Shown: positions 1 through 64,000 of the stretch, piece by piece
Position numbering within the stretch: the stretch's first letter is position 1
Layout of the letters: the number at the start of each line of letters is the position of its first letter
Assembly (NCBI GenBank): GCA_963827685.1
Contig: CAWHBU010000002.1
Coordinates: forward strand, 512,001-576,000
Source of the DNA: an uncultured delta proteobacterium
GTDB lineage: Bacteria > Desulfobacterota > BSN033 > UBA1163
Reading direction: 5' to 3'
Length of the DNA stretch: 64,000 bases
Program-made: the position numbers and the translations under genes
The notes under the pieces: model-generated
Database searches by the model: none
What the model saw: the letters and a program-made list of their open reading frames with translations, nothing else
Told to the model about the DNA's origin: nothing

Positions 1-320
1 GCGCCATGCGAGATGGCCTTGAATACTTTTTCCATTCCCACTTTAAAAACAGTAGAGGCAACAATCAGTATCGGGGTAGGGTGAGACGCCATGATCTGCT
101 TCGTCGCCTCGAGTCCATCCATGACAGGCATATCCATATCCATGGTGATGATATCCGGTTTGAGGCGAGGCACGAGATCCACTGCCTCTTTCCCATCATT
201 CGCCACCGCTGCGACGATCATCTGCGGATCGCAGTTCACGATATTGGTTAAGATCTTGCACATCAGCGGTGAATCGTCCACCACCAACACCCGTGTCAGA
301 GCCTTGACTCCCTGTTCCAT
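1..320 (-). CDS. cheB: Chemotaxis methylesterase CheB/WspF-like, N-terminal receiver part (runs off the window)
   Basis: Manual translation from ATG at 320: MEQGVKALTRVLVVDDSPLMCKIL...KPDIITMDMDMPVMDGLEATKQIMASHPTPILIV, typical CheB receiver; directly downstream of cheA. Not in the ORF track. Confidence 0.85.
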   Translation of the reverse strand, partial: MEQGVKALTRVLVVDDSPLMCKILTNIVNCDPQMIVAAVANDGKEAVDLVPRLKPDIITMDMDMPVMDGLEATKQIMASHPTPILIVASTVFKVGMEKVFKAISHG

Positions 321-321
321 A

Positions 322-2628
322 TCACCCTACTAACCGTTCAATGGTATCCAAAAGATTCGACTGCTCGAATGCGCTTTTAACAATATAAGCGGCCGCGCCG
401 ACCTCAATCCCCCGCCTTTTATCCTCTTCTTTCTGTAAGGCGGTTACCATCACAAAAGGTATGTCCTTGTACCCCTCATTATTCTTCAGGGTCCTGCAAA
501 GCTCAAATCCATTCATCCTCGGCATCTCCAGATCACTGACAATAAGGTCGTATTGGTTGTCTGCCATCCTGTCCAGTGCGTCCAAACCATCTACGGCTGT
601 ATCGACAAGGTATCCGTGGGTCTCCAGGATACTCTTCTCAAGCTCCCTGGTCGAGAAGGCGTCTTCCACGATCAGTATCTTCTTCTCTTTGCGCTTCATT
701 TTTGGAGCGCGTCTCTTTCCTGTAACCTGGGGGAGACTTAACGAGCTGTGAGCAATCAAGTCGGGAATATCCAGGACGACCACGACCTCACCGTTTGGCA
801 TGATGATGGCGCCGCTTACATTCTTCACTTTGCCTAAGTGTTTCCCCAAACTCTTTATAAATGCTTCTCCCTCTCCAACAATCTCATCCACAATGAAACC
901 GACTCGGCTGTCGAGGGAGGTCGCCATCACCACCAATATTTCTTTCTTCGCCTTTCTCTCTTCATCTCCTGGCGGCGGAAGTCCGAGCACTTCATTCAAT
1001 GTTACAAGCGGTACAATATGCTCACGGAATTGGATGGCCATTCTTCCTTCGATGGCAGAGACATCGTCCACATTTATTTTAACGCCCTCGGTAACGGAGA
1101 ACATCGGAAGGGCAAAGAGCACGTTCTGCACTTTTACCAAGAGCACTTGAATAATGGCGATCGTCAATGGCAAGACTAATGTGAATTTTGTCTCTTTATC
1201 CTTCTGAGTGTCCAAGATCACCCGACCTTTTAGATTGGTGATGTCGCGCCTTACGATATCAAGTCCCATTCCCCTTCCAGAAACATCCGTCACGATCGGA
1301 CTCGTGGAATAGCCGTTCATGAACACGACATTCAATACCTCTTTGTCCGTCATCCCTTCCAAGTCGTAACTTGATACGAGCCGTTTCCTTAGGGCAGTCT
1401 CCTTGATCTGGGCAATGTCCATGCCCCTTCCATCATCCTCCACGGTAATCACTACATTATCACCTTCATGGAAGCCGGAAACCTTGATGGTTCCCTCCCT
1501 GGGTTTACCAAGGGCAACCCTCACCTCCGGCTCTTCAATTCCATGGTCTATGCAGTTACGCAAGATATGGATGAAAGAGGTCTTTATCCCCTCCAAGACC
1601 TTCTTATCAAGTTCAGTTTCTCCTCCGGAAATCACCAAGTTGACCTCTTTCCCTTCTTGCGAGGCGATATCCCTTACCATGCGGGGAAAACCCTCAAATA
1701 TGGTGGACAAGGGTAACATTTTTATCTTTTTGATCTTAGCCTGCAATTCATCGATGACTGGGTCAAGATGGAATGCTTGCGTGGAGACATGATCATATAA
1801 GTTCAGGGTATGTTCCCTAAGCTTCTGGATCTGGGCCTCACATTGACTGAGCCACTTTGTCACTTCTCCATCACACGAAGAAAATTCCTTCTTCATCGCT
1901 TCACTTAAACTGGAGATACTTCTCTGCACCTCCTTGCTGAGCTTGGAAAGCCTTTTTGCCTGAGTGCTTACGGCAGAGGCCCTCATCTTGTTGATGACCA
2001 CCTCCCCGACCAAATAAAGAAGTTTATCCACCCTGCTCAGCGGAACACGGATGTATTCCTCCGTCTGTGCAGACAGATGAGGGGCGACTGCTTCGCTCAC
2101 GCGATCCGCGACTTTTTCCTGCGTTGTTTCTTCCTCGGGCTCCTTCTCTTGTTTGGCTTTCTGCTGGATTTCTACAGCCTCTTTTTCCCTTTTGGACCCT
2201 TTCTCTTGTTTCTTCCGCGTTCGGATGGCTTGTGCTGCAGAAATGCACTCTTCCAGCTCCCTGCAGATATCCGAGGCATCGACATCGATCTCCACATCGA
2301 TCTTCTTCTCTTGAGCTATCTTTTCTAAGATGATCCGGATGGCATCCAGTCCCTTGAATATTCTTTCAGCCATCAGGGAATTGAAAACAGCCCTCTTGCC
2401 GGCCACCTCTTCAAATATATCTTCTATCCTATGGGCGATATCCTGAATTTCATAAAATCCAAAAACCCGAGCTGCACCTTTCAGGGTATGGACTTCTCTA
2501 TTCAAACTACTGGCTAGCTCAAAGTTGTTGGGCTGCTTCTCTAACTCTACCAGTCCATTATCCAGTTTGGTCAGGTGGTCTTCGGTTTCTGCCTTGAAGA
2601 TCGCAATAAGATCTTTCATCTCAGGCAT
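322..2628 (-). CDS. cheA: Hybrid CheA histidine kinase (Hpt-dimerisation-HATPase-CheW-receiver), WspE-like
   Basis: Hpt VHTLKGAA; [12 protein letters not shown]; DDGRG; SGRGMGLD; CheW-like domain; C-terminal receiver (ILIVED...SDLEMP). Confidence 0.95.
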
Positions 2629-5600
2629 GCTTCAGGTTCCTTGTTCTTTCAGCTTCCTCTGCTTCGAGCTTAAAATTTGCGATCGCGCTCTTGAGATCCT
2701 CCGATAATGTATTGAGCTGTGCCGCGGAGGCTGCCGCTTGTCTGGTTGAAGAGACGAACTGTTTGGTTACAGAATCTATTTCCCTCATGGCCTGCACCAC
2801 CTGCTCTGATGCAAACTTTTGCTGCTGTGTCGCTATGGAAATCTCCTTTGCGGATTTCGCTGTTTCCTCTATCATCTCCAACCCTTTTTTTACCCAGTTG
2901 GTTGAACCTTCAATACTCATAATGGTAGAGTTCGTCTCTCCTTGGATTTCATTTATAATCTGACGGATTTCCTCGGTCGATTCAGAGGAACGTTCGGCAA
3001 GTTTCCTTACTTCTTGGGCGACTACCGCAAACCCCCTTCCTACCTCTCCCGCTCGGGCTGCCTCAATGGCCGCGTTTAAGGCCAAGAGATTCGTCTGGTC
3101 GGCAATATCATCTATCAGTTTTGTGATATTGCCGATGGATTGGGATTTTTCACCTAAAGCGAGAATCTTCCTCGCCGTATCATTTACCTTCGTGCTTATC
3201 TCCTGCATCCCTGCCAGTGTGTCTCCTGCCAGCCTGGCCACATTTTCTGCGTTCTTAGCGATACGCGTAGCTGTGGTGTTGAGTTCTTCAATGGTGGTGG
3301 TCACCTGGCTAACTCCCGAGGACTGCTGTGCTGCGCCCGTGGCTTGCTCTTCAGAGGCAGCCCGAATTTGGGCCGAAGAGGTGCTGACCTGGAGACCGGC
3401 ATCTCGGACGTGTTTGACCATCTGCTGCAACTCTTCCTCCGCTCGCTTGAGGTCTGTGATGTCCCGTATCATCCCTCTAAACCCGGTCGGTTTGCCCGAT
3501 GCATCTTTTTTTAACGATATGGATACCTCCACGTATTTTTTGGTCCCATCTTTTCTTAGCACCTCATGATCACATCTGTTGGACTCCCCTGTTCTGTAGA
3601 CTTGATTAAAAACCTGATAGATCCTTTTCGCGGTCTCTTTATCTGTGAACTGCCGGTTATTCATGCCCAGCAATTCCTCTCTGGGGTACCCAAAGATTCG
3701 GCACATTGAATCGTTGAGGAAGGTAAAGCTGCCGGCAAGGTCTACTTCGTAAAAACCCTCTTCCATGCTCTCAAGAATGGTTCGATATTTCTCCTCACTT
3801 CTTCGCAATGCCTCCTCTGCCTGCTTCCGCTCCGCAAAAAGATGGGCATTGGTAATCGCCCCTGCAATCTCATTGCCGACTCTTTCGGCCAGCCTCACAT
3901 CCGATTCTGCATAGGCCTTTGGTTTGAGCGACTGAAGGTGAAGAATACCAATCACTTGATCCTTTGAGATCAAAGGAACCGCCATCATCGATCGAAGTCC
4001 AGTTCGAAAATGTCTCACAAAGTTGGGATGATGCAAGGCGACCTCGTTTTCGTCCTCCGGCTGGATGAGGAAACTTGATCGCTTGGTGACAATACTTTCG
4101 CTCAATGAGTCATCCAAAGGAAGAACAGCTCCTACTGGGATGTCTCCAACTTTAATTCCAAAAGAATAAGCGATGGTGATCGAGGTTCGATCGGGATTAA
4201 TGGTGTTCACCGAAGCCCGGTCAAAGGGAATGATTTTCCGAACCTCGTCAGCGAAACGTCCATAGACCTCTTCGATATTGAGGGTGGAGCTGACAATTCG
4301 GCCAATCTCGGCCACGGCTAAATTTTCTTGAGCCAGCCTCCTCGCGGTCTCCTCGCTCTTTTGTAATGCCTCCTGCGCGTGCTTTCGCTCTGTGACGTCC
4401 CGTGCAATCCCTCTGAAGCCTATCGGTTTGCCCGATGAATCTTTTACTAACGATGCAGATGTCTCAACGTGTCTTTTGGTCCCATCCTTTCTTGTAATCT
4501 CATGATCACATTCTCTACTGGGTTCCCCTGTTCGGTAGACCTGATTAAAGGATTCAAGCAGTTTCTTGGCGTTCTCCTGATCTGAATACTGCCGGTTATT
4601 CATACCCAGCAATTCCTCTTTGGAGTATCCAAAGATTCGGCCCGTTGCCTCGCTGACAAAGGTAAAGTTACCGGCAAGGTCCACTTCATAAAAGCCCTCA
4701 TCGATGTTTTCAAGAATGTTTCGATATTTCTCCTCACTTTGGCACAGTGCCTCTTCTGCCTGCTTGCGTTCGGTGACATTCCGAGAAATACCCCGGAATC
4801 CGATCGGTTTGCCTTTTGAATCCCTGATAAGAGATGCCGAAGTTTCGATAAACGTTCTAGTCCCATCTTTTCTGATAATTTCCTCATCTATTTCCTTAAC
4901 CGGTTCCCCTGTTCTGTAGACTTTATTAAAAGCTTCAAATACTTTCTTTGCGGTGTCTTTATCTGTAAACTGCCGGTTGTTCATTCCGATCAATTCCTCT
5001 CTGGTATATCCGAGCTCTCGGCAGCGCGCATCATTAACGAAGGTAAAATTACCAGCAAGATCAACCTCAAAATAGCCCTCCTGCATGTTTTCAAGAATGG
5101 TTCGGTATTTCTCCTCACTTTGGCGCAGTGCCTCTTCCGTTTTCTTACGCTCGGTGATGTCCCTGATCGTCCCTCTGTAGCCAATGACATTTCCCTTAGA
5201 ATCCTTCCTCGTACTTGCCGTTAGCAAAGCATAGATTTTCCCTCCATCCTTCTTTCTCAACTCTTGCTCCACATCCTTCACATGCTCCTGTTTCGACAGT
5301 ATCTCCTGAATGCTGCTTTGGCCTTCCGGGTTGAAATAGAGTTGAGCCATCGATCCGATCCTCATAAGCTCTTCTTTGTTGGTGTAGCCTAAAAGCTCAA
5401 CGGTGGCCGCATTCACGTCGACAAATTTCCCATCCTTGCTAATGACGATGATCGACTCTTTGGAGCTATCAAACAGCGTACGATATTTTTCCTCCGATTC
5501 CCGGAGCGCCTGCTCTGCCAGTTTGCGCTGAGTGATGTCCTCACAAGTCAGTAAGTGACTCTCATCTGTCAATGAAACACGTTTAAAGAGAATTTCTTTT

Positions 5601-6871
5601 GTGGAGCCGTCTTTGCAGGTTACTGTGAAGACCCGGGAAGGGGCTTTACCCTCTTTTGCCGCAGCGGAGTCTTCTTTCCAGGAAGCCAGGATCTTCTGAC
5701 GGTACTCCGGATCAGGGTAGGCCTTCTCCAACCAATGTTCGCGCCTGGGAATGTCCTCCAGGGTATATCCAAATATCTCTGTGAACTTGGGATTGATATA
5801 CTCATACTTGCCCCCCTTGTTCATGGTGCATAACCCGATAGGGGCATGGGTAACCAGGTTTGTATATTTTTCGTCCGATTTTCCCAATGTTCTTCTCGCG
5901 AGAAAATAAATCGCGACCCAAGCTAAGCCAATGAAGACGAAAATAGTGATGAGTATCTTATCCCTCAAACTATTGATGGGGTTGAAGAGAGTTTTTGAAT
6001 CTACCAGGACGAGGGATGTCCAGGCAAAGGATTTAATGCCCTCAATTTTCTGAGCCTTTTGGAACGCCATGGACTTTCTAACGCCGCCCACTTCAATTTC
6101 ACCCGATCCTTTCACGTTCCCCCCAAAGGGCAGAGCGGAAAAGCTTATGGGCAATAATTCCTGAAGCGATTTTCCCAGAAAAGAGGGGTCGCGGTGGGCA
6201 ATGATGGTCTTCCCGTCACTTGCCAACAAGATACCCATCCTGTCTTCGCCGCCTCTTATCTGTTTACCCGTAGCGAATTCTTGAATCATTGACCAATTGA
6301 TAAACAAGGTTATGATTCCCATCGGTTTTGTTTTCTCATTTTTGACCAGTGAACTGAAGCTGACAGTGTAATCTCCTAATAAGCCAGAATATCGGAAATC
6401 CCGCACATGGACCGGTTCTCCCCCCGTCGCCCCTTGTAAATATTTTTTGTCAAACTCCTTCTGTTTTTCATCTCTGGATCTGGTCATGAGCGCGGGATGG
6501 CTGGAGGCTATTAGTTTGCCTTCACTATTGAAGAGAACCACCGCCCTGTAAAGTTTGTTATTCTCAGTTAAATTGCTGAAAAACTTGTTGGCCCTCTCCG
6601 ACTCTTCACGAGTGATCGCCTCTTTTACAATGTCAAGTTCAGCCCATTGCTGCACATCAACAGTGGAAGTGTGCATCGCCTGGCCTATCCTATCGATGGC
6701 ACCGTACGCCGCATCTTCTAAACCAGATAGGATTTGTTTTTTCAGAGCCCCCTTGCTGAAACTATAGTTTAACGTACTCATCCCGATTAGCAGCAACAGG
6801 GTAAGGATGAGGAAATAGAGAATTAACTTGTTTCTCGATTTTGAGAATGGCCCTAATTTAAGCATTTCCAA
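2621..6871 (-). CDS. Methyl-accepting chemotaxis protein: TM-dCache-TM-4xPAS-GAF-PAS-MCP signalling domain
   Basis: Two hydrophobic helices around a Cache-like region; five KY(R/T)..DIT-type PAS/PAC units; GAF ([12 protein letters not shown]); MCP tip [27 protein letters not shown]. Confidence 0.92.
3450..5130. repeat. Three near-duplicated PAS-coding modules inside the MCP gene (~3450-3810, ~4390-4750, ~4770-5130)
   Basis: Recurrent DNA such as tgccggtt(a/g)ttcat..c..caattcctct and tatttctcctcactt; protein repeats EELxGMNNRQ. Confidence 0.85.
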
Positions 6872-6997
6872 CCTCCTTTCAGCTCATCATGGGAATCTAC
6901 GTGAGCTGTTTGTATCTGAAAAATTAAGATAAAAGCTACAAGGTGAGACATAGGAGTTGAAGCCGAAGGAAAGCGTGTTATCTACCCCTTTCCTCGT

Positions 6998-7540
6998 CTA
7001 CACCCCCTTTTTCAGTATCCTCTCTACGCTGATGAGAGCAATCAACTTATTGTCCACCTTGCACTGCCCCTCAATATATTTCGCTCCTTCAGCAGGCAAG
7101 GTGAGGAGTGAAGGCTCAATCTTACTTACCGGTACCTCGATCGATGCAGTCACTTCATCCACGAAAAGGCCTGTCTCTAAAATCCCGGATTCAACGGCGA
7201 TAATCCTTGCCTTCTCGGTCGACTCTTCATGAGGCAGACCAAAAATCGTCTTTAGATCTGTAATGGACAGGATGTTCCCTCTTAAGTTTACAATTCCAGC
7301 AATATATTCTGGGCTCGATGGAAGATGGGTTATCTTGCCGACTTTGATGACCTCTTTTACTCTTGCAATCTCTACCCCGTACCATTCTCGCGATAGCCTA
7401 AAAACGATGAGCTGCAGGGTTTCCTCCTTCAGCTCTTCTCTCTCGTAGAGATCTTCATGATAATGGGCCCTATCTTCTACGGTCTCCGATATTTCATCCA
7501 TTCTCTGGAATGGTAATGCTTTTTTCATCTTCTTAGGCAT
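6998..7540 (-). CDS. cheW: CheW coupling protein
   Basis: LIVFRLSREWYGVEI...GIVNLRGNILSITDL. Confidence 0.93.
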   Translation of the reverse strand: MPKKMKKALPFQRMDEISETVEDRAHYHEDLYEREELKEETLQLIVFRLSREWYGVEIARVKEVIKVGKITHLPSSPEYIAGIVNLRGNILSITDLKTIFGLPHEESTEKARIIAVESGILETGLFVDEVTASIEVPVSKIEPSLLTLPAEGAKYIEGQCKVDNKLIALISVERILKKGV

Positions 7541-7570
7541 TCCCTCAATCTCTTCAATAAGATCTGTCGT

Positions 7571-7945
7571 CTACGACTTAGGTGTTTTCAAAAATCCCGT
7601 TATCTGTTCTATGAGCTTTTTCCCCTCAAAGGGTAAACCGAGATAACCATCGGCACCTGCTTCCTTTGTGATTTGCTGTAGCTTTTCCTCGTCTTTGGCT
7701 GACATGAATACGATAGGGGTGTTTTTGGTGCTATTTTGTTTTTTCAGTATCCGACATACCTGGCCTCCATTGATCCCCGGGAGATTGTAATCCAATAAAA
7801 TAAGCTGGTATTGACACGCTTTTGTTTTCTCAATACCCTCTTCGCCCGTCTCAGCGGTCTCCACGGAAAATCCCCCTGACTCAAGTCTGAACTTCAGCAT
7901 CGCGTTTACTGAAGGGCTATCCTGAATAATTAATATTTTATCCAT
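7571..7945 (-). CDS. Single-domain response regulator (atypical receiver)
   Basis: Receiver fold with LLDYNLP phospho-Asp, but IQDS and YLGLPF in place of xED/xDD and KP. Confidence 0.85.
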   Translation of the reverse strand: MDKILIIQDSPSVNAMLKFRLESGGFSVETAETGEEGIEKTKACQYQLILLDYNLPGINGGQVCRILKKQNSTKNTPIVFMSAKDEEKLQQITKEAGADGYLGLPFEGKKLIEQITGFLKTPKS

Positions 7946-8005
7946 CGATTAACCCCTCCATTTTTTTATTAGATTGTCTCTTTTCCGCATATTTAAACGG
8001 CAACT

Positions 8006-8021
8006 TGCAAGTTTCATTCCA
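8006..8021 (-). promoter_or_regulatory. Candidate sigma-54 promoter for the chemosensory operon
   Basis: Minus strand TGGAATGAAACTTGCA fits GG-N10-GC, ~60 bp upstream of the first gene. Confidence 0.5.
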
Positions 8022-8697
8022 GGACTCTATCCCTTGATCGATGTTGACTCCATTTGTCCCCAGCGACCTGGAACTTATCCACAAATTCCTCAGTTAAACC
8101 CTATCCTTCCATAGGTTGGGGCGTCCGTTCGCATCTCAATCAGACCTATTCAAACCCGGAGGCAAGGGAAATTCTGGGAGGACAAAGAGGTCTGAAAGTG
8201 ACGAAAAGTGTCAATGAAGAGCGAATTCGTCAGTATTTTTGCCTATCTTCCTCAGGGGTTACTATACGATCCACATGGCGCCGAGGGATCTTCGGGTGAG
8301 AGGGCCTAAGCACCAGTCATGGCAGAGAAAAAGTTTCAGTTTGACCGGAAATTCCCTTGCAGGTAGTATTGAGAAACATGCTTTTTCTACCCGTATCCTG
8401 AGGTTCACTGGAAAGTTTCTAATCAATTGTGAGGCTTCTTTTCGTCCATGGGGGTAACTCATAACGACTGGCGACTTGCACGCTTGCGAAAAAGTCTGAG
8501 GCCTATGGTCTTACCGTCTGAATCACAGTAAGGTTTGAGTTAGAAATGCTTGCTTCGAGAATAGCTGCGTCTGTTTTAATGAGAGTAAGACATCGGGACA
8601 ATCTGGGTAAAAGCAGGGTTAGCCGCTTCCTCGGAAGTCAGAGTTGTGGCATTTAAGCTCCCGAAAATAGACATTGAAAAAGACAAACCCCAAAAAC

Positions 8698-8790
8698 TCC
8701 CCTCCCCAGGCGGGAGGGGAGTAAGGGGAGGGGGATAAAAAAGGTGATAATGCACCCTCACCCCAGCCCTCTCCCGTCAAGGGAGAGGGA
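8698..8790. repeat. REP-like G/C palindrome pair (ccctcaccccagccctctccc...gggagaggg family)
   Basis: Two hairpins; relatives at ~17630-17740, 29168-29303, 34580-34623, 42222-42270, 46305-46402, 61326-61364. Confidence 0.75.
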
Positions 8791-8901
8791 GAACTGGATT
8801 GAGTCAATGTCTATTTTTGCAATCTTTTTGATATTTCCTGCATTTTTGTTTAAGATTATCTTAATTCCTTTTGAGCTCTTTAACAGCGCAGGGGAGGGCT
8901 T

Positions 8902-9615
8902 ATGAAGTCTTCAAAATCTTCATTTACCTTCAAATCCTTCCAAGACTTAAGAGCTTTGCTCGAAGGCAAGCTTTCTTCTCTTCCAGAGCGACATCATTCC
9001 GATCTCATCGATCATGAGGAAAAACAGAATCCTGAATTGGAGGAAGAACTTTTTAAGAAGGCTATGGAAGGTGTGGCGCCGATCTCAAGGGACAAGTATG
9101 TAGAGAGAATTTTTCAAATCGAATTGCCCCAAAGCTCCAGAGATAAAGAGGATGCCGAAACATTGGAGAAGCTCACAGATCTCGTGAAGTATGGAAGGGG
9201 TTTTATTGTCGCTGACACGCCCGAATATATCGAAGGCACAGGGTATCAAGTCCATCCAGCCGTTGCAAAACGTCTGCACCGGGGGGATTATTCGATCCAG
9301 GCATTTGTGGATCTTCACGGTCTACTCGCAGAGGATGCAAGAGAAGTTTTTGAAAAATTCTTAAAATGGGCCGTGATGACTGGTAAGACCGGCGTTTTGA
9401 TTGTCCATGGCCGCGGTCTCTGTTCACCTTCCGAGCCTGTCCTGAAGAAAAAGGTTGTAGAATGGCTCACCCGTGGCCCTTGGCGGAAATGGGTTGCAGC
9501 TTATTGTAGCGCAAGAATCTGTGATGGCGGGGCAGGGGCGACCTATGTGTTGCTTAGGCCTCGTCCTTTTTCGAAGCGTTTGAAGATCAAGGCGGTGGGA
9601 GCAAAAAAGCGATGA
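8902..9615 (+). CDS. Smr/MutS2 C-terminal domain protein
   Basis: VDLHGL...LIVHGRGL...DGGAGATYVLL Smr motifs. Confidence 0.9.
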   Translation: MKSSKSSFTFKSFQDLRALLEGKLSSLPERHHSDLIDHEEKQNPELEEELFKKAMEGVAPISRDKYVERIFQIELPQSSRDKEDAETLEKLTDLVKYGRGFIVADTPEYIEGTGYQVHPAVAKRLHRGDYSIQAFVDLHGLLAEDAREVFEKFLKWAVMTGKTGVLIVHGRGLCSPSEPVLKKKVVEWLTRGPWRKWVAAYCSARICDGGAGATYVLLRPRPFSKRLKIKAVGAKKR

Positions 9616-9812
9616 AGTGCAGAAGTCACCCTGACCGAGAGGCAATTGGGGTCTGCCAGAAACACGATGCTGGATTCTGCCAGGAGTGTTGTGAGTGCCT
9701 CAACATTGATCATTGCTGTGAATGCATGGATCCGGTGCTTTACTGCAAGTTCAGAACTCAGTGCATCATCTGGGAGATGTCAAGAGACCGAAGGAAGAAA
9801 GAGATATTGTGA
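9612..9812 (+). CDS. Small Cys/His-rich putative zinc-binding protein
   Basis: CxxH...CxxH..FCxxCCxC...CCxC; ATGA overlap with the Smr gene. Confidence 0.7.
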   Translation: MKCRSHPDREAIGVCQKHDAGFCQECCECLNIDHCCECMDPVLYCKFRTQCIIWEMSRDRRKKEIL

Positions 9813-9949
9813 CACGAGGACGCGGTGAAGGGGAGATGGAGTGACGCGGTGAGGGAAGCCCAATATTTAAGAATGATCGGGATGGAGAAGACTTCCTTAC
9901 CCGAAGAGATCCTTGTTTAAATTGCGGTCAACAACAAGAAAGGGCTTTT

Positions 9950-10222
9950 ATGAAAGGTTTATGGATTATATTCTTAAGTGTTTTTATTGCCGAGCTTGGA
10001 GACAAAACACAACTGGCAACTTTAACGTTTTCAGTAGACCAACAAATAAACAAATAGGGAATTTTTGCAGTTTCTTCTTTGGCTTTGGTATTATCGTCGT
10101 TGATTTCCGTAGTAGTGGGTAGCCAATTGACTCATTGGATCAACCCTAAAATGTTGAAGATAATTGCCGGCTTGGGATTTATCGGAATTGGTATTTTTAC
10201 TCTAATGAGTATAAAAAATTGA
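9950..10222 (+). pseudogene. TMEM165/GDT1 (UPF0016) half-transporter interrupted by TAG at 10055-10057
   Basis: Translation MKGLWIIFLSVFIAELGDKTQLATL...NK*GIFAVSSLALV...; ELGDKT family signature. Confidence 0.8.
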
Positions 10223-10333
10223 ACACGCCGAGAACAAGGTCCGAGCTTGGGTTACTGAGTCATCAGGCATTCGTAACTTGAAGCTTAAGACGGTTACGGA
10301 ATGGACGATAGCCTTAGCTCTTTGCCGTTTACG

Positions 10334-11248
10334 TTAATAGGCTCGACAATAGGGAAGCCAGCGGTTTTCTCTCATTAAAAGGCGGGTGGTGTTGTCGCCC
10401 TGTTGGGAAGGACGTCCGTGATTGACGGGGGAGGGGATTTCCCCTTTTTGAAAAACGTCATATTCAGGATCCCATGGAAAAATGATAAGGGGTCCGCTTG
10501 TTACCTTGGTGAGGATAGGGAGGATAGGGCGGATATCCTCCTTTCTTTGAGAGTTGAACACCTCGTCAATGCTCTTGAATCTGGAAAGATCCTCAAGAGT
10601 TTTCAGGGTAGGGGGGCTCAGGATTACATCTCCTCTCAGATTCTCCTCAAGAGCTTTTTTCGGAGTGATCCATATTCCAGCCGTCGTCTCCTTCTGATCG
10701 TGACTTGCTTCCTGTCCTGAAGGATAACGTGTTAAGAAGAAGCGAGTATCGAACCGTTGGGATTGAGCTTCTGGTGTGATCCAATGAGCGTAATAATAGA
10801 GCTGGTCGAAAGCCAATAGAAGATTTTCCTTCTGTGCCATTTCGCAGATATTTGTTTTGCCCTCTTGGAGCAATTTTCGGTAATGTAAATATTTTCCCCG
10901 CTCATCCCGATCTCGCAGTTGAAAAAGATTCCCCTTCTGATCATACGCGAGAAGCACCCCTGCTTCTTCAAAGAGTTCCCGAATCGCCGCGACCCAATGT
11001 GCAAAGCTCTCCTCCGGAGAGAAAGTTCCTCCGAGAATCTTTTGTGCCCCCTCAAATGTCATTCCTTTTGAAAGGGAGCATGTTTCTAAGGATCCGTCAT
11101 CTCGGTCAACTCTCCCCCCAGGATAAACATAATTCCCCCCCATAAAACTGCTTTTCTCGTGCCGTTTGAGGAGAAATACGTCAAACCCTCCGGGTTCCTT
11201 ATTCCTTAGAAGAATGACTGTTGCTGCCTTCTTGGGAACGACCGCCAT
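10334..11248 (-). CDS. NUDIX hydrolase (NUDT19-like)
   Basis: AATVILLR, YVYPGGRVD, AAIRELFEEAGV, HWITP...RFDTRFF. Confidence 0.88.
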   Translation of the reverse strand: MAVVPKKAATVILLRNKEPGGFDVFLLKRHEKSSFMGGNYVYPGGRVDRDDGSLETCSLSKGMTFEGAQKILGGTFSPEESFAHWVAAIRELFEEAGVLLAYDQKGNLFQLRDRDERGKYLHYRKLLQEGKTNICEMAQKENLLLAFDQLYYYAHWITPEAQSQRFDTRFFLTRYPSGQEASHDQKETTAGIWITPKKALEENLRGDVILSPPTLKTLEDLSRFKSIDEVFNSQRKEDIRPILPILTKVTSGPLIIFPWDPEYDVFQKGEIPSPVNHGRPSQQGDNTTRLLMRENRWLPYCRAY

Positions 11249-11901
11249 TATTCGATCCATCGTACAAATTTCTCAAGATTGTCTCTTTGAGATTTAAATC
11301 GGTTGATGGGGATATCCCAATCCGGGTACCCTAAAGCCACGCCAACCACCACATTCTTATTCTCCTGAATATTGAGGAGGTCTTTGATCTCATCTTCGTA
11401 GGCAGTGATTAAACCAATGGGACATGTCCCCAATCCGAATTCATGGGCAGTGAGAACTAAGTATCCCAAGGCTATGCCAATATCCACCATACTGGCGTTT
11501 GGAAAGGAGTCATCCAAGCAGAGGAGAATGGCCGCAGGAGCCCCATAAAAGTTACAGCTTCCTTCATTGATATATTGGTCAACATCAACTCCCATTTCTT
11601 CGAAAAAGGGCTTCATCAATGTGAGGGTTTTGGCCCCTCTCTTTCCATACGTTTTGGGCAAGGGCTTGACGTTTCCGGGACTGCAAGGAATTTGTTTTTC
11701 ATGGTAGGCCTTGATCAGCCTGCGACTCAGCCTCGCTTTTTCCTCTCCGGTCACGGCAATAAATTCCCAGGGCTGGAGATTGATGGCGGAGGGGGCATGA
11801 ACCGTTAACCTTAAAATTTCTTCGATCGTCTCCTTTGGAACTGGCTCCGCCCTAAATGCCCTGATGCTCCGTCTCTCATTCATCGCTTTGAGCAAATCCA
11901 T
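11248..11901 (-). CDS. Nitroreductase family protein
   Basis: RRSIRAF, APSAINLQPW, GLGTCPIG, ALGYPD. Confidence 0.92.
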   Translation of the reverse strand: MDLLKAMNERRSIRAFRAEPVPKETIEEILRLTVHAPSAINLQPWEFIAVTGEEKARLSRRLIKAYHEKQIPCSPGNVKPLPKTYGKRGAKTLTLMKPFFEEMGVDVDQYINEGSCNFYGAPAAILLCLDDSFPNASMVDIGIALGYLVLTAHEFGLGTCPIGLITAYEDEIKDLLNIQENKNVVVGVALGYPDWDIPINRFKSQRDNLEKFVRWIE

Positions 11902-12050
11902 AGTAAACTCCTTTTTGTTCTCAAGAACAAATATTCTTTTTGAAGCGTACCTTATCCAACTTTACACTGTCAAGGCGGTATGTATTGAGGCTTGACATTA
12001 TTTTGAACCACCGCTATTTTGAAATCACATGTCCCCCCTTTCCCCCCCCT

Positions 12051-12295
12051 GAAGCTGTGAAAAAATTCGGGGAGCCGGGCGGGCAAGAATATCTCCAAAG
12101 TTTTACAAATGCGGTTGCCTGAGAGGGTAAAGGTAACAAAAGTCTGTGAGTGGTCAATAGGTGGGAGGGTTTTTCATTATAAGTAATCAACGTGAAGTGG
12201 TACCGCTGTAAAACTTTGGAAGCTTGTTTAGCTTCCCCTTCGGGGCCGACATCCCTGCCCGCCCTTTGCACAGGGGACAATTTTTTGACACCTTC
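12051..12295. mobile_element. MITE-like element with terminal and internal inverted repeats, inside a G/C REP palindrome
   Basis: Ends gaagctgtgaaaaaatt / aattttttgacaccttc; internal IRs tccaaagttttaca / tgtaaaactttgga and gggcgggca / tgcccgccc. Confidence 0.65.
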
Positions 12296-12369
12296 CCTTT
12301 GCTGAAGGGGCGGTGGGGGAATTTTGGGACAATCGAGAAGGTGCTTTACAAAAAGGAGGACTTAAAGAA

Positions 12370-12717
12370 ATGATTAGAGCAAAATTATGGTTTCGCTGTG
12401 CGGCCATGCATGATCCAGTCACTCCGATCGTTGTGCAGCCCGCTGTGATCGGATGGGAGGCGAAGGAGAGGCGGGTTGAGCTGAAGATTGAGAGGGCATT
12501 TAACGGGGAGGAGTTGGTTCGCCGAATGAAAGGCTGGGTGACCGCCGATCCGTCGCAAGTGATCGAGGTCATTCGTCAGTTTGGGAGGTTAAAGGTTTTG
12601 GATGATAGAATGCTGGTTGTTGAATTAGAGAGAATGGAAGATTTTCAGAATCTCCAGAAGGCCCTTTTTGAAGCATTTGGTAAAGAAATGGAAGCCGAAT
12701 TGATGGTTAAAAAATAA
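12370..12717 (+). CDS. Hypothetical protein (MIRAKLWFRCAAMHDP)
   Basis: AGGAGG RBS before ATG 12370; clean ORF. Confidence 0.7.
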   Translation: MIRAKLWFRCAAMHDPVTPIVVQPAVIGWEAKERRVELKIERAFNGEELVRRMKGWVTADPSQVIEVIRQFGRLKVLDDRMLVVELERMEDFQNLQKALFEAFGKEMEAELMVKK

Positions 12718-12724
12718 TCTTGCC

Positions 12725-13150
12725 TCACCCTTTCTTTGGAGGCATGCTCCAGCCTGTTCCATCCACCACTATCTCACCATTTTGATTCGTACAAGTGGTT
12801 TTGAACTTTACTCGATTTTTTTCTGGGATCAGTTCAATCACCTCTACCTTCGCTGTAATGATATCCCCGATCCTCACCGGGGCGAGAAACTTGACCTCTT
12901 GGGAGAGATAGATACCGCCAGGTCCGGGAAGGAGATTTCCCAACACGCTGGAGATATACCCAATCGAGAGGGTGCCGTGGGCGATCCTTCCTTTAAAGTA
13001 TGTTTTTTCTGCATAAGTTTGGTCGAGATGGATGGGATTAAAATCACCTGTTGCCTTAGCAAAATCATTGATTACCGTTTCCGTAATGGTGTTAGAGATT
13101 TGGGCAGAGTCTCCAATTTTGATCTCATCAATCGTTTTTCCTTCGGGCAT
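12725..13150 (-). CDS. MaoC/PhaJ-like (R)-enoyl-CoA hydratase
   Basis: TGDFNPIHLD...RIAHG hydratase motif. Confidence 0.93.
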   Translation of the reverse strand: MPEGKTIDEIKIGDSAQISNTITETVINDFAKATGDFNPIHLDQTYAEKTYFKGRIAHGTLSIGYISSVLGNLLPGPGGIYLSQEVKFLAPVRIGDIITAKVEVIELIPEKNRVKFKTTCTNQNGEIVVDGTGWSMPPKKG

Positions 13151-13155
13151 AAAGA

Positions 13156-14010
13156 CTATACCTCCAGAAATTTAAGTATGGCTTGGTCACGCCTCTTGTT
13201 GGGCTGGAATAAGATGGAATAATGATTGGTTCCTTCCACATCTACCCTCTTAGCGTTTGGTATCTCACGAACCATCCGGTCTGCCACCCCCCCGGGGAGC
13301 AAGAGATCATCCCCGGCCAGCATCCCTTTTGTGGCCCGCAAAATCAAAGTTGGAGCTTTTACCCTCTTATAGAATTTCCTTGAATCAACTTTCCTTAGGT
13401 TCTTGGCTTCTTCCGCAATATGTTTTGGGTGAACGCGAGAGCGTACACCGGCCTTCACCTTTTCTACCTCATAGCGGAAATAAGTCTCCATACAAGAATT
13501 CCACGGTTGTAAATAGGGGGCTTGCTTCATCTGAGAGAGATAGACCTTAATGGAAGGAAAGATCTGTCCCAAACGATCCAGAGACGGTTTGATCCCCGCA
13601 AAGACCTTGGCCATTTGAGCCTTTGTCAGCTTTCCTCCTCCGTCGACTAAGATCAATTGACCGACTCTTCGAGGATATCGGGCTGCAAAGGCGAGCGAAA
13701 TGAACGCTCCAAGGGAATGGCCCATAAGCACGGGCCGCTCCAAGCCCTGATCGTTCATCAGGGCTAAGATATCTTTGCAATGGTGCTGTATTGAATATCC
13801 GGTATGGGGTTTGTCTGAGAGTCCTCTCCCTCGAAGATCCATGGCTATCACCCTGTGATGGGGGGCGAGAGCCGAGGCCAGACAATCCCAGAAGCGGCAG
13901 TTAGCTGTAATGCCATGAACACAAAGAATCTGTTTTCCCTTTCCTTTCCAGACTGCCAGCTGAATTTTAATGCCATCACCTTTGGCTTTTATCATGATTG
14001 GTCCGGGCAT
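13156..14010 (-). CDS. Alpha/beta hydrolase
   Basis: VHGIT, DLRGRG, GHSLG nucleophile elbow, catalytic His in TNHY. Confidence 0.92.
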   Translation of the reverse strand: MPGPIMIKAKGDGIKIQLAVWKGKGKQILCVHGITANCRFWDCLASALAPHHRVIAMDLRGRGLSDKPHTGYSIQHHCKDILALMNDQGLERPVLMGHSLGAFISLAFAARYPRRVGQLILVDGGGKLTKAQMAKVFAGIKPSLDRLGQIFPSIKVYLSQMKQAPYLQPWNSCMETYFRYEVEKVKAGVRSRVHPKHIAEEAKNLRKVDSRKFYKRVKAPTLILRATKGMLAGDDLLLPGGVADRMVREIPNAKRVDVEGTNHYSILFQPNKRRDQAILKFLEV

Positions 14011-14039
14011 TGTGCATTCTCCTCCTCACTCAATTCATT

Positions 14040-15134
14040 CTATTCTACTTTTCTTCTGGAGACGATGTCTTGAGCAGTCCCCACCACCCCTTTTGGGAAA
14101 AAGTAGACGATCAAGATAAAAAGAAGTCCGAAATAAAAAAGCCACCGCTCGGATAACCTTACTGCAAAAGGAACACCTGGCAGTAAGGAACCGATAAGGG
14201 TCTGCAACTTTGGGAGGAAGGCCCGGGTGATCATTAAAAAAGCGGCCCCGAAAATTCCTCCATAAATCGTTCCCATCCCTCCCACAATGACCATCAAGAG
14301 GACGTCCAACATGATGGAGACGCTCACGCTTGAATCCGGACTCACGTAGCACACCCAGATAGCAAAACAGGCACCGGTGACAGCGGCAACGCAGCTCGCG
14401 AAAGAGGAAGCGATGACCTGAAAAAGATAAGTTCTGTAACCTAACGCAATGGATCGCTGTTCATTATCCCGAATAGATTGAAGAACCCGGCCAAGTGGGG
14501 AGTGGACGAAGCGAAGCATCGAGAGAAATAACACCAAACAAATGAGAAAGATGAGATAATAACTTACGATCCTCCCCGTTATCTCAATTCCCAGGAATCG
14601 GCCAAAGCTATAGTCGATAGCTAAAATATGAGGGAGTTTGAAACTGATTCCGTCCTCTCCACCCGTGATGGGCCTTAGTTGACTTGCCAGAATAGAGGTA
14701 AACTCCATGAAAGCTAATGTAATCATTGCAAAGAAAATGGCCCTGATCCGAAGTGAGAAAAAACCGATCAAAACAGAAAGAATACCCGATATGACGACGG
14801 CGATCAATACGGCCAAGGCTAAATATCCATAGGAGACCAATCCTAACTTCCCCACAAATATTCCCACCAGATAGGCCCCAATCCCAAAATACATAACGTG
14901 TCCTAGAGAAACGATCCCGGTATACCCAAGTATAATGTCGTAACTGGCCACCAAGGCAGAAAAGATGATGATCTTCAACACGACATCGAGAATTTCAAAA
15001 GAATGGAAAAGAAATGGAGTGACCAGGAAGAAGGTCAGCAAAAGGATCTTTAAGAAGAAGTAGGGGCTCCTGAAGCGATCTTCTTTCTCCCTTAGGCGGA
15101 ATCTTTGAACGGGATTCAGACTCTCTTTGTTCAA
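14040..15134 (-). CDS. Liv-type ABC transporter permease (LivM-like)
   Basis: GYTGIVSLGH, TGGEDG, SIRDNE. Confidence 0.92.
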   Translation of the reverse strand: MNKESLNPVQRFRLREKEDRFRSPYFFLKILLLTFFLVTPFLFHSFEILDVVLKIIIFSALVASYDIILGYTGIVSLGHVMYFGIGAYLVGIFVGKLGLVSYGYLALAVLIAVVISGILSVLIGFFSLRIRAIFFAMITLAFMEFTSILASQLRPITGGEDGISFKLPHILAIDYSFGRFLGIEITGRIVSYYLIFLICLVLFLSMLRFVHSPLGRVLQSIRDNEQRSIALGYRTYLFQVIASSFASCVAAVTGACFAIWVCYVSPDSSVSVSIMLDVLLMVIVGGMGTIYGGIFGAAFLMITRAFLPKLQTLIGSLLPGVPFAVRLSERWLFYFGLLFILIVYFFPKGVVGTAQDIVSRRKVE

Positions 15135-15135
15135 A

Positions 15136-16122
15136 TTAGGTCCCCTCGGGAAACATCCCTGTTGGTCGAATCAAAAGAATAACGACGAGGAGAAGCATCG
15201 TAATCCCTAAGGCAGCCTTAGGGATCAGGTAGGCTACGTAATTATACGACAGCCCCACCATCAGGGCTCCCACGACGGAGCCGGTCATACTCCCAAGGCC
15301 ACCAATAATTGCCACGATCAAGGCGAAAACAATCACTTCTCCTCCCATGGCCGGGTTAATCGATTTCACGAAAGTGGCCCACATTCCTCCGCCAATGGCG
15401 GCCAGGGCAGAGCCAGCAGCAAAGACTCCTGTGAAGTATCGATAGACATTATGGCCCATCACCTGAACCATCTCTGGGTTTTCAACACCTGCGCGTACAA
15501 TCATCCCTAATCGCGTTCTTCTGAGGATGGTAAAAACAATGAAGTAAAGAATCAATCCAATTACGATAGCAATCAAAGGGTATTTCGATACGACCACATC
15601 GAAAAGATCCAAGGAACCGATGAAGTTAATGGGGACAGGCATCGGTTCGTCGTTAGGTCCCCATACAATCCGGATCAACTCCTCCAGCACAATCATGGCC
15701 CCTACGGTGATAAAGATCTGAAAGAGATGACTTCCATAAACAGGACGGATCACCAGCCTTTCAGTAACGACACCCAAGATCGCAACGCCGATAGCCGCCG
15801 CAACAAGGGCCAGAAGAAAGATAAGCATATTTGAAAAGATCGAGCTTGACTCTCCCCACCCGGTCCATTTGTTGATAAAAGAGAAGGCCGTGAAACCGAT
15901 GTAAGCCCCCCAGGCGAAAAGAGCTCCGTGGGCGAGATTTAGCACACTCATGAACCCGAAGATCAGCGAGAATCCAGAGGAGACCAAAAAGAGAAGCATC
16001 CCCATTGCCAGGCCAGAGATGGTCAGCGTAATGTAAGTTTTGGGACTGATGAATAGAACGGGCAATAAAAAGATGGCGATCACAGCAAATTTTGGAAGCC
16101 ATGATCTCCATTTAGGATTCAC
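15136..16122 (-). CDS. Liv-type ABC transporter permease (LivH-like)
   Basis: GFSLIFG..LNLAHG; IIGGLGS; IRPTG. Confidence 0.92.
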   Translation of the reverse strand: MNPKWRSWLPKFAVIAIFLLPVLFISPKTYITLTISGLAMGMLLFLVSSGFSLIFGFMSVLNLAHGALFAWGAYIGFTAFSFINKWTGWGESSSIFSNMLIFLLALVAAAIGVAILGVVTERLVIRPVYGSHLFQIFITVGAMIVLEELIRIVWGPNDEPMPVPINFIGSLDLFDVVVSKYPLIAIVIGLILYFIVFTILRRTRLGMIVRAGVENPEMVQVMGHNVYRYFTGVFAAGSALAAIGGGMWATFVKSINPAMGGEVIVFALIVAIIGGLGSMTGSVVGALMVGLSYNYVAYLIPKAALGITMLLLVVILLIRPTGMFPEGT

Positions 16123-16139
16123 AGCGATTTCCTCCAGGC

Positions 16140-16853
16140 CTATCCAGAAATCCCTAAATACTTCTTCTTCAATTCCTCATTTCGAACTAACTCTTCCATT
16201 TGACCCTTGTGGACAGTTCTTCCATCATCAAAGAGGTGAAAATCGTTTCCCAACTTGCTGGCCATATAAAAGTTCTGCTCCACAAGGATAATCATCGCAT
16301 GTTCTTTCAGCCTGTGGATAGCTTCAATTAAATGCTCGATGATGATAGGAGCCAACCCTTTGGAAGGCTCATCAATGAGTAAAAGTTCATTTTTATTGAC
16401 GAGGGGGCGGGCAATGGCTAACATCTGCTTTTGACCACCGCTCAAGATGCCTGCTTTTGATTTCCAGAATTTTTTAAGGTCAGGGAAGATGCCTAAGATG
16501 AATTCCATTCTCTCTGAAGTTTTTTCCTTCTCTTGAAGCATCGCCACACGGAAGTTTTCCTCGACGGTTAGAAAATTGAAAAGACCTCGGTCCTCTGGAA
16601 CAAAGCCAATCCCTAAGCGAGCTATCTCAAAAGGCTTCATATTTTGAATGGCTCGATTCTTAAAGAGGATTCTGCCCTGGGATGGAGGAAGGAGTCCCAT
16701 GATCGACCGTAGGGTGGTAGTTTTCCCGGCCCCATTTCTTCCCAGGAGAACGGTTACTTCGCCGGGAAAGACCTCAAAGGATACACCCTGTAAGATGTGG
16801 TGTTTTCCAATGTAGGTATGAATTCCTTCAACCTGAAGGAGAGGATCAGGCAT
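16140..16853 (-). CDS. Liv-type ABC ATPase (LivF-like)
   Basis: GRNGAGKTT, LSGGQKQ, DEPSKGLAP; likely start MPDPLL overlapping the upstream stop. Confidence 0.92.
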   Translation of the reverse strand: MPDPLLQVEGIHTYIGKHHILQGVSFEVFPGEVTVLLGRNGAGKTTTLRSIMGLLPPSQGRILFKNRAIQNMKPFEIARLGIGFVPEDRGLFNFLTVEENFRVAMLQEKEKTSERMEFILGIFPDLKKFWKSKAGILSGGQKQMLAIARPLVNKNELLLIDEPSKGLAPIIIEHLIEAIHRLKEHAMIILVEQNFYMASKLGNDFHLFDDGRTVHKGQMEELVRNEELKKKYLGISG

Positions 16854-17613
16854 GAGGACTTCCTCCACCGAAATAGGCCTCTTGAACTTCTCGATTCTTG
16901 CTGATGTCCACAGGAGGACCATCGGCGATCAGCTTTCCTTCATGAAGGACAGCGATGGAATCGGAGAGGGCCATCAACACATCCATTTTATGCTCAACCA
17001 GGAGGATCGTTTTGTCTCTTTTATTCTTTATTTGCTTCAGGAGTTCGAGGACGGAGGGAACTTCCTCAAGGGACATCCCGGCTGTGGGTTCGTCCAAGAG
17101 AAGCACCTCTGTCTCCAAAGCAAGGAGAATCGCGATTTCTAACTTGCGCTGTTCGCCGTGGGTGAGACTGCTTACTGGGACATTCCATTTCGCATCCAAC
17201 AAAACCATTTCCAAAAGCTCATAGGCACGGTCTTCGAATTCAGAAAAGGCGAGATAATTTTTCCAAAAGTTAAAACCAATATTTCTTTGAGATTGAACAG
17301 CCAATCGCACATTTTCTAAGACCGTCAACGTAGGAAAGACATTGGTCAATTGGAAGGACCTCCCGATACCGAGCTTTGTTCGAACGTCTGGTGAGACGTG
17401 AGAGATATCCCGACCCTTGAAAAAGACCTTACCCTCAGTAGGGGAATATTGCCCTGAAATCATATTGAAAAAAGTGGTCTTGCCTGCGCCATTCGGTCCG
17501 ATAATGGACTTAAAGGTATAAGGTAGGATTTGAAGATTGACATGATTGACGGCGATATGACCGCCGAATCGAATGGTGAGGTTCTTTGTTTCGATGACGG
17601 GAGGTTGGCTCAT
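16846..17613 (-). CDS. Liv-type ABC ATPase (LivG-like)
   Basis: GPNGAGKTT, LTHGEQR, DEPTAGM. Confidence 0.93.
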   Translation of the reverse strand: MSQPPVIETKNLTIRFGGHIAVNHVNLQILPYTFKSIIGPNGAGKTTFFNMISGQYSPTEGKVFFKGRDISHVSPDVRTKLGIGRSFQLTNVFPTLTVLENVRLAVQSQRNIGFNFWKNYLAFSEFEDRAYELLEMVLLDAKWNVPVSSLTHGEQRKLEIAILLALETEVLLLDEPTAGMSLEEVPSVLELLKQIKNKRDKTILLVEHKMDVLMALSDSIAVLHEGKLIADGPPVDISKNREVQEAYFGGGSPHA

Positions 17614-17690
17614 ATTAGCTAAAAACTATCCCCTCCCTTGGCGGATGGGGAGAAAGGGGAGGGGGCTGGTTTCCTTTATCCACCCCCACC

Positions 17691-17710
17691 CCTGCCTACC
17701 GGCAGGCAGG
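17691..17710. mobile_element. 20-bp CCTGCCTACCGGCAGGCAGG micro-palindrome inside a REP-like repeat
   Basis: Splits cacccccacc|ctcgccctccccc; identical copy at 43628-43647, one-base variant at 63086-63105. Confidence 0.7.
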
Positions 17711-17786
17711 CTCGCCCTCCCCCATCGAAGGGGGAGGGGGAAATATTAAAGTGAGTGTTGGTTGGTAATGGATCTCTCCTCAATGG

Positions 17787-19007
17787 TTATCTTTTTACCA
17801 GAATGGGTGGCGCACCTTCCTCAGGAGAAATTTCCCTGACAAGAACGGGAACGGCCCATTCCTTATCTGGCCTTGCTTCTAACCGGAAGATATACATGGA
17901 CTGCATGGCTTGATGATCTTCTTTGCGGAAAAACATTCTTCCCTTGGGAGTCATGAATTGCATCCCTTCCATCGCAGTGATTAGCTTTTCCGTATCAGTT
18001 GATTTTGCCTTTTCAATGCCAGCGATGGTTGCCATGGCCGCAGCAAATCCTCCGCAGGTAAAGAAGTCAGGTGGTTCTTTAAACCTTGCTTGATGCTCTT
18101 TGACAAACCAGTCATTCACCGGGTTTTTGGGAAGTTCGTAATAGTAATAGGCTCCTCCCATCATTCCCCTGAGACTTTCAAAAGCTTTCAGAATTGGAAG
18201 AGTGGCTTTTAATACAGGAAGAATGTTGCCTCCCGTTGTGATCTTAATCCCATATTTTTCCATTTTCATTGCAGCCATCTGCTCAATGGGCGGGTTCTTT
18301 CCTGCCCACACTACGAAAACATATTTTTCGCCTTGCTTGTCCTTTAGCGCATCGATAATCCTCTGGACCGAAGAGGTATGGTCCGTTTGTGCCATGGGAC
18401 AATATTCCTCGTGAATCATTTTAGCTCCCAACTTCTCGGCAGCCTCCTTGTAAGCGGCGACGCCATCCCTTCCAAAGGCATAGTCCTGGGCGATCGCTCC
18501 AAGAAAGACGCCTGGTTTGGCGACGGCTTTTGCATTGGCTATGGCATCCTGCCCCGAGTTCCTTCCTGTTCGAAAAATATATCGGTTCCAGGCACTACCT
18601 GTGATGGAATCCGCCACTGCAGGTTCCACCAGTAAAATCTTTTTAAACTCTAAAGCCACGGGAAGCATCGCGAGAGCTGCGGCGCTGCTCGTTGTTCCCA
18701 CAACAAGATTGACCTTGTCATCCGCGTGTAACTTCGTGATCAGCCTCTTGGCAACATCCGGCTTCAACTGATCATCTTCGACGATCAGCTCTATCTTCCT
18801 TCCCATGACTTCGTTCTTACCTTTGGTTCCATACTCCAGGCCCATCTTAAACCCGGTAAGCATCTGCTTGGCGTAGGCTTCCAAAGCCCCTGAAAAACCC
18901 TGAACGATGCCAATTTTTATGGGTGGCTCTGCTCCATAAACCTGAGGACTGAAAAGCATGAACCCAAGAGCAATGCATAAGAAAAATCCCAACCCTGTCT
19001 TTCTCAT
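17787..19007 (-). CDS. Liv-type periplasmic substrate-binding protein
   Basis: Signal peptide, IKIG, EDDQLKPD, EPAVADSITG. Confidence 0.92.
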   Translation of the reverse strand: MRKTGLGFFLCIALGFMLFSPQVYGAEPPIKIGIVQGFSGALEAYAKQMLTGFKMGLEYGTKGKNEVMGRKIELIVEDDQLKPDVAKRLITKLHADDKVNLVVGTTSSAAALAMLPVALEFKKILLVEPAVADSITGSAWNRYIFRTGRNSGQDAIANAKAVAKPGVFLGAIAQDYAFGRDGVAAYKEAAEKLGAKMIHEEYCPMAQTDHTSSVQRIIDALKDKQGEKYVFVVWAGKNPPIEQMAAMKMEKYGIKITTGGNILPVLKATLPILKAFESLRGMMGGAYYYYELPKNPVNDWFVKEHQARFKEPPDFFTCGGFAAAMATIAGIEKAKSTDTEKLITAMEGMQFMTPKGRMFFRKEDHQAMQSMYIFRLEARPDKEWAVPVLVREISPEEGAPPILVKR

Positions 19008-19088
19008 AATAATGACCTCCCTTCTTTATTTAGGATATGAACTATCACTTTTCAAAATAAGTGTCTATAGGAAAATGAATGCTTAATC

Positions 19089-19218
19089 AACTCCTTCTTG
19101 GGAGGCATTACCCAGGCTGTTCCATCCACCACTTCTTTCCCGTCCTGATTCACACAGGTCGTTCAGAATTTACCCCGATTCTTTCCGGGACCAGTCCGAT
19201 AACCTCCACCTTGGCCCG
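19089..19218 (-). pseudogene. C-terminal remnant of a second MaoC hydratase
   Basis: RAKVEVIGLVPE/(frameshift)KNRGKF*TTCVNQDGKEVVDGTAWVMPPKKE aligns to the 12725-13150 C-terminus TAKVEVIELIPEKNRVKFKTTCTNQNGEIVVDGTGWSMPPKKG. Confidence 0.8.
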
Positions 19219-19243
19219 CCTGCAGAAGGCAGGAGTGAGGGAT

Positions 19244-21241
19244 TTAAATTTTTTTGAGTGCCTCATGTGCTTCTTCATGGCTTTCGTAAATATGAGGTTT
19301 TACCCCTCGCCTTTGAAGGGCATCCCCGAGTTTCATGCGGAGAAAGGTACTTGTGGTATATCGGGTAACTTCCAGATAATATTTGTTGACGAGGTACTTT
19401 ACCATGTCCGTATATTCATCCACAAGGTCAGGGAGAATGGTGAAATTGTCGTAGTTGACAATGGTATGGACTTTCTTTCCCAAAGGGGCCAGGATTTTTT
19501 CAACCGCTTCTCTGGCATCCCGAATGTCTTTTCTCGTTTTAATAGCATGTCCTTCAAAATTAACAAAAAAGAGATTCTCTTCAGGATCAAGGATCAAACG
19601 TTCTTCCAGAGGAATGGTAAGCAGTTCCTCCCTCAAACCCATTGGTTCGAACCTAAAAATCCTTTCGTCCATCAAGCGGAGGGGCTCCTTGATAATGGGT
19701 TTGAAGTCCATCCAGGAAAGGACGTCTTTTTCGATATCGATACCGGGAGCAATCTCGGTCAATTCCATTCCTTCTTTGGTTAAAGAGAAGACGCCTCGCT
19801 CTGTGACGTAAAGAACAGGTTGGTTTTTCATTTTGGCATATTTTCCGCTGAAGGTGACGTGCTCGACCTGATCAACAAATTTCTTAACCTTTCCCTCCTG
19901 GTCAATTCTCAGCTTTTCGCCATGCACCGACACCTTTAAATCTCCGGCTGTGAAGGTTCCCACAAAAACAATTTTCTTCGCATTCTGGCTGATGTTGATA
20001 AATCCGCCTGCGCCGGCAAGTTTAGGACCAAATTTACTCACATTAGAATTACCTTCCTTATCTGCCTGGGCCAAGCCTAAGAAGGCCACATCCAAACCTC
20101 CGCCGTCATAAAAATCGAATTGGTAGGGCTGATCTATGAGCGCATCCATATTTGTTCCTGTTCCGAAGTTGAGACCACCGGACGGAACTCCTCCCACCAC
20201 ACCGGGCTCTGTGGTAAGGGTGATATAATCAGTAATCTTTTCCTCATTGGCGACATTAGCAATTCCCTCTGGTACGCCGATTCCCAAATTGACAACACTA
20301 TTGGGCTTCAGTTCGAAAGCTGCTCTTCGGGCTATAATTTTTCTCTCATTCATCTCCATCGAGGGAATGAATTGCATAGGAATTTTGATTTCACAGCTAA
20401 GGGCTGGGTTATAAGGTTCAGCAAAAGTCTGCCAGTGGTGTTCTGGCGGAGCAACCACCACACAGTCAACCAAAATCCCTGGGATCTTGACCTGACGTGC
20501 ATCCAGAGTCCCATGATCTGCAACCCTTTCCACCTGTACAATCACGAAGCCATCAGAATTCTTGGCTGCCATGGCTATGGAGAGGGATTCGAGAGTCAGG
20601 GCTTCTTTCTCCATAGTTATATTTCCATCCGTGTCGGCGGTCGTACCACGGAGGATGGCAACATGAATAGACATCGTTTTGTAAGCGAGATATTCCTTTC
20701 CGTCTATGGTCATCAATTCCACGATATCTTCCGTGGTCATCTTATTGATTTTTCCACCCCCGAGTCTTGGATCAACGAAGGTTCCAAGACCAACAGACGT
20801 GATCGTCCTGGGTTTATGGGCGGCAATGTCTCGATACATGTGGGAGATGACTCCCTGGGGAAGATTATAGGCCATGATCTTATTTTCAAAGGCTAATTTT
20901 TGAAGTTTTGGAGCCAGTCCCCAGTGCCCGCCGATCACCCTTTTGACTAAACCTTCATGGCCTAAATGGTTCAATCCTCTTTCGCCCCCATCTCCCTGGC
21001 CCGCCGCGTAGATCAGGGTCAGATCCCTGGGTTTTCCTGTCTTTAAAAAATAGTCTTCAAGCTTAACGGCGATTTCCTCGGCGAATCCGGTTCCAACAAA
21101 GCCTCCTGTGGCTACGGTATCACCGTCTCTGATCACTCGAACGGCTTCCTCTGCCAATACGATTTTCCCCCTTTTCACTCTTGTTGGAGGGGTTGGGGAG
21201 AACATCGGGTGGGAAACTTCTTTCACCGGAATTTCTTTCAT
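19244..21241 (-). CDS. Acyl-CoA:acetate CoA-transferase (YdiF/Pct-like) with extra C-terminal domain
   Basis: [24 protein letters not shown] catalytic Glu, [18 protein letters not shown]. Confidence 0.92.
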
Positions 21242-21343
21242 TGGGCTCCTCCTTATCAGTCATATGATGTGAGCAAATGTCAGCAGCTCTGATGTATTCT
21301 ACTTCGGGATCGGCGAGTTGATTCCTGTGGTAAAGGAGTGGGC

Positions 21344-22042
21344 TTAGACCATGAGGTACCTCTTTCTAACCTCTTCATTGTTGCGCAATTCTTCGATGGT
21401 TCCCTGATAGCGGATCGTTCCTTTATCCATCACATATGCCCGATCACTCAAGGCCGTGGCCAGACCAACATTATGTTCGCAAATGAGCATGGTAGTGCCT
21501 AATTTCTTGATTTCTCCCAGTTGTTCTTTCATGGCTTGAATGACCAAAGGGGCCAGTCCTTCACCGGGCTCGTCCAAAAGAAGGAGTTGAGGATTAGTCA
21601 TCAAGGTCCGAGCAATGGTGAGCATTTGTTGTTCCCCACCGCTCAGTTGGGTTCCCATGTGGGTATCTAACTCTTTCAATTTTGGAAAAAAAGAATAAAT
21701 TCGTTCCAGATTCCAGATGGCTTCTTCCTTTTCTCTCCGGGCGATAAGGATATTTTGTCGGACTGTTAAATCGGGGAAGATTCTCCGGTCATCCGGTACA
21801 AAGCCAATACCCAGTGGGGCAATACGATACGGGGGTTTCTCGGTGATCTCTTTCCCATTAAACTTAATACTTCCCGAACGAGGAGGCGTTAGGCCAATGA
21901 TGCTTCTTAAAGTCGTTGTTTTACCGGCCCCATTCCTTCCCAACAGACAAACGGCTTCCCTTTCCTTGATATCTATAGAGACGCCAAAGAGGATATGACT
22001 TGTTCCATAATAGGTATGAATTTCTTGGACTTCAAGAATCAT
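21344..22042 (-). CDS. Liv-type ABC ATPase (LivF-like)
   Basis: GRNGAGKTT, LSGGEQQ. Confidence 0.93.
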   Translation of the reverse strand: MILEVQEIHTYYGTSHILFGVSIDIKEREAVCLLGRNGAGKTTTLRSIIGLTPPRSGSIKFNGKEITEKPPYRIAPLGIGFVPDDRRIFPDLTVRQNILIARREKEEAIWNLERIYSFFPKLKELDTHMGTQLSGGEQQMLTIARTLMTNPQLLLLDEPGEGLAPLVIQAMKEQLGEIKKLGTTMLICEHNVGLATALSDRAYVMDKGTIRYQGTIEELRNNEEVRKRYLMV

Positions 22043-22794
22043 GCTATCCCACCTAAATAAACCTTCTGGACCTCTTCGTTCGCCCTCACCTCTAAGGGCT
22101 TCCCGTCGGCAATCAGAGTCCCCTGATGAAGGACGGAGATTCTTTTAGCGATCCCGAATACCACACTCATATCGTGTTCAGTGAAAAGAATGGTCAACCC
22201 TCGCTCCTCAACCAACTTTTTGATAAAAATCATGGTGGTCTCTGTCTCATCAGGGGACATGCCACACGTAGGTTCATCCAGAAGCAAGAGTTCCGGCTCG
22301 GTTCCCAGGGTAATGGCCAGTTCCAGTCGCTTCTTATCACCATGGGAAATTGAATCTCCTGATCTCTTTGCTTGATCTGCCAACCCCACATCTTCTAATA
22401 TGCGCCAGACCTCTTCCCTAAAATGCTTTCTTGCAGGGGAGAAGAAGTGGAGCGTAATCCTTCGGTGAGATAATAAACTCATCAATACACTTTCATAAAC
22501 GCTGAGCTTAGGATAGATGCTGGTGATCTGAAAAGATCGGGTAATCCCGAGGTTACATCGATGATAGGCGGGCCAATTCGTAATCTCTTTCCCTTTGAAT
22601 AGGACTTTTCCAGAGGTTGCCCGATGATATCCAGTAATAAGATTAAAGTAGGTAGACTTCCCGGCCCCATTCGGACCGATGATGGCATGGACATCTCCCT
22701 TTTGGATTTCGAGAGTGACCTCATTCACCGCTCTGAGCTTACCGAACTCTTTTGCTATCCTTTGAGTTTGAAGAAACATATTATCAAACCTCAA
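22039..22794 (-). CDS. Liv-type ABC ATPase (LivG-like)
   Basis: GPNGAGKST, ISHGDKK, DEPTCGM. Confidence 0.93.
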   Translation of the reverse strand: MRFDNMFLQTQRIAKEFGKLRAVNEVTLEIQKGDVHAIIGPNGAGKSTYFNLITGYHRATSGKVLFKGKEITNWPAYHRCNLGITRSFQITSIYPKLSVYESVLMSLLSHRRITLHFFSPARKHFREEVWRILEDVGLADQAKRSGDSISHGDKKRLELAITLGTEPELLLLDEPTCGMSPDETETTMIFIKKLVEERGLTILFTEHDMSVVFGIAKRISVLHQGTLIADGKPLEVRANEEVQKVYLGGIA

Positions 22795-22819
22795 ATCCGA
22801 ACTGAGGAATTAAGGAATT

Positions 22820-23809
22820 CTAAATTCCTTTTTCGATTCCCGAATTCGTAATTTCTAAATCTCTTCTCTCTTTAAGCTTCTCCCCGGCAAAACCGAGCAT
22901 CCCACCGGGCAGGAAGAAAATAATGATAAGAATAAGAACTCCCATGATAGCCGCCCAAAAAACGGTGAAGCCAAGAACCCAAGCGTGAAAGAATGTCATG
23001 ACGAACATTCCCAAAATGGGTCCAAAGAAAAGTGATGGTCCTCCCAGAATTGCCGCCATGACCGGCTCACCAGACTTGATCCAAAACAATGAGGAGGGCG
23101 CCATGGAACGATAAAAAGGTGCCCACAACGCGCCGGCCAGTCCAGCGTAGGCTGCCGCGATAACAAACGCAATCAATTGATATCTGGAGATATTGATCCC
23201 CAAAAATTCTGTCCTTTCGGAATTCTCACGCATTGACTTAAGAGTGTAACCGAAAGGTGAATTAACAATTCGCCAGAGGATGAAGGCAGCAAAGACAAAG
23301 ACGGCGAGAATGAAAAAATAGTAGTTGATGGGCGACTTGAGTGGATCGGGCGGAAAGACACCCTGGATACCGTCATCCCCCCCGGTGAAATCATGCCACT
23401 TATAGATGACAAAATAGATTAGCTGACCAAAGGCAAGCGTCAAGATCGAGAAGTAGATTCCTCTCAAACGGACACAAAAAAATCCAATAATGAGGCCAAG
23501 GATGCTTGCCATAAGAATTCCGGCTGGGAGGCTGAGCCAGAAATTTAAATGGGCTTTTGTTATAAGCATGGCTACGGTGTAACCTGAGAGTCCATAAAAA
23601 GCAGCTTGACCGAAAGAGAGTTGCCCCATATACCCGAAAAGGAGATTGAAGCTCAGAGCGAGAAGGCTCATAATGAGAGCCTCACCCAATATGGCGAGGT
23701 AGAACTCGCTGATGATAAAAGGGGCTAGGATGGCCACGACGATCAGTAGTGCTAACCACCACTGCCTCCTTGTCAATGAACTTTCTTGCTCAGTATGGTT
23801 TACTCCCAT
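22820..23809 (-). CDS. Liv-type ABC permease (LivM-like)
   Basis: GYMGQLSFGQ, TGGDDG, MRENSER. Confidence 0.92.
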   Translation of the reverse strand: MGVNHTEQESSLTRRQWWLALLIVVAILAPFIISEFYLAILGEALIMSLLALSFNLLFGYMGQLSFGQAAFYGLSGYTVAMLITKAHLNFWLSLPAGILMASILGLIIGFFCVRLRGIYFSILTLAFGQLIYFVIYKWHDFTGGDDGIQGVFPPDPLKSPINYYFFILAVFVFAAFILWRIVNSPFGYTLKSMRENSERTEFLGINISRYQLIAFVIAAAYAGLAGALWAPFYRSMAPSSLFWIKSGEPVMAAILGGPSLFFGPILGMFVMTFFHAWVLGFTVFWAAIMGVLILIIIFFLPGGMLGFAGEKLKERRDLEITNSGIEKGI

Positions 23810-23811
23810 TT

Positions 23812-24693
23812 TTATCTTTCCGGTTTTCCAAAAATTCCCCAGGGACGAATGATGAGGACAATGGCCATGACAATGAATATAAAGGCCAAAGCCAATTCTG
23901 GTTTAAACATGATTCCAAAGGAATAGACCTCTCCGACAATAAAAGACCCCAGGAGTGTCCCGGGAAGGCTTCCCATACCACCGATGACGACGACGGCGAA
24001 ACACTCAATAATAATATCAATATCCATACCTAGACGGATTGCTCCGTAGGGGGCTGAAACGCCACCGCTCAATCCAGCGATCAGGGACCCCAATACAAAT
24101 ATCCATGTGAAGAGCCATGGAATGGGTATTCCTAAAGCCGCCACCATCTCTCGGTCACTTGCAGCTGCCCTGATGATATCACCGAGACGTGTCCGATAGA
24201 CCAACCACCATAGGAAGACGACGAGGGCTAAACCTACCAAAATAACGAAAAAATTATAAGAAGGAAATGGAAATCCAAAAAGGGAAACAGCTCCTGTGAA
24301 GGGCTTGGGCCTGGGGATCGAGAGAAATTCTCCGCCCCAACCCCATTTGACAATGTCGGTAATAATTAAGATGATAGCGTAAGTAGATAAAAGTTGCTCA
24401 GGCCACCCCCTGGAATAGAGGCGTCTTAGCAGGAAAACCTCAATAATAATACCTACCCCTGCCATAATCAGCGAAGCGAGGATCGTTGCGACATAGAAGC
24501 CGACGACCGGGATGAGCAGGTGTTTCCAAATGGAATAAGTGATGAAGGCTCCAAGCATATAGAGGGAGCCATGAGCAAAATTGAGGACCCTCAGGACACC
24601 GAAGGTGAGGGAAAGGCCCGAGGCGACCAGAAAGAGTAAGGCGCCTCGGGCAATTCCACTCAAGAACTGGTTGAAAAGGACGTCAAAAGACAT
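23812..24693 (-). CDS. Liv-type ABC permease (LivH-like)
   Basis: GLSLTFG..LNFAHG; likely start MSFDVLF (the upstream extension lies in a repeat). Confidence 0.9.
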   Translation of the reverse strand: MSFDVLFNQFLSGIARGALLFLVASGLSLTFGVLRVLNFAHGSLYMLGAFITYSIWKHLLIPVVGFYVATILASLIMAGVGIIIEVFLLRRLYSRGWPEQLLSTYAIILIITDIVKWGWGGEFLSIPRPKPFTGAVSLFGFPFPSYNFFVILVGLALVVFLWWLVYRTRLGDIIRAAASDREMVAALGIPIPWLFTWIFVLGSLIAGLSGGVSAPYGAIRLGMDIDIIIECFAVVVIGGMGSLPGTLLGSFIVGEVYSFGIMFKPELALAFIFIVMAIVLIIRPWGIFGKPER

Positions 24694-24699
24694 AGGTTT

Positions 24700-24870
24700 T
24701 AAAAATTTCAAATCACAAATCTTAAATCCCAAACAAATCCCAAATTTCAATTCCTAATTACCCAAACCATTACTTTGTTTAGAATTTGGTTCATTGGAAC
24801 TTATTTGTTATTTGGCCTGCCTGCGCGAAGCCGCTCCGGCGAAGGCAGGTGCTTGTGATTTGGCGCTTAT
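24700..24870. repeat. Heptamer-built intergenic palindrome with a 34-bp CCTGC...GCAGG insert (24816-24849)
   Basis: aaatcccaaacaaatcccaaatttc...ttggttcattggaacttatttg...tgcttgtgatttgg; uninterrupted sibling at 57600-57745. Confidence 0.75.
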
Positions 24871-24871
24871 A

Positions 24872-26137
24872 TTATCTGACCACCCCTGTTTTTTTCCAGA
24901 TTTCTCGTACACTGGCCTCAGGCCGAATGACTTGCTCTCCAGGGATTCGAGAGATGTCCTTCCAGATTTTGAATCCGGGATAATTGGGATCTTTGGCAAT
25001 GGTTCCTTGATAACATGGTACCGTTCCCATATGGTCTAAAGCCCGAATGGTGAACTTTCCCCTCAAGCTATCAAAGGTTATTCCCTCCATAGCTTTAATG
25101 ACAGCTTCGGTCTCTGCGGTCTTAGCCTTTTCGATTGCTGCCTTGATGAGATAAATGGAATCATAAGCCATGACAGACCATGAGTCAGGATATGCACCAC
25201 GGGTTTTTCTAAACTTTCCGGCAAACTCCATCATCTTTGGATTGGGGTCCATGAAGAAGCATCCCCTTCCAAAACCAAACGTTCCTTCAGGCGCATCCTC
25301 TCCCAAGGCTAATAGAACAGGAAGGTCAAACAGTGCAATCGTTGGGAACTTTTCAAAAAAGCCATAGGGTTTGGCCTGCTTGGTAAAGGCCACTAAGTCT
25401 CCACCGAAAAGGGAACCATGGACTGCATCGGGTTTTTTGGCCATCATAGCAGTAATAAATGAGGTGAAGTCAGTTTCACCGGGCTTTGGCCAAGCCTGAT
25501 AGAGAATTTCAGCATCCGGTACCAACCTTTTGATCTCTTCTGCAAAGGCAGCTTCTTCACGACGGCCGAACTCATAATCCGGGCCGATGGTGCAGAACTT
25601 CTTTGCCGTAGGGACCTTTTTCATGAGGTAACGTGTGTTCGCAGTGGCCTCCATGTAGGTATTGGGGACAACCTGGAAGATATAAGGAGTGAATTTGTCA
25701 ACGGTCATCGCTTCCGTGTTGGCTATTCCCACTACCCTCATTACTTTATACTCGGAGTGTACCACCAGCATCGCGAGAGAGACACCACTGCTGCATGGCC
25801 CCATGAGGAAATTTACTTTCTCTCTGAGGATTAAATCCTTTGTTTCCCTCGCACCAACATCAACCTTAGCTTCTGTATCCCGAACGATCAAATCGAGTTT
25901 CCTGCCAAGGATGCCGCCTTTGGCATTGATTTCTTCCATAGCGATCCTGATGCCGTTGATAGCGGATTCGGAATACATATAACAAGGGCCGGCAAAGTCG
26001 TAGATGGCTCCTATCTTAATAGCTTCCTTGGAAGGTGCTCCCTTCGCTGGAGCGGGTTTGGCCTGGGCCATTACCATCGGGACTGAAACGATGCTGAAGA
26101 GAAAAAACAAAACCGTCAACGTTGTGAACTTTTTCAT
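24872..26137 (-). CDS. Liv-type periplasmic substrate-binding protein
   Basis: Signal peptide, IKIGAI, EEINAKGGILGRK, PDYEFG. Confidence 0.92.
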   Translation of the reverse strand: MKKFTTLTVLFFLFSIVSVPMVMAQAKPAPAKGAPSKEAIKIGAIYDFAGPCYMYSESAINGIRIAMEEINAKGGILGRKLDLIVRDTEAKVDVGARETKDLILREKVNFLMGPCSSGVSLAMLVVHSEYKVMRVVGIANTEAMTVDKFTPYIFQVVPNTYMEATANTRYLMKKVPTAKKFCTIGPDYEFGRREEAAFAEEIKRLVPDAEILYQAWPKPGETDFTSFITAMMAKKPDAVHGSLFGGDLVAFTKQAKPYGFFEKFPTIALFDLPVLLALGEDAPEGTFGFGRGCFFMDPNPKMMEFAGKFRKTRGAYPDSWSVMAYDSIYLIKAAIEKAKTAETEAVIKAMEGITFDSLRGKFTIRALDHMGTVPCYQGTIAKDPNYPGFKIWKDISRIPGEQVIRPEASVREIWKKTGVVR

Positions 26138-26326
26138 GCTCCTCCTCCTTTCGCAGAAAAATTTTTATAAAAGATTATACTCCCCTCCCTTTTTACAGGG
26201 TTCAAATCTAATGAGAAGAAAAAGATCGCAACAGCAATTCACCCATAAATCTCAGGATGGAATGAGACAATCTACGCAATCATTGATGTTATGAATTGCC
26301 TCTCACTAATTTGTAAGATTATTAAT

Positions 26327-26343
26327 AGCAAGAACAAGGCCAA
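26327..26343 (-). promoter_or_regulatory. Sigma-54 (-24/-12) promoter
   Basis: Minus strand TTGGCCTTGTTCTTGCT, upstream of the transporter operon and next to a bEBP gene. Confidence 0.75.
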
Positions 26344-26425
26344 AGCGAGTTATCGGCTGAGTGGATATAACCGTTTGAATTTAAAATGGTTTTAATTTGA
26401 TCCGGATTTTCATAACAAGGAGGTA

Positions 26426-26531
26426 TGTAGAAAAAAGTCTACACTTATTATTACATTCATGAATTTTCCATTTAAATATAACTAATTACCCTGAAAGTAG
26501 AAACAATTCTACATGTAGAAATAAATCTACA
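26426..26531. promoter_or_regulatory. Three TGTAG-N8-CTACA enhancer boxes (26426-26443, 26496-26513, 26514-26531)
   Basis: tgtagaaaaaagtctaca, agtagaaacaattctaca, tgtagaaataaatctaca, ~85-190 bp upstream of the sigma-54 site. Confidence 0.8.
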
Positions 26532-26533
26532 GT

Positions 26534-27928
26534 TTAAGACGTTGGAATAGGAATATTTAGCCTTTTCATTTTCTTGTAGAGGGCCGTACGATGTATCCCC
26601 AAGAGTTTCGCGGCCTTGTTCTTATTATCTTTGGAGACACGGATGGCATGAAGAAGAGCTTCTTTCTCCGTATTCTCTCTGAGATGCTTCAGCAAAGTGG
26701 GCTGCAGTTTTGTTGACGCTGTACTCATGCCCTGCAAGAAGATCGGTAGATGTTTCACTTGAATGGCATCCCCGTCGATGGAATAGAGGACTCGTTCTAA
26801 AATGTTGGCTAATTCACGAACGTTGCCCGGCCAATCGTAGTTCTCGAAGATGTTTAACACCTCCGGGAAAATCGTTGCTACATTTGTTCCCAAATCTTTG
26901 TTAAGTGTCCGGATAAGGTGATCGGCAATGATTGGAATATCTTCTCTTCGTTCTCTTAAAGGAGGGATCTGGATTGGAATCACATTCAATCGATAGTATA
27001 AGTCCTTCCTGAATCTCCCCTCTTCAACACATTTCTCCAAGTCTTCTTGGGTGGCAGCGATCAGACGAAAATCACATTTGGTTAAGCGGGTCCCCCCCAA
27101 TCTCTCCATCTCCTTTTCTTCCAAAACCCGAAGGAGTTTTGGTTGCATTTCTAAGGGGAGATCACTGATCTCATCCAAGAAGATGGAACCTCGATGGGCC
27201 AGTTCAAACTTCCCGGGTTTACCCTTGTGTCCTGCTCCCGTAAAGGCCCCCGGTTCGTAACCGAAGAGTTCTGCTTCTAAGAGGTCTTTGGGAATGGCAG
27301 CACAATTCAATCTAATGAAGGGGTGCGGCCGCCGTTCACTGGCGTAATGGATGGCGTGGGCAAAGAGTTCTTTCCCTGTACCGCTTTCTCCTATCAATAG
27401 AACGGGTGCATTGGTTTTGGCAGCCTTAAGGGCGGATGTCTTCAGCTCGGCAATACGTTCGCTTTTTCCAACAATATTATTGATCGTGTATTTCGATGAT
27501 CGCAAACTTTCTAATTCCTTTTCATAGAATTCCACCTTCGATTCCAAAAGGTTGAGTTTTCTTGCCAAGGCGTGGACATCCCTGACATCCTTAAACATTA
27601 CCTGGCCGTAGACCGCTATTAAATTTCCATTGATGTAGATTGGGATACGCTGAACCACCATATCCTGCCCCATGATCCGATGAGGTTGGTCGATTTCTGG
27701 GATTCCGGTCTTGGCAACAATGTCCATGCGTGTATTTTCAATCACTTCGGTGCAATGTTTTCCGATGGTTTCTTTTGGATCGATCCCTAAGAAATTACCG
27801 TAGGTTTTACTAAAAAAAATTATTTTCCCGTCTGGGTCGGTAATCATCACTCCATTATAAATATTGTCGAGAATCGTCTCGTAAAAACATATTTTTTCTT
27901 GGAGTTCATTCACATCATTTTGTGCCAT
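26534..27928 (-). CDS. Sigma-54 enhancer-binding protein (PAS-AAA+-HTH)
   Basis: GESGTGKE, GAFTGA, FLDEI, WPGNVREL, Fis-type HTH. Confidence 0.95.
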   Translation of the reverse strand: MAQNDVNELQEKICFYETILDNIYNGVMITDPDGKIIFFSKTYGNFLGIDPKETIGKHCTEVIENTRMDIVAKTGIPEIDQPHRIMGQDMVVQRIPIYINGNLIAVYGQVMFKDVRDVHALARKLNLLESKVEFYEKELESLRSSKYTINNIVGKSERIAELKTSALKAAKTNAPVLLIGESGTGKELFAHAIHYASERRPHPFIRLNCAAIPKDLLEAELFGYEPGAFTGAGHKGKPGKFELAHRGSIFLDEISDLPLEMQPKLLRVLEEKEMERLGGTRLTKCDFRLIAATQEDLEKCVEEGRFRKDLYYRLNVIPIQIPPLRERREDIPIIADHLIRTLNKDLGTNVATIFPEVLNIFENYDWPGNVRELANILERVLYSIDGDAIQVKHLPIFLQGMSTASTKLQPTLLKHLRENTEKEALLHAIRVSKDNKNKAAKLLGIHRTALYKKMKRLNIPIPTS

Positions 27929-28048
27929 GGATATTCTCCTTATTAGACCCTCCCCCCTCCTGTTTCCCTATGACAGAGAAGAGGATAAATGTGACAATAA
28001 TCTACCACAGAAAAAAAGGAATGTGAAGGGCGAAAGGTACATTTTCTA

Positions 28049-28954
28049 TCAAAATCTCTCCTCTTCATAAAGAGGGATAACTCTGAGAGAGCTGAGTTGA
28101 ATCGTTTTTACTCTTTGAATATCTCTGAGAGGAGTGGAGACCTTCACCACCTTTTTTTCTTCGAAGAAGTTTTTCATTATTCCCAAAGCCAGAGTCTCAT
28201 CATTACTATCCTTCAATCCTACCAGAAGACCACTGATCCGTAGTGACCAATCCAGAGGGATGGCCTCTCCACTAGGGTCAAGGACTTCTCCTTCTATCTG
28301 GACTTCTTCGATTGTAAATTCCTGGATCACAGAATCCTTAAAATAATCTCGAAATTTATTCGCCCTATTCACTCTCCGCTCTTCCATAGATCTCGGGCTA
28401 ACCTGTTCGGATAAGGGGAGACGATAGATTTTGCAAAGAGGGTTCCCCTCATACAGTTCTAAGATAGGCTCTATTTCATTAGATTTTTGTAAGGCAAAGA
28501 TAAAACGCGGGGAGAGGAGATCGATTTTTCTTCTTTTTAATTCTTTTCCTGCTTCACCTGAAACGAATCCAGTTGTGTCAACCAAGATCAATTCTGTGCC
28601 ATAAGAGATTGCTTTGTCCACCATCCTTTTTATCCCTTTTAGATGGAGAGGAAAATGCCCTTCGGGTGTGGTGGAGCCGACGAAGAAGATTTCCGGTGGC
28701 GATAGTACCACTTCCCAATCTGGATCCGATTTGAATACAGAAAGACCAATCGTGGTTGGGGGGCCAAGAGAGGATTGGCCGATGTCTGCGTCAACCAGGG
28801 CAACCTTTAATCCTTGTTGACAAAGGTTTAAGACTAAAAATTTTGCAAGAGTGCTCTTTCCCGTATCGGTTGCTCCAAGCAGAATTACGATTCCTTTTTC
28901 TTCCTTCAAAACATCCAAAAGCGCAAACCACTCTTTCGGTGCTATAATTTCCAT
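28049..28954 (-). CDS. Clp1/Nol9-like polynucleotide 5'-kinase
   Basis: GATDTGKST Walker A, DADIGQ, DTTG, RSMEERR lid. Confidence 0.85.
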   Translation of the reverse strand: MEIIAPKEWFALLDVLKEEKGIVILLGATDTGKSTLAKFLVLNLCQQGLKVALVDADIGQSSLGPPTTIGLSVFKSDPDWEVVLSPPEIFFVGSTTPEGHFPLHLKGIKRMVDKAISYGTELILVDTTGFVSGEAGKELKRRKIDLLSPRFIFALQKSNEIEPILELYEGNPLCKIYRLPLSEQVSPRSMEERRVNRANKFRDYFKDSVIQEFTIEEVQIEGEVLDPSGEAIPLDWSLRISGLLVGLKDSNDETLALGIMKNFFEEKKVVKVSTPLRDIQRVKTIQLSSLRVIPLYEEERF

Positions 28955-29381
28955 AAGGTTGGTGGCATCCTAAATGTTGTTATCGTATTGGGACGGAGAA
29001 GGGAAGTCAAGGGGGAATGCTGCTGAGAAACATTCACTTCCCTAATTTTCGAAATGGGTGTATATTAGTCATATTTCACGATTGATAACCCTGATCCTAA
29101 GGACAAGATAAATTGTTTCAAATATTTTATTGCTCCAGTATGATATTGTTTAGATAATACCTTTCATAAATCCCTCCCCACCGTCCGGCGCCGGAGTCCC
29201 AATGCCTCGCTTGCGTGAGTAATGAGGCTCTGGACGGCGGCGCCTCCCTTCACGAATGGGAGGAGTAACCCCCCCTTTGAAAAGGGGGATTGAGGGGGAT
29301 TTTCGTTGTTCGAGGGTGACGCACCCGTCATGCCCCATTGCCTTGAAAGGCATAGAAGAGATGAATTGGGGGTAGTGATTA

Positions 29382-29435
29382 GGGTCAAGTTTTGCTTTTT
29401 GATATTTCATAAACATCAAGATTGAAAACCTGACC
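29382..29435. repeat. GGGTCAAG...TGACC palindromic motif; siblings at 30512-30546 and 29070-29097
   Basis: gggtcaagt(t/c)ttgct(t/c)tttgatatttca shared by two copies; atatttcacgattga shared by two copies. Confidence 0.65.
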
Positions 29436-29514
29436 TTCTGATTTTCACTTGTTCTTGGCAAAAGGAGTATCTCGTCGAAATGAGGGTAATCTCACTTCGT
29501 GTAAGAAATAGACG

Positions 29515-30021
29515 ATGAAAAGACGAATTATAGAAATCGTTTTAGCGTTTATAATCGGAGCATTTACCTGTTGCGTGTTTTTTTCGATAATCGGAATTGT
29601 TGCGGTTTATGTTGAAATACCTTTACTAAAATTAATAAAATGGTATCGTTTATGGCCAAAAGACTATCGTATTTATAGTGCTTTCGTCGATAGTATTGTA
29701 TTTCAGTTATTTTCACAGATTCCCTTGACGGCTTTTTCAGGTACAGCTTTAGGCCTGATCATTACCAAAGGTCCAAAAAAACATGGAATGATAGCCGCCC
29801 TTGGAGCTATTTCTTTCTATATTTATTTACATCTTGAGTTTATTTTTAGGCTCAATAGGCTTACTGACGGTGATTTTGGCTCGATACAGCAAATGTTATC
29901 TTCATTCACAATATTCGACATTCAGTATGTGGTTTTTTGGGTTGTGCTTTTTATTCCGTTCACCAGTATTGGATATCGGTTAAAGAGCAAAAGAGGGTAT
30001 TCTCAGAGTCCCTATAAATGA
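29515..30021 (+). CDS. Hypothetical membrane protein (AT-rich)
   Basis: ORF with ~4 hydrophobic segments. Confidence 0.7.
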   Translation: MKRRIIEIVLAFIIGAFTCCVFFSIIGIVAVYVEIPLLKLIKWYRLWPKDYRIYSAFVDSIVFQLFSQIPLTAFSGTALGLIITKGPKKHGMIAALGAISFYIYLHLEFIFRLNRLTDGDFGSIQQMLSSFTIFDIQYVVFWVVLFIPFTSIGYRLKSKRGYSQSPYK

Positions 30022-30464
30022 TATTTATGAAGGAATCTAGAACAAAAACTAACTGTTTAATGAAAACAGTTGATAAGAGCTTCAATAAAGGAACTCGCCT
30101 GTTCGTAACACCGATTATTATTTGGGTTGCCTATTATGGTTTCTTGCTTATCAAGGCCAGTGCGTTCACAGAACTATGGATAGAGTCATTATTGATAGGA
30201 GTAGCTCCTTATCTTTTTCTGTGGATTATTTCCTTTCGTTTACCTGACAAGGCTAAATTATGCAAGGTGGCTAGCCTTATAATCTTTTTCTTAACGGTGC
30301 TGACATGTATTATCAAATATTTTCAATCTCGAGATGCAGAAGAAGCGATAAAGATGTTCCTCGTACCATTTTTTCAGGCCGTAGTTATCTGGTGTTTGGG
30401 GCTGATTACATTAATCGGAATAACGGCAATGTATGTAAAAAGAAATAGCTTATCAGGAAAGTAA
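30018..30464 (+). CDS. Hypothetical membrane protein (AT-rich)
   Basis: ORF with ~4 hydrophobic segments; start uncertain. Confidence 0.65.
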   Translation: MIFMKESRTKTNCLMKTVDKSFNKGTRLFVTPIIIWVAYYGFLLIKASAFTELWIESLLIGVAPYLFLWIISFRLPDKAKLCKVASLIIFFLTVLTCIIKYFQSRDAEEAIKMFLVPFFQAVVIWCLGLITLIGITAMYVKRNSLSGK

Positions 30465-30606
30465 AGGGGAGTAGAAAAAGGGGATTGTTCTATTTTAGGA
30501 TTTGGCAACTAGGGTCAAGTCTTGCTCTTTGATATTTCACGATTGAGGTATACTAGGGAGGGATACGACTCAGGTCCGCGTTAAATTAAGATAAGGAGAA
30601 AATCAA

Positions 30607-30969
30607 ATGAAGAAGATAGTTTTCTGTTTAGTTGTCTTTGCATTCATGGTATGCTGGCCCCTGGCAGGCGCGAATGCCGAACTTTCCAATACAGATATAG
30701 AATTTCTGAAGCAGTGCGGAGTTCAACAGACTGACATAGATATTATTCCGAAGCTTGACAAAGAAACTCAAGCTGAAATGTATGCATGGATCGCCGCAAG
30801 GGATTGTAGTAAATTGGAGCCTTTCAAAGCCTCCAGAAACCAATTGCGGGCAACCAGACCAAACACTCGTCCTCCAGCCGCTCCAGAAGGTTTTAGTCTC
30901 GATTACTTTACGGATGCTGAGTTTAAATATTACTTGGAGCTTCTTAGGATTCCACCTTCTTTTAAGTAA
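30607..30969 (+). CDS. Hypothetical secreted protein
   Basis: AAGGAG RBS; signal peptide ending ANA. Confidence 0.75.
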   Translation: MKKIVFCLVVFAFMVCWPLAGANAELSNTDIEFLKQCGVQQTDIDIIPKLDKETQAEMYAWIAARDCSKLEPFKASRNQLRATRPNTRPPAAPEGFSLDYFTDAEFKYYLELLRIPPSFK

Positions 30970-31229
30970 TAATGTGTTGAGAAAAAGTAGAGGAGGTAAA
31001 ATGAGATGAGAAAGTTGATTACAGTTTTGGTGTTGTCGGCTGTGTTGAAATAATATATGTGCAATTAGTCAGGAACTCCTAATGTCCCAGGTCGTTCAAC
31101 AGGAAGCCCTCACCAGGTTGCTTGTGGAGAAAGGGATATTCACCAAGGAGGAGTTTTGGGAGATGGTGAGGGTGGTAAATGAAGATGAAGAAGAAAAAGA
31201 AAGGAAAATAATAGAAGGAGGTTATTTCT

Positions 31230-31649
31230 ATGAAGTCTATATTATTAACTGTTTTGTTGGCTGGAGTGGTTTTGTTGATAGCTTCTTCTTGTGCTACGGT
31301 CCCAAGGGAGCCTCTTGCTTCAGGCGAGGTAAGATTATTAAGTATAGATGCTCTAGGAAGTGGTATCCAAGCGAATGTATCCTTTGCGGTTAATATTTTT
31401 TTTGAGGCAGCCGGTAAGCCAGAGATTAAAAAAGCCTGTTTCTATGAGCCAGGGGAGGAGCCATACTGTTTTGATGTATCGGATGCATCGTATTTAACCT
31501 TAGGAACGAAGAGAGCGTTCCAAGTGTACCTTCCTGGTGTTAACGTCGGTTCACATAGGGTGGAATGCTATGCTGAGTATATTCGAGACGGAGAGACAAG
31601 AAAGACTAATGTGGTATTTACCCAAATCTTAGCTGGCACCTATTCATAG
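31230..31649 (+). CDS. Hypothetical lipoprotein
   Basis: AGGAGG RBS; lipobox IASSC. Confidence 0.75.
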   Translation: MKSILLTVLLAGVVLLIASSCATVPREPLASGEVRLLSIDALGSGIQANVSFAVNIFFEAAGKPEIKKACFYEPGEEPYCFDVSDASYLTLGTKRAFQVYLPGVNVGSHRVECYAEYIRDGETRKTNVVFTQILAGTYS

Positions 31650-31659
31650 TCAAGGATTT

Positions 31660-31784
31660 TATGCCGGAAAAGAATGGTTAAAAGTTTCAACGGAAATAAA
31701 TTAGCTGTTTCTATTGCATTTTCTCGACTGCGGGAGGACGGGGTAGTCAATATCAAGAATAGGGTGGGAACCTTTGTCGTCTGA
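31660..31784 (+). pseudogene. Possible GntR winged-HTH remnant
   Basis: AVSIAFSRLREDG/(frameshift)VVNIKNRVGTFV resembles the GntR recognition helix and wing. Confidence 0.4.
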
Positions 31785-32107
31785 CAAGACTGTAGAATTC
31801 TGGTCTGGCTCGCTTTCTTCCTGTTATCAACGACCGGAGATTTTTTAAAAGTATACTTGATTTCAATTGCTAATTATCAGTGAGCCTTTTTCCTGACATA
31901 CATCCTCCTTCTGCACGTTTTCTAACGAGTCTGTAGAAATGGTCCTTTTTCATAAAAGAACGTTCGTGAGACTTGCTTTGCCCTTCTGTGCCATGGGACT
32001 AATATTTCTTGTAATTCAAAAGCCGCTTCGGAGAAAGAAGCTTCAAAAAGGGGGAGTATTTGGACTCGCATTGGGAGGTGTGGATAAGGGAATGATCGAA
32101 GTCTATC

Positions 32108-32815
32108 TTATCTTTCCAGTCTCTTCAATAGAGAAGGAGGAAGGGGCATTGGCGTGTATTCAACGTTGTCCGCTGCAAAGCTCGTACGGGCACTCGTACC
32201 AGGGTACCCGCTGATAAACAGCTTTTGGGACGGATTCCAGTTCGGAGTTACTTTTGGACCTACTCGCTGCCACCCTTTCTCAGGGTTTAATCCATCGTTG
32301 TAGAAAAAACTTATTGTTGAACCGTCGTAGTACAATCCAAGCTGACCAGAACCATCCGCTGTGGGAAGATACCACAGTTGAAGCGTGTTGTTTGAGAAAT
32401 AGTTTGCCTCAAAGTATCCTCCGGTACTAGCTCTGCCCCGCAACATCCTCACATAATTGTCTCTCGACCCAAGACCCAACGCGGCAAACGAACCCTGGCT
32501 CCGTCCGGGTGGGGCATCGTTGGTAGAGTAAAAGCTGTAAAACTCTATTCTGAAGAAACCAGCCGTAAATGACATCGTCGATACGAGGCTCGCGTGCGCA
32601 TCCTTTTTGCAGGAGAAATGCAAGCGACCGTTGGACTGAGAGAAAAGACCTGGAGTACCAGATATCGTCCATTTGCTGGTATCAATACCATCGCTACTGA
32701 AATCATCGTAGACGATAGCCCCTGCAGTACTGCAAAGCAACAAGGATACAGCGACAAAGTTCGACAGCAGGGAAATTAGAGCTTTTGCAGGTGAAGGCAC
32801 AAAGTTATGTTTCAT
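32108..32815 (-). CDS. Hypothetical secreted beta-rich protein
   Basis: Signal-like segment then YDDFS...W; start taken at MKHNF. Confidence 0.7.
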   Translation of the reverse strand: MKHNFVPSPAKALISLLSNFVAVSLLLCSTAGAIVYDDFSSDGIDTSKWTISGTPGLFSQSNGRLHFSCKKDAHASLVSTMSFTAGFFRIEFYSFYSTNDAPPGRSQGSFAALGLGSRDNYVRMLRGRASTGGYFEANYFSNNTLQLWYLPTADGSGQLGLYYDGSTISFFYNDGLNPEKGWQRVGPKVTPNWNPSQKLFISGYPGTSARTSFAADNVEYTPMPLPPSLLKRLER

Positions 32816-33122
32816 ATTCTTACCCCTTGTTGTTGACTCTGTCTCTGGCAATCCGGCTGTTTTGCCAATGACTGGGCTGGGCAGGCTAACCGAGACCCGT
32901 CGGTTTTCCCTCCCATCTTCGCAGAGGTCTGATTTTTTCAGATCGTCCCTATCATTATTCAAAATATACAGATTGTCAAGCAAAAGTGAAGCATGTGAAG
33001 AAGTAAATTCATGTCGCTTTCAAATGGGAATCTTCACTTGGTTTTAGGGGCTGCAAGTAAGTAGTTGTACGTGAGCTCGGCAATCAGTGGGTTGGCCTCT
33101 TCTTGGTGCGAGGGCTACATAG

Positions 33123-34565
33123 TTATTCAATTCCTACGATGCGTTTGGCCCAGCGTTTCTTCTGCTCAAGGTTGCCCAACCGGCCATACATGACCTTTTG
33201 GGTTTGAGGCGATCCTGCGCCATGCATGGACTCGACCAGGGCGGTCCCTCCGCTCATATTTTCAATGAGCCTGAGAATCTTCATACGATGTTCAACAGGG
33301 ATCCCTTTAGCGCCTGCTAAGTATTTCTTCACGTATCGGCCCACCTCGCTGCTCTCGAGATCACCCTGAAAGGGCATGGTCGCAACGATTCCCCCGGCGA
33401 TATCATGGGCCAGGCGAGCAATTTCATAGATGTGGCGTGTGACATTATGTTTTGTTGTATTGGCTAAAAGAGGATCCGGATAATAAGCTCCAGAAGCGGT
33501 CTTGTACCCCATCGCAGAACAGGCCACAGATCCTGAGTAGATTGTTTCGGCTAAGTGGATCATCTCGGCCAGCTTTTCCTTAATATGCGAAGCGCTGACC
33601 GTCCCCTGATACTCTGCGGCCAATGCAGTAGCCCCAACCAGAACATCGGAGACCCCTCCTTTGCAACCCCCATAGTTCTGCCGATGCAAAGTGGCAAATC
33701 GTTCCACCAGTAGTCCAGCCATGTCATATTCGCCGCAAAGAAAAACTCTCTCCCACGGGACAAAGACATTGTCAAAGATGATGAGGGCCTCCCCTCCAAC
33801 AAGCCCGTAGAGAGGGTTACCAACATCGATTCCTTCTTCAAACTTTCGCTCTTCATTCGTCTGGCGGCCGAAGATGAGAACGACACCTAGTGCATCGAGG
33901 GGAAAGGCGCAGGCCAAAGCATAGTCCTTATCTTCCTCCCTCATCGCCTGAGTGGGCATGATCAGAATCTCGTGGGAGTTAACACCTCCTGTCATGTGGG
34001 CTTTCGCTCCACGAATGACAATTCCGTCGGACCTTCGTTCAACGACGTGAGTGAAGAGGTCAGGGTCAGACTGCTTCGTAGGGGGGAGAGACCGGTCTCC
34101 TTTGACATCGGTCATCCCACCCACCAGCATCACATTGCTCTCCTGGACGTGGATAAGATACTTTTTAAATCGTTCGAAGTAATCCGTCCTATATTTTTGA
34201 TCAATATCATAAGTCGTCATGTAGGTGGCATTCAGGGCATCGAACCCCACGCATCGTTGAAAGCATGAGCCTGTTTCGTGGGCAATGAGACGGAGCATCT
34301 GAACCTTCTTAATGAGATCATCCACACTCTGATGAATGTGAGTGAATCGGTTAATCCTCTTGCCGGTCAAGCGGGAGGTGGCTGTCATCAAGTCCTCATG
34401 TTCAGGCCGAAGGGCGAGTTCATAGGTGAGGGCAGCAGAATTGATGTGCGGCCGAAGAGCAGGATGCTCCGTGACATCCTCCACTCGCTTCCCGTTGTAA
34501 TAGACCACATGATGAAGGTCTTTAAGACTCTGGATGTAATCCTCTTTTGTAACAATTCGTTTCAT
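33123..34565 (-). CDS. abfD: 4-hydroxybutyryl-CoA dehydratase/vinylacetyl-CoA isomerase
   Basis: CFQRCVG and HRQNYGGCK Fe-S ligands, TDVKGDRS, ESMHGAGSP. Confidence 0.88.
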   Translation of the reverse strand: MKRIVTKEDYIQSLKDLHHVVYYNGKRVEDVTEHPALRPHINSAALTYELALRPEHEDLMTATSRLTGKRINRFTHIHQSVDDLIKKVQMLRLIAHETGSCFQRCVGFDALNATYMTTYDIDQKYRTDYFERFKKYLIHVQESNVMLVGGMTDVKGDRSLPPTKQSDPDLFTHVVERRSDGIVIRGAKAHMTGGVNSHEILIMPTQAMREEDKDYALACAFPLDALGVVLIFGRQTNEERKFEEGIDVGNPLYGLVGGEALIIFDNVFVPWERVFLCGEYDMAGLLVERFATLHRQNYGGCKGGVSDVLVGATALAAEYQGTVSASHIKEKLAEMIHLAETIYSGSVACSAMGYKTASGAYYPDPLLANTTKHNVTRHIYEIARLAHDIAGGIVATMPFQGDLESSEVGRYVKKYLAGAKGIPVEHRMKILRLIENMSGGTALVESMHGAGSPQTQKVMYGRLGNLEQKKRWAKRIVGIE

Positions 34566-34719
34566 TTTTTCGCCTTCTCACCCCCTCCCTCTCCCCTCTG
34601 GGGAGAGGAGAAGGGTGAGGGGAATTTTCAAATGTCTTTGATTAGTTCTTATAAACTCATTATACCTGCATCTCCGTCAAAGCGCCAGCCATGCGTGCCG
34701 TCAGCTCTGGCAGGTCATC

Positions 34720-35007
34720 TCAATCGTCCTCTTGATCGAAAGCGGTCAACCATTTGATCAGGCTCTCAAAATCATTTTCTCCGAAGATCGACTGACAGGG
34801 AACCTCTAAGTTACTCGAGTTTTTATCGGCACAGGCTCGTGGGCATCCGCTCACGAGTACCATGATGTCAGAATCTTGTGGGTCGTGAACGGCAAAAATG
34901 AACCGGTTTTCTAATAAAGATTGGACCCGTTGAATCATCTCCACCCTTTCATAAAAAGGATTACATCCACCGCAATATCTGATTCCGACCCTCTTTTTCA
35001 CTTGCAT
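34720..35007 (-). CDS. Small Cys-motif protein (YCGGCNP...GCPRAC)
   Basis: Two CxxC-type motifs; upstream of abfD. Confidence 0.7.
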   Translation of the reverse strand: MQVKKRVGIRYCGGCNPFYERVEMIQRVQSLLENRFIFAVHDPQDSDIMVLVSGCPRACADKNSSNLEVPCQSIFGENDFESLIKWLTAFDQEDD

Positions 35008-35091
35008 CTATATAATATAAAATAAGGACACCCCCATTGAAAGAGGAAATGCCTACTTCCTTTCATCAAAAATTGTTTCCCACTTTCACTC

Positions 35092-35120
35092 TTGACAGCA
35101 ATCTAAGTATTATCTATACT
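35092..35120 (+). promoter_or_regulatory. Sigma-70 promoter TTGACA-N17-TATACT
   Basis: Near-consensus boxes and spacing, upstream of small ORF 35217. Confidence 0.65.
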
Positions 35121-35216
35121 GCATCAGAATGTAATGATATAAATATAGATCTTAGTCTTACGACATCCATTTGCAAGGAGAGTCCCTATTTAAAATAAGC
35201 CGGAGGAGGAATTAAG

Positions 35217-35375
35217 ATGGATAAGAAGACTCAACCACTTGTCAGTAAAGAGATGATTTATGTGTGTTTGGCGTTTATCGGCTTGCTAATATTGCTGATG
35301 GTGCTTGGTTCAACGCAATGGGGTTTAAAGGAAATGTTGCAGCTTTGGGTTTCAGGGTTCAAATCTTTATTTTAA
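35217..35375 (+). CDS. 52-aa single-pass membrane peptide (below the ORF-track cutoff)
   Basis: GGAGGAGG RBS; MDKKTQPLVSKEMIYVCLAFIGLLILLMVLGSTQWGLKEMLQLWVSGFKSLF. Confidence 0.65.
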   Translation: MDKKTQPLVSKEMIYVCLAFIGLLILLMVLGSTQWGLKEMLQLWVSGFKSLF

Positions 35376-35741
35376 AATAGGGGGGTACAGCGCTTTTAAA
35401 ATAGGGACGCATCCCATTTATTATCGAGGGGATGGGAACAGGGGATGTGTCCCTATTTTTCTCAACACGAACTAGGATTTTCGCTTTGCTTCAATGCCAG
35501 CCGGTTAAGGACGGCTTAGTTATTGACATTATGCTCCTTGTAATTCAAGGCCCCATTTAATTTCTTTCAGGGAAGAACGATTTCGTCGAATAAACAGTCC
35601 TAACAAATCACTGGGACATGAAGTGATGGGAATCCAAAATATACGTCCCCTCTCTATATTCAGGACGCGTCTCCTTTAGTAATGCGATCCAGTTTAACCA
35701 AACCCTCAAGCCTTAAAGGTGAATTAGAAAGGAGTTGTTAA

Positions 35742-36554
35742 ATGATCGACTCACACACCCATATCTTCCCGGATAAGGTTGCTCCCAAAGTCGTTGAAAA
35801 ATTCCGGACTGCAATAGGGGACGCAATTGCGCTTTTTGGAGATTTCACCCTGAAGGATATAAAAGCGTACATGGACAGATGCGGAATCGAGGCGGTCGTG
35901 ACCTTCTGCGTGGCGGAAAAGCCCGAAGTAGTGGTTGCAGCGAATAACTTTCTCATTGAGATCAATGATAACCGGACCATCTTTGGCTTCGGTACCATCC
36001 TCCCGAATATGGAAGACCCGGTAGGAGAGGTAAGAAGGATTGAAGAAAAAGGGCTCAAGGGAATCAAGTTTCATTCCCTCTTCCAGCCCATCCGGGCTAA
36101 AGATGAAAACCTCGTTCCCATTTATGACGCTATGGCGAAAGCCGGTATGATTGCCTATTTCCATGTAGGAAAGGACCCTGTACACCCTTCCCATCCTCCC
36201 GGAACCAGCCCTCAAGATATCGCCCGTCTCCGAGAACGCTTCCCCGCTCTAAAGATTGTAGCCGCTCATTTCGGTGGTCTCTTCATGCTGGATGAGGCTC
36301 GGAAATGGATTATTGGCAAAGATATCTATATTGACACCTGTTGGGGGCCGAATGTTCAAAGCCTGGAGTCGGGTGTAGTGGTAGATCTCATCCGTCAGCA
36401 TGGGGCGGGGAAAGTCCTCTTTGCCACCGATTATCCTTCCACCACTGATCCCGCGCCTCAGATCAAGTGGTTCAAAGAACTTCCCTTGGAAGAAAAGGAA
36501 AAACAATTAATTTTTGGGGAAAATGCCCGTCGGCTTCTGGGGTTTTCTGGATGA
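35742..36554 (+). CDS. Amidohydrolase_2 family metallohydrolase
   Basis: IDSHTH, KGIKFH, FHVG, AHFGG, FATDYP. Confidence 0.92.
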   Translation: MIDSHTHIFPDKVAPKVVEKFRTAIGDAIALFGDFTLKDIKAYMDRCGIEAVVTFCVAEKPEVVVAANNFLIEINDNRTIFGFGTILPNMEDPVGEVRRIEEKGLKGIKFHSLFQPIRAKDENLVPIYDAMAKAGMIAYFHVGKDPVHPSHPPGTSPQDIARLRERFPALKIVAAHFGGLFMLDEARKWIIGKDIYIDTCWGPNVQSLESGVVVDLIRQHGAGKVLFATDYPSTTDPAPQIKWFKELPLEEKEKQLIFGENARRLLGFSG

Positions 36555-36653
36555 ATTCTTTACAGGTACTCATAGTAAACGGTTGGTTCAGTGTCTGTTT
36601 AAGATTTGATTGAGATCCAAGAAAGCGCTTTTGTCAGCAGAAGAATGGTTCTC

Positions 36654-36757
36654 TCACAAACCATCCAGTGGACTTCTTATTTCATAGCATTTCTTCCGTA
36701 TCACATGAGTGTAAATTATGGTCGTATTCACATGCCTAGGCCTAAAAAGTTCTGAAT
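36654..36757 (-). pseudogene. intI: C-terminal stub of an integron integrase
   Basis: Minus strand IQNFLG/(frameshift)RHVNTTIIYTHVIRKKCYEIRSPLDGL* matches the IntI tail IQELLGH.DV.TTMIYTHV.......RSPLD; divergent from the cassettes. Confidence 0.8.
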
Positions 36758-36789
36758 TCTCTTCGTTGTATTCTTGATCGGTGAATTGT

Positions 36790-36818
36790 TTGACAAATCC
36801 AATTAGTACGTATAGGAT
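36790..36818 (+). promoter_or_regulatory. Pc-like cassette promoter TTGACA-N17-TAGGAT
   Basis: Sits between the intI stub and the first GTT core. Confidence 0.65.
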
Positions 36819-36824
36819 TTTAGG

Positions 36825-36857
36825 AAATTACAGCCCGCAATCCAATTATTGTTAGGC
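36825..36857 (+). other. attI-like site; core GTTAGGC at 36851-36857
   Basis: GTTAGGC is the exact complement of the first attC inverse core GCCTAAC (37644). Confidence 0.6.
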
Positions 36858-36884
36858 CATAAAATATTAAAAAGGAATTGGTTT

Positions 36885-37304
36885 ATGGTCTGGATGATCG
36901 CAATAGTACTAATGGTAATTGTGGTGGTAGTGCTTTTCTTTCTGGTGGACACAGGCCGAATGAAAAGAATGCAGTCAGAAATAAGGACGGCATATATAGA
37001 AGAGGGTTTACCGTATGATGAAGCAAACAAGGTGGCGTGGTATCTTATAGATATGTTCATTTATATGAGAAAAAATAAAGACCCTAAATTGGCAAAAATG
37101 GTGATGAACTCTACAATGACTGTTTTTAGACAACGACTGTACAAGAACGATGCATATGACGGCAACTTTACGGCCAGGATGCAAGTTGAGGGTATCAGAG
37201 ATGCCTGCCTTATTTTCGATAGGCCTGTTATTGAAGCAGCAGATTTGATGTATTCATCTGTAGTTTCCAGTTATGAGGCATACTTAAAACAAAAATCTAC
37301 CTGA
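36885..37304 (+). CDS. Cassette 1 gene A, N-terminally anchored hypothetical protein
   Basis: AAGGA RBS, hydrophobic N-terminus. Confidence 0.7.
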   Translation: MVWMIAIVLMVIVVVVLFFLVDTGRMKRMQSEIRTAYIEEGLPYDEANKVAWYLIDMFIYMRKNKDPKLAKMVMNSTMTVFRQRLYKNDAYDGNFTARMQVEGIRDACLIFDRPVIEAADLMYSSVVSSYEAYLKQKST

Positions 37305-37353
37305 GCACGATGACCACTTAAAAAAACAGGAATGTATGAGTCTGGGAGGCTTT

Positions 37354-37617
37354 ATGGAAAACTGTTATCTTTGTGAGGCAAAAGCAGAAATTGAGGAAAA
37401 AGGCGACGGGTTAAACGTAATATGCTCCGGAGAGTGTGGTCCTGGGCCGTATGTTATATCTCGTTTAGAGTTGAACAATGTTAGAGGAATACGTGGCTCA
37501 ATAATTCATGGCAGAAAACAAAATGTCTTTGATGGCATAAAAAAACTCCGGAAGAAAGATCCTTATCGCCTGATATTAATACATGACAATAAAGTTGAGT
37601 TCGCTACATCCAAATGA
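37354..37617 (+). CDS. Cassette 1 gene B, zinc-ribbon-like protein
   Basis: GGAGG RBS; CYLC...CSGEC. Confidence 0.7.
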   Translation: MENCYLCEAKAEIEEKGDGLNVICSGECGPGPYVISRLELNNVRGIRGSIIHGRKQNVFDGIKKLRKKDPYRLILIHDNKVEFATSK

Positions 37618-37643
37618 ATAATATACAAGAAGTGAAAAACAGC

Positions 37644-37734
37644 GCCTAACACAGCCTTCAACCAGAGGCGGAATAAGCCTGGACTTTTTTTCATTTTGGC
37701 TGGTTGCCCGCGCTGGTTAAGGCCATCGTTCGGT
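37644..37734 (+). other. attC site 1
   Basis: GCCTAAC...gccttcaaccag / ctggttaaggc...GTTCGGT with one extra-helical base. Confidence 0.85.
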
Positions 37735-37760
37735 GATGGAAGAAAGGAGACAAGAGCAAC

Positions 37761-38342
37761 ATGGGCCTGAACTGGGTTGAGGATTTGGTCTCCCACCTGT
37801 ACCAGTTACGTGGGTACTTGGTCATCCAGAACGAAGACCTGCCAATGCCGAGAACCGATACCCGCTCGGTGCGTGGGCATTCCGACATTGATATCGTTGC
37901 CATAAAAGACGGTGAGGTTGTCCACATTGAATGCCAGAGTTGGTGGGGGCCGAAGAAAGACGACCAGCAGGAATTGAATCGTCTCAAAGCCCGATTCGAC
38001 AACGCTCCCCAGAGACTCCGCGACAGGTACAGATTTCTTGGGGGCTATCAGTTTCCGCGAGTCTTTGTGACCAGTGGCAAACCTAAACGGGGCCGAGGAA
38101 ACGGACCTTGGGATCGCCTCCAGCAATTCTGCACGCAGAACCAAATCCAGCTTGTCGAGATCAACACTATCGTCCGCGACCTGATCGCGGAACTCAAGAC
38201 GAGATACCCCAAATCCGAGAGAGTTGGGAAAGAAGAGGGAATCGCACGGTTTCTCCTGCATCTCATCCACAACGGCTTTCTTGCGGACTGCCAGATCGAA
38301 ACAGACAATGCACCGAACAACGGCGTCGAGCCTATTCGGTGA
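37761..38342 (+). CDS. Cassette 2: PD-(D/E)xK-fold nuclease-like protein
   Basis: E..V...Y..RGY, SDIDIVAIK...HIECQS; stop falls inside attC2. Confidence 0.75.
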   Translation: MGLNWVEDLVSHLYQLRGYLVIQNEDLPMPRTDTRSVRGHSDIDIVAIKDGEVVHIECQSWWGPKKDDQQELNRLKARFDNAPQRLRDRYRFLGGYQFPRVFVTSGKPKRGRGNGPWDRLQQFCTQNQIQLVEINTIVRDLIAELKTRYPKSERVGKEEGIARFLLHLIHNGFLADCQIETDNAPNNGVEPIR

Positions 38343-38384
38343 CCAGCAGACGGGTCACCTTAAGGCTCACGCCGGGCGTTATGT
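38312..38384 (+). other. attC site 2
   Basis: ACCGAAC (complement of GTTCGGT)...cggcgtcgagcct / aggctcacgccg...GTTATGT. Confidence 0.85.
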
Positions 38385-38402
38385 AATGAAAAGGAGAATA
38401 CG

Positions 38403-38864
38403 ATGAAGTGGGCTGACCAATTTGCTAAAGAAGCAAATGAACAAGGCCTGATTTGTGCAGTTACCAACCGTGTTCATGGCTGGCCGGAAACAATCATGGT
38501 TCATGGAAAAAAATGCTTTGCCAAATCTATAACGTACAACGTTTCTCGGAACCTGTATTTTGAAGGTGTCGATACGAAGAAATTGGATGACAAAGGAGAT
38601 TTTGTGATTCTATGTGGTGGCATAAACAACAAATTAAGAGACATTTTTATAATCCCCTGGAAAGTCTTTTTTCAAACTTTAAAAGAAGGTAAACCAGTAA
38701 ACACGTATAAACCGCCAAAAGAATACTTGCAGTTTAAATTGTACGTTAAAAACAAAAACGGGAAATGGATCATGACGGTACAAGGAGGCCGTAGACCTGA
38801 GATAGATGTGAGCGATTGCCGGTATCATTCTAACGAAGCGATTGAGCAATTGAAGCACGCTTAA
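38403..38864 (+). CDS. Cassette 3: hypothetical protein
   Basis: AGGAG RBS just after GTTATGT; ends before attC3. Confidence 0.75.
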   Translation: MKWADQFAKEANEQGLICAVTNRVHGWPETIMVHGKKCFAKSITYNVSRNLYFEGVDTKKLDDKGDFVILCGGINNKLRDIFIIPWKVFFQTLKEGKPVNTYKPPKEYLQFKLYVKNKNGKWIMTVQGGRRPEIDVSDCRYHSNEAIEQLKHA

Positions 38865-38882
38865 TGGTACTTCAAAAAACCC

Positions 38883-38968
38883 ACATAACAAGTCAATCAA
38901 GGCGACGGGTGATAGCCCTGTGCCTTTTGCGGAGGCTGGTTGCCCCCGCGCCTTATTTCTGACCCGGC
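38883..38968 (+). other. attC site 3 with degenerate right core
   Basis: ACATAAC (complement of GTTATGT)...aaggcgacggg / cccgcgcctt; shares ggctggttgccc with attC1. Confidence 0.7.
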
Positions 38969-39144
38969 GCCTGACGGTAGAAATCAATAATAAAATAAAC
39001 CAAACGGCAATTGGCGCCGAACAAAGCGCTACCTTTAGGTGAGTTGACAGTGGCCTGCTGACTGGCCCCCCCACTATGCCAAACCTATCCGTTTGTCAAA
39101 ATTGACCTTGACATACAAAGAGCGCCATTGATCGAGATAAGGGC

Positions 39145-39822
39145 ATGGAGAAAATACTAATAAAGAAACTAAAATCCCTCTCTAATCCCGAAGCTGTCGC
39201 AGGGATGGCACGGTTCGGAATTAACCCGAAGAACACGTATGGAGTATCTATTCCTGTTCTGAGAAAGATGGCTAAGCAAATTGGCCAAAATCATCTGCTC
39301 GCTCAAAGACTTTGGAGCTCAGGTATTCATGAAGCCCGGATTCTTGCTGGCATGATCGATCCTCCGGAAGAGGTAACCGAGAAGCAGATGGAGAAGTGGG
39401 TTAGAGATTTCGACTCCTGGGATGTGTGTGATCAGGTTTGCAGTAATCTCTTTGACCGAACGAAGTTTGCTCATGAAAAGGCAACTGATTGGAGTGAAAG
39501 AGGAGAAGAGTTTGTCAAAAGGGCAGGGTTCGTCTTGATGGCGGCATTGGCCGTTCATGATAAGGAAGCGGGGGATAAAGCATTCTTGAAATTTCTTCCC
39601 ATCATTAAAAGGGAAGCCCGGGATGAGAGGAATTTTGTCAAAAAGGCTGTAAACTGGGCGTTAAGACAGATTGGGAAAAGAAACCTACCCTTGAATCAGA
39701 TGGCTATTAAGACCGCAAGGGAGATTCAAGGGATCGATTCAAAAGCTGGGAAGTGGATTGCCTCCGATGCTATTCGGGAACTGACTTCTGAAGCGGTCCG
39801 AAAGAGATTGCAGCGCGGATAA
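39145..39822 (+). CDS. DNA alkylation repair protein (AlkD-like HEAT repeat)
   Basis: YGVSIP.LR, DSWDVCD, DERNFVKKAVNWALRQIGK. Confidence 0.9.
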   Translation: MEKILIKKLKSLSNPEAVAGMARFGINPKNTYGVSIPVLRKMAKQIGQNHLLAQRLWSSGIHEARILAGMIDPPEEVTEKQMEKWVRDFDSWDVCDQVCSNLFDRTKFAHEKATDWSERGEEFVKRAGFVLMAALAVHDKEAGDKAFLKFLPIIKREARDERNFVKKAVNWALRQIGKRNLPLNQMAIKTAREIQGIDSKAGKWIASDAIRELTSEAVRKRLQRG

Positions 39823-39823
39823 A

Positions 39824-42130
39824 TTATTTTTTGAGTTTAATGAAAAGGAGAAATAGCAACCCACTGCTGATTTTGATCATGGCCATCATAAAGCAGGATT
39901 GCTTCAAACCCAGGATAGGCAATAAAAGGATACCTCCAAAGAGCCCTCCCAAGAAGCCTCCCAAAAGATCTGCTCCATACAGCAGGCCAGCGGTGTGGCC
40001 AAGCATTTCTCCCTTCTCAGGTGTCCCGAGATAGATCTTGGTCGCCAGAGGGAATTGGAGCCCAATCGATGCACCGGAGAGAAAGGACATGATCAAAAAC
40101 ACTGGATAGATAAGAAGAGAGATAGCTGTTTTTTCAAGGTATGGACCTGGGACGGAGAACACAAAAGGGAAAACAAATGAGAAGAAAATGATAACTATTT
40201 CTATTTTTAGAAATAGAAGTGAATCCCTTTTTATTCTATCCAGACGTTGAGTGATTAAGAAGCTGCTCAGTGCCACTCCAGACATAAAGATAGCTATGAG
40301 TAGGCCGATTTGATGGTAGAGATAGCCATAGAATGTTTGAAAGGTGAAGATGACGGCTAAATTGAATATCATCGCTGCTAATCCAGTAGTGAAGATGGCA
40401 TAGGGAATGGACTGCCTGGAGAGATGAGGCCTCTTTATAAAAATAGTTGCCATCAAGAGGGTGAAGAGGGCCATAAAGACAATCGATATTTGAAGACTGA
40501 ATCCTTCAAACCATTTAAAGATTCCCGTTAGGTATGGGGAGAAGAGGGCATTCCAGTAAGAAAGGCTCAGGAAGACACCTATAGGACGAAAATCGGAATT
40601 GATCTGAATCCTTTTTCTCTCCATCGACTGTAAAAACCATTTCATCCATCTTTCATGGAGCCGGTATTCGATATAACTTTTGGTGAAGAGGCTTGTTTGG
40701 ATTTTCCTCACCTCAAACCTTTTGATTACTTCCCCAGTAGTGATTTTTTCAAGCTGATCGGAATTCGAGGCTAAATAGAGATTGGTATCACCCGGGATGA
40801 TTCTCACTGATCGAAAAACGCTTTTTAAGGTATCAAGAATACACCCGTTCAAATCTCTTAATTCCGGACTGATATAGGTCAATGACCCGGGAAGGGTTAA
40901 AACGATGATTCCATCAGGGTTCATCTTCCCCTTGGCGGCGCTAAAGAATTCAGAAGAAAATAATCTATTGGTCTGTAATTCCTGGGGGGCAGGGATTCCG
41001 ACGAAAATAATATCGAATCGATCCTGAGTCCTTTTCACGAAGAACCGACCATCGGCATAGTGAATCCTGACTCTTTCGTCTGAAAGCTCGGATTGGGTGA
41101 GCGGTGTTGAAAATTGTTGAACTAATTTTAAGAGAAGGGGATCCAGCTCAACATAGTCCAGACGCTTCACAGGATATTTCAATATCTCGTGGATCATCCC
41201 CCCCACTCCACCACTCAGGATTAACACCGATTCAGGTTTTTCATGAAAGAGCATGGGAAAATGGACGAAATCATCGATGGAGGCAATGTCCGGCACAGGG
41301 GTGGTGATGGATGGAACCCCATTGGCAAAGAAGGTGAATTGTTCGCCTCTCTTCGTGACGGTGATATTCCCATAAATGGAGTTTTCATTGTGGATGACAT
41401 TTAGATTTCTCCACTGAGAATGGATGGAGGATTGGTGAATCGCGCTTGAGGTTTGGGGCAAGAGGCTATAGGTAAAGAGAAAGAAGAGAAGAATCGATAG
41501 AATCAAGAGAAAGATTTTAACAGGGTGGTTCGATAATCTGGGAGTAGGCCAAACGAGGATCGCCGACATCAGCGCATTCATTAAAGAAATGATAAAGGCG
41601 ATTTCAAAAGAATTGAGATATTGAATGAGAAGAAAGGTTATGAGTAATCCACCAATGATGGACCCGATGCTTTCGAGAGCATAGACCTTTCCAATGGAGG
41701 AAGCATCTTTTCTGATGTACTGGGAATAGAGTTTACATCCGTAAGTGAAAAGGGCACCATGAGGCAGCGTGACCGGCAGGAGGATCAGGAAAGAGGAATA
41801 AAAGATAGGCGCAAAGCCAAGTCCCTCTCCAGGAGTGGCAAGGAGGATGTTTTTGAATATTCGACAAAGGTAGATGGAGAAAGGGAGGGCTACGGAAAAG
41901 ACCAGTTGGAAAACCACATATGTCTCTATTTTCCTTTCCACCTTCTCCACGGATTTGCCAATGATGAAAGAGCCAAACGCTTCCAAGATCAGCCAGTTGG
42001 CGAGAATGATTCCGAGGGTGAGCTCGTTGCCAAGAAAAGAGATGAGAAGTTCCCTCATCAGGATGATCTGGGCAACGATACCGCTCATCCCCATAATAAG
42101 CAAAGAGACTTTAAGGAATGATGGTCTCAT
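39824..42130 (-). CDS. Membrane-fused spermidine synthase-like protein
   Basis: N- and C-terminal TM blocks; PESVLILSGGVGG, VELDP, DGR SAM-type motifs. Confidence 0.85.
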   Translation of the reverse strand: MRPSFLKVSLLIMGMSGIVAQIILMRELLISFLGNELTLGIILANWLILEAFGSFIIGKSVEKVERKIETYVVFQLVFSVALPFSIYLCRIFKNILLATPGEGLGFAPIFYSSFLILLPVTLPHGALFTYGCKLYSQYIRKDASSIGKVYALESIGSIIGGLLITFLLIQYLNSFEIAFIISLMNALMSAILVWPTPRLSNHPVKIFLLILSILLFFLFTYSLLPQTSSAIHQSSIHSQWRNLNVIHNENSIYGNITVTKRGEQFTFFANGVPSITTPVPDIASIDDFVHFPMLFHEKPESVLILSGGVGGMIHEILKYPVKRLDYVELDPLLLKLVQQFSTPLTQSELSDERVRIHYADGRFFVKRTQDRFDIIFVGIPAPQELQTNRLFSSEFFSAAKGKMNPDGIIVLTLPGSLTYISPELRDLNGCILDTLKSVFRSVRIIPGDTNLYLASNSDQLEKITTGEVIKRFEVRKIQTSLFTKSYIEYRLHERWMKWFLQSMERKRIQINSDFRPIGVFLSLSYWNALFSPYLTGIFKWFEGFSLQISIVFMALFTLLMATIFIKRPHLSRQSIPYAIFTTGLAAMIFNLAVIFTFQTFYGYLYHQIGLLIAIFMSGVALSSFLITQRLDRIKRDSLLFLKIEIVIIFFSFVFPFVFSVPGPYLEKTAISLLIYPVFLIMSFLSGASIGLQFPLATKIYLGTPEKGEMLGHTAGLLYGADLLGGFLGGLFGGILLLPILGLKQSCFMMAMIKISSGLLFLLFIKLKK

Positions 42131-42267
42131 GTGCTAATTCATTATCAATATCTTCGCCGTTTGTGAAGAGTGGGTAGTGAAATGAGGCTCTTCCGGGTTT
42201 TTCGTGGTTGGCTCACCTTGTAACCCCCTTTCATCCCCCCTTAATTTAAGGGGGGAATAGAGGGGGG

Positions 42268-43738
<1,471 letters not shown>

Positions 43739-43739
<1 letters not shown>

Positions 43740-44272
43740 TATTTTTTTTCATTTAAAATTCGAGCGCCTATATAAATGTATTGAGATCCAGATAGGATAG
43801 TGATGATGGCAGTTCCATAAATAGCGATCGTGGAGAGTTGTTTAAAGGTTGGGAAGTCCCATGCCAATAGAACGAAAAGGATTGTGACGATTTGAAAAGT
43901 AGTGGTCGTCTTGCTCAAAAAACTGGGGTTGATCTCGGGGCGATAACTGGTAAGAATCATCACAAGCATACCCACCAGGATGATGACGTCCCGGGTGATA
44001 ACGATGACCACCAGCCAGCTGGGGATCATTTCAATGATGGCAAGAGAGATGAAGGCGGCGGAGAGAAGGAGTTTGTCAGCAATGGGATCGAGATAGGCAC
44101 CCAATTCGGTCCGTTGATTCGTCAGGCGTGCGATGAGGCCGTCCATTGCGTCCGTAATCCCCGCAATCGCAAAAGTGAGAAGGGCCCAATCGAAATATTT
44201 ATTGATGATGAGGATGACGAATAGGGGAATCAAAAGGACTCTCGTTAACGTCAGGATATTGGGTAGGTTCAT
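43739..44272 (-). CDS. CDP-alcohol phosphatidyltransferase (PgsA-like)
   Basis: NLPNILT, DAMDGLIAR...LGAYLDPIADK. Confidence 0.93.
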
Positions 44273-44287
44273 CGCTTGCTGAATGAA

Positions 44288-44372
44288 TAGTTCGGAGTGA
44301 CTAGTTCGGAGTTCGGAGAAAAAGGGATTTCATTTTATTCTCCAAACTCTAACCTCCGAACTCAGAACTAAA
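44288..44372. repeat. Heptamer-built intergenic palindrome (agttcgg / ccgaact)
   Basis: Tandem 7-mers followed by their complements. Confidence 0.7.
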
Positions 44373-44378
44373 AATGGA

Positions 44379-45749
44379 TTAGGATGACTCGTAAATATTT
44401 TCAGTCTCCCCCTTATAGAGGTCTTTGAAGGTCGTGAATTTATCTAAAAAAGCCAGGTCGATCTTTCCGATGGGACCGTTCCGCTGCTTTCCGATGACGA
44501 CCTCTGCCTTGCCCCGATTCGGGTTATCTTCCGATCTGTTGTAGATTTCGTCTCGATAGATGAAAAGGATCAAGTCGGCATCTTGCTCGATCGCACCGGA
44601 TTCCCGGAGGTCTGAGAGCTGAGGCCTATTCCCCGTTCGTTCCTCGGTCTTCCGGCTGAGCTGAGAGACGGCGATCACAGGGATATTGAGTTCCTTGGCT
44701 AGCGCTTTTAAGGACCGGGAGATTTCCGAGATCTCCTGCTGTCGGCTTTCGACCCTTGCTCTTCCCTTCATCAGTTGAAGGTAGTCAACGATGACCATGC
44801 CGAGGCCACGGTCGGCTTTCAGGCGACGGGCCTTGGCTCTCAATTCCAGGGCCGAGAGGGCTGCCGTGTCGTCAATGTAGATGGGTGCTTCGGATAGATT
44901 GCCCGCCGCAATGGTCAGCTTTGGCCAATCGCTCTCGTTGAGATAGCCTGTCCTGAGTCGTGTTCCTTCCACATGGGCCTGCGAACAGAGCATACGGATA
45001 ACCAGTTGTTCCTTTGACATCTCCAACGAAAAAATGGCCACTGGAATCTTATTGTTGATGGCGGCATATTCGGCAACATCGAGGCAAAAGGCCGTCTTGC
45101 CCATGCTGGGCCTTCCAGCAATGATAATCAGGTCAGAGGGCTGAAAACCGGCCGTCATGCGATCCAGTTCTCTAAACCCTGAAGGAACGCCGGTGACGGC
45201 CTCCTTCTTTTGGAAGAGTTTTTCGATGGTGGCAAAACTCGCTTTGACGATTTCCCGGATGGGGTAAAAAGAGGGTCTCACCCTCTTCTCCGAAATCTCA
45301 AAGATGGCCCGCTCCGCCTCATCCAGAAACCCTTCCACATCCCCTCGATCCTCATAACTTTGGGTGATGATCTCCGTCGAGGTTTGAATCAACTTCCGAA
45401 GGATGGCCTTCTCTTTGACGATCTTGGCGTAGTATTCGATATTGGCAGCGGTAGGGACGGAATCGATTAAAGAGGCGAGATACGAAGCCCCGCCGACGGA
45501 ATCGAGTTGGTCAGTTTTTCGAAGTTCATTGGTCATAGTGATCAGATCGGCGGGTTCATCACGTTCTGAAAGGTCGATCAAGGCATTAAAGATTTTGCGA
45601 TGGGCATCCCGATAAAAGTCATCGGCGTCAAGGATTTCCGTCACCCGATTGATCGCTTCGTTCTCGATGAGGATTCCTCCCAGTACGGATTGTTCCGCTT
45701 CGATATGCTGGGGGGGAAGTTTGTGGGAGGAGAAGTCCGCCTCGTTCAT
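44379..45749 (-). CDS. dnaB: Replicative DNA helicase
   Basis: EAEQSVLG, GRPSMGKT, DYLQL, LRESGAIEQDAD, KQRNGP. Confidence 0.98.
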   Translation of the reverse strand: MNEADFSSHKLPPQHIEAEQSVLGGILIENEAINRVTEILDADDFYRDAHRKIFNALIDLSERDEPADLITMTNELRKTDQLDSVGGASYLASLIDSVPTAANIEYYAKIVKEKAILRKLIQTSTEIITQSYEDRGDVEGFLDEAERAIFEISEKRVRPSFYPIREIVKASFATIEKLFQKKEAVTGVPSGFRELDRMTAGFQPSDLIIIAGRPSMGKTAFCLDVAEYAAINNKIPVAIFSLEMSKEQLVIRMLCSQAHVEGTRLRTGYLNESDWPKLTIAAGNLSEAPIYIDDTAALSALELRAKARRLKADRGLGMVIVDYLQLMKGRARVESRQQEISEISRSLKALAKELNIPVIAVSQLSRKTEERTGNRPQLSDLRESGAIEQDADLILFIYRDEIYNRSEDNPNRGKAEVVIGKQRNGPIGKIDLAFLDKFTTFKDLYKGETENIYESS

Positions 45750-45755
45750 AAAACA

Positions 45756-46199
45756 TTACTCCTGGACCACCCAAACCTTCAGATGAGTGGTCACCTCGGG
45801 ATGGAGTTTGATCGGCACGTTAGACACACCCAAATTTTTAATCGGTTCCTCCAAGGCGATCTTTTTACGATCCACCTTAATACCATTTTCCTTCAGATAA
45901 TTCTCAATATCCATGGAAGTCACGGAGCCGAAAAGCTTTCCACTTTCTCCAACCGTTTTTGCAAAGGTGCAGGATAGCTTTTCGATTTGCTGACCCAGCT
46001 TTTCCGCATCCTTTTTTGCCTTTTCCATACGTTGTTGGATGAGGCGTTTTTGATGTTCGATCACCTTAAGACTTTTTTCTGTGGCGAGAACAGCCTTCTT
46101 CTGTGGGATGAGATAATTCCTCCCGTATCCGTCAGAGACTTTCACCAAATCTCCGGCTTTTCCCAAAGAAGTGACATTCTCTAACAAAATAACCTTCAT
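45756..46199 (-). CDS. rplI: 50S ribosomal protein L9
   Basis: MKVILL...GYGRNYLIP, GKLFGSVT; start at ATG 46199. Confidence 0.97.
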   Translation of the reverse strand: MKVILLENVTSLGKAGDLVKVSDGYGRNYLIPQKKAVLATEKSLKVIEHQKRLIQQRMEKAKKDAEKLGQQIEKLSCTFAKTVGESGKLFGSVTSMDIENYLKENGIKVDRKKIALEEPIKNLGVSNVPIKLHPEVTTHLKVWVVQE

Positions 46200-46522
46200 A
46201 GGATACCCTCCTAACGCCCGATTCCACCGGGCTGAAACCCTAAATCCTGATCTCGAAAAAGAAAAGAATCCCAAGTTCCAAATTACCTAGAAAATAGCTT
46301 TCTTAAATCCCTCCTAACCTCCCTTTGCCTGCTTTGGCAGGGAAAAGATACCAAAGGGAGGAACAATGCCCCGCTTTGGCAAAGAGGGGTGAGGGGAGAT
46401 TTTCCGATAAATATCCATTCAATGATGAGGCCCTTAATAAGTTAGATCATTTCGATTTTTTCATTTTGCACATTTGAAATTGTCTCGAATTGGTCCTTGT
46501 AGGATGCTTCGCCCGGATTTCG

Positions 46523-46562
46523 CCTGCCTTCGTCCCGCAAGGCGGGACTACGCGCAGGCAGG
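46523..46562. mobile_element. 40-bp CCTGC...GCAGG micro-element, inverted sibling of 24816-24849
   Basis: Reverse complement cctgcctgcgcgtag-tcccgccttgcggga-cgaaggcagg; flanks rejoin as tttcg|tgcttcg. Confidence 0.7.
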
Positions 46563-46599
46563 TGCTTCGAATTCAAGATTCTATATTTTTCCTCTTACT

Positions 46600-46863
46600 T
46601 TAACGAACGGCTGTCGTAAAGGGAAGAATGGCAATATTGCGTGCCCTTTTGAGAGCGACCGTCACTTGCCTTTGATGCTTTGCACAGTTTCCTGAGATCC
46701 TTCGGGGGATGATCTTTCCCCGTTCTGTAATAAAGTATCGAAGGATCTTTGGATTTTTATAATCAATATCCAATTTTTTATCCGTACAGAATCGGCAGAC
46801 CTTTCGCCTCATGAAAGGTTTTTTCTTCCTGTCGGGGGTTGTTCTCTCTGGGGGTCTCTTCAT
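46600..46863 (-). CDS. rpsR: 30S ribosomal protein S18 (zinc-binding form)
   Basis: CRFC...IDYK...[17 protein letters not shown]. Confidence 0.98.
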
Positions 46864-46864
46864 T

Positions 46865-47248
46865 CTATTCTCCTTGTTTCTTTAACTTTTGTGTCTGGTT
46901 TTTCCCTTCGATCATCCGGAGATCTGTGGCGATCACCTCTGTGCGGATTCGATTTTTCCCTTCCGGCGTTTGCCAAGACCGTTGATTGAGTTTGCCGATG
47001 ACCATCAGGTGTTGGCCGCTTTGGAGAAGGTCGAGATTAAACTCAGCCAGTTTTCCAATGGCCACAATGTCTATCCGATTTCGACTTCCCTGCCCTGCAC
47101 CATTGCGGTGCAGGGTTTGACCCGTTATGTCCTCTGAGTCATGCAATTCCAGAGGGAATTGGATCACGGGTGACCCGTCTGGACGGTAGTGGCGCCGAGG
47201 GGAGGTAACCACTTTTCCTGTCAGGATCACACGGTTCAAAGAGGTCAT
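46865..47248 (-). CDS. Short SSB/PriB-like OB-fold protein
   Basis: [23 protein letters not shown]; no acidic tail; between rpsF and rpsR. Confidence 0.8.
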
Positions 47249-47607
47249 GCCTTCTCCATAACCCCGGGTTCCTCCTCCGGCGTTTCATCGAGTGTCGGAC
47301 CTTCCGAAGAGGACGCTTGTCCTTCGCTCAATCGGACGGATTGAAACTTGATGACGGCATCCATGACTCGAAAATTTCTCTCTAATTCAGAGAGCAAAGC
47401 GGGCGATCCCAAGAAGTGGATCAGGATGTAATGACCTTTGGGTTTCTTTTTGACTTCGTAGGCGAGTTTTCGTTTTCCCCAATCTTCAACCTTTAGGATT
47501 TCTCCAGTGGCTTGAGTAATGATTCCTTTGACTTTTTCGATTACCGATAGGGCCTGTTCTTCTTCGAGATCGGGGTCCAAAATGAAGATGGTTTCATACT
47601 TCCTCAT
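47245..47607 (-). CDS. rpsF: 30S ribosomal protein S6
   Basis: MRKYETIFILDP...WGKRKLAY. Confidence 0.98.
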   Translation of the reverse strand: MRKYETIFILDPDLEEEQALSVIEKVKGIITQATGEILKVEDWGKRKLAYEVKKKPKGHYILIHFLGSPALLSELERNFRVMDAVIKFQSVRLSEGQASSSEGPTLDETPEEEPGVMEKA

Positions 47608-47662
47608 GTTTCACCTCCTCGTGGATTATAGCCCTAAAACAAAGTTTAGAGCAAGGGGGTTA
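47608..47662 (-). promoter_or_regulatory. Possible S6:S18 autoregulatory leader hairpin
   Basis: cccccttgctctaaac...gttttagggc hairpin directly before the GAGGAGG RBS of rpsF. Confidence 0.35.
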
Positions 47663-47755
47663 AAATTATGAATTAAGAATTGAGAATTATGAATTAAGAG
47701 TTTTCAATTATTTCTAAACTCTAAACTCATAATTCATAACTCTTAACTCTAAACG
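47663..47755. repeat. Heptamer-built intergenic palindrome (gaattat/gaattaa and complements)
   Basis: aattatgaattaagaattgagaattatg...actcataattcataactctta. Confidence 0.75.
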
Positions 47756-48091
47756 CTAGTCCGACTTCAATACATCCTGCTTGACCACTCCGGCAATATA
47801 GCCTCTGCTGACCTTCACTCTTACCTTGTCCGAGATCTCAACGGTGACTTTGTCGTCTTTGATGCCAGTAATTCGGCCGTAGATTCCTCCGGTGGTTAAG
47901 ACATTATCTCCCACCTTGAGGTTTGACAATAGGTTCTGATGTTCTTTCTTCTGCTTCTGCTGGGGTCGAATGAGCAGGAAATAAAAGATCACAAAGATCA
48001 AAATAATGGGCAGAAAAGTCATGAGTGAAGACCCTTGACCCCCACTCCCTCCCGGCTGTGTTCCCATTGCGTAAACCAGATCTATTCCCAT
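47756..48091 (-). CDS. yajC: Preprotein translocase subunit YajC
   Basis: FYFLLIRPQQK...GDNVLTTGGIYG. Confidence 0.96.
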   Translation of the reverse strand: MGIDLVYAMGTQPGGSGGQGSSLMTFLPIILIFVIFYFLLIRPQQKQKKEHQNLLSNLKVGDNVLTTGGIYGRITGIKDDKVTVEISDKVRVKVSRGYIAGVVKQDVLKSD

Positions 48092-48122
48092 AAATTCCTC
48101 CTTTTAAATCTTTACTTCGTCA

Positions 48123-49316
<1,194 letters not shown>

Positions 49317-49361
49317 TCAGACACTTAACACCAATCACCACTCACTATCACTACTCACAAA

Positions 49362-50390
49362 TTAAAGGATGAGCATCGCATCGCCATAACTATAAAATCG
49401 GTATTTTCTGCGAATGGCTTCTTGATAAGCCTTTATCAATAAGTCTTTTCCTGCGAAGGCTGATACCAGCATGACCAACGTTGATTTAGGCAGATGGAAA
49501 TTGGTGACCAACCCATCGATGACTCCAAAACGATAGGGAGGATAGACAAACAGGGAGGTCATTCCACTACCAGGTCTCACCCCTCCATTCCCATTGGAAA
49601 AGGATTCAAGGGCGCGCGTCGTGGTCGTTCCAACAGCAATGAGCTTCCCACCATGAGCTTTGGTGTCCTCAATTTCTCTCGCCGCTTCCTCTGATATCTC
49701 TATCCATTCTGCTTCCATGGTATGCTCTTCGATGTCCCGGGCCTTTACCGGGGCGAATGTTCCAATTCCAATATGGAGAGTGATCATCGTGGTGCGCACT
49801 CGGTTCTCTCTAAGGGATCGAAGCAAAGCGTCAGTGAAATGCAGACCTGCCGTCGGGGCGGCAATCGATCCATCTCTCTTCGCAAAAACGGTCTGATAAC
49901 GCTCCCTGTCCAAAGGTTCATCTCCTCGCTTGATGTAAGGGGGGAGAGGGATATGGCCGATCTTCTGAAGGATATCCGTTACCTCACCTTGATGGGAGAA
50001 GTTGACTTTTCCCTTTCCATCCTTGACCTCTCCTACCTGTCCCTCAAGTCCCTGCTCAAATCGGATTCGAGCACCTGGCTTCATTTTCCCTGCACCCTTG
50101 ATCAAGGCTTTCCATTCTCCTTTTACTCCATTCCATGAAGGGATCAGGAGCATCTCGATCCTTCCTCCAGTCTCTTTTTTCCCAATGAGTCGAGCCGGAA
50201 GGACACGGGTATTATTCATGACAAGGAGGTCGGAAGCATTTAGGTATTGAGTAATATCTCCAAAGGCTCGGTGCTCGATCAGGCCCGTCTGACGGTGGAG
50301 GATCATTAAAGAAGTCTCTCCCCTTTGGGGAGACGGATATTGAGCGATCAAGGATGTGGGAAGGTGGTAATCGAATTCTTCAATTCTCAT
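49362..50390 (-). CDS. queA: SAM:tRNA ribosyltransferase-isomerase
   Basis: PLPPYI, AAPTAGLHF, TNFHLP, YSYGDAM. Confidence 0.98.
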   Translation of the reverse strand: MRIEEFDYHLPTSLIAQYPSPQRGETSLMILHRQTGLIEHRAFGDITQYLNASDLLVMNNTRVLPARLIGKKETGGRIEMLLIPSWNGVKGEWKALIKGAGKMKPGARIRFEQGLEGQVGEVKDGKGKVNFSHQGEVTDILQKIGHIPLPPYIKRGDEPLDRERYQTVFAKRDGSIAAPTAGLHFTDALLRSLRENRVRTTMITLHIGIGTFAPVKARDIEEHTMEAEWIEISEEAAREIEDTKAHGGKLIAVGTTTTRALESFSNGNGGVRPGSGMTSLFVYPPYRFGVIDGLVTNFHLPKSTLVMLVSAFAGKDLLIKAYQEAIRRKYRFYSYGDAMLIL

Positions 50391-50520
50391 ATTCAGTTAC
50401 CTGAGATACAACTAAAACTCAATAAAATTAACAAAGTCCATCTGAATCTGCAAGTAAAATATTGGTTGAGTCGACGGCGCGAGCCTCACCGTCCAAGGCG
50501 GTGAAAACGTCTTCTCAGGG

Positions 50521-50549
50521 TTGACATTTTGGAGTTCTTCGATTAATCT
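50521..50549 (+). promoter_or_regulatory. Sigma-70 promoter TTGACA-N17-TAATCT for purM
   Basis: Consensus -35 and spacing. Confidence 0.55.
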
Positions 50550-50581
50550 AAAACATATTTTGTTTTAGGAAGAGGAGGAGA

Positions 50582-51622
50582 GTGAAGAAGGTTTCTTACA
50601 AGGATGCTGGGGTGGATATTGAAAAGGGAGATGCCTTTGTTCAGGCGATTAAGCCGATGGTGGAATCTACGTTCCGACCCGAGGTGTTGACGAAAATTGG
50701 TGGTTTTGCAGGGTGCGTTTCTCTCAATCTGGAACGTTATAAGAAACCGATTCTTGTCTCCTCTACGGATGGGGTAGGGACAAAGCTGAAGATCGCCTTC
50801 TTGATGAATCGTCATGATACGGTCGGGATTGATCTGGTAGCGATGTGTGTCAATGATATCGTGGTCAGTGGGGCAAAACCTCTCTTCTTCTTGGATTATC
50901 TGGCCACTTCAAAACTGGATACCGAGAAAGCGGCGAAAGTGGTCTCCGGCATTGTCAAAGGATGTATTGAGGCCGAATGTTCTCTCATCGGCGGCGAGAC
51001 GGCTGAAATGCCAGGCTTTTATAAAGTAGGGGAATATGATCTGGCTGGTTTTGCAGTAGGCATTGTGGAGGATGCTCAAGTGATTGATGGGTCGGGTGTC
51101 ACGGTCGGAGATAAATTAATCGGGATCGCCTCCAGCGGTCTCCACAGCAATGGATATTCTTTGGTTAGAAAATTGGTTCTCGATCAGCTTAAAATGGACT
51201 TGGAAGAGCGGGTCGAAGAGATTGGAGAAGTATTGGGTGAAGAATTGCTCAGGCCGACTCGCATCTATGCCAAGACGGTCCTCAACCTCACACGAGATTT
51301 CAATGTCGTCGGAATTGCTCACATCACGGGTGGGGGCATTACAGGAAACCTTCCGAGAATCATCCCCAAGGGCTGTAAAGCGATTGTCCAAAAAGGAACC
51401 TGGGATATTCCTCTCATCTTCTCCTTTCTGAAAGAGAAAGGGGAGATTTCTGAAGAGGAGATGCTTCGCATTTTTAATAACGGGATTGGAATGATCCTCA
51501 TCGTCAGATCCAAAGAAGTCGACGATATCTTAGTCAGGCTTCGCTCCTTGGGCGAGAAGGCCTTTATCATCGGCGAGGTGGGGAAATCAGAGAGGGAACA
51601 GGAGACGATCGAATTTGTCTGA
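50582..51622 (+). CDS. purM: Phosphoribosylformylglycinamidine cyclo-ligase
   Basis: YKDAGVD, TDGVGTK, GGETAEMP, SSGLHSNG. Confidence 0.98.
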   Translation: MKKVSYKDAGVDIEKGDAFVQAIKPMVESTFRPEVLTKIGGFAGCVSLNLERYKKPILVSSTDGVGTKLKIAFLMNRHDTVGIDLVAMCVNDIVVSGAKPLFFLDYLATSKLDTEKAAKVVSGIVKGCIEAECSLIGGETAEMPGFYKVGEYDLAGFAVGIVEDAQVIDGSGVTVGDKLIGIASSGLHSNGYSLVRKLVLDQLKMDLEERVEEIGEVLGEELLRPTRIYAKTVLNLTRDFNVVGIAHITGGGITGNLPRIIPKGCKAIVQKGTWDIPLIFSFLKEKGEISEEEMLRIFNNGIGMILIVRSKEVDDILVRLRSLGEKAFIIGEVGKSEREQETIEFV

Positions 51623-51759
51623 TCCCTCATTTTCCAATATCGTATCCTCTACCTGAATTAATATATCCAGCATACGCATGATCTATTCCTTAAACCATTA
51701 CCCGAACCATTCACGAGTTGGCGCTTGCCCATGCTCAAGAGAAGGGGTTAGAGATTACG

Positions 51760-53232
51760 ATGAAACAGCCACCAAATGAGCCAGAGGTGATTGTATTGGG
51801 TTCAGGCTTGGGAGGTTTGGTGGCTGGAACCTTATTGTCAAAGAATAACCATTCTGTCTTGCTGCTGAGAGAAAAAGGATACCAATCCTCCTATTCGACA
51901 AAAGGATACCATTTTGTACCCTTCTCGAACTTTTCAGAAAAATCTTTAAAGCCTCGCCTTGTTAGAAAAATATCTCAGGCATTGAACCTTTCTTTGCTGA
52001 TGGGAACCCGAGAAGATGGCAGGCAGGCGAAGGCCACTCCGGACAAATCAAAACAGAGGCCCACCCTTCAAATAGTGCTTCCCAGGGCAAGGATTGACAT
52101 TTTTGCTCAGCGTTCTCTATCCCAGAGGGAATGGAAGAGAGAATTTCCAAAAGAGGTCGTTCAGATCGAGGCATTTTATGATGAGCTGGACCAAATTCAG
52201 CCTCTTTTAGAAAAGGTAAATCGGAAGAGTCATCCTCCGGCATTTTTCCCCTTTCGAGAGCGTTCTTTGATCAAAAATATTTTTTCGTTCGACCCATTTT
52301 CAAAAGAAAAAATGGAGGAGAGACTCTCACCCTTTTCAAAAGAGTTTAGGGAATTCATTCAACTTCAACTGGTCTCTCGGGGGAATTTCTATTCAGATCG
52401 ATTTCCTCTCTCTTTGGTGACTCAGGTTCTATTCGATGGGACGCATGAATTGAATTCAGATATTGATTCAGAGAAAGTAGAAAAAGAACTTTTAAACCAA
52501 TTTATACGATCTGGAGGGAGGATTGAAGAAATCGACAGGGTGAAAGAGATAAACCTGGGGGGACGGAAGGGGATTACGCTAACCTTGGAAGGAAGCCCTA
52601 CGGTATTTCGATGTCAATCTCTTATTTTGAATTCCCCACTTCATCGCATTTCACCTTTCCTGGGGAAGAAAAGGAAGGGATTAGCAAAATGGGAGAAGAA
52701 GATCAAACCTTTGTACATGATGATTCCTTTGTTTTTAGGGATCGATGAAAAAGTTGTTCCAGTTGGCATGAAAGATCTTCTTGTCTCCACTTTGGATCTT
52801 GAAAAGCCCCACGATGATGGAAACCTCTTATTTCTTGCCCTTAGCCCGAAGGGAGACGAAACCAAAGCACCGGAGGGGAAGAGGGCACTCACCGTTGAAA
52901 GCCTGATGGATGTGGGGAAATGGGAACAAACTTCTCTGGTGGAATATCAGCAAGGAGTGATGAAGCATTTATATCATCTTTTTCCTTTTCTTGAGAATCA
53001 TATCGAATTTGTTGATTTCCAGTGGGCCAGTGATCATGTACCCCAGTGGTCTTTTTCACACTTTCTTTACGAGTCCACTTCTGATTTTTGTTGGAGGGAG
53101 GGAGTGGTTCCGATGAGGATTTCAAAAAACATTTACTTTGTTGGAAAGGAGAATTTTCCCTATTTAGGTCTGGGAGGAGAGGTCTTCAGCGGATTGACAG
53201 TGGCCCAACAGATTTTGAAGAAATACTCATGA
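51760..53232 (+). CDS. Phytoene-desaturase-like FAD oxidoreductase (divergent)
   Basis: VIVLGSGLGGLVAG dinucleotide motif; C-terminal IYFVG..FP.LG..G...SG. Confidence 0.75.
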   Translation: MKQPPNEPEVIVLGSGLGGLVAGTLLSKNNHSVLLLREKGYQSSYSTKGYHFVPFSNFSEKSLKPRLVRKISQALNLSLLMGTREDGRQAKATPDKSKQRPTLQIVLPRARIDIFAQRSLSQREWKREFPKEVVQIEAFYDELDQIQPLLEKVNRKSHPPAFFPFRERSLIKNIFSFDPFSKEKMEERLSPFSKEFREFIQLQLVSRGNFYSDRFPLSLVTQVLFDGTHELNSDIDSEKVEKELLNQFIRSGGRIEEIDRVKEINLGGRKGITLTLEGSPTVFRCQSLILNSPLHRISPFLGKKRKGLAKWEKKIKPLYMMIPLFLGIDEKVVPVGMKDLLVSTLDLEKPHDDGNLLFLALSPKGDETKAPEGKRALTVESLMDVGKWEQTSLVEYQQGVMKHLYHLFPFLENHIEFVDFQWASDHVPQWSFSHFLYESTSDFCWREGVVPMRISKNIYFVGKENFPYLGLGGEVFSGLTVAQQILKKYS

Positions 53233-53309
53233 ATCCTATCTCTCCCTCATCGCAAAAAAACTCACCCTCGGGCACAACCCTCCCCGCCTTTGGCGATAAA
53301 AGTTATCTA

Positions 53310-54593
53310 CTAAGATAAAGGATTTTTGGCGACCCGGACCAGTTCTTGGAGGTTTCTGAGTAAACGTCTTGGTTTTCCTTGTGAGAGTTCCTTTTCGGAA
53401 TGGAATCCAGTGGGAAGGGCATAAACATCAACTCGTGCCTGTTTTCCTGTCTCAATATCTGTGAGGGTGTCTCCGACGAAGATCGCCTCCTCTGGCGGGA
53501 GACCCATCTCCCTCAAGACGGCGTGGATCATATCCGGGAAAGGCTTGTTTCGTATGACATCCCCGGCACCGATCACAGATTTAAAATAGTCCGACACACC
53601 CAAGTGCGTGAGCACCCCTCTTGAGAAGCGACCGAATTTATTTGAAGCAATCCCCAGGATGGCACCCTCGGAATGGAGTATTTTTAGAACCTCTTTGGCA
53701 CCATCTAAAAAGTGGGTTTTATTGAGATAGACCTCCTCATATTTCTTTCTCATGACGGGAATACCCTTTAAAACTTCCTCGGGTGAGAAGAACGGAGAAA
53801 GTGTCGCTTCCAAATCTGCCCTGAGATGTATTTTGAGATCCTGAAAAGGAAAGATCTCTTTCCCGAGATATTGAAAGCACTCTTTCAGCCCCAGATAGAT
53901 CGCCTCATAGGATTCGATCAGCGTTCCGTCGAGGTCAAAGATAATTCCATGAATCTGCTTCTTCAGATCATTGAGAATCTCTTGAAAATCCTTGAAAAAA
54001 TGGCAGGTGATATCCTTTTTGATGCAATAGGGGTAAAGGGAATCTTTGGCAAAAACGAAGTCTGCTTCCTGAGCCGCACACCTGTCGGAAAGGCCATTTC
54101 CGATGAAAAAAATGGAATCATATTCTTTTCGGTGGATTTGCACCAGCTTCTTTTTGCAAGTCCCGCAAAGGCCACACTCTTCATCGGAGTGAGGAAAAGA
54201 GACGTCTATGCCTTCCCCCTCCCGGAAATGGGTACAGTTGGCGTAGAATGGGATCTTTGAGAGATGATGAATTTCAAGAATCTTCTTAATATAGAAATCG
54301 AGACCATCGCTGACAATTTTTATATCGATGCCCTTTTCACGACAATACTGGTAGAAAGCAGGAAAGGAGGGGTCGATGTCGGAATGCTCTTGGACAAAAC
54401 GGAGAACGGTTGATTCATCCCCCTTGAGGATTTTTGCGATTCGGGAGTAAGCCTCTCTTGAGCCGATCTTTCCGTCGCGGAAATCCCGGTCGATCCCTTC
54501 CCAATTTCCTGAAGTAAATTGATTGACCAGGACATATCCCGTATCCCGGACGCTGACCGTCCCATCGAAATCACAGAGGATCAATTTTCTCAT
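53310..54593 (-). CDS. Tandem HAD fusion: MtnX-like phosphatase plus Gph-like HAD-IA hydrolase
   Basis: Two DxDGT motifs (CDFDGT, FDLDGT); VSDG, CGTCK; KPFPD, VGD...D. Confidence 0.85.
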   Translation of the reverse strand: MRKLILCDFDGTVSVRDTGYVLVNQFTSGNWEGIDRDFRDGKIGSREAYSRIAKILKGDESTVLRFVQEHSDIDPSFPAFYQYCREKGIDIKIVSDGLDFYIKKILEIHHLSKIPFYANCTHFREGEGIDVSFPHSDEECGLCGTCKKKLVQIHRKEYDSIFFIGNGLSDRCAAQEADFVFAKDSLYPYCIKKDITCHFFKDFQEILNDLKKQIHGIIFDLDGTLIESYEAIYLGLKECFQYLGKEIFPFQDLKIHLRADLEATLSPFFSPEEVLKGIPVMRKKYEEVYLNKTHFLDGAKEVLKILHSEGAILGIASNKFGRFSRGVLTHLGVSDYFKSVIGAGDVIRNKPFPDMIHAVLREMGLPPEEAIFVGDTLTDIETGKQARVDVYALPTGFHSEKELSQGKPRRLLRNLQELVRVAKNPLS

Positions 54594-54920
54594 TGCAATT
54601 TAAACAATAATAGAATCTACAGTAAAATTCCAAATCCCAAGCACCAAATCACAAACAATACCAAATTTCAAATATCCAATGTTCAAACGAATCAAGCTTC
54701 TTGTTTCGAATTCAGAATTTGGGACATTGGAATTTATTAAGACCGCATCTGAAGACCCCGTCCTGTGGACGGGGATGAAAGGTGCGTCTGCTGAAAGCAG
54801 AAAAAATAAATCAGATGCTGAAACAAGTTCAGACCTTATGATTGAAAAAGAAAGGCAAGTCTCGAGTTTTCGGATATAGTTTTTGGTACGACGCAAAAAC
54901 TCACCGAAAGGAGGCTTGCC

Positions 54921-55997
54921 ATGAGTAATGTTAAGAGTAGCAGACTTGATTTTACGGGTCAACCTATTTACATCGGTCTGGATGTCCACAAAAAGAGCTG
55001 GAGTGTAAGTATCTTTTCGAAGTATGGGGAGTATAAAACGTTTAACCAACCCCCTGAAGCCGACAAACTGGTCCATTACCTGAGCCATTATTTTCCGGGC
55101 GCTCTGTATTATGCGGTTTATGAAGCGGGCTATTGCGGCTTCTGGATCCATGATCAATTGAGGAAGAAAGGGATCCAATGTCTCGTGGTTAACCCGGCTG
55201 ATATCCCGACGAAGAATAAAGAGCGAAGGACCAAACGGGATCCGATCGATTGCCGCAAATTGGCCCGGAGTCTTCGCAATGGGGAGATCGAGGGCATCTA
55301 TGTCCCTTGCAGATCGAAACTGGAAGATCGCACTCTGATCCGGACCCGTCAGAGCATGGTGAGGAAGCAGACGCGATGTAAAAACCAGATCAAAGGGATG
55401 CTGCTGTTTTATGGAGTGGTGATTCCAGAGGAAAGAGAGATGGGCCATTGGAGCCGACGATTCATCCAGTGGATCGAGCGGATTCGGATGGAAAGAGCCA
55501 GCGGGGATATAGCCCTGAAGGCCCACTTGGAGGAACTGAACCATCTGCGCCAGCTGATCGCCAGTTTGAACCGGGCCATCCTGCACCTGGCCAGGACGGA
55601 GGAGTACCGGCCTTTTGTCCGTTTGTTGAAGACGGTCCCCGGGATCAGCACGCTGACAGCCATGATCTTGCTGGCGGAACTGGGTGAGATTACGCGTTTC
55701 CCGTCTCTGGACGAGTTGTCCTGTTACGTTGGACTGATTCCAGACACTCAAGAAAGTGGTGAGAAACAATACGTCGGAGGAATTACGCAGCGGCGCCATG
55801 CGCAGTTGAGGTGGCTGCTCATTGAAGCCTCCTGGGTTGCAGTCCGCAAGGATCCGGCGCTTCTGATGGCCTTCCAGGAGTACTGCAAAAGGATGCGCAA
55901 GACGAAGGCCATCGTCAAGATCGCCAGGAAACTTCTGAACCGGATCCGCTACGTTCTCAAAAATCAGGCGGAATACGTTCCGTGTGTCATTGAGTAA
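54921..55997 (+). CDS. IS110-family recombinase/transposase (DEDD + Tnp20)
   Basis: GLDVHK, YEAG, KRDPIDCRKLA, TVPGIS, YVGLIP...ESG catalytic Ser. Confidence 0.96.
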   Translation: MSNVKSSRLDFTGQPIYIGLDVHKKSWSVSIFSKYGEYKTFNQPPEADKLVHYLSHYFPGALYYAVYEAGYCGFWIHDQLRKKGIQCLVVNPADIPTKNKERRTKRDPIDCRKLARSLRNGEIEGIYVPCRSKLEDRTLIRTRQSMVRKQTRCKNQIKGMLLFYGVVIPEEREMGHWSRRFIQWIERIRMERASGDIALKAHLEELNHLRQLIASLNRAILHLARTEEYRPFVRLLKTVPGISTLTAMILLAELGEITRFPSLDELSCYVGLIPDTQESGEKQYVGGITQRRHAQLRWLLIEASWVAVRKDPALLMAFQEYCKRMRKTKAIVKIARKLLNRIRYVLKNQAEYVPCVIE

Positions 55998-56009
55998 CTC
56001 TAAATGCAT

Positions 56010-56190
56010 TGGGACATGACCCGATCTGATAAATCGCTTCCGTGGGCAACGATATGTCATGCTTGCAGCTCATCGCAAGATGATGGCTGCTACAGTTCAG
56101 ACTCCGTGCCCACACTTTAAAATATGACAAGGTTTTGCAGCTATCCGAAAACGATATGTCTGCTAATAGAAGGTTGATTTTAAAGATTGG
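56010..56190 (+). ncRNA. Bridge/seek RNA with target- and donor-binding loops
   Basis: Loop 1 (stem gtgggca/tgcccac) holds tgtcatgct and agttcag = target halves. Loop 2 (stem ctttaaaat/attttaaag) holds aaggttt and atagaag = circle-junction halves. Ends approximate. Confidence 0.8.
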
Positions 56191-56409
56191 TGCTGTCCTT
56201 AAAAACATTATCTAATACCACGTCTATGCTGATTGGGACTTGCTTTTCAACATAGAAGCATGACACAACATAGAAGCATGACACGACGGTTCGGTTCTGG
56301 TCTTTTTGTCATCCCGAACTTGTTTCGGGATCTCGGTTTTGGGTTTTAGAATTTAGGTTTTAAAGCCCCGCCCTGGCGGGATTGGAATTTGGGATTTGGG
56401 TATTCAAGT

Positions 56410-56928
56410 TTAGTCATCCCAACCGATCTTTTTCCTTTTGGTAACAGGGAGCTTGAACTTCTCTTTCAACCGCCTGACAACCAGGTCTGGAACCAATCCC
56501 TCCACACCGCCCCCTAATCTGGCAACCTCTTTGATCGTTCTGGAGGAGACGAAAAAATAGTCCTTACTGGTCATCATGAAGAGGGTATCCAGATGGGTGT
56601 TGAGGCTTCGATTCATAGAGGCCATATGAAATTCATATTCGAAGTCTGAGGTGGCCCGGAGGCCCCTTAAAATCACTTTGGCATTGGTCTTCGCTACATA
56701 GTCGACAAGAAGTCCCTTGAAACTGTCCACGATGACATTGGGTGTGTCCTTAAAGATGGTTTTGGTCATCTTCAGCCGTTCCTCAATGGTGAAGAGAGAA
56801 CGTTTTTCAACATTATTGGCAATGGCCACAATCACCTTGTCGAAGATCTCAAGACCCCTCTCGATGATATCAATATGACCATAGGTAATAGGATCAAACG
56901 AGCCCGCGTAGATGGCCACTTTTCCCAT
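56410..56928 (-). CDS. coaD: Phosphopantetheine adenylyltransferase
   Basis: YAGSFDPITYGH, RGLR..SDFEYE. Confidence 0.97.
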   Translation of the reverse strand: MGKVAIYAGSFDPITYGHIDIIERGLEIFDKVIVAIANNVEKRSLFTIEERLKMTKTIFKDTPNVIVDSFKGLLVDYVAKTNAKVILRGLRATSDFEYEFHMASMNRSLNTHLDTLFMMTSKDYFFVSSRTIKEVARLGGGVEGLVPDLVVRRLKEKFKLPVTKRKKIGWDD

Positions 56929-57008
56929 ATCTTTTTCTTCTCCTTTCTTCTTTTGTGCCATTCCATTCCCCCCGTTTATGGGCCTGCACCAGGCAGGCGA
57001 AAATGGGT

Positions 57009-57596
57009 TTAGAATTCTATTTTAACCTCGGTTGAGCCATGGTCTTGCTGCGGGGTTAAAAAAGAGATCACGGTGTCTCCCATCCGTCGTTGACGAATGA
57101 GATTCCATCCATCCAGGATCTGGGGGAGGGGTTCCCGCCGGTTATGTTCGATGACCAGGATGGAGCCCTTGTGATAAATCTGTTTGGAGTTCAATTCCAT
57201 CAAGGTTTTTCGGATCAATCCCCTCTCGTAAGGAGGATCCATCAAGATCAGATCGAAGCATTCCCCTCTCCGTTTGAGAATTCCGATCGCTCGGTTTACG
57301 TCTCTTGGAACGATTTCAGACCGTTCCTCTAACCCAAATTGAGTGAGATTTCTTTGGATGAGTCGCAAGGCCTGTCTCTCCTTTTCAACAAAGATCGCTT
57401 TCTTCGCTCCTCGACTCAGGGCTTCGATGCCTAAATTTCCTGTGCCCGCGAAAAGGTCAAGAACCACTCCTCCCGCCATTTTCTCTTGGAGGATGTTAAA
57501 GATAGATTCCTTCACACGATCAGAAGTAGGGCGAAGAGACTGGTTCCTTGGTGTCACCAGCTTTCTTCCCCTCGATGTTCCACTAATAATGCGCAT
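57009..57596 (-). CDS. rsmD: 16S rRNA m2G966 methyltransferase
   Basis: MRIISG..RG, RPTSDRVKE, LDLFAGTG, DPPY. Confidence 0.96.
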   Translation of the reverse strand: MRIISGTSRGRKLVTPRNQSLRPTSDRVKESIFNILQEKMAGGVVLDLFAGTGNLGIEALSRGAKKAIFVEKERQALRLIQRNLTQFGLEERSEIVPRDVNRAIGILKRRGECFDLILMDPPYERGLIRKTLMELNSKQIYHKGSILVIEHNRREPLPQILDGWNLIRQRRMGDTVISFLTPQQDHGSTEVKIEF

Positions 57597-57599
57597 CGT

Positions 57600-57745
57600 T
57601 TACTTAAATTCCAAATTACAAATCCCAAATCCCAAACAAATTTCAATCTCCAATTTCCAAATGACCAAAACTGTTTTGTTCATGGTTTCGAATTTTGGCC
57701 ATTGGAATTTATTTGATGCTTGGTGCTTGTGATTTGGTGCTTATC
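57600..57745. repeat. Heptamer-built intergenic palindrome (uninterrupted copy)
   Basis: aaattccaaattacaaatcccaaatccc...ttggtgcttgtgatttggtgctt; relatives at 54625-54735/56380-56408 and 58215-58335. Confidence 0.75.
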
Positions 57746-58202
57746 CGAAATTCTTCAATCGCTCAATTCTTTTAAGCATATTCTCCTGATGGGACCCTTG
57801 CCAATAGATCTTCAGACACTGGGGACATCGAAAAAAGTTCTTCTGTTGGTAGAAGATAAAGTCTGGGACCTTCCCTTCAGCCTCTTTCCGTGTGATTTCG
57901 TTGAGGAGAGTGTTACAGAGGAGGCACCTGGAAAAAAGGCTCTCCTCATTCAACGAAATGACTTTTTTTTGAATGAGTTCCTTCAACTGGAGAGAAGGTT
58001 GGTCCTCCGCGATCCTGTTGATTCGATCCTCGGGTTTCTTAGGGATGAGTTTGCCATTTCGAGTCAAGATAATCCGACCCTCCTCACGAGCCAATTTGAT
58101 CAACTGGTAAGCATTTTCTCCCCGATAATAAACTGTATCATAGCCCAGCATCCTCAACCCCTTAGCCAATTTCCCAAGCATTCGATCTGCAACAAACTTC
58201 AT
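57741..58202 (-). CDS. Mut7-C RNase domain protein
   Basis: FVADRMLGKLAK.LR.LGYD, RC..CN, CPQC.KIYW.GSH. Confidence 0.92.
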   Translation of the reverse strand: MKFVADRMLGKLAKGLRMLGYDTVYYRGENAYQLIKLAREEGRIILTRNGKLIPKKPEDRINRIAEDQPSLQLKELIQKKVISLNEESLFSRCLLCNTLLNEITRKEAEGKVPDFIFYQQKNFFRCPQCLKIYWQGSHQENMLKRIERLKNFG

Positions 58203-58352
58203 CGCTCAACACATTAGAGTTCAAATACAAAAATCCAAATGCCAAAGGAATGACAAATGTTTAAATGTCAATAATTTTGTCTTCTTAACCTTTACTTCAA
58301 ACTTTGAACTTTGTCATTTGACATCCATTCCAATACACTTCCTCATGAGCGA

Positions 58353-59213
58353 TTACATATATTTCCCGATGATCAGTTCTAAATCCTTTTTCGTTTTTCC
58401 CGGGATAAACTTTTTGTTAGTGATTAGGGCATATTTTAAAGCATCGGCACAAAGACATTCTCTTTTCTCAGGAAGATGTTTGATGGCCTGTCGAATCGCA
58501 CTTTTTGCAATCTTTGTGCTTTGAGCCAGAATTCTGAGGACCTCACCGATGGAGACATCTCCTGCCGCCTCGTGCCAGCAATCGTAATCGGTTGCAAAGG
58601 CGATAGTGGAATAACAGATCTCAGCTTCCCGAGCCAGTTTCGCCTCGGGGAGGTTGGTCATCCCAATGATATCCACACCCCATGTTCGGAAAAGCCTCGA
58701 TTCGGCACGTGTTGAAAACTGAGGTCCTTCAATACAAATGTAGGTTCCGTCTTTATGAACTGTCGCTCCCACCTTTTTTCCGGCCTCGCAGAGGATCTGG
58801 CTTAGAACGGGACAAACTGGATCTGCAAAGCTGATGTGACCCACGATTCCATCACTGAAGAAGGTGTTCGGACGGCCCTTTGTCTGGTCAATGAATTGGT
58901 TCGGGATCACCATATCCCCGGGGTGAATCGATTCTTTCATCGACCCCACGGCACTGACGCCGATGATCCACTGGACACCCAGCTTTTTCATTCCGTAGAT
59001 ATTGGCCCTGAAGTTAAGAGAAGAGGGTTGGATGCGATGGCCTTTCCCATGCCGGGGCAGGAAGGTAACCTTCACCCCTTCGAGTCGCCCCAAAATGAAC
59101 GAATCGGATGGGTCTCCAAAAGGGGTCTTTAAGGAAACGGTTTGAATCTCTTCAAGGCCTTCCATTTCATAGAGACCTGACCCCCCTATCACCCCAACGA
59201 TCTTCTCAGTCAT
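58353..59213 (-). CDS. mtnP: S-methyl-5'-thioadenosine phosphorylase
   Basis: GGSG, PRHG, EGPQFSTRAES, GMT, TDYDCW. Confidence 0.95.
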   Translation of the reverse strand: MTEKIVGVIGGSGLYEMEGLEEIQTVSLKTPFGDPSDSFILGRLEGVKVTFLPRHGKGHRIQPSSLNFRANIYGMKKLGVQWIIGVSAVGSMKESIHPGDMVIPNQFIDQTKGRPNTFFSDGIVGHISFADPVCPVLSQILCEAGKKVGATVHKDGTYICIEGPQFSTRAESRLFRTWGVDIIGMTNLPEAKLAREAEICYSTIAFATDYDCWHEAAGDVSIGEVLRILAQSTKIAKSAIRQAIKHLPEKRECLCADALKYALITNKKFIPGKTKKDLELIIGKYM

Positions 59214-59372
59214 CCTTCTCCTCCTTGGTAAGATTAGAGTTCATGTTAACGCCGTCATGGCAAAAAATCAATCATCGATTCCAGCGACAATCGAAACAGA
59301 AAGGGATCGAGGGGATTACGAAAATGCTGCAGAATGCCCCGCCCCGTGGGCGGGATGCTTCACTCCGAACTC

Positions 59373-60413
59373 CTAACTTTTCCCCTGGAGCTGACCACAG
59401 GCAGCTGAAATCTCTCTCCCCTTGCTATTCCGGACGATTGCGGTAAGCCCGCCCTCCATCAAAATTTTTTGAAACTCTTTGACCTTCTCCTCCGCAGGTT
59501 TCTTAAAAGGGATCTCGGGGGCTTCGTTGAGGGGGATGAGATTGACCTTGGAGGGAATGCCTCTCAATATTCTTAATAGTCGTTTGGCCTCTTGGGAGGA
59601 ATCATTAATCCCTTCGAGGAGAACATATTCGAAGGTGATTCGCGCTCTCGGCCGGAGAGGGAAGTTTCGGCAAATCTCTAAGATTTTCTTTAAAGGGTAG
59701 CGGCGATTGATTGGCATGAGATGACTTCTCCCTTCTTCATCGGGGGCATTAAGGGAGATGGCGAGACGAAATGAAATTTTTTCTTTTGATAGTCGTTCCA
59801 ACTCGGGCAGGAGACCAACGGTTGAGAGGGTAATCCTCCTCGATGAAAATTTGAAGCCGTCGGGATGAGCCATCAATTCTATCGCCTTTAGTGTATTTTC
59901 ATAATTAGCGAGGGGTTCTCCCATTCCCATCAAGACGATGTTGGTGACCGATGATTTTTCAGGGACCATTCTTTTGACCGCCAGAATCTGATTGAGGATC
60001 TCCGAAACCATGAGATCTCGTTTCCATCCGATTTTTCCGGTCAGACAGAATCGACACCCGAAGGCACATCCCACCTGGGTTGAAAGGCAAAGGGTGAGGC
60101 GTGCTTTGTCTGGGATCAGCACACTTTCAATTCGGTTTCCGTCTTCGAGGTGAAATAAAAATTTTCTTGTTCCATCCACCGCCTGTTCCACCCGAAGGGG
60201 GTGGAGGGTCGAGATAAAGCTGGCCTGGCTTAACTCTTGGCGGAATCTTTTGGAGAGATTGGTCATCTCATCGAAGGATTGAACACCCTTCTGGTAGAGC
60301 CATCTCAGAATCTGGATACTTCGGTAGCGTTCTTTTCCGAATGACCTGAGAAATTCATTGAGTTCAGAGGGACTTAAATTCTTTAAATCGACTTTTTCCA
60401 TAAAATCATTCAA
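59373..60413 (-). CDS. rlmN: 23S rRNA m2A2503 radical-SAM methyltransferase
   Basis: CAFGCRFC, MGMGEP, AACGQL. Confidence 0.97.
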   Translation of the reverse strand: MNDFMEKVDLKNLSPSELNEFLRSFGKERYRSIQILRWLYQKGVQSFDEMTNLSKRFRQELSQASFISTLHPLRVEQAVDGTRKFLFHLEDGNRIESVLIPDKARLTLCLSTQVGCAFGCRFCLTGKIGWKRDLMVSEILNQILAVKRMVPEKSSVTNIVLMGMGEPLANYENTLKAIELMAHPDGFKFSSRRITLSTVGLLPELERLSKEKISFRLAISLNAPDEEGRSHLMPINRRYPLKKILEICRNFPLRPRARITFEYVLLEGINDSSQEAKRLLRILRGIPSKVNLIPLNEAPEIPFKKPAEEKVKEFQKILMEGGLTAIVRNSKGREISAACGQLQGKS

Positions 60414-60434
60414 TTCAAATTACCCACCCCAATA

Positions 60435-60687
60435 AGACTGTGTCGCAATGGTGACTGCACAAAAAGATGAATCTTCCCATGTGAGAGAGTGCAAGATTGA
60501 CAGGGGACAGGCGACTGGCTGAGGAAGCTTTAGGGTGGGACCTTTTATCAAGTAAATTCATACCCCTATACTCCATGAAGACGTCGTTTCCGATCACAAA
60601 AATGATTGACTATACCTTTCAAAAATCCGCAATTCTAAAGCTTCCGAAGCTTGTCACCTGTCCCTCACTGCGATTACGACACAGTTT
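60435..60687. mobile_element. Short IR-bounded non-coding element
   Basis: agactgtgtcgcaat / attacgacacagttt, 13 of 15 complementary. Confidence 0.5.
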
Positions 60688-60715
60688 CTATGGGAAGGGT
60701 GCGGGATAGGATTTT

Positions 60716-61135
60716 TCAATATTCAAGCACCTCCAGGGAATTAAAGAAATATTTGATTTCAAAGGCGGCTGTTTCAGGTGCGTCAGAACCATGCACCACG
60801 TTCTTTTCGATATTGGTAGCAAACTGGCGCCGCAGGGTCCCTTGCTTTGCTTGTTTAGGATCCGTGGCGCCCATCAACTCCCGTGTCTTTGAAATCGCCC
60901 CTTCTCCTTCAAGAACCATCACCACAGAAGGTCCGGAAGACATGAAGGCAGTCAGGCTTTCGAAAAAGGGTTTGCCTCGATGGACAGCATAAAATCCCTC
61001 TGCCTCTTTTCTGTTCATTGAGATCATCTTCAGACCGATTACCTTCAGACCGTGGTCTTCAAAACGTTTAATGACCTCACCAATGAGATGTTTCTGGATG
61101 CCATCCGGCTTCACAATGGATAATGTCCTTTCCAT
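60716..61135 (-). CDS. ndk: Nucleoside diphosphate kinase
   Basis: [17 protein letters not shown]. Confidence 0.97.
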
Positions 61136-61427
61136 ATCTTCCTCCTTTGGACTTAAATTATAAGTGTTTAATCTATCTTTCACAATTCCTAATTGTCAAG
61201 TTACGGTTTCGACTCTCCGATCCCGTGACAAATGGTCTTGAGAAAACAGGCATTGAAGAAATGGGCATTAGTGAATTTATGGGACTGACAGAATTGTTAA
61301 GCAATCAATATTTTACCAATATGATTTCCCTCTCCCCCAAGGGGAGAGGGGAGGGTGAGGGGGATACATTGACAAAGCAGACATCGATGTCCTATTCTGC
61401 AATTATCTTGTAAACGAGGAGGAGCGG

Positions 61428-62364
61428 ATGGAAGGGGGAGAAAAAAGGGTTTATGCGGTGATCGTCATCGGGGGAGGACCTGCAGGCTTGACGGCAGGTC
61501 TCTATACATCCAGGTCAAGACTCGATACCCTCCTCATCGAGACGGGTCTCTTGGGAGGTCAGATGACTACCACAGAGTCTCATAGAAAACTATCCCGGTT
61601 TTCCGCAGGGGATTACCGGAGATGAGTTAAGTCGTTTGATGGAAGAGCAGACAAAGCGATTTGGGTTAGAAGTGGTTTCCCAACACGTCGTGGAGGTAAA
61701 GCTCGAAGGCAATAAGAAGGTTGTCAAAACCGATGAGGGGAATTATGTTTGTGATTCCCTCATCATTTGTACAGGGACGGAATATCGAAAATTAGGAGTT
61801 CTTGGCGAGAATGAGTTCGCTGGCAAAGGGGTCTCTTATTGTGCCACTTGTGACGGGGCTTTTTTTCGGGATAGTAAAATTGTCCTGGTGGGAGGGGGAG
61901 ACTCCGCACTGACCGAAGCCCTCTACCTCACAAAGTTTGTTAAGGAGTTGACCATCGTCCATCGGAGGGATGCTCTTCGCGGAACGAAAATCTATCAGGA
62001 GAGGGTTTTCGCAAATCCAAAAATCAAATTGCTCTGGGACTCGATCATACAAGAGATAAAGGGAGATTCAATCGTCCGGTCGGTCCTCGTCAAAAATCTA
62101 AAAACGGGAGAGGTGACCGAGCATCCTACAGAAGGTGTTTTCCTTTTTGTGGGACTTTTGCCAAGAACTCAATTCTTGAAGGGACTGGTCCAAACGGATA
62201 AGGGAGGATATATCCTCACCGATGAGAATGGCGAAACGTCTGTGAAAGGGATCTTTGCTGCCGGCGATTGTAGGAAGAAGTTACTCCGCCAAATCGCCAC
62301 TGCTGTGGGAGACGGAGCGACCGCTGCCTTCGCAGCCGAGAAATATTTGGAGGGGAAAGAATAA
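61428..62364 (+). pseudogene. trxB: Thioredoxin reductase with a 1-nt insertion near 61578 (real or sequence error)
   Basis: IGGGPAGL...GGQMTTTE then shifts to LIENYPGF; CATCDG, GGGDSA, AAGD intact. Confidence 0.9.
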
Positions 62365-62627
62365 ACCTTAACGTTACCAGAGGCAGGTAAGTGTGTTTCC
62401 AAAACTTTATAATGCGGTTCTTTTAAGAATTTCATAGGTAACATGTGATTTCACCTATGGTGGCTTTTGGAAAATATAGGATAACCATGCAGCAAAATGA
62501 TTAAAGGTGCCGCCATAAAGTTTTCTCAGCACACCCACCTGCCTCTGGGAGCGTTTCTTATGCGATTATGAGGTAAAGCTTGAAGCTGAAAGCTGGGAAT
62601 CGAAAACGAAAGGAGAACGGAAGCAGG

Positions 62628-62984
62628 ATGAAGATAGCTTGCTCTCTTTTGTTATTAGGAGTTTTGACCCTACCCATTGTTGGCATGGCTCAGGAAGTGA
62701 ATAGGGAGGGCTGGCCCATCCCGGATTTAAAGGGCCTCATTCCTTATTCCATCCAGGTGGAAAGAGTGGATGGAATAGAGAAGATCATTGAAAAATATGA
62801 TACTCCTGATGGAGGGCGTGTCGCAAGAATTAGCGGAAATGGGAAAATCTTCGCCTATGCTGTGGATAGCAATCGAGAACCCCCTATTGACTACCTTTTA
62901 CTCGACCCAGACGGATCAGGAAAATTTACGCAAAAATATAGATCGGAGGATTCCTACAGGATTCCTAAATGGGTCTCCGATTGA
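62628..62984 (+). CDS. Hypothetical secreted protein
   Basis: Signal peptide MKIACSLLLLGVLTLPIVGMA. Confidence 0.7.
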   Translation: MKIACSLLLLGVLTLPIVGMAQEVNREGWPIPDLKGLIPYSIQVERVDGIEKIIEKYDTPDGGRVARISGNGKIFAYAVDSNREPPIDYLLLDPDGSGKFTQKYRSEDSYRIPKWVSD

Positions 62985-63085
62985 TTCCCCCAAGACGAGT
63001 AGGGCGACACCAACAAATGATTTGTTTTCCTTTGACAAAGAATTGTAGCGCCCTCATTGATTGAGGGCGGAGTCCGTCAGCAATA

Positions 63086-63105
63086 CCTGCCTGCCGGCAG
63101 GCAGG
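63086..63105. mobile_element. Perfect 20-bp palindrome CCTGCCTGCCGGCAGGCAGG inside a GTAG...CTAC REP-like element
   Basis: Context gtagcg...gcaata|insert|aatgccgacgctac. Confidence 0.7.
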
Positions 63106-63190
63106 AATGCCGACGCTACGAGGAAAAAGAATAACTCCATACCCAATCATTACCCATAACTGATGGATTACATGGAGAATGTCTTTCTCA

Positions 63191-63244
63191 TTGACAAACC
63201 CTATACTTATGGTTATGTTTAATCAGGACTTTTTTAGTCCGATT
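63191..63244 (+). promoter_or_regulatory. Promoter TTGACA-N17-TATGTT and imperfect palindrome aatcaggacttttttagtccgatt (candidate Rrf2 operator)
   Basis: Immediately upstream of the Rrf2 start codon. Confidence 0.55.
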
Positions 63245-63245
63245 T

Positions 63246-63677
63246 ATGCAAATTACGAGAAGCGAAGAATACGGATTAAGGGGGTTGGTTTTCTTAGCTA
63301 AGCAACCCCCGGAAAAGGTGACCTTAGTCAGTGAGGTTTCAAGGGGGCAAAATATCCCTGAGGCCTTCTTAGCAAAGATCTTTCAGCGTCTTTCCAAGGC
63401 AGGAGTACTGCGGTCTGTTCGTGGAGCAAAGGGCGGGTTTAAACTTAAAAAACCTGCTCACCAGATTACCATGAGAGAGATCATGGAAGCCCTGGAGGGT
63501 CCGATTGCATTGAACCGTTGTCTCCTCAGAAAGGGGGAGTGTGAAGTAGAGAAGATTTGTCCGCTCCATCCGGTTTGGGAAGAGGTACAGCAGCGGTTTT
63601 TGGAGGTATTGGATAGTACAACCATGGAGGATTTGGCGAATCGGATGACTCACAATGAGAAAAAATGGAGGAGGTGA
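63246..63677 (+). CDS. Rrf2/IscR-family regulator
   Basis: RGAKGGF, ALEG, C-x6-C-x5-C. Confidence 0.93.
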   Translation: MQITRSEEYGLRGLVFLAKQPPEKVTLVSEVSRGQNIPEAFLAKIFQRLSKAGVLRSVRGAKGGFKLKKPAHQITMREIMEALEGPIALNRCLLRKGECEVEKICPLHPVWEEVQQRFLEVLDSTTMEDLANRMTHNEKKWRR

Positions 63678-63684
63678 AAACGGA

Positions 63685-63903
63685 ATGAGAGAGAATGTAG
63701 AACAAGCATTACAGAAGATTCGGCCCGCCCTTCAAGCCGATGGAGGGGATATTGAATTGATCGATGTCGTAGATGGAGTGGTCAAGGTCAGATTGACCGG
63801 CGCTTGCGGTGGCTGCCCAATGTCGCAGATGACTTTAAAGATGGGGGTGGAGAAAGTCCTGAAACAACAAGTTCCAGAGGTAAAAAGCGTGGAGACCGTT
63901 TAA
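63685..63903 (+). CDS. NifU/NfuA C-terminal Fe-S carrier
   Basis: IRPALQADGGD...GACGGCP. Confidence 0.94.
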   Translation: MRENVEQALQKIRPALQADGGDIELIDVVDGVVKVRLTGACGGCPMSQMTLKMGVEKVLKQQVPEVKSVETV

Positions 63904-63911
63904 GCACGATC

Positions 63912-63943
63912 AAGGGAAGTCCCCCCCATGGCGGACTTCCCTT
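63912..63943 (+). terminator. Hairpin after the nifU-like gene
   Basis: aagggaagtcc / ggacttccctt; no strong U-tract. Confidence 0.45.
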
Positions 63944-64000
63944 AGGGAAATTTAAATGGGATCAGTTCAACTTTCTTCGCCCGCGATTGCCGTTTTAGAG

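What the first reader, a model, noticed from the sequence alone, without database searches (positions are those of the whole stretch)
54813..56283. IS110 (IS1111-type) element whose bridge RNA guides can be read directly and match a REP target
Seen: excising 54833-56258 restores the REP AGATGCTGAAACAAGTTC-AG-CATGACA, with AG as the core. The long right end holds two consecutive internal loops. Loop 1 carries TGTCATGCT (56055-63, reverse complement of target AGCATGACA) and AGTTCAG (56094-100, left target half). Loop 2 carries AAGGTTT (56129-35, pairs with left-end AGACCTT given one G-U) and ATAGAAG (56166-72, the right-end terminus). Both loops share a TGCAGCT...CTGCTA inner stem, suggesting one loop arose by duplication. 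The neighbouring REP copy reads GTTCGGGATGAC, mismatching the guide at the core, and is unoccupied. Established: IS110/IS1111 recombinases use such bispecific RNAs. Inference: this is an intact, reprogrammable recombinase-RNA pair with an AG core aimed at this REP family.
Basis: partly seen in the sequence, partly recalled or inferred. Interest (0 to 1): 0.85.

Follow-up and report, generated by a model that had tools for sequence, protein, structure and literature searches.

The report
RNA-guided IS110-family insertion sequence in a palindrome
This is an apparently intact jumping gene of the known IS110/IS1111 kind whose own small RNA spells out both the palindromic site it sits in and its own ends; the reading is right, but such elements have been well described since 2024.

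Summary
Window 54833-56258 (1426 bp) is an IS110-family element. It has an 88-nt left end, a 358-aa DEDD/Tnp recombinase gene (54921-55997) and a 261-nt right end. An AG core flanks it on both sides, and it splits a REP-like hairpin.

The right end folds into two stem/internal-loop/stem modules (56039-56193). In about 15 homologous elements from other genomes:
- the 5' arm of loop 1 tracks the right flank, and the 3' arm tracks the left flank (0 of 20000 permutations reach the observed match on either side);
- 18 of 37 stem pairs show compensatory changes.

This is a bridge/seekRNA with the IS1111-type layout: RNA downstream of the gene, and the top-strand guide 5' of the bottom-strand guide.

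Caveats:
- it is a single copy, and no RNA data cover the guide region;
- the "REP" family is small here (about 12 copies);
- the donor-loop right guide reads the AG core only through a G-U wobble, and in 15 of 16 homologues it is not fully complementary to AG;
- the target lies inside a decayed miniature IS200-like element.

Verdict: a new member of a known kind, of modest interest.

The parts
54813..54832 (+). Left part of the split REP-like hairpin (left target). The last 7 nt, AGTTCAG, equal the left target guide.
54831..54832 (+). AG core, left copy
   Evidence: AG precedes the left end in all homologues with a left flank
54833..54920 (+). Left end, 88 nt. Starts ACCTTATGATT, which is conserved in the homologues.
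54850..54861 (+). Left sub-terminal inverted repeat (GAAAGGCAAGTC)
   Evidence: I15: 12 nt, 92% complementary to 56237-56248
54854..54920 (+). 5'-UTR hairpin. 54854-63 pairs with 54911-20, covering the Shine-Dalgarno GGAGG (54910-14) just before the ATG.
   Evidence: 8 pairs, 4 with compensatory changes in 15 homologues
54921..55997 (+). Recombinase gene, 358 aa. Candidate catalytic residues D21, E68, D107, D110 and S279-G280.
55998..56258 (+). Right end, 261 nt non-coding
56039..56193 (+). Bridge/seekRNA: two stem/internal-loop/stem modules
   Evidence: the only R1 match in the genome, 156 bits; the model was trained on it
56042..56113 (+). Target-binding module. Outer stem 56042-51 with 56104-13; inner stem 56065-74 with 56079-90.
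   Evidence: helices 1-3
56055..56063 (+). Right target guide TGTCATGCT, complementary to the top strand AG+CATGACA
56094..56100 (+). Left target guide AGTTCAG, identical to the top strand and so able to pair with the bottom strand
56115..56185 (+). Donor-binding module. Outer stem 56115-23 with 56177-85; inner stem 56137-45 with 56153-63.
   Evidence: helices 4-5
56129..56135 (+). Putative right donor guide. AAGGT pairs with left-end ACCTT; TT faces the AG core (one G-U wobble).
   Evidence: conserved in homologues but without covariation
56166..56172 (+). Left donor guide ATAGAAG, identical to the right-end terminus plus core
   Evidence: L025 and L026 have ATAAAAG in both places
56237..56248 (+). 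Right sub-terminal inverted repeat (GACTTGCTTTTC)
   Evidence: I15
56257..56258 (+). AG core, right copy
56259..56265 (+). Right target CATGACA, which completes the hairpin
   Evidence: table 5c, 3 of 6 uninterrupted sites in metagenome contigs continue with CATGACA after 54832
56248..56283 (+). 18-bp unit (11 bp of right end plus 7 bp of target) present twice in tandem
   Evidence: D3; absent from L010, L011, L012 and L014
56307..56333 (-). Second, inverted REP-like hairpin. It is unoccupied, has 2 mismatches to the 14-nt target, and forms a BIME-like pair with the first.
54732..54805 (+). Remnant of the left end of an IS200-like element
   Evidence: about 92% identical over 72-74 nt to the left ends of three full copies whose ORFs score 139 bits to Y1_Tnp
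56356..56372 (+). Remnant of the right-end hairpin of the same IS200-like family
   Evidence: 17/17 nt to all three full copies, collinear with the left-end match

Best explanation
Window 54833-56258 is a structurally intact insertion sequence of the IS110 family with the IS1111-type layout. Its DEDD/Ser recombinase is guided by a bispecific RNA of about 155 nt (bridge RNA, also called seekRNA) encoded in the long right end.

Loop 1 reads the target. [quoted passage not shown] Loop 2 reads the element's own joined ends. Its 3' arm equals ATAGA+AG of the right end, and its 5' arm pairs with ACCTT of the left end. Recombination at the AG core between a circular copy and the 14-bp site places the element inside the 3' arm of a REP-like hairpin.

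Shown here: the anatomy, the structure covariation and the guide/flank covariation. Inferred from characterised relatives: that the RNA is made, that it binds the protein, and that a circle forms. Also inferred: in a circle, TTGCTT (56240-45) and TATGAT (54837-42) would lie 17 nt apart and form a junction promoter. A conserved 5'-UTR hairpin would hold translation down.
For: - Protein: PF01548 (5.8e-15) and PF02371 (4.7e-22). NF033542 at 217 bits, cut-off 140. The nearest solved structures are the ISCro4 and IS621 transposases, and the alignment to ISCro4 shows the D/E/D/D and SG positions aligned.
- RNA structure on 16 homologues: 37 pairs, 18 with changes on both sides. 95.4% of cells are paired, against 83.7% when shuffled (0 of 500 shuffles reach it) and 37-42% when slid.
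- Right guide against right flank: the longest exact match is 7-10 nt in 13 of 15 loci (mean 8.33). Across 198 cross-pairs the mean is 3.69 and the maximum 7.
- Left guide against left flank: 5-8 nt in 14 of 16 loci (mean 6.31), against 2.78 in 220 cross-pairs.
- With one representative per distinct guide (10 on each side), 0 of 20000 permutations reach the observed sum.
- Left donor guide and right-end terminus change together (ATAGAAG to ATAAAAG) in L025 and L026.
- Sub-terminal inverted repeat of 12 nt, 92%.
- The order 'top-strand match 5' of the bottom-strand match', and the RNA lying downstream of the gene, are what Siddiquee et al. report for IS1111-type elements (PMC11187229, sections 6 and 9 read). 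Durrant et al. predict bridge RNAs in the right end of 93% of IS1111 elements (PMC11208160, passages).
- The R1 covariance model finds one RNA per homologous recombinase gene and no stray copy in this genome.
Against: - There is one copy only in the 5.2-Mb genome.
- Seven near-cognate sites with one mismatch, six of them with an intact AG, are all unoccupied.
- No promoter for the RNA was found. The only consensus hit lies inside the RNA, and the scan found 1 site against 1.9 expected.
- The two donor-loop bases that should read the core are UU here (one wobble), and they are fully complementary to AG in only 1 of 16 homologues. This differs from the IS621 rule that all four guides include the core (PMC11208160 passage).
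- In 2 of 15 loci (L020, L022) the right guide matches the flank poorly (4 nt). In 2 of 16 loci (L024, L026) the left guide does (3 nt).
- The right junction carries an unexplained 18-bp tandem duplication.
- Rfam 15 has no matching family.
- The genome is a draft with 8% estimated contamination.
Confidence: 0.9

Rival explanations
1. The anatomy is the same, but this copy is a stranded relic. It arrived once, has no exact target left in this genome, and no longer moves. The 18-bp junction duplication would be a sign of decay.
For: - It is a single copy.
- There is no exact 14-mer target elsewhere, and all 7 one-mismatch sites are empty.
- The duplicated right junction is absent from 4 close relatives.
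Against: - The ORF is full length, with no stops.
- The window sequence shares every column that is invariant across the 16 RNA sequences (true by construction), and it shows no truncation of the kind seen in L018 or L023.
- Both ends match the conserved termini.
- A single copy is common for these elements: Siddiquee et al. found only one or two locations for 110 IS (PMC11187229 section 13).
Confidence: 0.3
2. It belongs to a lineage outside the IS1111 clade proper. This would be an IS110-type or separate subfamily that happens to carry its RNA downstream, so 'IS1111-type' describes the layout and not the ancestry.
For: - Siddiquee et al. note IS110-family groups with a downstream non-coding region, and give 330-350 aa as the range for IS1111 transposases (PMC11187229 section 6). 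This protein has 358 aa.
- The best identity to any plasmid-borne relative is 33%. Matches annotated ISEc11-family reach 29% over 70% of the protein, and IS4321-family 21% over 82%.
Against: - A sub-terminal inverted repeat is present.
- The guide order is the IS1111 order.
- The right end is three times longer than the left.
Confidence: 0.25
3. The matches between the right end and the flanks do not act through RNA. They would be DNA-level signals, such as protein sites or single-stranded DNA hairpins.
For: No transcript evidence was obtained for this copy. Compensatory changes in the stems would also fit a folded DNA strand.
Against: Purified RNA is required and reprogrammable in relatives of both groups: IS621 (PMC11208160, PMC11208158) and ISEc11, ISPa11, ISKpn4 (PMC11187229). 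The same two-arm geometry is found here.
Confidence: 0.03

Closest known systems
IS1111-group elements with a downstream seekRNA/bridge RNA (ISEc11, ISPa11, ISKpn4; Siddiquee et al. 2024, PMC11187229; ISPpu10 and ISPa11 in Durrant et al. 2024, PMC11208160)
   Same: - DEDD + Tnp recombinase.
- Short left end and long right end, with sub-terminal inverted repeats.
- RNA downstream of the gene.
- The top-strand-complementary segment lies 5' of the bottom-strand one.
- ISPa11 and ISPpu10 are listed among elements that sit in REPs.
   Different: The recombinase is at most 33% identical to any plasmid-borne relative found, and it has 358 aa. Phylogenetic placement was not tested. No experiment exists for this clade.
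ISPpu9 of Pseudomonas putida (Pares-Guillen et al. 2025, PMC12288879; abstract and discussion read)
   Same: - It recombines at an AG dinucleotide.
- It inserts into REPs, mostly in inverted REP pairs (BIMEs), as here.
- Its tandem or solo copies of an RNA module resemble the tandem RNA module seen in relative L013.
   Different: According to that discussion, the ISPpu9 bridge RNA is transcribed ahead of tnp, whereas here the RNA lies behind the gene. The ISPpu9 circles make no junction promoter, whereas here one is predicted (inference only).
IS621 of E. coli (Durrant et al. 2024; Hiraizumi et al. 2024, PMC11208158)
   Same: - Two-loop bispecific RNA, with each loop carrying a left and a right guide that overlap at a 2-nt core.
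- REP target.
- DEDD + Ser chemistry (D11, E60, D102, D105, S241 in IS621).
   Different: - The RNA lies in the left end and the guide order is reversed.
- The core is CT rather than AG.
- All four guides include the core in IS621, whereas in this clade the donor right guide mostly does not.

Membership tests
IS110 family (RNA-guided DEDD recombinases) | N-terminal DEDD RuvC-like domain plus C-terminal Tnp domain | tested here: met
   PF01548 at 55.8 bits (cut-off 29) and PF02371 at 78.6 bits (cut-off 21.3). NF033542 at 217 bits (cut-off 140).
IS110 family (RNA-guided DEDD recombinases) | Catalytic D, E, D, D and the Ser-Gly of the Tnp domain | tested here: met
   D21, E68, D107, D110 and S279-G280 (positions) align with D, E, D, D and SG of the ISCro4 transposase chain 9t56_A. 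That these are the catalytic positions is taken from IS621 by homology.
IS110 family (RNA-guided DEDD recombinases) | Site-specific insertion with the same dinucleotide core on both sides and no longer target duplication | tested here: met
   AG at 54831-32 and at 56257-58. The same holds in the homologues. The 18-bp tandem repeat is a duplication of the junction, not a target-site duplication flanking the element.
IS1111 group | Longer non-coding region downstream of the recombinase gene | tested here: met
   Right end 261 nt, left end 88 nt.
IS1111 group | Sub-terminal inverted repeats of 7-17 bp | tested here: met
   54850-61 against 56237-48: 12 nt, 92% complementary (I15).
IS1111 group | In the RNA, the segment complementary to the top strand lies 5' of the segment complementary to the bottom strand | tested here: met
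   56055-63 is complementary to the top strand and 56094-100 is identical to it. The rule is from PMC11187229 section 9.
IS1111 group | Recombinase falls in the IS1111 branch of the family tree | not tested
   No ISfinder reference set was at hand. Pairwise only: 29% to an ISEc11-family match and 21% to IS4321-family matches. Length is 358 aa against the 330-350 quoted for the group.
Bridge RNA / seekRNA | Two internal loops, each closed by conserved stems | tested here: met
   five helices, 18 of 37 pairs with compensatory changes.
Bridge RNA / seekRNA | Target-loop arms covary with the flanks of the element | tested here: met
   0 of 20000 permutations on either side. Poor matches in 2 of 15 loci (right) and 2 of 16 loci (left).
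Bridge RNA / seekRNA | Donor-loop arms match the element's own ends, core included | tested here: inconclusive
   The left donor guide matches 7 of 7, with one joint change in L025 and L026. The right donor guide pairs with 5 of 5 non-core bases here and 4-5 of 5 in the homologues read, but its core bases are complementary to AG in 1 of 16.
Bridge RNA / seekRNA | The RNA is transcribed and bound by the recombinase | not testable with these tools
   Only assembled contigs of metatranscriptomes were available.
REP / BIME | Short extragenic imperfect palindrome, often in inverted pairs less than 51 bp apart | tested here: met
   A 7-bp stem and 5-nt loop lie between ORFs 53310-54593 and 56410-56961. 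The inverted partner is 23 bp away once the element and one repeat unit are removed.
REP / BIME | High copy number in the genome | tested here: not met
   nhmmer: 12 copies at E <= 0.01 and 39 at E <= 10.

The most novel reading that the evidence does not exclude
This is a distinct, uncharacterised bridge-recombinase subfamily, spread across several phyla of sediment and wetland bacteria, with its own rules:
- an AG core that the donor right guide does not read;
- a left sub-terminal repeat that doubles as the arm of a hairpin hiding the ribosome-binding site;
- an RNA module that can duplicate on its own (tandem copy in L013);
- in some members, an extra structured RNA of about 190 nt, of no known family, in the left end.

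The 18-bp junction duplication here could be a footprint of an aberrant guided event.
Probability: 0.25. Interest if true: 0.45.

Novelty: new member of a known kind. Interest (0 to 1): 0.3.

Why it matters
It confirms that bridge-RNA guides can be read from raw sequence. It also gives a clean natural series of retargeted guides: about ten distinct guide pairs within one clade, each matched to its own flanks. That series could serve as a test set or as a source of new orthologues for bridge-recombinase engineering. It adds no new principle. RNA-guided targeting, REP targets, AG cores and downstream RNAs are all in print for relatives.

Tried and rejected
- **Rfam.** Nothing relevant was found on the element (only a chance SprX match at E 0.16) or on three relatives.
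- **Promoter and terminator scan**. No more sites than in shuffles, so nothing is usable for the RNA's start.
- **Public runs**. All four runs laid are assembled contigs. RNA-library contigs (X15, X17) lie on parts of the gene and on the flanks. The guide region 56011-56238 has next to no cover in them, which says nothing either way. Joints that skip the element (for example 54830 to 56275 in X2 and X15, sides of 25 and 19 nt) read as uninterrupted REP-like sites, but they may come from other loci or organisms. I do not count them as excision.
- **The 18-bp duplication.** The runs could neither confirm it nor show it to be an assembly slip.
- **Link between the REP-like family and a RAYT-type gene.** None of the 12 strict REP matches lies near the four divergent Y1_Tnp matches. 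This was checked by coordinates only.
- **The 11-nt perfect complementarity between 54866-76 and 56142-52** (I16). It looked like an antisense link, but it is not conserved in L011, so I dropped it.
- **Recombinase tree for IS1111 membership.** Not built, because no IS110-group reference sequence could be obtained.
- **Papers.** Supplements were not seen. The ISfinder-wide tables of Durrant et al. and Siddiquee et al. may already list relatives of this clade.
- **Rows left out:**
  - L003, L004 and L005, which are the same loci as L011, L016 and L017;
  - L006, L007 and L009 (34-36% identity, no R1 match);
  - L023 (no RNA recognised);
  - L028 (gene fragment);
  - L029 (its RNA was found only later);
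  - for the right side: L013, L015, L018 and L024 (no right end found by the anchor, or contig end);
  - for the left side: L017, L019 and L025 (contig start).
Full report
**What is there.** The sequence shows an element from 54833 to 56258. On the left it is preceded by ...GATGCTGAAACAAGTTC-AG. It begins ACCTTATGATT and ends ...CAACATAGA-AG, and it is followed by CATGACA. Without the element the flanks form a hairpin (TGCTGAA / ACAAG / TTCAGCA). The AG dinucleotide stands on both sides, as expected for a two-base core. The single long ORF (54921-55997, 358 aa) carries PF01548 and PF02371. It scores 217 bits against NCBIfam NF033542, 'IS110 family RNA-guided transposase', whose cut-off is 140. 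Its nearest solved relatives are the ISCro4 and IS621 transposases. In the printed alignment to ISCro4, D21, E68, D107, D110 and S279-G280 (positions) face the D, E, D, D and SG of that chain. The catalytic role of these residues is taken from IS621. The left end is 88 nt and the right end 261 nt. A 12-nt sub-terminal inverted repeat (54850-61 with 56237-48, 92%) is present.

All four guide segments sit exactly where stated. The neighbouring inverted hairpin (56307-56333) differs from the 14-nt target at the first core base and the next base.

The 18 bases CAACATAGAAGCATGACA occur twice in tandem (56248-65 and 56266-83). The unit is 11 bp of right end plus 7 bp of target. Four close relatives have one copy only. 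I cannot explain the duplication.

**The RNA.** The single-sequence fold of 56000-56200 is more stable than shuffles (z = -3.28). I then collected relatives of the protein:
- 20 loci from one genome per species (52-92% identity; from Thermodesulfobacteriota/Syntrophaceae-like, Nitrospirota, Chloroflexota, Ignavibacteriales, Bacteroidales and other assemblies);
- matches in 5 of 40 related genomes.

Sixteen right-end segments align well. RNAalifold predicts two modules, each with an outer stem, an internal loop and an inner stem. Of the 37 pairs, 18 show changes on both sides. 95.4% of cells are paired, against 83.7% after shuffling (0 of 500 shuffles reach it) and 37-42% when partners are slid. 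Both inner stems start with the invariant GCAGC and close with CUG. Whether this reflects duplication or a common protein contact cannot be told. A covariance model of the RNA finds one match in this genome, the element itself. It finds 8 matches in 6 of 55 genomes of the family, and every match lies beside a homologous gene.

**Guides and flanks.** I fixed the element ends by the conserved termini, not by the guides. I then compared each locus's loop-1 arms with its own flanks and with the flanks of other loci.
- **Right side.** The longest exact match between the reverse complement of the 5' arm and the 12 bases starting at the core is 7-10 in 13 of 15 loci and 4 in two (L020, L022). The mean is 8.33, against 3.69 in 198 cross-pairs.
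- **Left side.** The common suffix of the 3' arm and the left flank is 5-8 in 14 of 16 loci and 3 in two (L024, L026). The mean is 6.31, against 2.78 in 220 cross-pairs.
- **Permutation.** With one locus per distinct guide (10 on each side), none of 20000 permutations reaches the observed sum.

The targets differ widely (for example ...CCTTT-AG-AATGCGGC in L016, and ...CTCAC-AG-TTATACG in L021). Relatives at 87-92% protein identity (L012, L010) differ from the window element in just those arm bases that their flanks require. The core is AG throughout.

The 3' arm of the donor loop (ATAGAAG) equals the right-end terminus. In L025 and L026 both read ATAAAAG. The 5' arm of the donor loop is in the same register as that of the target loop. 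AAGGU faces ACCTT of the left end, and this is conserved. The two bases facing the core are UU here (one G-U wobble), and across 16 homologues they read UU, UC, AC, GC, AA or CU, so they are fully complementary to AG once. That departs from the IS621 description, in which all four guides include the core.

**How it compares.** Durrant et al. (passages read) and Siddiquee et al. (sections 6, 9 and 13 read) established three points:
- IS110-family recombinases use such RNAs.
- IS1111-type elements carry the RNA downstream of the gene.
- In IS1111-type elements the top-strand match precedes the bottom-strand match.

All three hold here. ISPpu9 (abstract and discussion read) recombines at AG and prefers inverted REP pairs, as this element does. 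This is therefore a new member of a known kind. Placement within the IS1111 branch by phylogeny was not tested. The protein is at most 33% identical to any plasmid-borne relative and is slightly longer than the range quoted for IS1111.

**Context.** The 'REP' is a low-copy palindrome family: 12 copies at E <= 0.01. There is no other exact 14-nt target in the genome. All 7 sites with one mismatch lie in such hairpins and are empty.

The hairpin pair lies inside what looks like a decayed miniature IS200-like element:
- 54732-54805 is about 92% identical to the left ends of three full copies;
- 56356-72 matches their right-end hairpin;
- their ORFs score 139 bits against Y1_Tnp.

Metagenome contigs hold uninterrupted sites that run ...GTTCAG and then CATGACA (3 of 6 such strings). 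This fits the rebuilt target but is not evidence of excision.

**Likely working (inferred).** Excision to a circle would bring TTGCTT (56240-45) and TATGAT (54837-42) 17 nt apart. This would form a junction promoter of the kind known for ISEc11 and ISPpu10 (cited). In the mRNA leader, 54854-63 pairs with 54911-20 over the Shine-Dalgarno sequence. This hairpin has 8 pairs, 4 of them with compensatory changes in 15 homologues, which suggests translational restraint.

**Limits.** There is no transcript or activity evidence.

Noticed in passing
L010:55-352, L012:116-407, L014:26-313, L015:726-1000, L016:1235-1500, L017:6-280: Six relatives carry a conserved insertion of about 190 nt in the left end, placed between the two halves of the left sub-terminal repeat. 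It folds into a long multi-helix structure (76 predicted pairs over the whole left end) and matches no Rfam family. The window element lacks it.
   Followed up: partly
L013:2665-2816 and L013:3035-3142: A relative has a second, tandem copy of the bridge-RNA module, cut by the contig end. It begins right after a right-end terminus that is joined to the sequence preceding the first module. This resembles the solo and tandem ssr9 modules of ISPpu9.
   Followed up: partly
window 54854-54863 with 54911-54920: The left sub-terminal repeat pairs with the Shine-Dalgarno region just before the ATG. The hairpin has 8 pairs, 4 of them with compensatory changes in 15 homologues.
   Followed up: partly
window 56248-56283: There is an exact 18-bp tandem duplication of the junction between the right end and the target. 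Its right edge coincides with the end of the right-guide match. Its origin is unknown, and it was not checked against reads.
   Followed up: partly
window 54732-54805 and 56356-56372; G000 C2:114975-115513, C2:1198184-1198721, C4:880075-880611: The target hairpin pair sits between remnants of the two ends of an IS200-like element that has three full copies in the genome. The genome holds 25 Y1_Tnp matches in all, 18 of them with identical scores (143.1 bits).
   Followed up: partly
G000 C3:475184, C3:915810, C6:135724, C1:68949, C3:912481: There are five further IS110-family genes of another type (open frames of 402 aa) in the same genome. Their RNAs and targets were not examined.
   Followed up: no
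window 54866-54876 with 56142-56152: There is an 11-nt perfect complementarity between the gene's leader and the tip of the donor-loop inner stem (I16). It is not conserved in L011.
   Followed up: partly
window 54600-54700, 56380-56410 and 57600-57730: The intergenic regions around the element share short A/T-rich repeats of the type CCAAATCCCAA / TTGGGATTTGG, which are found at dozens of places in the genome (short hits).
   Followed up: no
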